NCBI RefSeq assembly: GCF_002214465.1
Contig: NZ_CP015101.1
Span: 80,502-112,501 of the forward strand
DNA length: 32,000 bases
Direction of reading: 5' to 3'
Origin: Thermococcus barossii
Lineage (GTDB): Archaea; Methanobacteriota_B; Thermococci; Thermococcales; Thermococcaceae
Shown here piece by piece: positions 1 through 32,000 of the stretch. Made by a program: the position numbers and the translations under genes. Below the pieces are notes generated by a model, which had not been told where the DNA came from, did not search any database, and was given only the letters and a program-made list of their open reading frames with translations. The stretch's first letter is position 1; each line of letters opens with the position of its first letter.

Positions 1-533
1 GTTGCGACGGTTTCAAACCTCTTGAGCTCGAAATCTGGGCTTCTTACGAGTTTCACCTCAACCTCAAGCCATTTGCGACCGAATGCTTCCTCCGTCAGCT
101 TTTTTACTTCCCCGCTCCTTGGAACCGCCGAGCCGTAAAAGACCACGGCTTTTTCAATCCCAAGTTCCTGCAGTGCCTGTGCGATATTCCCGAGGAGCCG
201 GCCGGTGCCTTCGTTGAGCCTGTACCTTCCCTGGTACTTCAAATCCCTCACGAGCCCGTCCTCGCAGAGTATGGCCCGCCCTTCGAGAAGCGACTCGAGG
301 GTTATCAGGACGTTGAAGCCGTCTATCCCGAGAACCCTGCCCTCCATTTCCTCAGGCGATAGGAGCTTTTTCCTTACCTCCCCCACCCACCCATCGGAGA
401 ACACGCACCTTGCCAGGAGGTAGCGCTCGCCCCTGGTCAGCCGGTAATGATTGGCCACGAAGTCAAGGGCATACCCTTTCCGGTAGCCCCTGTTGAGTAG
501 GTACTTCAGGTCACGGTATGCCTCGGCCAGCAT
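1..533 (-). CDS. Conserved archaeal hypothetical protein, DUF434-like (partial; 3' end lies beyond the window start)
   Basis: The minus-strand frame is open from the ATG at 533 to base 3 (177 codons, translated by hand). It is absent from the ORF track because no stop lies in the window. It begins MLAEAYRDLKYLLNRGYRKGYALDFVANHYRLTRGERYLLARCVF, which I recall as DUF434-type. It lies 21 nt downstream of the HD gene on the same strand. Confidence 0.6.
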   Translation of the reverse strand, partial: MLAEAYRDLKYLLNRGYRKGYALDFVANHYRLTRGERYLLARCVFSDGWVGEVRKKLLSPEEMEGRVLGIDGFNVLITLESLLEGRAILCEDGLVRDLKYQGRYRLNEGTGRLLGNIAQALQELGIEKAVVFYGSAVPRSGEVKKLTEEAFGRKWLEVEVKLVRSPDFELKRFETVA

Positions 534-554
534 GGATAAAGAAACGGTGGAAGG

Positions 555-1325
555 TTAAATAACCTTCTCCATGACCTCCGTGCCGGTGTGTATCCTGAGC
601 CTGACCTTTCCGGCCAGCAGGGAGCTTTTGACCTTCTTCGTCAGTATCTCGTCCACCTGAAAGATTCCCGCCGGGTGTTTCATCCATATCTCGATGAGTA
701 TCGGTTGCTCCTCGTTTCCTTCCCTTATCTCCACCCTCTCAATGGCAAGGGCGGAAACCGCGTGTATGTCAACCTTGTCCTTCTTGTGGACGAGCCTGCT
801 CCTTCCGGCCTCCATGTCGCAGCCGTCCGCTATCGTGACGAGGGAACCCTCGATTGTGGTGCAGGGAACCGCCTCGTCGTGGGTGTATATGGCGTTAAGG
901 GTGAGCGCCTTCAGCAGGAGTGGGTCGTTGCTTTCGAACTCCCTCACGAGGGCGTCTATTATCGGCTCGGCGAGGAAGACACTGAACTCGTAGTGGTTTA
1001 TCCTGTGTATCATGTTGCCAACGTCGTGGAACAGTGCGCCGAAAGCAACGATGAACCTGCTCCAGCGGAAGGGCTTTCCAAGCTTTTCAGCCGTCGTCTG
1101 AATTCCGAACTTCTCAATGATGTTGAGCAGCTCAAGGGCCCTCCTGGTCGTGAGAAGGACGTGAATCGGCCCGTGGTCGTTGAAGCCATAGACGTTCAGA
1201 ACGATGTAGTTGGTCGTCTCGAAGTAGTAGTGGTACTCCCTGAATGCCCTCTCGTACATCCCGTAGAGCTCCTCGTCGTTGAGGAGCTCCCTGATCTCGG
1301 CCAGCAGTTCTTCCTCCGTGTACAT
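555..1325 (-). CDS. HD-domain metal-dependent phosphohydrolase
   Basis: Track ORF 555..1334. An HD signature is present (GPIHVLL ... GALFHDVGN). The ATG at 1325 is preceded by GGGTGGAAAAG (RBS), whereas the track start at 1334 is a GTG, so the start was re-set to 1325. Confidence 0.8.
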   Translation of the reverse strand: MYTEEELLAEIRELLNDEELYGMYERAFREYHYYFETTNYIVLNVYGFNDHGPIHVLLTTRRALELLNIIEKFGIQTTAEKLGKPFRWSRFIVAFGALFHDVGNMIHRINHYEFSVFLAEPIIDALVREFESNDPLLLKALTLNAIYTHDEAVPCTTIEGSLVTIADGCDMEAGRSRLVHKKDKVDIHAVSALAIERVEIREGNEEQPILIEIWMKHPAGIFQVDEILTKKVKSSLLAGKVRLRIHTGTEVMEKVI

Positions 1326-1367
1326 CTTTTCCACCCAAGGGCGTGGAGGAAAGGAGGTTTTAAGAGT

Positions 1368-1784
1368 TTACTCCAGCATGCCTTCGAGCTCAAGTATCTT
1401 CTTCGAGCGGAGGTAGATGACGGGGATTCCCATCTCACGGAGGCGTCTCTTCAGCCCCTTGTCATTTGTGCAGACCACAACGCGCTCGTTCTTCACGGCA
1501 AACTCGAAAATCTGATCGTCTATGGGCCTCTCTCCAAAGCGGCCTATATCAAGGGTCTCAAATCTCTCCGCAAGCTTTTTGGCCATCCTGATGGCCATCA
1601 GGTCTTTCCCGCGGGACTTTCTCTCTATAACCTCCAGCTCCTGGAGGACGACGTTCGGAACGGCTATTCTGAACCTCACGTCGAGAACCCTGTTAAGCTC
1701 GCCGATTATGTCGACGCCGAACTGCCCGGGAACCAGCAGAAAGTTCGTGTCCGGGATTACCAGCCACTCCCGTCCCTTGGACAT
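1368..1784 (-). CDS. PIN-domain protein, Fcf1/Utp24-like (COG1412-type)
   Basis: Track ORF 1368..1793. The N-terminus reads LVIPDTNFLL (PIN acidic motif) and TNDKGLKRRL lies near the C-terminus. The ATG at 1784 is preceded by GGTGAG. The position directly after aIF2-gamma is a conserved archaeal neighbourhood. Confidence 0.8.
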   Translation of the reverse strand: MSKGREWLVIPDTNFLLVPGQFGVDIIGELNRVLDVRFRIAVPNVVLQELEVIERKSRGKDLMAIRMAKKLAERFETLDIGRFGERPIDDQIFEFAVKNERVVVCTNDKGLKRRLREMGIPVIYLRSKKILELEGMLE

Positions 1785-1819
1785 GGGTCTCACCGAAGGT
1801 TAATGAAAAAGAGGGGAAC

Positions 1820-3052
1820 TCACTCCCTTATGAAGCCGTAGCCTATGAGGCGCCACCTTGAGCCAACCTGCCTGCTGATGGCGACCCTGTCGCCGACCTC
1901 GGCGCAGACCGGAATCTGAAGCTTGAGTTCGACCTCGTCCTTTCCAAGACCTGTGACGAGGCCCATCGTTCTCGCGGTGCCCACGTTGAGGAGGAGCACT
2001 TCCCTCCTCTTTATCGGCTCGACCTTGAGCTCTTCCTCGGTTCCGACAACGCGCTCAAGGAGGTGAACCTCAAGGCGGAGCTCGTCCCACACCGGTGGGA
2101 GCTTTCCGGGCTTTCCGACGACGTTTCCCGCCATCAGGTCGCCCTTGGTGAGGTACGGGTCGAGCTTGGTTCCCACCCCAACGAGACCGCCGGGGTAGGC
2201 CTCGTCCACGAACCTCCCACCGGCCTGGAGGGAGACTATCTCCGTCGTTATCGGCTCGTACCTTATCCTGCCGTGGTCCTCGTAGGGAACGCCGGGGCGA
2301 ATCTCAATCTCATCACCGACCTTGAGCTTGCCCTGGATTATCGAGCCGCCGATGACGCCGCCGACGAGCTTCTCCGGCTTGGTTCCGGGCTTGTTGACAT
2401 CAAAGCTCCTGAGAACGAGCATCTTGGGCGGTTTCTTGAGGTCGTGCTTCGGGGTTGGTATGAACTCCTCTATCGCAGCAAGGAGAACGTCAACGTTGGC
2501 TCCGTGAAGCGCGGAAATCGGGATTATCGGGGCGTTCTCGGCGACGGTGCCCTTAACGAACTCCTTTATCTCGTGATACCTTTCGATGACCTTCTCCCTA
2601 TCGACCAGCTCGATCTTGTTCAGGGCTATTACTATGTTCCTGTTGCCCACTATCTGGAGCGCCATGAGGTGCTCCCTGGTCTGGGGCATTACGCCCTCGT
2701 TTGCGGCTATGACGAGAACGGCTCCATCCATGAGGGAGGCACCGGCGAGCATGGTTGTCATGAGCGCCTCGTGGCCCGGAGCGTCTATGAAGGAAACGCG
2801 CCTCTCGAACTCTGTCTCGGCACCGCAGTAGGGACAAACCGGTGAACTCGAGTACCTCCCGCAGCTGGGGCACTTCCTTATCTCGGCATCGGCGAAGCCT
2901 ATCTTGATTGTGATTCCTCTTCTCAGCTCCTCGCTGTGGGTGTCGGTCCAGATTCCAGTTAAAGCCTTTGTGAGCGTTGTTTTACCGTGATCAACATGAC
3001 CAACCATCCCTATGTTAACCTCGGCCTGCCTAAACTCCTTCTTCTTTGCCAT
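1820..3052 (-). CDS. eif2g: Translation initiation factor aIF2 gamma subunit
   Basis: 410 aa with GTPase motifs [15 protein letters not shown] and NKIE. It also has the characteristic zinc knuckle CPSCG...CPYCG. Full-length ORF starting with ATG. Confidence 0.97.
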
Positions 3053-3159
3053 CTTCTCTCACCCCTAAATTTAGAGCGTCGGGCGGTTTATTAAGGTTAC
3101 CTCGATGGGGAGAACTTGAGTGTAGCAGAAAAGCGATAAGTTTGGGGAAAGGAGGAAGC

Positions 3160-3537
3160 TCAGAAGACGAGCTTCATGTTGATCTGGACGATCTCGGGGC
3201 TGATGGTGTTGCCCCTGACGGTCTTCTTCCTCCTCTCACCCTTCTCCTTGGGCCTGAAGCCCGGCCCCTTGGAGACGAGTATCTTGACCCTCCTCGGGCC
3301 ATGAACGTCGGGCCTCATGGGGAAGCCGTCCTTGTCGGTACCACCGGTTATCCTGAGCTTGACGTTGCCTGGAATCTCCTCCCCGAATATCTCGGTGAGG
3401 TTCAGCCCGAGCTCGCTCGCGGGAATCTCCTCCCCTATGCGCTTTCCTATGAGCTTTTCGGCTCCTTCGCCGCTTATCTCGACCTGCTTCGCTATCCCGT
3501 TCTTGGGGTTGGATATAACGAGCTTAAAGGTCGCCAT
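3160..3537 (-). CDS. rps6e: 30S ribosomal protein S6e
   Basis: 125 aa, [14 protein letters not shown]...[19 protein letters not shown], typical of S6e. A strong SD (GGAGGTGGGAGG) lies upstream of the ATG at 3537. Confidence 0.95.
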
Positions 3538-3685
3538 TTCCTCCCACCTCCGATGTCATTAGCGGGATTCATTGGGTAAACCCCTTATCCAGTGAGCGCT
3601 GTGGTTTGGCCTTTAAAAAGTTTCCCCTCAATCAAAACTTTTTTATACCTTAGCGCCCGTAGGCACTTCTTGAGGGGTGAGATAA

Positions 3686-3856
3686 ATGGCAAAAGAGAGA
3701 ACAACGCTTCCGCCAACCGGTGCCGGTCTCATGAGGTTCTTCGACGAAGACACCAGGGCGATAAAGATAAGCCCAAGGGGAGTCATAGCGGTTACGCTGA
3801 TTCTGGTCGCCCTTGAGATACTCCTCCACGCGTTTGGGGCGCAGATCTTCGGTTAA
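3686..3856 (+). CDS. Preprotein translocase subunit Sec61-beta (archaeal SecG)
   Basis: A 56-aa ORF not in the track (below its size cut-off): MAKERTTLPPTGAGLMRFFDEDTRAIKISPRGVIAVTLILVALEILLHAFGAQIFG. It has the GLMRFFDE motif and a single C-terminal TM helix typical of Sec61-beta. The RBS GAGGGGTGAG ends 5 nt before the ATG, and the TATA-like TTTTTTATACC lies at about 3640. Confidence 0.85.
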   Translation: MAKERTTLPPTGAGLMRFFDEDTRAIKISPRGVIAVTLILVALEILLHAFGAQIFG

Positions 3857-4509
3857 ATAAAGCTCGTCTTCTTTAATCCCCTTGCGTTTAGTTCTTCGTT
3901 GATTATCGCCCTGACGACCTCTTCGAGCTGGGTCTGGATGAGCCTGTCCACGTCGTCCTTTATCTTGTCTATGTCGTGCCTCAGCCCTTCGAGGAGTCTT
4001 ATGTAGTCTTTGGCCATCTCAAGCTGTCCCTCCTGCCTTACCAGCTGTTCCTTGAGGTGTTCGAAGTCCTCCTTCATAACCTGGAGCTTCCTCAACTCAC
4101 GCTGTATCTCGTCGAGCTTCTTGGTGAGTTCGTAGTTCTCCTCCTTGAGCTTCTCAATGAGCCTCTCCTTGGCTTCAAGCTCCCTCACGAGGGAGTTGTA
4201 CTCCTCCGCTATCTGGTTGAGCCTCTCTATCTCCCTGAGGGGCGGGACTTTGCCGTTTCCGAGGATTATGACGTCGGGCCCAACGTTGACTATGTCGCTT
4301 GGCCTTATCTTGAGCTTCTTCTCGCTGGAGAACATGCTCTGGCCCTTTCCGAGGTTCTCAACTTCCTTCATCTTGAGGATGAAGTAGAATTGGTCACCCT
4401 CAACCTCGACGTTTATGTCGGTCACAAAACCCAGTATCTTTCCGTCCGTCAGGGAAATGACGAATTTGTTTATGAGCTGGTTGGCCTTGGTTTCGCCACC
4501 CTCTACCAT
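3853..4509 (-). CDS. PRC-barrel domain protein with long C-terminal coiled coil
   Basis: Track ORF 3853..4560. The start was re-set to the ATG at 4509, which is preceded by GGTGGTG. The N-terminal ~95 aa look like a PRC barrel (SLTDGKILGFVTDINVEVEGDQFYFIL ... IRPSDIVNVGPDVIIL). The remaining ~120 aa are heptad-rich and E/K/L-rich. Confidence 0.7.
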   Translation of the reverse strand: MVEGGETKANQLINKFVISLTDGKILGFVTDINVEVEGDQFYFILKMKEVENLGKGQSMFSSEKKLKIRPSDIVNVGPDVIILGNGKVPPLREIERLNQIAEEYNSLVRELEAKERLIEKLKEENYELTKKLDEIQRELRKLQVMKEDFEHLKEQLVRQEGQLEMAKDYIRLLEGLRHDIDKIKDDVDRLIQTQLEEVVRAIINEELNARGLKKTSFI

Positions 4510-4603
4510 AAAACACCACCGTTGGGACTTGTCCCTTCGCCTACTTAACTTTTCCGCCAAGGCTTATAAGGCGAAAAAACTTTCATCGCTTACGGTGAGA
4601 CGG

Positions 4604-5233
4604 ATGATAATATTCGTGGGACGTTCGAACGTTGGAAAGAGCACGCTCATCTTCCGCCTGACGGGCAAGTGGGTGAAGCGTGGCAAGAGGCCAGGGGTCA
4701 CCAGGAAGCCGGTGGAGATAAACTGGCGCGGGAAGCTTGTGGTGGACATGCCGGGCTTTGGATTCATGAGCGGCGTTCCAAAGGCAAGGCAGGAGAGAAT
4801 CAAGGACGAGATAGTCCATTTTATCGAGGACAACGCCGAGAAGATAGAGCTGGCCGTTCTCGTCATAGACGGAAAGGCCGCTCCTGAGATAATAGAGCGC
4901 TGGGAGAAGCGGGGGGAGATACCCATTGACGTGGAGTTCTACGGTTTCCTTCGAGAGCTGGGAATACCAACTATAGTAGCGGTCAACAAGATGGACAAGG
5001 TAAAGAACCTCCAGAAAACCATAAACTTCCTGGCGGAGAAGTTCGGTGTCCCCTATAGTGAGATACCCGAGACCTTTGTTCCCATCTCCGCCAAGTTCGG
5101 GAAGAACCTGATGGAGCTTAGAATGCTGATGGAGAAGAAGCTTAAAGAGGGCAGGAAGCGGCCCTCCGGGGAAGCGGAATCAGAGGGCCTCAAGGACGAT
5201 GTGGGTAATGGTCTCCTTGACGCCGTCGAGTGA
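4604..5233 (+). CDS. engB: Ribosome-biogenesis GTPase EngB/YsxC
   Basis: Track ORF 4415..5233 is 5'-overextended. The ATG at 4604 is preceded by GGTGAG. Motifs are G1 GRSNVGKST, G3 DMPGFG and G4 NKMDK. Confidence 0.85.
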   Translation: MIIFVGRSNVGKSTLIFRLTGKWVKRGKRPGVTRKPVEINWRGKLVVDMPGFGFMSGVPKARQERIKDEIVHFIEDNAEKIELAVLVIDGKAAPEIIERWEKRGEIPIDVEFYGFLRELGIPTIVAVNKMDKVKNLQKTINFLAEKFGVPYSEIPETFVPISAKFGKNLMELRMLMEKKLKEGRKRPSGEAESEGLKDDVGNGLLDAVE

Positions 5234-5644
5234 GGCTATCTCCTCGAGTATCTCGTCGAGCCTGGTTTTGTCGGCCTCAACTATGAGGTCAATGTCTCCA
5301 GTCACGCGGTATATCTTCTTTATCTTGAGCTTTTTGATGTGCTCGTAGACGTGCTTCCTCTTGGTGGGCTCTATCTTCACGAAGACGAAGACATCGCCCT
5401 TCTTCTCGCCGAGAAGGTCAAGGGCCTTGTCGGTGAGGTCTATGAAGCCCCTTCCGGTTCTTATGTAACCGAGTTCTTTGAGCACCTTGAGATGATTACT
5501 CAAGGCCTGTCTGGTTATTCCAAGCTCCTCCGCAAGTTCGTCTTGAGTTTTCTCAACTGTATGCACTTCGATGGTCTTTCCTTCCTCGTAGAACTTCCTG
5601 AGCAGCCGTATCTGCCTCGGGGTAAGGGTTGACCTCCCTTCCAT
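5180..5644 (-). CDS. Lrp/AsnC-family transcriptional regulator (wHTH plus RAM-type ligand domain)
   Basis: Track ORF 5180..5650 starts at a TTG. The ATG at 5644 is preceded by AGGAGGT. The HTH is QDELAEELGITRQALSNHLKVLKELGYI, and the C-terminal VFVFVKIE...VTGDIDLIVE...THIVL is typical of Lrp/AsnC effector domains. Confidence 0.8.
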   Translation of the reverse strand: MEGRSTLTPRQIRLLRKFYEEGKTIEVHTVEKTQDELAEELGITRQALSNHLKVLKELGYIRTGRGFIDLTDKALDLLGEKKGDVFVFVKIEPTKRKHVYEHIKKLKIKKIYRVTGDIDLIVEADKTRLDEILEEIASLDGVKETITHIVLEAL

Positions 5645-5807
5645 ATCCAAAACCTCCTTTTTGCAGGATTAGCGTTTACAGCTTTATTAAACCAACCATT
5701 TTTAAGTCTTATGTCAAATTTTCCGGTTCCATAGATTATGACCACTACGGCTCTTATAAGTCTTTCCAAAAGTTAGCTTTTTAATTCCTGCCTTCATAGG
5801 AACCCAT

Positions 5808-6875
5808 ATGAACAAAGCGACCTACACGGAGGATGTCCCACCGGACAGGTTTGGGCTCCTTGAGAGGATAATGTCCCTTGGAAGACCCGCAAGGGTCATG
5901 CTGATAGGGGCCACGGACAGTGGGAAAACGACACTGCTGACTTTCTTGGCCAACAGGCTTCTCGATGAGGGCCTTAAGGTGGCAGTGGTTGACAGCGACG
6001 TCGGCCAGAAGGGTGTTCTTCCCCCAGCCACCGTGAGCCTTGCCTTCCCTGAGGGCCCCTTCGAATCTCCCGGAGAGCTCTCCGCCATGGCCCACTACTT
6101 CATTGGCACCATAACCCCAGGTCAGTACATAGGTGAGATGGCCGTCGGGGTCAAGAGACTGACAGACCTGGCTTCCAGGGAAGCCGACGTGGTTCTCATA
6201 GACACGACCGGCTTTGTCACCGGTTCGGGAATTGAAATGAAGCGCCTCAAAGCCGAGCTTGTAAGGCCCGAGCTCATGGTTTTTCTGGAGCGGAAGGGTG
6301 AGCTTTCTCACTTGAGAAGGCTTCTCTCCCCGTACGGGGAGATGGTGACTCTGTCCGTTAGCGAGAAGGCGCGGGAGCATTCGAGGGGTGAGCGCAGAGA
6401 GGTGCGGAGGGAAAAGTGGAGGGCGTACTTCTCAAACGCGTCGCTGGTTGAGGTTGACCTTTCGAAGGTAGTGCCCTCCGGAACGGAGCTCTTCAGGGGC
6501 AGACCTTTGAAACAGGAGGAGAAGGATCTCCTCTCGGCGCTTTTCAGGTGGCTCGTGATAGCCGGCTGGAAGGGAGAGCGGTACGCCGTTGTCAAGGCCG
6601 ATGCAGACTCGGGCCCCAGGCAGTACAGCCGCTCGGTAATCCATGCCATCGATTTTGAGATGCTGAGCAATCTCCTGGTGGGGTTCATCGACGAGAACGG
6701 GCTCTGTCCTGGAGTGGGTATACTGAAATGGATAAACTTTGGTGGGATGAAAGCACAGGTCCTGACGCCACTTTCGTCCAATGAACTCGACAGAGCGGTT
6801 GAACTCCGCTTTGGCCGGATAAGGGTGCTTGAGACGGGTGAGGAGCTTGGTCTCCTTCGAAGGGAGGAGCTCTAG
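5808..6875 (+). CDS. Clp1/Grc3-type polynucleotide 5'-hydroxyl kinase
   Basis: 355 aa with P-loop GATDSGKTT followed by VVDSDVGQ and LIDTTG, as in archaeal Clp1 homologues. The TATA-like CTTTTTAATT lies about 25 nt upstream of the ATG, so the mRNA may be leaderless. Confidence 0.8.
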   Translation: MNKATYTEDVPPDRFGLLERIMSLGRPARVMLIGATDSGKTTLLTFLANRLLDEGLKVAVVDSDVGQKGVLPPATVSLAFPEGPFESPGELSAMAHYFIGTITPGQYIGEMAVGVKRLTDLASREADVVLIDTTGFVTGSGIEMKRLKAELVRPELMVFLERKGELSHLRRLLSPYGEMVTLSVSEKAREHSRGERREVRREKWRAYFSNASLVEVDLSKVVPSGTELFRGRPLKQEEKDLLSALFRWLVIAGWKGERYAVVKADADSGPRQYSRSVIHAIDFEMLSNLLVGFIDENGLCPGVGILKWINFGGMKAQVLTPLSSNELDRAVELRFGRIRVLETGEELGLLRREEL

Positions 6876-6919
6876 CAAAGATTTTTAAGGCAATTACCTA
6901 ATCGAATTAGGTGTCCCTA

Positions 6920-7750
6920 ATGGAACTCAAGGCGTTCGTGGAGATAACTCGGCCCCACAACTGCATTCTGGCGGGGGTTGTGGGTGTCCTGGGTTCAATA
7001 GTTGCAGTTGGGCACTTTCCGGACCTGGGTACGGCATTTCTGGTCTTTTTAGTCGTCACCCTTGGCTGTGCCGGGGGTAACACCATAAACGACTACTTTG
7101 ACTACGAGATAGATAAAATCAACCGGCCCGAAAGGCCGCTCCCCAGGGGGGCAATGGGTAGGAAAACCGCCCTTTACTATTCAATGCTCCTGCTCGCGAT
7201 CGGCCTGGTTCTTGCGTACTTCATCAACGTCCGGGCATTCCTTCTCGCTGTTATTGCGTATGCGGCGATGCTCCTATACGCCTGGAAGCTCAAGCCGCTC
7301 CCGTTCATAGGGAACCTAGTCGTTGCGGGTCTCACGGGTGCAACACCGCTCTACGGTGCTCTCGCCGTTGAGCGCATCGGCTTAGCTGGCTATCTCGCTC
7401 TCTGTGCCTTTCTGGTAAACGTTGCCAGGGAGGTTGTGAAGGACATCGAGGACGTGGAGGGTGATGTTGCCAAGGGGGCCAGGACGCTTCCCATAATCTG
7501 GGGCAAGAAGAAGGCGGCTTACGTCGGGGCAACCTTTGCCCTTCTGACTGTGGCGGCCTCCTTTCTTCCGGTTCGGGCCGGTGTTGGCCTCGGCTACTAT
7601 GCAATGGTGCCGGTTGACCTGATAATACTCTACGCCGTGTACATCATACTTAAGAACCAGGACAGGGAATCGGCACACAGGGCCCAGAAGTTGCTCAAGG
7701 TGAGCATCTTCCTGGCAGTTATGGCGTTCATAGTGGCCGCGATGGTGTGA
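6920..7750 (+). CDS. UbiA-family prenyltransferase, digeranylgeranylglyceryl phosphate synthase-like
   Basis: A multi-TM protein with Asp-rich motifs NDYFDYEIDKINRPERPLPRG and KDIEDVEGD. The track start is a GTG at 6911. The in-frame ATG at 6920 has AGGTG 7 nt upstream, so either start is possible. Confidence 0.85.
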   Translation: MELKAFVEITRPHNCILAGVVGVLGSIVAVGHFPDLGTAFLVFLVVTLGCAGGNTINDYFDYEIDKINRPERPLPRGAMGRKTALYYSMLLLAIGLVLAYFINVRAFLLAVIAYAAMLLYAWKLKPLPFIGNLVVAGLTGATPLYGALAVERIGLAGYLALCAFLVNVAREVVKDIEDVEGDVAKGARTLPIIWGKKKAAYVGATFALLTVAASFLPVRAGVGLGYYAMVPVDLIILYAVYIILKNQDRESAHRAQKLLKVSIFLAVMAFIVAAMV

Positions 7751-7762
7751 GGGGGTGAGGGT

Positions 7763-8143
7763 ATGGAGTTTAAAGACGAACTCGTGAGAAACCTCGAATC
7801 TGAGGAGCTGTGGACTGTCATCACCTTTAAGACGCCCTACGGACCAGCGAAGACCCTTGAAAAGCTCGTGGAAGCCGTTGAGGATGCGGGTTGGCACATC
7901 ACGTTCAAGGCCAACTGGTGGACCGCTGACATCCCCTACGGCCTGGCGAGGATAGACGCCAGGAAAGGAGACCGGGAGAAGATAGTGCTCGGCAAGTGGA
8001 TACTGGGAAGAAAATGCGAGCTGATACGGCTGGAGAACATGCCCCTTGAAAAGGGACGCGACGAGTTCTTCCGCATGGTGGACAGCATAACCTCAACGCT
8101 CATCCACGACCCCGTGATAAGGACGATGAGGGAGCAGTACTGA
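7763..8143 (+). CDS. Hypothetical protein (126 aa)
   Basis: The ATG is preceded by GGGGGTGAGGG and lies 12 nt after the prenyltransferase stop, so co-transcription is likely. I recognise no motif. Confidence 0.6.
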   Translation: MEFKDELVRNLESEELWTVITFKTPYGPAKTLEKLVEAVEDAGWHITFKANWWTADIPYGLARIDARKGDREKIVLGKWILGRKCELIRLENMPLEKGRDEFFRMVDSITSTLIHDPVIRTMREQY

Positions 8144-8144
8144 G

Positions 8145-8169
8145 CTTTTCCTTTTTTCCAAAGGAAAAG
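8145..8169. terminator. Hairpin with T-run between convergent genes (possible bidirectional terminator)
   Basis: The stem CTTTTCC (8145-8151) pairs with GGAAAAG (8163-8169). A T6 run at 8152-8157 lies directly after the + gene stop, and T-runs also occur on the other strand after the RPA32 stop. Confidence 0.4.
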
Positions 8170-8179
8170 ATGAAGAACC

Positions 8180-8983
8180 TCAAAGCGGCTCGTAGTAGCC
8201 GATTTCCGGCTCGTATATCTCCCCTTCCGCCAGGAGCTGGGTTATTGCCTCCTCGATCAGCTCCTCATCGATTTCCTTCGAGAGCTTCTTGACTATGAAC
8301 TTGTGTGATAGCGCCTTGCCCTTCTCGCGGAGCAGGTCGAGAACGGCCTTCTTGGCCTTTTCAAGCTCCGGGTTCTCAGCTTTGGGCTCCTCCTCAACGA
8401 CTTCCTCTTCAAAGAGGGCCTCCTCGGTGCTTCTCTGTTCGAGCATCATAGTGTATAGCTCGTCTATGGTCATGAGCATGTCCTCGCTGACGCCCTTGTT
8501 CTTGGCTATGACCTTTGCCTTGGCGGTTATCCCGTAGCGGTCGTATATCTCGAAGGCTATCTTGGCCTTCTTGGCGTGTTCGGCCTTCTCCTTCAGCGTT
8601 TCGAAGCGGTGGAGTATCCACATGTTCGGTTCCACCTTCGCCACGCCCTCCACGAGTATCTGCTTGTCGTCGCGCCACTCTCCGATTTTTCCGATGATCT
8701 GAACCAGGTCGCCCTTCTTCACGAGGTTTATGAAGCGGGTGTTCTCCCTGAAACCGAAGACCCACATCGTCCCCGTGCCGTCGTCGATCTGGAACCTTCC
8801 GTAGCTCTCGTCCTCGCTCATCATGGGGTCCCTGACGACCGTGGCGACGACCTTGACGCGGTAGACCTTCCTGGCGTCTTTGGTGATCAGGTAGTTCGGC
8901 TCAAAGTCCCCCTCGCTCTTGACGTAGTAGCCCTCTATGATGTCCCTGAGGTAAACCCTGCTCGCTGGAAGGCGCTTCTTCAT
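8180..8983 (-). CDS. rpa32: Replication protein A, 32-kDa subunit (RPA32)
   Basis: 267 aa and third gene of the Thermococcales RPA41-RPA14-RPA32 operon. It has an OB-fold region (YRVKVVATVV...FQIDDGTGTMWV) and a C-terminal winged-helix-like tail. Its ATG overlaps the RPA14 stop (ATGA). Confidence 0.85.
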   Translation of the reverse strand: MKKRLPASRVYLRDIIEGYYVKSEGDFEPNYLITKDARKVYRVKVVATVVRDPMMSEDESYGRFQIDDGTGTMWVFGFRENTRFINLVKKGDLVQIIGKIGEWRDDKQILVEGVAKVEPNMWILHRFETLKEKAEHAKKAKIAFEIYDRYGITAKAKVIAKNKGVSEDMLMTIDELYTMMLEQRSTEEALFEEEVVEEEPKAENPELEKAKKAVLDLLREKGKALSHKFIVKKLSKEIDEELIEEAITQLLAEGEIYEPEIGYYEPL

Positions 8984-9357
8984 AGTTCCTCACCCCCGAA
9001 GAACTCTATGATGCCCTCGACTTTGGGCAGGACTTTCCTCTCAAGCTCCCGTATCTCCTCCAGCGCATCGAGGTCTGCGTTGCTGAAGTCTTGGACGACC
9101 TCGCCGTAGATGTGCATCCCCTCCTCGTTTCTGATGACCCTTCCGATGACCCTGACTATCTGTCCGTTCTCTGGGAGAACGTTTTCCTCGCTCTCGATGA
9201 GTATTACCCCCGTTCCGTCGTCGAGCCAGAAGGTGTAGTCCATCTTATCGACCTTGAACGCCTTCCCGATGAGTGAAACCCTGGTGTCGTCTTCCCGTAT
9301 CTCCCCAATCTTTCTCTCAACCGCGGGTTTCCTGCGCCTGAATCTGACTTCCTCCAT
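8980..9357 (-). CDS. rpa14: Replication protein A, 14-kDa subunit (RPA14)
   Basis: Track ORF 8980..9366 starts at a GTG. The ATG at 9357 is preceded by GAGGTG. It is a single OB-fold-sized protein (VSLIGKAFKV...WLDDGTGVILIE) lying between RPA41 and RPA32. Confidence 0.8.
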   Translation of the reverse strand: MEEVRFRRRKPAVERKIGEIREDDTRVSLIGKAFKVDKMDYTFWLDDGTGVILIESEENVLPENGQIVRVIGRVIRNEEGMHIYGEVVQDFSNADLDALEEIRELERKVLPKVEGIIEFFGGEEL

Positions 9358-9367
9358 CCTCAACACC

Positions 9368-10432
9368 TCACACCAGGTCCTTCAGAACCTCCCTCAGCTC
9401 GGCCCTCACCCTGGCGATCTCGCGCTTCGGGTCAACCTCGTCCCATCCGAAGGCCTTCAGGATGAGTCCGAGGAACTTGTCGTCAACAACGTTGCCCCTG
9501 ACGATCACTTCCCTGCCAAGCAGGTGGTAGTACTCCTCCTCGGCCAGCTTTCTTCCGGCTTCCCTGAGGGTCAGGCCGCTCTCGACGAGCTCCCTGAGCT
9601 TCTCCGCTATCTCCTCTGGGTCCTTCCCGACCAGCTCGGCGGCATCGTCCCCGAATAGCGTTGTCCTTATGTACCCTGTGGAATCGTCGAGGCCGAAGTC
9701 CACTATGGTTATCTTAACCGGTTGAACCTCCCCGTGCTCCGGGCAGATCCAGGCGTTAGTGGCCGGGTCGTAGTCCACCTTTCTCCGGCACTGCGGGCAG
9801 GCGTCGTAGACGGTGACGCGGTAAAGCCTCGCAATAGTCCCGCGAACCTCAACGAACCGTTCGCCACCCATCAGCTCCCCTATCTTTCTCCTCTGGTAGT
9901 TGTAACTCCTGACCTCTTCAAGTGGGGGTATCTCCTCCGCGCGCGGGTCTTCAGGGTTGAGAATTATCCTCGTCCTGAAGTTGGCGTGTAGTTCGACGCC
10001 GTTACGGCCCTCCCTGACGCTGGGGTCGATTATCTTGACGAGGTCACCGGGGCTGAGTTCGTTGTAGTACTTGGTCACGAGGCCGTCCCAGAGGACGAGT
10101 CTCGTCTTTCCGGTGGCGTCGTATATTATCACGTTGGCCACTTGGCCGGTGGAGCCGTCCCTCTTCTGGTACTCCCTGGGTGGGTACTTCCTCAGAATTC
10201 TCGCCACGACGTTAACGCCGGTCATCCCCGGAACCAGGTCGGCTATGTGGAGAAGCTCTTCCTTGCCTTCGAGATTAACGCCCAGCTCCTCGGCAAGCAT
10301 CAACGCCGCCGCATGCTCGGAGATTCCCTCGCGGGAGGCAATCTCAGATATCCTCTTCTCGATTTCATCCCTTGAAATGCCCTTCTGCCTCTCAATCATC
10401 TCAACAATCTGCTCCTTTGTCAGCACTCCCAT
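9368..10432 (-). CDS. rpa41: Replication protein A, 41-kDa subunit (RPA41)
   Basis: Track ORF 9368..10441 starts at a GTG. The ATG at 10432 is preceded by AAGGTGAG. It has OB folds plus the zinc motif CPQCRRKV...ICPEHG typical of the archaeal/eukaryal RPA large subunit. Confidence 0.88.
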   Translation of the reverse strand: MGVLTKEQIVEMIERQKGISRDEIEKRISEIASREGISEHAAALMLAEELGVNLEGKEELLHIADLVPGMTGVNVVARILRKYPPREYQKRDGSTGQVANVIIYDATGKTRLVLWDGLVTKYYNELSPGDLVKIIDPSVREGRNGVELHANFRTRIILNPEDPRAEEIPPLEEVRSYNYQRRKIGELMGGERFVEVRGTIARLYRVTVYDACPQCRRKVDYDPATNAWICPEHGEVQPVKITIVDFGLDDSTGYIRTTLFGDDAAELVGKDPEEIAEKLRELVESGLTLREAGRKLAEEEYYHLLGREVIVRGNVVDDKFLGLILKAFGWDEVDPKREIARVRAELREVLKDLV

Positions 10433-10465
10433 AACACTCACCTTAATGGTAATAATGACTCCGGG

Positions 10466-10474
10466 TATTTAAAC
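10466..10474 (-). promoter_or_regulatory. Candidate TATA box for the RPA operon
   Basis: The + strand reads TATTTAAAC (GTTTAAATA on the minus strand), about 30 nt upstream of the RPA41 start. Confidence 0.35.
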
Positions 10475-10566
10475 CTTTCCCAAACTCGGTCTCAGGGGCC
10501 AGTTTTTAGAAAGGAAGGGCGATTTCCTCCCCTGGAGGAAAATTGGGTGACTGAAGGGCCAAGGAA

Positions 10567-11175
10567 TTACTCTTCGCCCTCTACCGGGGTCTCCGCTTCA
10601 ATCTCCTGTGGTTCTTCATTGCCTCCTTTGCCCTCCAGCTTCGCTATGAGGTCGCTGTACTCCGCGTGCACGACCCTCCTGAAGGCCTCCTTTATGATGT
10701 TGGGATCGTTCTCAGGGAACCCGTAAAGCTCGGCGAATTTCGGCGTCGTTCCGAGGAGCTTCGTTCTCTCATAAGGTTCGGCGTATATCAGTCCCATCTC
10801 AAGGAGCTTCCTTATGTGCTCGTAAGCTTGGCTGCCGCGGAGCTTGACCACCTTGCTCTGCTCTATCGGCTGGAGGTAAGCTATGAGTGCGAGGGTCTTC
10901 AGCTCGCCCGTCCTCAGGTCGGGCCTCGGCATGAGATGAACGACGCGCTGGCTGTAGTCCTGCTTCACCTGCATAACGTACTTATCACCTAGAACCCTGA
11001 CGACCTCTATGGCGCTCTTTCTCTCCGCGTACTCGGCCGCTATGAGCTCGATAAGCTTTTCAAGATAATCCAGCGACCTTATTCCCAGAGCCCTTGAGAG
11101 CTCTTTGACGCTGAGCGGCCTTCCAGAAACGAACAGTGCAGCCTCAACGAGGGCCTTATCCTCAAGGAGTCCCAT
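10567..11175 (-). CDS. scpB: Segregation and condensation protein B (ScpB)
   Basis: Track ORF 10567..11187 starts at a GTG. The ATG at 11175 is preceded by GGTGGT. VEAALFVSGRPLS...ELSRALG and the tandem winged-helix layout are typical of ScpB. Confidence 0.8.
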   Translation of the reverse strand: MGLLEDKALVEAALFVSGRPLSVKELSRALGIRSLDYLEKLIELIAAEYAERKSAIEVVRVLGDKYVMQVKQDYSQRVVHLMPRPDLRTGELKTLALIAYLQPIEQSKVVKLRGSQAYEHIRKLLEMGLIYAEPYERTKLLGTTPKFAELYGFPENDPNIIKEAFRRVVHAEYSDLIAKLEGKGGNEEPQEIEAETPVEGEE

Positions 11176-11217
11176 TATTACCACCACATTGAAAATTGAG
11201 CCCCTCTCTTATAGGGT

Positions 11218-12264
11218 TTACCCTCCGATGAGAACTCGTCTTATGGTGAGGTAGTCCTTTTTCTCCAGGGCGGTCTCGTCAACCACGACTATCAACCGGC
11301 CCTCCCTCATTATCACGAGGTCCCGGAGAGTCCCGAGAAACTTGGTCACCGCGGTTATTCCATTGTGAATCACGAGGTACTCTATTCCATCTACAACCAC
11401 TACCCCGGTTACACCCCTCATCTCAGCCTCCCGGAGATACCTGCCGGCCAGCTCCAGAATTCTGGGAAGGTTTGTCGGTGCTATCGTGTCCTTTCCGGGC
11501 AGGCTGGTCAGGAAGTAGGCCTTCCACTTGTCAGGTGGTGTCAGCTCCCTGATGAATGCGAGCACGGGATAGCCCTTGAGATCCTCCTTGACCCTGCGAT
11601 ACTCGTTGCTCGATACGAGCTCAATTCCGGGTTCTATCTCAAGCCTTATAGCTCCGTTGAGGTTTGTGAACTCTCTGGACAGTACCATGCGGGCCATGAA
11701 ATACGCCGCGACCACGGTTAGGATCGCGCCTATGGCGAAGCCGATGGGTGCAAACCAGGGCACACCCCTCAGGAAAGGATAGTCCATCTTATGGGCCCCA
11801 AGGATACCGAGTGCGAGCGCAGCATTTCTGGCACCTCTGAACCTTGGATCTATAGAAGCAACGATCAGAGCGCCCGAAAGAACTATGAAGAAGGCAGAAA
11901 CACCATAAGGGATGCCGACGACTGAATTCCAATCGTTTCCGAGGGCGATTCCGTAGACCGCTGCGATGAGTGGTGGAGCTGCCCACAGGACCAGGTACCT
12001 GACGTTCTTCCCAATCTCTTCTGAGAGAAACGCCAGAGAGCCAAGGAACAGTAGAGAAGAAGAGACGGCCTCGGTAAATGCAACGAGCTGGAGAATCCCC
12101 AGAGCGTCGGCAAATATGCTCATGGCCGCCACGAGCCAGGCCATTGCCCAGATGAACGCGGATTTTCGTCGTGACTGTATGTACACCATTAATAGTACCG
12201 CTGAAACGCCAAACTTTGCGGAGAGACTGAGTGCTTGACCCACCATTAAGAGAGTGGTGTTCAT
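11218..12264 (-). CDS. Multi-pass membrane protein with C-terminal DUF835-like cytoplasmic domain
   Basis: 348 aa. About 7 hydrophobic helices occupy the first ~200 aa. The C-terminal TGVVVVDGIEYLVIHNG...RLIVVVDETAL is recalled as DUF835. AGGAGGGT lies upstream of the ATG. Confidence 0.7.
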   Translation of the reverse strand: MNTTLLMVGQALSLSAKFGVSAVLLMVYIQSRRKSAFIWAMAWLVAAMSIFADALGILQLVAFTEAVSSSLLFLGSLAFLSEEIGKNVRYLVLWAAPPLIAAVYGIALGNDWNSVVGIPYGVSAFFIVLSGALIVASIDPRFRGARNAALALGILGAHKMDYPFLRGVPWFAPIGFAIGAILTVVAAYFMARMVLSREFTNLNGAIRLEIEPGIELVSSNEYRRVKEDLKGYPVLAFIRELTPPDKWKAYFLTSLPGKDTIAPTNLPRILELAGRYLREAEMRGVTGVVVVDGIEYLVIHNGITAVTKFLGTLRDLVIMREGRLIVVVDETALEKKDYLTIRRVLIGG

Positions 12265-12375
12265 ATTGACCCTCCTGATGCGTCCGGCTGTTAACTTATG
12301 TTCTGCATGTATAAAAAGCTTTGTCTACTGTGTAGGAGCTGGAACGCTGGCGTGAACTCGCAGATGACCGTAATC

Positions 12376-12383
12376 TTTATAAA
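12376..12383 (+). promoter_or_regulatory. TATA box of the 5S rRNA / tRNA-Asp transcription unit
   Basis: TTTATAAA lies about 23-30 nt upstream of the predicted 5S 5' end. Confidence 0.5.
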
Positions 12384-12405
12384 CCCAACCTGGGAGGTCT
12401 GTACC

Positions 12406-12531
12406 GGTACGGCGGTCATAGCGGCGGGGTCACACCCGGTCTCGTTTCGACCCCGGAAGTTAAGCCCGCCAGCGATCCCGGGTGTACTGCCCTCCGGGAG
12501 GGGGCGGGAAACCGGGGACGCCGCCGGCCAC
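12406..12531 (+). rRNA. rrf: 5S ribosomal RNA
   Basis: GGTACGGCGGTCATAGCGGCGGGGTCACACCCGGTCTCGTTTCGACCCCGGAAGTTAAGCCCGCCAGCGATCCCGG...GGGACGCCGCCGGCCAC matches the archaeal 5S consensus I recall. The 5' and 3' ends pair to form helix I. The ends are good to within a few nt. Confidence 0.9.
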
Positions 12532-12537
12532 TCAAAC

Positions 12538-12615
12538 GCCCGGGTGGTGTAGCCAGGCCCATCATACGGGACTGTCACTCCCGTGACTCGGGTTCAAATC
12601 CCGACCCGGGCGCCA
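12538..12615 (+). tRNA. tRNA-Asp (anticodon GUC), CCA encoded
   Basis: Cloverleaf folded by hand. The acceptor is GCCCGGG/CCCGGGC, the anticodon stem CGGGA/TCCCG with loop CTGTCAC, and the T arm TCGGG-TTCAAAT-CCCGA, followed by discriminator G and CCA. It starts about 7 nt after 5S, the known Thermococcales 5S-tRNA-Asp arrangement. Confidence 0.92.
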
Positions 12616-12651
12616 TTCTAACAACTCTTTGCTTCGCAAAGCGTTGATGGA

Positions 12652-12801
12652 AAGTTTGTAGCTCCTTTTTGAGGTGTGGCTTATTACGGAGGTTTACCTG
12701 CTTTAAGTCAAATTTTAGAGAGGAAGAACTCATTAGGTGCTTCTTGTAAGTGGGTTTAACTCTAAAAAGACGCCCTTCGGGCGTCAAAGAAGAGGAACTC
12801 C
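12652..12801 (+). repeat. Degenerate direct repeat, copy A
   Basis: Copy A shares colinear blocks with copy B at a constant offset of about 360 bp. The blocks are AAGTTTGTAGCTC (exact 13-mer), CTTTAAGTCAAAT vs CTTGAGTTAAAT, GTGGGTTTAACT vs GTGGGGAGTTCACT, the 7-bp hairpin, and GGGCGTCAAA...AACTCC. Confidence 0.6.
12764..12785 (-). terminator. Hairpin plus T5, terminator-like element downstream of tRNA-Lys
   Basis: On the minus strand, GACGCCC-GAA-GGGCGTC (7-bp stem) is followed directly by TTTTT, about 50 nt 3' of the tRNA-Lys end. Confidence 0.45.
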
Positions 12802-12834
12802 CTGTGAGAAAGGCATTAATGGGGGAATTTTGTG

Positions 12835-12912
12835 TGGCGGGCCGGACGGGATTCGAACCCGCGGCCACGGGGTTAAAAGCCCCGCGCTCTAACCAGGCTG
12901 AGCTACCGGCCC
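12835..12912 (-). tRNA. tRNA-Lys (anticodon UUU), CCA encoded
   Basis: The reverse complement is GGGCCGGTAGCTCAGCCTGGTTAGAGCGCGGGGCTTTTAACCCCGTGGCCGCGGGTTCGAATCCCGTCCGGCCCGCCA. The acceptor is GGGCCGG/CCGGCCC, the D stem GCTC/GAGC, the anticodon stem CGGGG/CCCCG with loop CTTTTAA, and the T loop TTCGAAT. Confidence 0.92.
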
Positions 12913-12940
12913 ATGCCCGATGGGATAACGGCCGGGAGAT

Positions 12941-12948
12941 TTTATAAG
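12941..12948 (-). promoter_or_regulatory. TATA box for tRNA-Lys
   Basis: The + strand reads TTTATAAG (CTTATAAA on the minus strand), 29-36 nt upstream of the tRNA 5' end at 12912. Confidence 0.45.
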
Positions 12949-13013
12949 CTTTGCCCCAAAAAATTCATCCCCTAAAGCTTCATCAAAGGAAGCTTTTAGA
13001 AAACGTTTCACAG

Positions 13014-13160
13014 AAGTTTGTAGCTCTCGAGTTGATGGCAATTGAATAAGTGATTTGTTCATGGCTTTGCCCGTCTTGAGTTAAATCCCGTGTAAATCAC
13101 CTTTCTGTGGGGAGTTCACTTTTAAATCGATGCCCGAAGGGCGTCAAAAAGGGAAACTCC
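13014..13160 (+). repeat. Degenerate direct repeat, copy B
   Basis: See copy A. The exact 13-mer lies at 13014-13026, the hairpin GATGCCC-GAA-GGGCGTC at 13129-13145, and AAACTCC at 13154-13160. Confidence 0.6.
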
Positions 13161-13301
13161 TTGAAAGATTGGTGTTTGAAGTGGATTTCTTTTCTGGGGT
13201 TGGGTTCGGATAATCACGTTGCTAAAGAACGATCTTTGAAAAGGGCTACTAACTTTGATGAAACTTTGCCTGCGCAAAGTTTCCCCTGTTGCGAAAACTA
13301 C

Positions 13302-13313
13302 TTAAACATTTTT
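13302..13313 (+). promoter_or_regulatory. Candidate TATA element for the DtxR-family gene (possibly leaderless mRNA)
   Basis: TTAAACATTTTT lies about 25-29 nt upstream of the GTG at 13331, and no RBS precedes that GTG. Confidence 0.3.
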
Positions 13314-13330
13314 GGCCAACCTAACGACTG

Positions 13331-13777
13331 GTGAGGTCGTTGGAGGTAAGCAAGAGGGAAGAGGAGTATCTCGAGACCATGTACATCCTCCACAAGAACA
13401 AGGGTGTCATCCGTGTCAAGGATATCGCAAAGATGATGCGCGTCAAGCCCCCCAGCGTGGTCGATGCCCTGAAGAAACTCTCCGAGAAGGGCCTGGTGGA
13501 ATACGAGAAGTACGATAGGATTCTTCTGACCGATGCTGGAAGGGAAATAGCGGAGGCGACCTATTCGAAGCACCTGCTCCTCACTCAGTTCTTCATTGAC
13601 ATCCTCGGAATTCCCCCCGAGATAGCCGAGCACGACGCCTGCCAGTTCGAGCACTACGTCAGCGAGATAACCGTGCGGAGGATAAGGGAGTTCGCCCAGT
13701 ACATACAAGAGCAGTGTCCCTACGTCCTCAAGCAGTTCATCAAGGAGAAGATGGCCGAGAACGCTGAATCCAGGTGA
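13331..13777 (+). CDS. DtxR/MntR-family metal-dependent transcriptional repressor
   Basis: 148 aa. SKREEEYLETMYIL and the HTH IRVKDIAKMMRVKPPSVVDALKKLSEKGLV are followed by a dimerisation/metal-binding helix region (ATYSKHLLLTQFF...AEHDACQFEH). The start is the GTG at 13331, with the TTG at 13340 as an alternative. Confidence 0.85.
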   Translation: MRSLEVSKREEEYLETMYILHKNKGVIRVKDIAKMMRVKPPSVVDALKKLSEKGLVEYEKYDRILLTDAGREIAEATYSKHLLLTQFFIDILGIPPEIAEHDACQFEHYVSEITVRRIREFAQYIQEQCPYVLKQFIKEKMAENAESR

Positions 13778-13815
13778 TTTTCAGGCTTTTGCATTCTCTA
13801 AAAAGAAAGGTGGAA

Positions 13816-15153
13816 TCAGAATACCCCGCCGAGGTAGGCGAAGTACGCCACGAATATCAGGGACAGAACGTACATGAGCGGATGTATGTCCTCCATTCTG
13901 CCGCTGAAGAGCTTGAGTATCGTGTAGCTGATGAAGCCGATGCCTATTCCGTCCGCTATCGAGTAGGTGTAGGGTATGGTTATGAGCACCAGGAAGGCAG
14001 GGATGGCCTCGGTGTGGTCGGTGAAGTTAACCTCCTTTATGGCGCTGAGCATGTAGTAACCCACTATGACGAGTGCCGGAGCCGTTGCAAAGGCCGGTAT
14101 GGCCCCGGCCAGCGGTGCTATGAAGAGTCCTATTCCAAGGAAGAGCAGGCCGGTAACGAGGGCCGTCATTCCGGTTCTTCCACCCTCCTCTATACCAGCG
14201 GCGCTCTCGATGTAGGTTGTGACGGTGGAAGTTCCGAGAATCGCTCCAACCGTCGTTCCTATCGCGTCGGTGAGGAGTATCTTCTCGGCGTCGGGAACCT
14301 TTCCGTCCCTGGTTAGAAAGCCCGCCTTGGCGCTTAAGCCTGTGACCGTTCCCAGGGTGTCGAAGAAGTCCACCATGAAGAAGGCGAAGATAACCCCGAG
14401 CGCCCCGACGTTGAGGAGTCCCTTGAGATCCATCTGCATGAAGGTGTAGCTGATGTCGGGCGTTGAGAAGAGCTGGTCCGGCCAGGGGGCGATCCCGGTG
14501 ACCCAGCCGATGACGCTCGTGGCGAGGATTGAGATGAGCAGCGAGCCCTTGACGCGGAGGGATATGAGAACCATCGCCAGGAACAGGCCGAAGAAGAAGA
14601 GCAGTATCTTCCCGCTGGTCAGGGCAGCGGTGTTGAGGCCGGTGAACTGGAGCACCCCCGCGTCGTTCACCACGGCGGTGAGCAGGCCGACGTCGTTCAG
14701 GCCGATGAAGGTCAGGAAGAGGCCTATACCGGCACCTATCGCGTACTTCTGGCTTATGGGTATCGCGTGGATTACCGCGCTCCTCACCTTTGTGACGCTG
14801 AGGATTATGAAGATTAAACCTTCAACGAACACCGCGGCGAGCGCCACCCTCCAGTCGTAGCCCATTCCGATGACGACGCTGTAGGCGAAGTACGCGTTCA
14901 GTCCCATTCCCGGCGCGAGGGCGAAGGGCTTCTTGGCGTACAGCCCCATGAGAATCGTTGCGAGCCCGGCGGCAAGGGCGGTGACGGCGACAAGCGAGCT
15001 AAAGGCTTCTTTGCCCATGGCATCGCTGAGTATCGCAGGGTTCACGAAGAGGATGTACGCCATGGTCATGAAGGTGGTCATTCCGGCGAGCACTTCGGTT
15101 TTCATGTCGGTTCCGTACCTCTCAAACTCGAAGTAGTTCTCAAACCATCCCAT
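13816..15153 (-). CDS. NCS2-family (AzgA-type) purine (adenine/guanine/hypoxanthine) permease
   Basis: Track ORF 13816..15162 starts at a GTG. The ATG at 15153 is preceded by GGGGTGAGG. It is a polytopic membrane protein starting FENYFEFERYGTDMKTEVLAGMTTFMTMAYILFVNP, typical of AzgA/PbuG permeases. Confidence 0.85.
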   Translation of the reverse strand: MGWFENYFEFERYGTDMKTEVLAGMTTFMTMAYILFVNPAILSDAMGKEAFSSLVAVTALAAGLATILMGLYAKKPFALAPGMGLNAYFAYSVVIGMGYDWRVALAAVFVEGLIFIILSVTKVRSAVIHAIPISQKYAIGAGIGLFLTFIGLNDVGLLTAVVNDAGVLQFTGLNTAALTSGKILLFFFGLFLAMVLISLRVKGSLLISILATSVIGWVTGIAPWPDQLFSTPDISYTFMQMDLKGLLNVGALGVIFAFFMVDFFDTLGTVTGLSAKAGFLTRDGKVPDAEKILLTDAIGTTVGAILGTSTVTTYIESAAGIEEGGRTGMTALVTGLLFLGIGLFIAPLAGAIPAFATAPALVIVGYYMLSAIKEVNFTDHTEAIPAFLVLITIPYTYSIADGIGIGFISYTILKLFSGRMEDIHPLMYVLSLIFVAYFAYLGGVF

Positions 15154-15295
15154 AAGCCTCACCCCTTGAGTTGACTGATTTTTGCTAATAACTTGGTTTT
15201 TTAAAGATTTTTTTAACAGAAAAATGTTAAAACAATAAGGAACGATTCATGGAAACAGGAAGCTTGGAATGCGTCAGAAATTATATGAACTGGCC

Positions 15296-16189
15296 TCAGG
15301 AGTTGTTTTCAACGACTCCGGCTGTGAAGGCCTCTGTGTATGCCTTGACTGTCTCCTCGTTGCCCATTATCATGAGGACTCTGACGAGATCCATGCCCTT
15401 AACCCGTGCGAACTCAACGTAGAGGTACTGGTCGTCTTTGCGGTAGAGCTTGGCACTCAGCGGTTCGAAGCAGTTGTTTTCCGTTGGGGTGATCCAAGGC
15501 TTAACCTCTTCGAAGCCTTTAGCCATGACCGAGGCATCGAAGGCTTCCATCACGGCTTTAATGGGACACGTGCAGGTCGCATTCAGCTCCACTTCGGTCT
15601 TGTGGAAGAGGTTGTAATCCTTGAAGTCCGTCCATTCCTTGATCGGCGTGAGGACGGAGAGCCTCCATGTTGAGTTGGCCGCTGGAACGTACTGAACCGC
15701 GAGGTAGGCGTCACCGGCCGGTAGAACGGCATTCTCCCTCCGTATTCCGCACATTCTCTCGTGTATCGGCCGATCCTCAGGCCCCACGCTGGGCCTGTAA
15801 TAGCCGCTTCCACTTTTACCCGTATCGCTTGAGACGTGCATTGCAAGGCCACCGAGGGCGCACGGGACCATCAGGTTGAACTTTTCGGGCCAGTAGATGA
15901 GATGCGCGATCCAGCCTTGGGGCTCTCCCGTCGTGCGGTTTATCGGGGGATAAACCGCGAACCAGTCGTTGAAAGTGACCCCTGAACCCCCAATGAATTG
16001 GGTAATTTTCTGATCTACCCATCGGCCGATCTGAGCGTTTTTGGTCTGGGAGCTGACTTTAAGGGAACATCCGGCATTCGTTTGTTCCGCTGAGATCCTC
16101 CCCTCTGGAGAGAGCCCATCCCCAACTAGGACTGCCACCACGGCCAGCGCAAGAATCAACAGCGCAGCACCGGCAAGGGTCCTTTTCAC
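15296..16189 (-). CDS. Hypothetical exported/membrane-anchored protein (297 aa)
   Basis: A GTG start is preceded by AGGGGTG. An N-terminal hydrophobic signal/anchor (LAGAALLILALAVVAVLV) is followed by a soluble domain with 7 Cys (counted by hand). I recognise no family. It lies directly downstream of the ABC ATPase gene. Confidence 0.6.
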   Translation of the reverse strand: MKRTLAGAALLILALAVVAVLVGDGLSPEGRISAEQTNAGCSLKVSSQTKNAQIGRWVDQKITQFIGGSGVTFNDWFAVYPPINRTTGEPQGWIAHLIYWPEKFNLMVPCALGGLAMHVSSDTGKSGSGYYRPSVGPEDRPIHERMCGIRRENAVLPAGDAYLAVQYVPAANSTWRLSVLTPIKEWTDFKDYNLFHKTEVELNATCTCPIKAVMEAFDASVMAKGFEEVKPWITPTENNCFEPLSAKLYRKDDQYLYVEFARVKGMDLVRVLMIMGNEETVKAYTEAFTAGVVENNS

Positions 16190-16269
16190 CGTTCACACCC
16201 CTTCCTGTATCGGGGCCCTTCTATTTAATCCTTTCCACTCACTAGGGTGAAAGTTTTAATAGAGCGGGG

Positions 16270-17292
16270 TTAAACGCTGTCCCGCCCCGCTTCGAGCACC
16301 GAGAAGCTCCTCACCTCAATGCCAACCCTCTCCGGCATCTCCTCGACATCGAAGGGAATCTCGTCCAGGAAGCGCTCCGCGAGGATAACCTTATCCCCGA
16401 CTTTGAGCCTCAGCCTTATCCTGCCGGGCAGGAGTTCGTAGTCGAGAACCTCCGCCGCGTCGCCGGGTTTTATGTGAACGCTCTCGGGCCGGAAGAAGAC
16501 CCTGACCTTTCCTTCCCTCCCCACGTCGAAGCAGAGGCTTTCGAGGCAGGCCCTTCCGTTCTCGGCTTTGAGCTCCAGTATGTTGCTCAGGCCAAGGAAG
16601 CGCGCCACGAACTCCGTCTTTGGACGGTAGTAAAGCTCCAGCGGCTTTCCAACCTGCTCAACGTGGCCGACGTTCATCACCGCTATCCTGTCGCTTACTG
16701 CCATCGCCTCCTCCTGATCATGGGTGACGTATATCGTCGTTATTCCGAGCTCGCGCTGGATTCTCTTTATCTCCCCTCTAAGCCTCTCCCTTATCTTCGC
16801 GTCGAGGTTGCTGAGGGGCTCGTCGAGGAGCAGAACGTCAGGCTCCACAACGAGTGCCCTCGCGAGGGCCACGCGCTGCTGTTGACCACCGCTCAGCTGC
16901 TCCGGATAGCGGTTTTCAAGCCCCTCCAGACCGACCAGCCGGAGCGCCCATCTCACCTTTCTTTCAATCTCGGCCTTCGGGAGCTTTTTCATCTCCAGCC
17001 CGAAGGCAACGTTCTTGAAGGCCGTCATGTGGGGGAACAGCGCGTAGTCCTGGAAGACTATGCCTATCCCGCGCTCGTAGGGGGGTAACTCGTTCACAGG
17101 CCTTCCGTCGAAGAGTATCTCCCCCCTGTCAGGCTTTTCAAAGCCCGCTATCATCCTCAGCGTCGTGGTCTTTCCGCAGCCGCTCGGACCGAGGAGCGTG
17201 AGGAACTCGCCGTCCCTGACTTTCAACTCGCCTATCTCAAGCCGAAAATCCTCCCACTCCTTGACCACTCCCCTTAGCTCTACCCTCACCAT
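16270..17292 (-). CDS. ABC transporter ATP-binding protein (PotA/FbpC/CysA-like importer ATPase with C-terminal TOBE-like domain)
   Basis: Walker A GPSGCGKTT, signature LSGGQQQRVALARAL and Walker B LLLDEPLS. The ATG at 17292 overlaps the permease stop by 7 nt. Confidence 0.92.
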   Translation of the reverse strand: MVRVELRGVVKEWEDFRLEIGELKVRDGEFLTLLGPSGCGKTTTLRMIAGFEKPDRGEILFDGRPVNELPPYERGIGIVFQDYALFPHMTAFKNVAFGLEMKKLPKAEIERKVRWALRLVGLEGLENRYPEQLSGGQQQRVALARALVVEPDVLLLDEPLSNLDAKIRERLRGEIKRIQRELGITTIYVTHDQEEAMAVSDRIAVMNVGHVEQVGKPLELYYRPKTEFVARFLGLSNILELKAENGRACLESLCFDVGREGKVRVFFRPESVHIKPGDAAEVLDYELLPGRIRLRLKVGDKVILAERFLDEIPFDVEEMPERVGIEVRSFSVLEAGRDSV

Positions 17293-18911
17293 ACCTCCTC
17301 ACCAACCCTTTCTATCACCATGAAGGCCAGAGTTGAGACGGCCATCAGGAGAACGGCCAGGGCGGAGGCTGAACCGAACTGCCTCGCCCCGAGGAACTTG
17401 TATATCGCCACCGTCATGGTGGTGTATTCAGGTTTTGCCAGCATGTAGGTCGCCCCTAGCTCGGCTATGCTCATGGCGAAGGCGAATATCGCGCCGACGA
17501 TGACTCCACCGAGTGCCAGCGGAAGCTCCACCCTCAGGAAGGCCTTCCACTCCCTGGCTCCCAGGCTCAGCGCCGCCTCGAAGAGGTTGGGCCTTATCTT
17601 CTTCAGGCTCGTGGAAACGGCGCGGAGGACGAAGGGATACGCTATCACCGTGTGGGCGGCGATGATTATCCAGGCGGTGAAGTACAGGGGCGTGGTGTGG
17701 AAGACCCTTATGTATCCCAGGCCGAGGGTTATGGCTGAACTCGCCAGCGGGAGCATGACGAGGACGTCGAAGAGCCTCTTTCCCCTGAAGTTCCAGCGGT
17801 GGAGGGCGTAGGCTATCGGCAACGCCACGAGAACCGAGAGGACTACAGTGGCGAGGCCGAAGGTCAGGGAGTTCCTTATCGCGTCGAGCGTTGTCGCTCC
17901 GAACATCGGGTTGTACTCGGTCGAGAATATCCTCCTGTACCACTCCAGGCTCCACTGGCCGCTGAAGCGCAGGGAGTCGTAGAGAACGGCCAGTAGGGGG
18001 GAGACGATGAAGACGAAGACGATTAGGGAGTAGACTCCAACGAGCAGTCCCTTGACGCTCAGCCAGTCGCGCCTCGTGAAGGGAACCGGCCTCCTGAAAA
18101 CCCTCTGCTCCTCGCGCTTGGCGTAGCTGTCGAGTGCCCTCAGGTAGAGGTACATGAAGCCCATGCTGAGGAGTATCTGGATTATGGCCAGCGCCGAGCC
18201 GGTCTTGAAGTCGAGGAGTACCATTATCGAGGTGAAGATGTCCACCTCTATGGTGGCGTAGCGGTAGCCGCCGATTATGAGGGGAATCGAGAAGCTCAGG
18301 AAGCAGAACACGAAGGTGAGCATCGCCGAGGCAAAAATCGCCGGGGATATCATCGGCAGGGTAACCTTGCGGAAGAGCGTCCAGCCCCTCGCCCCCAGGG
18401 CCATCGCCGCCTCCTCGTAGTGGGGATTAACGCGCTGCCACAGCGACGAGACCATGCGAATAACGATGGGGAAGTTGTAGAAGGCGTGGGCGAGGAGGAT
18501 TCCCTTCCAGGAGTAGAGAATTCCGGGGTCGCGGCCGATGAGTCCCGTGATTATCCCGCTCTTCCCGAATAGGAGAATGTATCCCAGGGCGACCATCACG
18601 CTGGGCATGACGAAGGGAACCGTCAGGACGGCCTTTATGACCCTCTTCCCGGGGAAGTCGTACCTAGCGAAGATGTACGCCCCGGGGAGGCCGAGGGCGA
18701 GCGTCAGCAGGGTTGAGGCTACGGCCTGTCCTATCGTGAAGAGGATGACCCTCCGGTGGTAGTCGTTTGTCAGGACGGCCGAGATGTGCCTGAGAGTGAA
18801 TCCGTTCTCCCAGAGGCCGGTTTTTAGAATACTGACTAACGGGACGTAGAAGAAGACCAGCAGGAAGGCAATGGGGATGAGCAGGAGGAGCTTCGAGGGC
18901 CTCACTCTCAT
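17286..18911 (-). CDS. ABC transporter permease, fused double-domain (FbpB/ThiP-type)
   Basis: Track ORF 17286..19085 is 5'-overextended into the divergent gene. The ATG at 18911 gives MRVRPSKLLLLIPIAFLL... (541 aa). There are two tandem 6-TM permease modules, each with an EAA-like loop (EEAAMALGA..., FEAALSLGA...). Confidence 0.85.
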   Translation of the reverse strand: MRVRPSKLLLLIPIAFLLVFFYVPLVSILKTGLWENGFTLRHISAVLTNDYHRRVILFTIGQAVASTLLTLALGLPGAYIFARYDFPGKRVIKAVLTVPFVMPSVMVALGYILLFGKSGIITGLIGRDPGILYSWKGILLAHAFYNFPIVIRMVSSLWQRVNPHYEEAAMALGARGWTLFRKVTLPMISPAIFASAMLTFVFCFLSFSIPLIIGGYRYATIEVDIFTSIMVLLDFKTGSALAIIQILLSMGFMYLYLRALDSYAKREEQRVFRRPVPFTRRDWLSVKGLLVGVYSLIVFVFIVSPLLAVLYDSLRFSGQWSLEWYRRIFSTEYNPMFGATTLDAIRNSLTFGLATVVLSVLVALPIAYALHRWNFRGKRLFDVLVMLPLASSAITLGLGYIRVFHTTPLYFTAWIIIAAHTVIAYPFVLRAVSTSLKKIRPNLFEAALSLGAREWKAFLRVELPLALGGVIVGAIFAFAMSIAELGATYMLAKPEYTTMTVAIYKFLGARQFGSASALAVLLMAVSTLAFMVIERVGEEVW

Positions 18912-18933
18912 GCTCACAACTCGGTTTTTGCTC

Positions 18934-18940
18934 TTTATAA
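18934..18940. promoter_or_regulatory. Near-palindromic TATA box shared by divergent genes
   Basis: TTTATAA lies about 25 nt from the permease ATG (18911, minus strand; the mRNA would be leaderless) and about 55 nt from the peptidase ATG (18996, plus strand). Confidence 0.35.
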
Positions 18941-18995
18941 GCGTTGATTGGGCAAGGTTGTTAAATCCTTCGGTCCACCTATATCCGGTGATACC

Positions 18996-20042
18996 ATGAA
19001 GGCCCCCGAGCTGGGAATAGGAGTTGGTCGTTACGAGCATGGAGAGAGGAATTCCATCGCCGATCTGGGCGTTAAGGTCGGTCACTCAACGATAATCAAA
19101 GGCGATGATATCAGAACCGGCGTCACCGTTCTCCTGCCCCCGGTGAAGAACCCGTACAAAGAAAGGCTCTTTGCGGGAGTTTACACGTTCAACGGCTTTT
19201 CAAAGCCTATCGGTTTTATCCAGGCGGAGGAGCTGGGCTACATAGAGACGCCCATTGCCATGACCAGCACCCTCAACGGCTACAGGGTTGCGGACGCGCT
19301 GATAGACCTCTGGCTGGAGGAAAATCCCGACGGCATCTCCGTCAACCCCCTCGTGATGGAGTGCAACGATGGCTACCTCAACGACAACAAGAAGCGAGCC
19401 GTGAAGAAGGAGCATGTCTTTGAGGCTTTCAAGAACGCCTCCCTCGACTTTGAAGAGGGCGCCGTTGGAGCCGGCACCGGGATGAGCGCCTTCGAGTTCA
19501 AGGGCGGAATAGGCTCATCCTCAAGGGTCGTTGAAATCGGCGGGGAGGAGTACACGGTCGCTTCCCTCGTTCTGAGCAACTTCGGGAAGAGGGAGGATCT
19601 CATAATCGCAGGCGTTCCCGTCGGCTGGGAGCTGAGGGACTATCCCGGCAGAGGCCTATCGATGAGGGGGAGCATCTCAATCGTCATCGCCACCGATGCA
19701 CCCCTAACGTCCAGACAGCTGACCAGGCTGGCCAGGAGGGCCATTTTGGGTCTGGCGAGAACCGGCTCCTACGGTCACAACGGGAGCGGGGACATAGTGC
19801 TGGCTTTCTCTACGGCACAGACCATGCCAGCTGGCAAAGAAGTGCATTCCATCGGCTTTCTCCCGGACGACGCCATGAACAGGCTCTTCATAGCTGCCGC
19901 GGACTCGACGGAGGAGGCGATAATAAACTCCCTTCTTCAGGCAAAGACGATGAGGGGGAGGGACGGCAGAACCCGCTACGCCTTGCCTGTCGACAGGCTG
20001 GTGGAAATCCTCGAAAAATACGGGAGACTGGAGAGGGCCTAA
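18996..20042 (+). CDS. DmpA/BapA-type (peptidase family S58/P1) aminopeptidase
   Basis: Track ORF 18948..20042. The ATG at 18996 is preceded by GGTGAT. Motifs are NSIADLGVKVGH, GVTVLLPP and the autoprocessing/nucleophile region GAGTGMSAFEFKGGIGSSS. Confidence 0.8.
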   Translation: MKAPELGIGVGRYEHGERNSIADLGVKVGHSTIIKGDDIRTGVTVLLPPVKNPYKERLFAGVYTFNGFSKPIGFIQAEELGYIETPIAMTSTLNGYRVADALIDLWLEENPDGISVNPLVMECNDGYLNDNKKRAVKKEHVFEAFKNASLDFEEGAVGAGTGMSAFEFKGGIGSSSRVVEIGGEEYTVASLVLSNFGKREDLIIAGVPVGWELRDYPGRGLSMRGSISIVIATDAPLTSRQLTRLARRAILGLARTGSYGHNGSGDIVLAFSTAQTMPAGKEVHSIGFLPDDAMNRLFIAAADSTEEAIINSLLQAKTMRGRDGRTRYALPVDRLVEILEKYGRLERA

Positions 20043-20884
20043 ATTTTTATCTCCTCGTACTTTTTCTTCATCAGGAGTGCATCGCCCTCGATGTTGGGAC
20101 TCTCGCTTATGACGACGCCCTTGACCCTGAACTCTTTAAGAACCCTCAGCAGGTCCTCCCAGTTCATGTCGCTTTCCTGCAGGTTAAGGTGGTTTCTTTC
20201 GCCCTTTGCGGTGTAGTTTATGCCGCTTATGTGTATGTGCATGTTGTCCAAGGCTTCCCTCCCGAGCCTGTCCTCCATAAAGCTCAGCATCTCGCGCCAC
20301 TCTTCGACGGTGTTGCACTTCCCTTTGTTCCTCGCGTGCGCGTGCGCGAAGTCTATCGTCGGCAGAACCATCTCAAGCTCCTCGCTGAGCCTCACCAGCT
20401 CCTTCAGGTCTCCAAACTGGGTTGGTTTGCCGGTCAGTTCGGGCCTTATCCAGACCTCAATCCCCCTGTCCTGAAGGGTGGTCACTATGTCCTTTATTTC
20501 GCCCTTTATCCTCTCATAGACCTTTGCCGGGTCCTGCTTAAGGTAGTAGCCCGCATGAAATACCACGCTCCAGCCGCCGGCATCGTAGAGCCTCTCGGCG
20601 CTCTGGATTATTCTCTTCTTGCTCGCCTCGACCTTGGCCTTCTCTGCTGCGTTTAGATTGATGTAGTACGGCGCGTGGGCGGTTAAAAGAACGTCGTGCT
20701 TCTTGGCGACGTATTTGATTTTTTTCGCCAGCTCGGGCTTGAGGTTAACGCCCCGAACGAACTCCAGCTCCATCGCGTCCAGCCCGAGGTTTCTCACGTG
20801 AATTATTCCATCAATGGTTGAACGTTTCGGCGTTGATATGGGTATCCCGGCTGTGCCGAACCGGAGCCTGTCCACCTTGAACAT
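20039..20884 (-). CDS. nfo: Endonuclease IV (AP endonuclease family 2, TIM barrel)
   Basis: Track ORF 20039..20893 starts at a GTG. The ATG at 20884 is preceded by GGTGGTGAG. Metal-ligand motifs are AHAPYYINL, VFHAGY, IDFAHAHA and HIHISG. Its stop overlaps the peptidase stop. Confidence 0.88.
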   Translation of the reverse strand: MFKVDRLRFGTAGIPISTPKRSTIDGIIHVRNLGLDAMELEFVRGVNLKPELAKKIKYVAKKHDVLLTAHAPYYINLNAAEKAKVEASKKRIIQSAERLYDAGGWSVVFHAGYYLKQDPAKVYERIKGEIKDIVTTLQDRGIEVWIRPELTGKPTQFGDLKELVRLSEELEMVLPTIDFAHAHARNKGKCNTVEEWREMLSFMEDRLGREALDNMHIHISGINYTAKGERNHLNLQESDMNWEDLLRVLKEFRVKGVVISESPNIEGDALLMKKKYEEIKI

Positions 20885-20925
20885 GCTCACCACCCATAAG
20901 AATTAGGGGAGCCTAACTCATAAAC

Positions 20926-21987
20926 CTATCGTTCTATCGGTTCCCCGAGTATCTCCCCGAGCTTTGTGATGCTTTCGTCCAGCTCCCTCTCCAGGTGCTC
21001 AAGCTGGCGTTTGAGCTTCCGTATCTCGGCCTCCTTTTCTTCGATTAGCCTCTTAATCTCCCAGATATCCTTCTTTCTGGCCTCGCCATCTTCCAGAATT
21101 CTGTCCCTTTTTCGTTCGAGTTCTGAAAGCTTTTCCCTCTCCCTTTCGAGGGCTTCAGCCCTTTCTTTGAGGTTTTCGATCAGCCACTGGGCGGTTTTTC
21201 TGTACTTGCCCTCCAGCCGGGGGTATATCCTCTGGAGCAGGGAGATGAGTTCCTCCGGCTTTCTGAGGGCCACTGAACTGTCCCTCACGAGTTCATCGGC
21301 TATCGGCTCGTGGAGGCGCATCCGCTTTATCGGCTTCTGGAGCTTCGAGACTTTCGAACGAATCTCCATCTCGGCAGTTCGAAGAGAGGAGGAGAGGCTT
21401 TTTATATCCTCCTCAAGCTCCTCCAACCCATGCTCCCTGTAGAACTCGTTGAGCTCTTCTTCCTTGGCCTTAAGCTCCTTCTCCAGCTCCAACTTTTCCC
21501 TCTCCGCTGTGGCAATGCTTTCCCTCGTTCGCTCCTCTTCCTTTAGGAGCTCCCTGAGTCTCAGCTCTGGCAGACCTTTTCTGGTCAGCTCGTTGTAGTA
21601 TTTCACATAATCCTCGTTGAGCTCCTTTAGCAGGCGGTTGATGGCGTAGACCTCTTTCTCAAAGATTATGAGGAGATACTTCCCGTGCCCCACGTGGAGC
21701 TTTGCCAGGTCCGGAAGGCGCTTTCCGAGGTCGTCCATGTTTTCTATGCTTGCCAGCGCGTTTCTCAATGCCGTGACGTAGTTCTTCTTCTCGGCGGTCA
21801 CGATTTTCTTTATCTTCTCGTCCACGTTCTTGGGGACTTCCTTCTTCTCCAGGGAGTCTATCCTCTTTAGAATCTCCCGGATTTTCTTCTCAAGGTGCTT
21901 GTTGTACTTTTTTCTGACCTTCTCAACTTCTTTCTCGGCCTTCTTTTTCCTCTTTTCATACTCATCAAGCGCTCGTTCCAGTCTCAA
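20926..21987 (-). CDS. Coiled-coil protein, function unknown (353 aa)
   Basis: An E/K/R/L-rich heptad sequence runs throughout. The only in-frame start near the 5' end is a TTG at 21987, so the start is uncertain. It overlaps the 3' end of the DUF373 gene by 23 nt. Confidence 0.6.
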   Translation of the reverse strand: MRLERALDEYEKRKKKAEKEVEKVRKKYNKHLEKKIREILKRIDSLEKKEVPKNVDEKIKKIVTAEKKNYVTALRNALASIENMDDLGKRLPDLAKLHVGHGKYLLIIFEKEVYAINRLLKELNEDYVKYYNELTRKGLPELRLRELLKEEERTRESIATAEREKLELEKELKAKEEELNEFYREHGLEELEEDIKSLSSSLRTAEMEIRSKVSKLQKPIKRMRLHEPIADELVRDSSVALRKPEELISLLQRIYPRLEGKYRKTAQWLIENLKERAEALEREREKLSELERKRDRILEDGEARKKDIWEIKRLIEEKEAEIRKLKRQLEHLERELDESITKLGEILGEPIER

Positions 21988-23098
21988 CTCTCTCCCATCC
22001 CCTAACTTTTCCCCTCATGTAGATTCCAACGAGAACCGCCACCGCCACATCGGCGAGGGCGAGCAGGAACTTAGCAAAGACGTCTATATCCGATATCGTG
22101 AGTATGGCCATGGCGTACCTGGTCGTCAGGTCGATGGTTATCCAGAGCGCGGGCATGAGGAGGAGCGCTGAGACGTAGTACCAGATGTGGTAGTCCTTCC
22201 GGAGGTACGCCTGTATGCTCTTTCCCATTATCATCACGGAGATTCCAATTATCAGCGGGGCCGCCACCGCGTTTATGTAAATGAGGGTAGCGAGCAACGG
22301 CGTTCCTGGCCAGCCGCCTATTATCTCCTTTGCGTACTCCTCCAGCCGGAAGTAGGCGTTTATGGCGCCGCCTCCGATTATGAGTAGGCCCGCGATAACG
22401 GAAATGACGAAGATGAACTGTTTCGCTATGGTCTCCCTGAAGTTGAATCTGAAGCCCTTGGTGAAGAAGTAGCCGCCGATGAAGAGGAGTATCGTACCGG
22501 TTATTGTCGCGGAGACTATCTTAACACTTTCAGGATACCAGACGCCGATGAGACGCGCTATTCCATAGAGAAGGAGTATCATCCCAGGAATGCCCAGTAC
22601 TACCTTAGCCACCTCAGGGTCGCTGAGTATCTCCCTCAGGTAGCGGTAGATGATGTAGTATGTCGTCTCTATGCCCTCACTCTGCTTGACCACGACGCGG
22701 TGGGAGCTTATTATTGGCACCTTCGAGGTTATTATCGGGAATATCTGCTCGTCCTCTGCCCCATCGGTGACGGTGATGACTCCATCGGCAGGGAAGACCT
22801 TTAAAACCTCCTCCAGCTGTCTGGCCAGCTCCAGGTCGCTCTTGACGCCCACTTTGGGGTGGCCGGTTATCAGGGCAACCTGGACATCTTCAAACTCCCC
22901 GCTCTCCCTGAGCTCGTCGTGAAGCTTGACAGCGGCGTAAGCAACGTTGGCGTCGCTGTCCTCCGGATCGGCCAGACTGAGCTTGAGGGCTGCATCTACA
23001 CAGGCGTCTCGCCCTATCACCGGCCCTTCGACGCCGGCCTTCTGCCCGAAATCGTCATCACGGTCTATGGCGAGAATCAGTGCCCTAATCTCAACCAC
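21965..23098 (-). CDS. DUF373-family integral membrane protein
   Basis: 377 aa with a GTG start. The soluble N-terminal domain (ILAIDRDDDFGQKAGVEGPVIGRDA...LADPEDSDANV) is recalled as the DUF373 signature and is followed by about 6 TM helices. Confidence 0.7.
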   Translation of the reverse strand: MVEIRALILAIDRDDDFGQKAGVEGPVIGRDACVDAALKLSLADPEDSDANVAYAAVKLHDELRESGEFEDVQVALITGHPKVGVKSDLELARQLEEVLKVFPADGVITVTDGAEDEQIFPIITSKVPIISSHRVVVKQSEGIETTYYIIYRYLREILSDPEVAKVVLGIPGMILLLYGIARLIGVWYPESVKIVSATITGTILLFIGGYFFTKGFRFNFRETIAKQFIFVISVIAGLLIIGGGAINAYFRLEEYAKEIIGGWPGTPLLATLIYINAVAAPLIIGISVMIMGKSIQAYLRKDYHIWYYVSALLLMPALWITIDLTTRYAMAILTISDIDVFAKFLLALADVAVAVLVGIYMRGKVRGWERVETGTSA

Positions 23099-23402
23099 CC
23101 CTCGCCTTTTCGAGAACTGATTTTACCTTGTCCTCCATGTGGACATGCTTGTCCCGTCTGTCGTCGATCCTTACGGTTGTTGAAACCCGTGAAGCGCCCA
23201 GTTTGAATACCAGTTCGTGTGCCTCCTCGATTATATCGAAAGCTTCCCTCACGGTCGGAACCTCTATTATCGTTGCCATCGGTGTCAATTGGTATTTAAC
23301 ACCCTTTCTCTCTAAAAGCTTTACCACCCCGGCGACGTACCGGCTCAGACTTTTCTCACCGAGGGGAACAATCACGAACTCCACTATCACCACTTTCGAC
23401 AC
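23091..23402 (-). CDS. MTH1187/YkoF-family (DUF77) small ligand-binding protein
   Basis: Track ORF 23091..23642 is strongly 5'-overextended. The family-sized product (~103 aa) starts at the GTG at 23402 (MSKVVIVEFVIVPLGEKSLSRYVAGVVKLLE...). GTGs at 23393 and 23390 are alternatives. The TATA-like CTTAAAAAAT lies about 25-30 nt upstream. Confidence 0.7.
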   Translation of the reverse strand: MSKVVIVEFVIVPLGEKSLSRYVAGVVKLLERKGVKYQLTPMATIIEVPTVREAFDIIEEAHELVFKLGASRVSTTVRIDDRRDKHVHMEDKVKSVLEKARGG

Positions 23403-23487
23403 CCGACTTAACTTCCTTCGGCAATTTTTTAAGCTTTGCGGGAAAGGTAAATAACTCCTCCCGCCGTAGGAACTAGGGGTGAGAACG

Positions 23488-24102
23488 ATGTACAGAATCA
23501 GGGACGAATGGGGGGAGTTCCTCGTCAGGCTTGCGAGAAAAGCCATTGAGGAGTACGTCAGGAACGGCAGGACAATAAAACCTCCTGAGGATACCCCTCC
23601 CGAGTTGTGGGAGAAGATGGGAGTTTTTGTGACGCTGAACAAACGCCATGCCCCGCCTCAGATGGCCCTCCGCGGTTGCATCGGCTTCCCACTGCCGATT
23701 TACCCTCTGGTCGAGGCCACGATAAAGGCGGCAATCTATGCGGCCGTGGACGACCCACGCTTCCCGCCGGTCAGGGAAAGCGAGCTGAACGACCTTGTGG
23801 TTGAGGTCAGCGTCCTGACACCGCCAGAACCCATAGAGGGGCCGCCCGAGGAGAGGCCGAGGAGGATAAAGGTCGGCAGGGACGGTCTGATAATCGAGAA
23901 GGGAATCTATTCCGGCCTGCTCCTCCCGCAGGTGCCGATAGAGTGGGGCTGGGACGAGGAGGAGTTTTTAGCTCAGACCTGCTGGAAGGCAGGATTGCCT
24001 CCCGACTGCTGGCTCGATGAGGACACGAAGGTCTACCGCTTTACCGCGGAGATATTTGAGGAGGAGTACCCAAGAGGACCTGTGAGAAGGAAACCGCTGT
24101 GA
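23488..24102 (+). CDS. AMMECR1-domain protein
   Basis: Track ORF starts at a GTG at 23479. The ATG at 23488 is preceded by AGGGGTGAG. The motif GVFVTL...LRGCIG...DPRFPPV is diagnostic for AMMECR1. Confidence 0.88.
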   Translation: MYRIRDEWGEFLVRLARKAIEEYVRNGRTIKPPEDTPPELWEKMGVFVTLNKRHAPPQMALRGCIGFPLPIYPLVEATIKAAIYAAVDDPRFPPVRESELNDLVVEVSVLTPPEPIEGPPEERPRRIKVGRDGLIIEKGIYSGLLLPQVPIEWGWDEEEFLAQTCWKAGLPPDCWLDEDTKVYRFTAEIFEEEYPRGPVRRKPL

Positions 24103-24194
24103 GCAGTTTTGAAATTTTTCGGAAAATCGTCGAATTTTCTTCAAGAATATTTAAATAGTTTTATGGCGTAGATTAAACCCAAGGTGAGGTTACG

Positions 24195-25298
24195 GTGAAG
24201 ATGAGAAAGATTGCCATGGTTTTGACCGTGTTTCTTCTTTTTGGAAGCTTGATACCTCTCGGGTATGTTAGTGCCACATACGGGACGGTTACGGCCAGGG
24301 ACGCCATGGAGGAAGCTAAAGCACTTTTGAACTCAAATTTCATGGGTTCCTTGGTAAGCGCTGAGTTCAAGGGTGTTGAGGAGCAGATTTTAATTGCAAC
24401 AACACCAGCTGCGGGATTTCCTGTTGAGGGGGACTCCTATCTGATCATCAGCTCCGGTGATGCGAGATACGTGATAACCGGGAACGATAGCTATTACTCT
24501 GATGATGGGGATGTAGGAGGTGTTTACATCGAAAACGGCCACCCAGTTTCGGGTGCCGATGCATACGACGTAGCCACATTGACGTTAAAACTCAGGGTTC
24601 CCTACGGGGCCACCAAGCTTTCGTTCAGGTGGAGATTCACCACCGATGAAGAACCGAGCGATGATACCTTCCAGGATTACTTCTACTCTTACGTTGTGTT
24701 CCCAGATGGGAAAAAGGTCGTGGCCGCTACACTGCCCAACGGTACAATCCCCTACGTTGGACCGATAGCACCTTATACGCGCGAAACAACCCCAGGCGAT
24801 GGAGTGTACCTGTACGCCATAATGAACTACACCTCGACTGCCGTGGTGGACGTCTCCCAGTACCAGGGGAAGGAAATAACAATAGTCTTCCAGGTTGCCG
24901 ATACTGAGGACGAGATAGTCGATACCGCGGTTCTCATAGACGACCTCAAGTTCGATGTTCCCCAGTCCTTCTTTGTATACAACCGCATGATGGTGATTGC
25001 CCAGGTGTGGACTATGTACTTCTTCAAGCTCCACGATGAATTCGATGAACTCTACGCCAACGCAAGTGCGATGGGAGTAGACAACGAGACCCTTTCGCTG
25101 GCGAAGGAACTTCACGAGAACGCAACCCAGATGATAATGGATGCGTGGGACACCGACAATCTGGATGACATCAAACTGCGCCTGTGGGGAGCCATACCTA
25201 CATACCCGAAGATGCACCTAGTAAGAAGGGCATACGTTACAGAAAAAGACGCTGTTAACCTGCTGATAGATGCCATGAAAGAGCTAGAAGGCAGCTAG
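24195..25298 (+). CDS. Exported hypothetical protein: beta-sandwich-like N-domain plus helical C-domain
   Basis: A signal peptide/anchor is present (MRKIAMVLTVFLLFGSLIPLGYVSA). The start is the GTG at 24195, 5 nt after AAGGTGAGG, with the ATG at 24201 as an alternative. The segment LSFRWRFTTDEEPSDDTFQDYFYSYVVF resembles the choice-of-anchor/MAM-like F-x-F...EE...D-x-F pattern. Confidence 0.65.
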   Translation: MKMRKIAMVLTVFLLFGSLIPLGYVSATYGTVTARDAMEEAKALLNSNFMGSLVSAEFKGVEEQILIATTPAAGFPVEGDSYLIISSGDARYVITGNDSYYSDDGDVGGVYIENGHPVSGADAYDVATLTLKLRVPYGATKLSFRWRFTTDEEPSDDTFQDYFYSYVVFPDGKKVVAATLPNGTIPYVGPIAPYTRETTPGDGVYLYAIMNYTSTAVVDVSQYQGKEITIVFQVADTEDEIVDTAVLIDDLKFDVPQSFFVYNRMMVIAQVWTMYFFKLHDEFDELYANASAMGVDNETLSLAKELHENATQMIMDAWDTDNLDDIKLRLWGAIPTYPKMHLVRRAYVTEKDAVNLLIDAMKELEGS

Positions 25299-26653
25299 TC
25301 CCTTCTTTTTAATTTTGCAATAAAAAAGCTGTTGCAGTCGTGCTTGTGAGTCCACGCTCTAAAGACCTTCTCCCCCACCTCAAGGAAGCCCCTATCGCCC
25401 CAGCTGAAGTCGTAGGGAATAAGCTCCAGCCCGGCCCTGTTTATCGCGAAGAGCACGTTCTCCTCGTCCTCGTCTATTCTAATCGAGCAGGTTGAGTAGG
25501 TCATCTCGCCGCCGTCGCGGAGGTTCCTGTAGGCGTTTCTGAGCATGTTGCGCTGGACGTTTATGATCCGCTTTATCTTCTCCTCGTTGAAGCGCCACTT
25601 TACCTCGGGAAACTGGCGGTAGGTTCCGGAGCTTGAGCACGGCGCATCGAGGATTATCTTATCGAACTTTTCTCTGTCCTTAAAGCTCTGGCCGTCGGCG
25701 TGAACCAGCTTGACGTTTTTAATGCCGAGGAGCCTCATCTTTTCCCTCATGCGCATGAGCCTGTCGTAGGAGTAATCCACCGCCACTATCTCACCGCGGT
25801 TCTCCATCAGAGCAGCAGCGTGAAAGGTCTTGCTCCCCGGCGCAGCCGCCAGATCGAGGACCCTCTCACCTGGCTCTGGGGCCAGAACGTGGGCAACGTA
25901 AGCGCTCGCCAGATCCTGAATCACGAACTTCCCTTCCCTGTACCAGTCGAGTCTCGTTACGGGCGTTTTGTAGTCGAGAACCTTCAGGACATCGGGGACG
26001 GGGGTTCTTGCCGTCCTTACCCCGTTCTCCTCAAGGTAATCGCGGAGGGAATCAACGTCCGTCTTAAGGGTGTTGGCCCGGACGTAATAGCGTTGCGGCC
26101 TGTTGTTGCTGAGGAGTAGGCGGACGGCTTCATCGTAGCCGAACAGTTCGAGGGCGTACTCAACGTACCAGCGCGGGTGGGAGAAGCGGACGGAGAGCCA
26201 CTCGATTCTGTCCCTCTCCTTGAGCTTCTTAAGCGCCTTATCAACGTCGAACTTCTCTATCGAGTGCATGAGCGCGTTGACGAACTTCGCCCTACTGAAG
26301 TCAAAGCGCTCCTTGACGACGCGAATTATCGAGTCCGTGGCTATCGCCGGCGGAACCTTTCTGAAGTGTATCTCAAAGGTTCCTATGCGGAGGAGACTGG
26401 CCAGATAAGGGTCGAGATCATCAACCGTCGAGCCCTTCAAAACCGAGTTGATTATGAAGTCTATCTTCGCCCTCCACTTCTCAATCTCGAAGACGTAGGC
26501 GTGGGCCAGTCCGCGGGCCTTCTCCCTATCCCTACCAGCTACCCGCTTAAAAACTCTCTCAAGGGCGTGCTTCGACGACAGCTCGCGCTCCTCAACCAGG
26601 CTTAAAGCGTCGGCCACAACTTCCTGAAAGCTCACCCTGTAAAACAGCTCCAT
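25295..26653 (-). CDS. NOL1/NOP2/Sun (RsmB-like) RNA cytosine-C5 methyltransferase with N-terminal NusB-like domain
   Basis: Track ORF 25295..26737 is 5'-overextended into the polB start. The ATG at 26653 gives MELFYRVSF... (452 aa). The SAM motif is VLDLAAAPGSKT, and the catalytic motifs are ILDAPCSSSG and TYSTCS. Confidence 0.88.
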   Translation of the reverse strand: MELFYRVSFQEVVADALSLVEERELSSKHALERVFKRVAGRDREKARGLAHAYVFEIEKWRAKIDFIINSVLKGSTVDDLDPYLASLLRIGTFEIHFRKVPPAIATDSIIRVVKERFDFSRAKFVNALMHSIEKFDVDKALKKLKERDRIEWLSVRFSHPRWYVEYALELFGYDEAVRLLLSNNRPQRYYVRANTLKTDVDSLRDYLEENGVRTARTPVPDVLKVLDYKTPVTRLDWYREGKFVIQDLASAYVAHVLAPEPGERVLDLAAAPGSKTFHAAALMENRGEIVAVDYSYDRLMRMREKMRLLGIKNVKLVHADGQSFKDREKFDKIILDAPCSSSGTYRQFPEVKWRFNEEKIKRIINVQRNMLRNAYRNLRDGGEMTYSTCSIRIDEDEENVLFAINRAGLELIPYDFSWGDRGFLEVGEKVFRAWTHKHDCNSFFIAKLKRRD

Positions 26654-26735
26654 GGACGGGGCTTTGAGCGGGAGTTTAAAAAGGTGGTGGTGAGGTTTAT
26701 TAGCTCTGGGTTCGATAATCAAGCAGGTGTTGGTC

Positions 26736-29700
26736 ATGATCCTTGACGTTGATTACATCACAGAGGACGGAAAGCCCGTCATCAGGGTCTTCAAGAAGGA
26801 TAAAGGAGAGTTCAAAATTGAGTACGACAGAGAATTCGAGCCCTACATCTATGCTCTTCTCAGGGACGACTCTGCCATCGAAGAAATCGAAAAGATAACC
26901 GCAGAGAGGCACGGCAAGGTCGTTAAGGTTAAGCGCGCGGAGAAGGTGAAGAAAAAGTTCCTCGGCAGGTCTGTGGAGGTCTGGGTCCTCTACTTCACGC
27001 ACCCGCAGGACGTTCCGGCAATCCGCGACAAAATAAGGAAGCACCCCGCGGTCATCGACATCTACGAGTACGACATACCCTTCGCCAAGCGCTACCTCAT
27101 AGACAAGGGTCTCGTCCCGATGGAGGGCGATGAGGAGCTTAAACTCATGTCCTTCGACATCGAGACGCTCTACCACGAGGGAGAAGAGTTCGGAACCGGG
27201 CCGATTCTGATGATAAGCTACGCAGATGAAAGCGAGGCGCGTGTGATAACCTGGAAGAAGATCGACCTGCCCTACGTCGACGTTGTCTCCACCGAGAAGG
27301 AGATGATAAAGCGCTTCCTTAAGGTCGTTAAGGAGAAGGATCCGGACGTGCTGATAACATACAACGGCGACAACTTCGACTTCGCCTACCTCAAAAAGCG
27401 GTGTGAGAAGCTTGGCGTGAGCTTTACCCTCGGCAGGGACGGGAGCGAGCCGAAGATACAGCGCATGGGCGACCGCTTCGCCGTTGAGGTGAAGGGCAGG
27501 ATCCACTTCGACCTGTACCCCGTCATAAGGCGCACCATAAACCTCCCGACCTACACCCTTGAGGCTGTATACGAGGCGGTTTTCGGCAAGCCCAAGGAGA
27601 AGGTCTACGCCGAGGAGATAGCCACCGCTTGGGAGACCGGCGAGGGGCTTGAGAGGGTCGCGCGCTACTCGATGGAGGACGCGAGGGTTACCTACGAGCT
27701 TGGCAGGGAGTTCTTCCCGATGGAGGCCCAGCTTTCCAGGCTCATCGGCCAGGGTCTCTGGGACGTTTCCCGCTCCAGCACCGGCAACCTTGTTGAGTGG
27801 TTTTTGCTCAGGAAAGCCTACGAGAGGAACGAACTCGCTCCCAACAAGCCCGACGAGAGGGAGCTGGCGAGGAGAAGGGGGGGCTACGCCGGTGGCTACG
27901 TCAAGGAGCCGGAGCGGGGACTGTGGGATAATATTGTGTACCTCGATTTTCGCTCGCTGTACCCCTCCATTATCATCACCCACAACGTCTCGCCAGATAC
28001 GCTCAACCGCGAGGGATGTAAGAGCTACGACGTTGCCCCGCAGGTCGGTCACAAGTTCTGCAAAGACTTCCCCGGCTTCATTCCGAGCCTGCTCGGAAAC
28101 CTACTGGAGGAGAGGCAGAAGATAAAGAGGAAGATGAAGGCAACGCTTGACCCGCTGGAGAGGAAGCTTCTCGATTATCGCCAGCGCGCTATCAAAATCC
28201 TGGCGAACAGCTTCTACGGCTACTACGGCTACGCCAGGGCAAGATGGTACTGTAAGGAGTGCGCCGAGAGCGTTACGGCATGGGGCAGGGAGTACATAGA
28301 GACGACCATTCGCGAGATAGAGGAGAAGTTCGGGTTTAAGGTTCTCTATGCGGACAGCGTCACTAGTGACACTGAGGTAATAATCAGGCGGAACGGCCGG
28401 ATTGAGTTCGTACCAATAGAAAAACTCTTTGAGCGCGTGGATTACAGAATCGGAGAGAAAGAGTACTGCGTTCTGGAAAGCGTTGAAGCGTTAACCCTTG
28501 ATAACAGGGGAAGGCTCGTATGGAGACGGGTTCCCTACGTTATGCGGCACAGGACAAACAAGAGGATCTATCGCGTATGGTTCACTAACTCATGGTACCT
28601 TGACGTGACGGAGGACCACTCGTTAATAGGCTACATGAACACTAGCAGAGTAAAGCCCGGAAAGCCTTTGAAAGAGCGCCTCGTCGAGGTCAAGCCTGGA
28701 GAACTGGGAGAAAAGGCTAAGTCCCTCATTACACCCAACAGAGCGATTGCTCATAGCGTTAAGCTCAGCCCAATTGCTGTCAAGCTCTGGGAGTTAATCG
28801 GTCTGCTGGTAGGCGATGGTAACTGGGGTGGCCAATCGAACTGGGCCAAATACTACGTTGGCCTTTCCCTTGGAGTTGACAAGGAGGAGATTGAAGAGAA
28901 AATCCTGAAGCCCCTGAAGGAGACAGGCATTATCTCAAATTACTACGACAAGAACAAGAAGGGCGACGTTTCCATACTCTCCAAATGGCTCGCCGGGTTT
29001 ATGGTTAAACACTTCAAAGACGAGAACGGAAGCAAGAGGATTCCCGGGTTCATGTTCAACCTTCCAAGGGAATACATAGAGGCATTTCTACGGGGACTGT
29101 TTTCAGCAGACGGAACCGTGAGCCTGCGTAGAGGAATCCCAGAGATTAGGCTAACGAGTGTTAACGGGAAGCTCAGTGATACCGTGAGAAAGTTGCTGTG
29201 GCTCGTTGGAGTCTCCAACTCAGTATTCACCGAAACCAAACCAAACCGGTATCTGGGGAGAGAAAGTGGAACGCATTCAATTCACGTGAGGATAAAGGAC
29301 AAGCACCACTTTGCCGAGAGGATAGGCTTCATCCTCGACAGAAAAGTCACCAAACTCTCCGAGAACCTGAAGGGGCATACGAACAAGAAGAGGGCCTACA
29401 AATATGATTTCGACTTGGTGTATCCCAAGAAAGTTGAGGAGATAGCCTACGACGGCTACGTCTACGACATCGAAGTTGAGGGAACCCACAGGTTCTTCGC
29501 CAACGGAATACTCGTTCACAATACTGACGGTTTCTTCGCGACGATTCCCGGGGCTGATGCCGAGACCGTCAAAAAGAAGGCAAAGGAGTTCCTCAAGTAC
29601 ATAAACGCCAAACTGCCCGGCCTTCTTGAACTCGAATACGAGGGCTTCTACGTCAGGGGCTTCTTCGTCACGAAGAAGAAGTACGCGGTTATAGACGAGG

Positions 29701-30233
29701 AGGGCAAGATAACCACGCGCGGGCTTGAGATAGTTAGGAGGGACTGGAGCGAGATAGCGAAGGAGACGCAGGCGAGGGTTCTTGAGGCGATACTCAGGCA
29801 CGGTGACGTTGAGGAGGCCGTCAGAATCGTCAAGGAAGTGACGGAAAAGCTGAGCAAGTACGAGGTTCCGCCGGAGAAGCTGGTTATCCACGAGCAGATA
29901 ACGCGCGAGCTCAAAGACTACAAGGCCACCGGCCCGCACGTGGCCATAGCGAAGCGTTTGGCCGCCAGAGGTGTTAAAATCCGGCCCGGAACTGTGATAA
30001 GCTACATCGTCCTCAAGGGCTCGGGGAGGATAGGCGACAGGGCTATTCCCTTCGACGAGTTCGACCCGACGAAGCATAGGTACGATGCGGACTACTACAT
30101 CGAGAACCAGGTTCTGCCGGCAGTTGAGAGAATCCTTAGGGCCTTCGGCTACAAGAAGGAAGACCTGCGCTACCAGAAGACGAGGCAGGTTGGGCTTGGC
30201 GCGTGGCTGAAGCCGAAGGGGAAGAAGAAGTGA
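26736..30233 (+). CDS. polB: Family-B DNA polymerase (PolB) precursor containing one intein
   Basis: The ATG at 26736 is preceded by AGGTG; the track start at 26727 is a GTG. The N-terminus [21 protein letters not shown] is near-identical to Thermococcus PolB as I recall it. Motifs are ExoI FDIETLY, Exo[13 protein letters not shown], motif [11 protein letters not shown], motif [14 protein letters not shown] and motif C YAD|TDG, split by the intein. The exteins are 540 + 236 aa. Confidence 0.97.
28356..29522 (+). mobile_element. Intein with LAGLIDADG homing endonuclease in PolB motif C (pol-c insertion site)
   Basis: 389 codons, in frame. It starts with Ser right after YAD ([10 protein letters not shown]) and has block B TEDHSL. 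The two LAGLIDADG motifs are [13 protein letters not shown] and [13 protein letters not shown]. Blocks F/G are [21 protein letters not shown], followed by the +1 Thr of TDG. Confidence 0.92.
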
Positions 30234-30237
30234 GAAG

Positions 30238-31227
30238 TCATTTAGTCTCTTTCTCCAGCATTTTTGCTACAACCTCTTTTTCTAGTCTTTCTCTGACTTC
30301 CCTGAATCTTAGTTCTTGAAGAGATGTTCCATATTTTTTGAGAGTTTTATCAAGTTCTTTTCGTGATTCCCAGTACTTTTTTCGATTTTCTGGGGTTTTT
30401 GTTTGGAGATATGTAAGTTTATGTTTAAGAAATAGCTGGTACTTCTCACGGATCTCTTTGTTTATTCTTCCTTGTGCCTCTAACTTCTTTATTGCATTTC
30501 TGTAGAACTCATCATAATGGAAAAGCCATCCTTTATAGTCTGCACCCCAGACTCCAAGCTCATCCAAGAGTTCATGTCTGCTGGGATGGTAGACCCCCAA
30601 CACAAAGAGCCACTCTGGAGAATACTCATCTCTAATCAAGCTTATTGTTTGTTGTAGTAGCTCTTCACTTCTTACTGTAACATAGTTACTGTTGCCATTT
30701 CGTTTCAACAATCCACCAATAGCAATATATTTGTACCCAAGGTCTTGGAGCATTTCATAGCATTTTTTGTATTCGTCAGCATTGTTTCCTTGGGCCACGC
30801 CTATTAGTTTGAATTTTCTCTTAAACCCGTTGTCTTCGTAGACATTGATGGCCTCTTCGGCGCTTTTTAGGGTGGCTTTCATATCGTGGAGAACGTCTTT
30901 TATAATCCCATAATGAACTTTTAACTGAACATATTTCTCAAAAAGCTCTTCATAAGTGTGGTTTGAGCCGTTTTTCTGGAATACTCCACTATCAGAGATT
31001 TTTATGATATTCCTTTTTAGGAGTTTATTAATTTCTCTTTTATTTTTTTGAATCTCGTCAACATATTTCAGTTGGGTCTTAGATGGAAACTTACTAAACA
31101 ATTCGATGAATTGAGGAGAGACATTAGCATGAGTCATCAGTCCAAATTGAAGACTTGGGAACTTCAGGAATAAACCTTTGAGAATTTCTAAGCTAGCTCG
31201 GCGATCTAAAACAAAAAATGGGATCAT
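30238..31227 (-). CDS. Divergent TGT-fold (tRNA-guanine transglycosylase / DpdA-like) protein with Lys-rich helical tail
   Basis: 329 aa in low-GC DNA. ISDSGVFQ resembles the TGT substrate-binding motif (T)DSGGFQ, YIAIGGL resembles (Y/F)AIGGL, and LGVWGADYKGW sits where TGT has the G-x-D-x-F-D nucleophile strand. There is only one Cys, so no CxCxxC...H zinc site. A strong SD (AGGAGGT) lies 7 nt upstream of the ATG. The family assignment rests on motif recollection only. Confidence 0.5.
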   Translation of the reverse strand: MIPFFVLDRRASLEILKGLFLKFPSLQFGLMTHANVSPQFIELFSKFPSKTQLKYVDEIQKNKREINKLLKRNIIKISDSGVFQKNGSNHTYEELFEKYVQLKVHYGIIKDVLHDMKATLKSAEEAINVYEDNGFKRKFKLIGVAQGNNADEYKKCYEMLQDLGYKYIAIGGLLKRNGNSNYVTVRSEELLQQTISLIRDEYSPEWLFVLGVYHPSRHELLDELGVWGADYKGWLFHYDEFYRNAIKKLEAQGRINKEIREKYQLFLKHKLTYLQTKTPENRKKYWESRKELDKTLKKYGTSLQELRFREVRERLEKEVVAKMLEKETK

Positions 31228-31250
31228 CGAGATTAACCTCCTTTTTGATT

Positions 31251-32000
31251 CTAGTCTGTAACCTCTGTCCTACCACAACAGTGTTCGGGTAAATTGTTTA
31301 AAAACTCTATTACCTTGATATTTGCATTTTCGAAATGTACTGGGATTGGAACTGCTTCCATACCTAGTGCATCATGGCTGATCACTAGCCAGTCACCTTT
31401 TTTGAATTTAAACGTCTGGTTAAACATGTCTAATCCCAGTCCAAATGCTTCTGCAACTGCTTCTCTGTCTGTTTTTCGCGGGAGTTTACTTACGAAGTAA
31501 GTATGTGGTTGTGCGAGGATGCTTGTATTTAGGTACCGAATTCTCTGAGTTGCTATCCCAAGCCCTAGTCCAAACTTTCTTCCTCTCCTAGCTAATTTCA
31601 TTGCAATATCTGAGGAATGTTTGTATGATTCGTTTCTCTTGTCAACATCTTGGGGAATAAATTCATCGGCCTCATCAAATATGAATACTGTTGTAGGAGT
31701 AATAACTCCATTTTTCCGTCTTTCTTCGTACAATCTTGTACCTAGCTCCCAGGAAGTATTCCGTATTTGATTTGGATCGTGTGATACAAAGATTAGAATG
31801 TTCGGATTGTCTTTTGAATTTAATAGTTCAATGATCTGTGATGTTGTAATACCGAGTGCCATTGGGGTGCCTGTTCTTGTTTTTATGTTTTCCAGTGCAA
31901 GTTTGATTTTTCCGAAACTTTCTTTTATATCTTCAGATTTCCCCCGAAGTTCAGACTCCAGTTTGTTGAGAAGTTTTTCAGCCAGTTCTGGGGTTACAAT
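31251..32000 (-). CDS. HerA/FtsK-clade (DUF87-type) P-loop ATPase, partial (5' end beyond the window)
   Basis: The track lists 31251..31862 from an internal Met. By hand, the frame stays open upstream to base 32000 (IVTPELAEKLL...). The Walker B-like motif is TTVFIFDEADEFIP. ARRGRKFGLGLGIATQRIRYLNTSILAQ matches the HerA-type (E)GRK(F/Y)G(V/L)GL..(S/T)QRP core. The Walker A motif must lie outside the window. Confidence 0.6.
   Translation of the reverse strand: MVTPELAEKLLNKLESELRGKSEDIKESFGKIKLALENIKTRTGTPMALGITTSQIIELLNSKDNPNILIFVSHDPNQIRNTSWELGTRLYEERRKNGVITPTTVFIFDEADEFIPQDVDKRNESYKHSSDIAMKLARRGRKFGLGLGIATQRIRYLNTSILAQPHTYFVSKLPRKTDREAVAEAFGLGLDMFNQTFKFKKGDWLVISHDALGMEAVPIPVHFENANIKVIEFLNNLPEHCCGRTEVTD

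Follow-up and report, generated by a model that had tools for sequence, protein, structure and literature searches.

In the Dpd system of Salmonella Montevideo, DpdA, DpdB, and DpdC form the modification arm and DpdD-K the restriction arm, with DpdC converting preQ0 to ADG. DNA carrying 7-deazaguanine has so far been documented for bacteria, phages, and archaeal viruses, and archaea already make preQ0 for the archaeosine of their tRNA. HerA-type ATPases are found in several other settings. For example, DndH carries a HerA domain, and the NurA-HerA pair is known mainly from repair, in which it resects DNA ends, rather than from restriction. In Dnd/Ssp, alternative restriction modules are combined with a single modification module, which is also found by itself, as an orphan (PMC10853773). 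BREX-Related Capture (BRC) comprises PglZ, DUF6079 (BrxC-like), a STAND NTPase, DUF4007, and a DndH-like HerA, with GNAT and TGT in some loci only, and its authors report no DpdC homologue (NAR 2026, PMC12839542).

The stretch of DNA considered here, called the window, comprises 32,000 nucleotides of Thermococcus barossii (NZ_CP015101.1, positions 80,502 to 112,501). It ends within a cassette in which a HerA-type ATPase gene is followed by a gene for a TGT-like protein. The evidence suggests a restriction-modification-like system, so far undescribed, by which 7-deazaguanine marks may be set in archaeal DNA, and no published description of the cassette was found in the literature on DUF6884, PDC-M57, and DpdA/TGT with HerA/NurA. 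The preliminary description of this DNA knew of no system that paired HerA with a TGT; this part needs qualifying, as BRC has since been published (PMC12839542), but the architecture of the cassette differs from that of BRC. BRC is the sole published system found that resembles the cassette in having a HerA/FtsK translocase together with a TGT homologue, for which a role in marking self DNA has been proposed. Unlike BRC, the cassette has a near-constant DUF6884 protein, a NurA-like partner for its HerA, and no other recurring family; PglZ, a DUF6079/BrxC-like ATPase, a STAND NTPase, and DUF4007 did not recur in the 36 loci searched, and Thermococcus is absent from the BRC supplement list.

Foreign DNA beside the polB gene

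The features of the window that concern the cassette and its flank are as follows.

26727..30233, plus strand: family B DNA polymerase gene with an intein (1168 aa), native flank that marks the insertion site (open reading frame)
30234..30237, no strand: left boundary of the cassette, a 4-nt gap between the polB stop and the convergent stop of the TGT-like gene (sequence)
30238..31227, minus strand: TGT-fold, DpdA-like putative DNA transglycosylase, 329 aa (open reading frame, profiles, AF2, Foldseek)
31228..31250, minus strand: HerA/TGT intergenic spacer, 23 nt (sequence)
31251..32000, minus strand: HerA-family ATPase, C-terminal 249 codons, the gene running past the window end (translation, PADLOC)

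The polB gene is not part of the system but native flanking DNA (GC 0.538), and its homologue in the Thermococcus-like contig L040 carries the Pfam domains DNA_pol_B, Intein_splicing, and LAGLIDADG. The same polB/TGT-like junction is found in L040 and in another such contig, L042. A break in GC content coincides with the 4-nt boundary, with 0.377 for positions 30234-32000 against 0.547 for 1-30233, and GC3 is 0.32-0.36 in the cassette against 0.73 in the adjacent polB. The cassette DNA is compositionally foreign and probably horizontally acquired, and the foreign composition noticed in the preliminary description is thereby borne out. The two co-oriented genes and the 23-nt spacer with AGGAGGT that it had reported were likewise found as described, both genes lying on the minus strand, which it had not specified. 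The coding strand of the spacer reads AATCAAAAAGGAGGTTAATCTCG, with the AGGAGGT Shine-Dalgarno 8 nt before the ATG.

The TGT-like protein

The TGT-like gene is the final gene of the cassette, and its translation contains both SDSGVFQ and IAIGGL. It had been read as TGT/DpdA-like, and the predicted structure agrees: the AF2 model (pLDDT 90.5) found DpdA as its best Foldseek match in the PDB (7ui4, E=1.6e-9), followed by more than 40 bacterial TGT entries at a TM of about 0.5, and on this model a TIM-barrel TGT fold is assigned to the protein. At the sequence level the TGT evidence is weak, as every score falls under the curated thresholds. Pfam TGT PF01702 gave E=1.3e-3 and 18.3 bits (gathering cut-off 26.3), NCBIfam DpdA NF041059 gave 36.9 bits (cut-off 200), and tgt_general gave 20 bits (cut-off 47.6). 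The PADLOC DpdA model matched at 2e-10, and a search of the protein with Pfam DUF6610 (DpdA4) gave no match.

Residues D79, F83, D111, Q146-G147, G171-G172, and D230 are invariant in a family alignment of 20 members, and a profile alignment to 7ui4 sets them against D95, F99, D130, H181-G182, G206-G207, and D256 of DpdA. The roles described for such residues in DpdA are those of acid/base Asp, nucleophile Asp, stacking Phe, base-recognition Asp, Gln/His-Gly, and Gly-Gly (PMC10164549). All catalytic and base-pocket residues of DpdA/TGT are kept in the family, and the active site is intact. The cassette thus shares with Dpd a TGT-fold transglycosylase having the same catalytic and base-pocket residues, but the enzyme is shorter than DpdA and lacks the Zn site. 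The family alignment has no invariant or near-invariant Cys/His column that could supply a Cys/His cluster, the window's protein has a single Cys, and in the AF2 model residues 257-328 form a helical C-terminal extension in place of the Zn site. To our knowledge, a structural Zn2+ site is conserved in all TGTs and DpdAs. Because of this missing site and of scores below every curated threshold, the protein is best placed in a rare separate family, distantly related to DpdA. About 120-160 representatives were present among 1.84 billion proteins. The family had no match on phages and only weak plasmid matches, to canonical dpdA, and a search of IMG/VR returned one 73-aa fragment.

An ordinary tRNA-modifying TGT paralogue that merely lies beside a HerA gene would account for the weak Pfam and TIGRFAM matches to tRNA-guanine transglycosylase and for the UniRef name of the protein, ‘tRNA-guanine(15) transglycosylase-like domain’ protein. 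It is nevertheless highly improbable, given that the Zn site and the RNA-binding C-terminal domains are missing, that a DNA enzyme, DpdA, is the best structural match, that the family is rare and patchy, and that the gene forms tight operons with nuclease and helicase modules in at least 30 loci. By analogy with DpdA, the enzyme is predicted to act on DNA and would put preQ0 or another 7-deazaguanine in the place of guanine.

HerA and the genes linked to it

The HerA fragment contains the Walker B motif FIFDEADEF and RKFGLGLGIATQR. Its assignment to the HerA clade, already made in the preliminary description, was confirmed by the PADLOC HerA model PDLC01055 (E=3.9e-45), and 10-11 further HerA-type models also match. 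The HerA models of SIR2-HerA and DUF4297-HerA in PADLOC reach only 1e-6 to 1e-13 against 4e-45 for PDLC01055; the best model is a PADLOC/CCTyper one from a type III-associated cluster (Calkr_2542). The NCBIfam model helicase_HerA gave 38.9 bits (cut-off 970) and HerA_Thermprot 34.5 bits (cut-off 800), and judged by its sequence the protein is not the housekeeping archaeal HerA. The fragment is 94% identical to residues 371-619 of a 619-aa HerA in L042, which carries Pfam DUF87 (the HerA central domain); the HerA proteins of L003 and L004 show DUF87 with weak HAS-barrel matches. A homologue search with the fragment returned mostly short fragments, the complete T. barossii protein not among them.

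The co-occurrence of the two families in other genomes, raised in the preliminary description, was found: in 21 of 37 loci (one per GTDB species) no other gene separates HerA from the TGT-like gene, and because of this the pairing is far beyond chance. The two genes overlap or are tightly spaced in many loci. The gene upstream of HerA encodes a NurA-like protein of about 600 aa in all 19 loci where that gene is intact, and a DUF6884 gene or C-terminal fusion accompanies the TGT-like gene in nearly all informative loci. In L042 the order is DUF6884, NurA-like, HerA, and TGT-like, abutting polB as in the window, and the TGT genes of the two are 87% identical. Compact contigs of relatives carry only these four cassette genes. 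The contigs L042/L043 and L040/L041 were used as proxies for the part of the T. barossii cassette past position 32000. The window is likely to hold the 3′ end of a four-gene cassette of about 5.4 kb encoding a DUF6884 protein, a NurA-type nuclease, HerA, and a DpdA-like transglycosylase, and from L042 we infer the NurA-like and DUF6884 genes of T. barossii. The expectation of further components past the window end agrees with this layout in the closest relatives, and the reading of the locus as a mobile defence or DNA-modification cassette is supported.

Among 130 flanking proteins from 36 loci, no Pfam family occurred in more than three of them, and only HerA, the NurA-like protein, and DUF6884 recur. 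A ParB-like DpdB did not recur in these neighbourhoods, which accords with the earlier remark that pairing with such a protein, and not with HerA, is the arrangement of Dpd. The system is mainly archaeal, unlike Dpd, and is found in thermophiles with a sporadic distribution.

The NurA-type partner that goes with the window's type of HerA is about 600-690 aa long with large insertions, and its AF2 model has a pLDDT of 84.6. The top 10 Foldseek matches of this model were all NurA (E 7e-10 to 3e-6; best 9x1m_G, 6.8e-10), and the partner in L009 scores 28.1 bits with Pfam NurA, above the gathering score. The family profile found nothing in the PDB by sequence; the fold search alone worked. The family alignment shows four invariant residues, D76 (the Asp of a conserved AIDG motif), E164, D185, and H559, which correspond, in the same order, to the catalytic D51, E105, D126, and H411 of PfNurA, the D-E-D-H metal site of the RNase H-like/PIWI fold. 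The partner of the L003 type (‘X590’) showed no link to NurA in a profile-profile comparison (hhalign probability 3.5%).

A HerA hexameric-motor family protein with a NurA-fold nuclease encoded just upstream is also the arrangement of the NurA-HerA end-resection complex and of the ‘Type III co-evolved’ HerA/NurA pair of CRISPR-Cas loci. Unlike the housekeeping pair, the cassette scores far below the equivalog cut-offs, has no mre11-rad50 linkage, has the larger NurA-like protein, and holds its pair sandwiched between the DUF6884 and TGT genes. The ‘Type III co-evolved’ HerA locus of Caldicellulosiruptor was considered as a TGT carrier and rejected, being a decayed relic without a TGT gene. Likewise, SIR2-HerA and DUF4297-HerA resemble the cassette in that a compact, mobile defence operon joins a HerA ATPase to an effector enzyme, but the cassette's effector is a NurA-type nuclease and it has two extra base-exchange genes. 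Neither SIR2 nor DUF4297 was seen beside HerA in the 19 intact loci, SIR2-ORC being found only as a separate alternative module.

The DUF6884 protein matched PADLOC DpdC at about 5e-6 and PDC-M57A at 6e-14, and in the TGT-DUF6884 fusions there is a PF03883 (YaaA/DUF328) domain, of the family to which DpdC belongs. The protein has retained two motifs, CxxxK and LSAxxG (PMC11701544). It is related to DpdC/YaaA and shorter than DpdC; in relatives of the window's locus the cassette has, as Dpd does, a partner from the YaaA/DUF328-DUF6884 superfamily, albeit in the short DUF6884 form.

Module exchange and proposed mechanism

Partners of several kinds are joined to the TGT+DUF6884 pair. For example, it occurs with DrmA-DrmB-DrmC in L026, in an operon without a methyltransferase, with a DruE-like helicase-PLD in L001 and L027, with DpdJ-like and DpdK-like PLD proteins in L035, and with SIR2-ORC/Cdc6 and a CARF-like protein in L010, L014, L033, and L039. 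In L045 (Methanolobus tindarius), both NurA-HerA and SIR2-ORC flank the pair. In L006, L007, L008, and L012, the pair stands alone among housekeeping genes with no ATPase nearby. Within Thermococcaceae, TGT genes that are more than 80% identical follow HerA/partner genes of two unrelated types, and the breakpoint falls in the spacer. The similarity of L003 and L004 DNA to the window is confined to the part that starts with the TGT start codon; upstream of it they are unrelated. These closest TGT relatives had been expected to carry the window's operon, which proved wrong for HerA, as their HerA and partner are of the other type (25-30% identical). From such alignments the HerA/TGT spacer is a recombination breakpoint between exchangeable modules, and the TGT+DUF6884 pair behaves as a portable hub joined by interchangeable effector modules. 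Dnd/Ssp likewise has a portable DNA-marking module, interchangeable restriction modules, and orphan occurrence, but its mark is backbone sulphur and its proteins are unrelated, the cassette being proposed to act by base exchange.

We lean, with caution, to the reading that TGT and DUF6884 mark the cell's own DNA and that NurA-HerA restricts unmarked DNA, a restriction-modification logic like that of Dpd or Dnd. The Zn-less DpdA-like enzyme would swap guanine in own DNA for a 7-deazaguanine, likely preQ0, although this base is only a guess, since no preQ0-synthesis gene (QueC/D/E, FolE) was linked in any locus examined (130 flanking proteins). The DUF6884 protein would bind DNA and either present the target base or convert the inserted one, and the NurA-HerA translocase-nuclease would load on unmarked incoming DNA and degrade it. 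As in Dpd, a modification module would be coupled to helicase/nuclease restriction genes, and the relative L035 even uses DpdJ-like and DpdK-like proteins, but the restriction arm in the window's type is NurA-HerA rather than DpdD-K.

The coupling of HerA and TGT, whose genes overlap or are coupled in translation in many loci, could also mean a machine for modification only, in which HerA with the NurA-like protein replaces DpdB and opens or threads DNA for base insertion, with no restriction arm. In bacteria, preQ0 insertion by DpdA depends on the ATPase DpdB (PMC10164549), and no DpdB homologue recurs. This is unlikely, though it keeps some weight: the pair occurs without a nearby ATPase in the four orphan loci and with quite different partners (DrmABC, DruE-like, SIR2-ORC), nearly identical TGT genes are served by two unrelated HerA/partner types, and a mere loader would have no need of the invariant D-E-D-H nuclease site. 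HerA is probably not the transglycosylase's helper and more likely one half of an exchangeable NurA-HerA restriction module.

The writer role given to the transglycosylase may also be reversed, so that in a modification-dependent (type IV-like) defence it would excise 7-deazaguanines or odd bases from viral DNA, and NurA-HerA would degrade the resulting abasic sites or adducts. DNA glycosylases form a defence class with proven action against phages modified with 7-deazaguanine (bioRxiv 10.1101/2025.10.29.685425), bases of this kind are also present in archaeal viruses (PMC10516641), and the base pocket of the TGT-like protein is of the 7-deazaguanine/guanine type. Nevertheless, the DpdC-related domain that is constantly linked or fused to the enzyme and the methylase position in the DISARM-like operon fit a writer better than a reader, the orphan TGT+DUF6884 pairs resemble orphan modification modules, and this reversed role is quite unlikely.

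Very unlikely is a mobile DNA-repair cassette, in which the transglycosylase would swap damaged guanines, DUF6884 sense lesions, and NurA-HerA resect ends. YaaA is a peroxide-stress DNA-binding protein, NurA-HerA is an archaeal repair machine (the PDB 9x1m match), and YfjM, which belongs to DUF6884, was recovered in pull-downs on abasic/RNA-base lesions (PMC11701544). Against repair stand the sporadic distribution, the foreign composition, the degraded copies of the cassette (L034, L040, and L047), and partners that are hallmark defence modules (DrmABC, DruE, SIR2, PLD nucleases), and the housekeeping HerA of T. barossii belongs to a different protein family.

Returning to the marking of own DNA, a broader proposal is tentatively put forward. 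The TGT-like proteins may constitute a Zn-less sixth, cellular DpdA-like subfamily that, with DUF6884 as its partner or fused to it, would put a 7-deazaguanine-type or other base into archaeal and thermophilic-bacterial chromosomes, and the mark would serve as a universal, portable ‘self’ tag for at least five unrelated restriction engines (NurA-HerA, DISARM DrmABC, Druantia-like DruE, DpdJ/K-like, and SIR2-ORC), NurA-HerA then being a bona fide restriction nuclease. If the reading of own-DNA marking is right, the genomic DNA of cellular archaea, Thermococcus among them, would contain exchanged bases of the 7-deazaguanine type, and NurA-HerA, so far seen as a resection complex for repair, would be a restriction engine as well. 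In DISARM-like and Druantia-like systems the place of the methyltransferase could then be taken by a base-exchange module, and this would go some way to explain self/non-self discrimination by helicase-based systems. DUF6884 gains a context and a candidate role, and the new DpdA-like family is one that current defence-finder models miss. A thermostable DNA transglycosylase that is free of a Zn site and apparently of an ATPase partner could serve for site-specific DNA base replacement.

Locus boundaries and the probable complete cassette

The sequence is chromosomal DNA of Thermococcus barossii; the 329-aa protein encoded in it matches an NCBI entry of this species with 100% identity. The gene pair lies on the minus strand at the end of the window, where two ORFs (30238..31227 and 31251..32000) confirm the co-oriented arrangement and the 23-nt spacer of the preliminary description.

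Features of the window (coordinates, strand, identity and basis)
26727..30233, plus: polB, family B DNA polymerase with one intein, 1168-aa ORF
30238..31227, minus: TGT-like gene, 329 aa; ORF with motifs SDSGVFQ and IAIGGL
31228-31250, minus: HerA/TGT spacer, 23 nt; coding strand AATCAAAAAGGAGGTTAATCTCG
31251..32000, minus: HerA fragment, 249 residues, frame open to the window end; translation with FIFDEADEF and RKFGLGLGIATQR
12538-12615, plus: tRNA-Asp(GTC), in native DNA well away from the cassette
12835-12912, minus: tRNA-Lys(TTT), likewise in native DNA well away from the cassette

The stop codons of the TGT-like gene and of the convergent, intein-containing polB are only 4 nt apart, and composition breaks exactly at this junction. 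GC is 0.377 on the cassette side versus 0.547, and GC3 is 0.32-0.36 in the cassette genes versus 0.73 in polB, which bears out the foreign origin proposed earlier. No tRNA or integrase was found at the cassette boundary visible within the window. In the window and in two further Thermococcus-like sequences, L040 and L042, the polB 3' end adjoins the cassette, a common junction that indicates either one site of insertion or inheritance in a clade.

Of the cassette, the window holds the TGT-like gene and the 3' part of HerA, and the genes upstream were read from the close relatives L042 and L040. L042 is 94% identical to the window in HerA across all 249 residues and 87% in the TGT-like protein, with an identical cassette/polB junction. 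Its genes run in the order DUF6884 protein (143 aa), a 693-aa NurA-like protein, HerA (619 aa), TGT-like protein (328 aa) and the polB 3' end; hence, the further components anticipated past the window end do exist in this relative. The arrangement recurs in L040, where genes are frameshifted. Immediately upstream of the cassette in L042, the closest full-length relative, are a ParE-family toxin gene (L042:386-643, +) and several small ORFs, a neighbourhood that fits a mobile or defence-island setting.

The four protein families

Sequence profiles gave only sub-threshold matches to the 329-aa protein: Pfam TGT reached 18.3 bits where the gathering score is 26.3, NCBIfam DpdA reached 36.9 bits where the cut-off is 200, and PADLOC DpdA matched at E 2e-10 across ~70 residues. 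The AlphaFold2 model, built from 20 homologues, is confident (pLDDT 90.5); DpdA (7ui4), the enzyme that inserts preQ0 into DNA, heads its PDB matches at E 1.6e-9, ahead of bacterial tRNA-guanine transglycosylases in dozens of entries. This ranking tells against the rival reading of a tRNA enzyme. In the family profile, D79 corresponds to D95 of 7ui4, F83 to F99, D111 to D130, Q146-G147 to H181-G182, G171-G172 to G206-G207 and D230 to D256, and all these columns are invariant across the family. In DpdA, D95 is the acid/base, F99 stacks the base and D256 is the nucleophile (PMC10164549). Since the active-site and pocket columns are invariant, the enzyme is apparently competent for catalysis, its pocket being of the guanine/7-deazaguanine type. 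By structure, the TGT-superfamily identity first read from motifs holds. The family alignment lacks the Cys/His Zn site, unlike every TGT and DpdA, and residues 257-328 are modelled as a helical extension in its place. The protein fits none of the described DpdA subfamilies, bDpdA and DpdA1-4 (PMC10516641). The family is rare and stands well apart: among 1.84 billion representatives, searched exhaustively by HMM, 119 proteins matched at E<=1e-30 and the number rose to 164 at E<=1e-10.

The HerA fragment matches PADLOC HerA model PDLC01055 (3.9e-45) and ten further HerA models, which places the ATPase in the HerA clade, as had been supposed. The housekeeping repair HerA model is far apart, at 38.9 bits where the cut-off is 970, which tells against the rival reading of a repair cassette. 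Shah et al. (PMC6546367) described the ‘Type III co-evolved’ HerA cluster behind PDLC01055; the Caldicellulosiruptor copy of this cluster is a decayed relic without a TGT gene.

The HerA partner of 600-690 aa belongs to a family of >400 members, one of which exceeds the Pfam NurA threshold (28.1 bits). The ten best PDB matches of its AlphaFold2 model (pLDDT 84.6) are all NurA, led by T. kodakarensis HerA-NurA (9x1m_G, E 6.8e-10). Its invariant residues D76, E164, D185 and H559 come in the same order as D51, E105, D126 and H411, the residues that form the active site of PfNurA (PMC3300031). This is the evidence that the partner is a NurA-type nuclease; PADLOC has no model covering it. The DUF6884 protein retains the family motifs CxxxK and LSAxxG (PMC11701544) and matches PADLOC DpdC at ~5e-6; PDC-M57A, a model for a candidate system, matches it at 6e-14.

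Linkage, module exchange and decay

A survey of one genome per GTDB species, with ORF calling and clustering, returned 37 loci. HerA directly adjoins the TGT-like gene in 21 of them, so that the two families do co-occur in other genomes. An intact ~600-aa partner lies upstream in 19 of the 21 (one is cut by a contig end, one degraded), and DUF6884 is present in 18: it precedes the partner in ten, follows TGT in one, and is fused onto the C-terminal end of TGT in seven. Likewise, two NurA-like members picked without regard to TGT, from Methanolobus tindarius and a Methanoperedenaceae genome, both occur with HerA and a TGT-DUF6884 fusion. The other loci carry SIR2-ORC/Cdc6 with a CARF-like protein (4/37), DrmA (IS-split), DrmB and DrmC in an operon without methyltransferase (1/37), a DruE-like helicase-PLD (1/37, with a like arrangement in T. 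thermotolerans), DpdJ-like and DpdK-like PLD proteins (1/37), DUF6884 and TGT only, amid housekeeping genes (4/37), or TGT alone (2/37); three are uninformative. Archaeal hosts are Thermococcaceae, Methanococcus, Methanosarcinales, Thermoplasmata, Archaeoglobus, Halobacteria and Bathyarchaeia; the others are Aquificota, WOR-3, Thermotogota, cyanobacteria, Planctomycetota and Acidobacteriota.

Among 130 flanking proteins, no further family recurs (each Pfam family occurs in at most 3), nor do preQ0-synthesis genes, ParB/DpdB or PglZ. The pairing without a ParB-like DpdB, as first described, therefore stands, and it is here that a rival reading enters, with HerA as DpdB substitute in a modification-only machine.

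Several loci deserve individual mention. For example, M. tindarius DSM 2278 (L045:7001-15422) has its fusion gene between NurA-like plus HerA and a convergent side made of a 334-aa gene and an 826-aa SIR2-ORC/Cdc6-like protein, and hence two distinct effector modules around one putative modification gene. In a Thermoplasmata MAG (L026:2403-11290), a DISARM-like DrmA, DrmB, DrmC operon ends in a TGT-DUF6884 fusion, not a methyltransferase; this copy may be inactive because a DDE-transposase insertion splits DrmA. In two WOR-3 MAGs (L015:9178-9792, L019:5027-5641), a small methyltransferase matching PADLOC mad2 of the MADS system (1.6e-18) precedes the TGT-like gene, with no detectable DUF6884 or HerA nearby.

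Modules have been shuffled within Thermococcaceae, where TGT-like genes >80% identical stand behind two unrelated HerA/partner types. The window TGT-like protein is 92% identical to that of the relative L003 and 82% to that of L004, whereas the HerA proteins share 25-30%; identity to HerA accompanying the NurA-like type is 42-57%. At the DNA level, resemblance to L003 and L004 sets in precisely with the TGT start codon, with none upstream, and therefore points to a probable recombination breakpoint in the 23-nt spacer (compared with L003:5935-5955 and L004:4142-4161). Profile comparison gave no tie between the L003-type partner and NurA. Decaying copies include L040:819-4728 (NurA-like gene and HerA frameshifted) and L034:5800-10897 (NurA-like gene truncated, TGT gene split); Caldicellulosiruptor bescii (L047:8531-9543) keeps only a fused NurA-like/HerA remnant, without a TGT gene.

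Proposed mechanism and nearest systems

The behaviour of the TGT and DUF6884 pair is that of a portable modification module. While its partners vary, the pair stays constant, at times as one fused protein and at times as an orphan; it occupies the usual methyltransferase place in the DISARM-like operon, and one copy can have two effector modules flanking it. A like pattern is known for Dnd/Ssp phosphorothioation and Dpd (PMC10853773; PMC10164549). The mechanism is therefore most likely restriction-modification-like, combining base insertion, DUF6884 and NurA-HerA restriction; this specific mechanism has a little better than even odds. We infer DNA as the substrate: the DpdA-like enzyme would insert a 7-deazaguanine. 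This base is plausibly preQ0, drawn from the archaeosine/queuosine pathway of the host, which is itself well established. DUF6884 would present or convert the base, by analogy with DpdC, and NurA-HerA would degrade unmarked DNA. Modification-dependent glycosylase defence (cf. bioRxiv 10.1101/2025.10.29.685425) is a rival to this restriction role. That the cassette is conserved, mobile, of defence type and made of four components is far more certain than the restriction-modification mechanism. The analysis shows the folds, the active sites, the gene linkage, the module exchange and the foreign origin, while the DNA substrate, the base and the restriction role are inferred. The original reading of a candidate base-exchange or defence module is supported and extended.

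The closest known system is Dpd. Its transglycosylase has the fold and active site seen here, and its DpdC is related to the partner, but the cassette has another transglycosylase family, no Zn site, no DpdB and another restriction arm. SIR2-HerA and DUF4297-HerA have the HerA principle alone in common. The preliminary statement that no described HerA and TGT-like pairing was known needs amendment, as BREX-Related Capture (BRC, 2026; PMC12839542), the only published combination found, joins HerA/FtsK with TGT. However, its architecture differs: BRC is built on PglZ, DUF6079, STAND and DUF4007, none of its defining genes recurs in the present loci, and its authors report no DpdC homologue. No description of the DUF6884/NurA/HerA/TGT cassette was found in full-text literature searches. 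The cassette is best read as Dpd-like restriction-modification by base exchange, with a transglycosylase of a new family and with NurA-HerA as the proposed restriction arm.

The sole viral match to the TGT-like family is a 73-aa ORF (L044:8001-8222, +) on IMG/VR contig IMGVR_UViG_3300042275_000783. It lies among small co-oriented ORFs and shares 69% identity with residues 1-55 of the window's TGT-like protein; it may have arisen by capture of a fragment, or may be an anti-defence gene of the decoy type.
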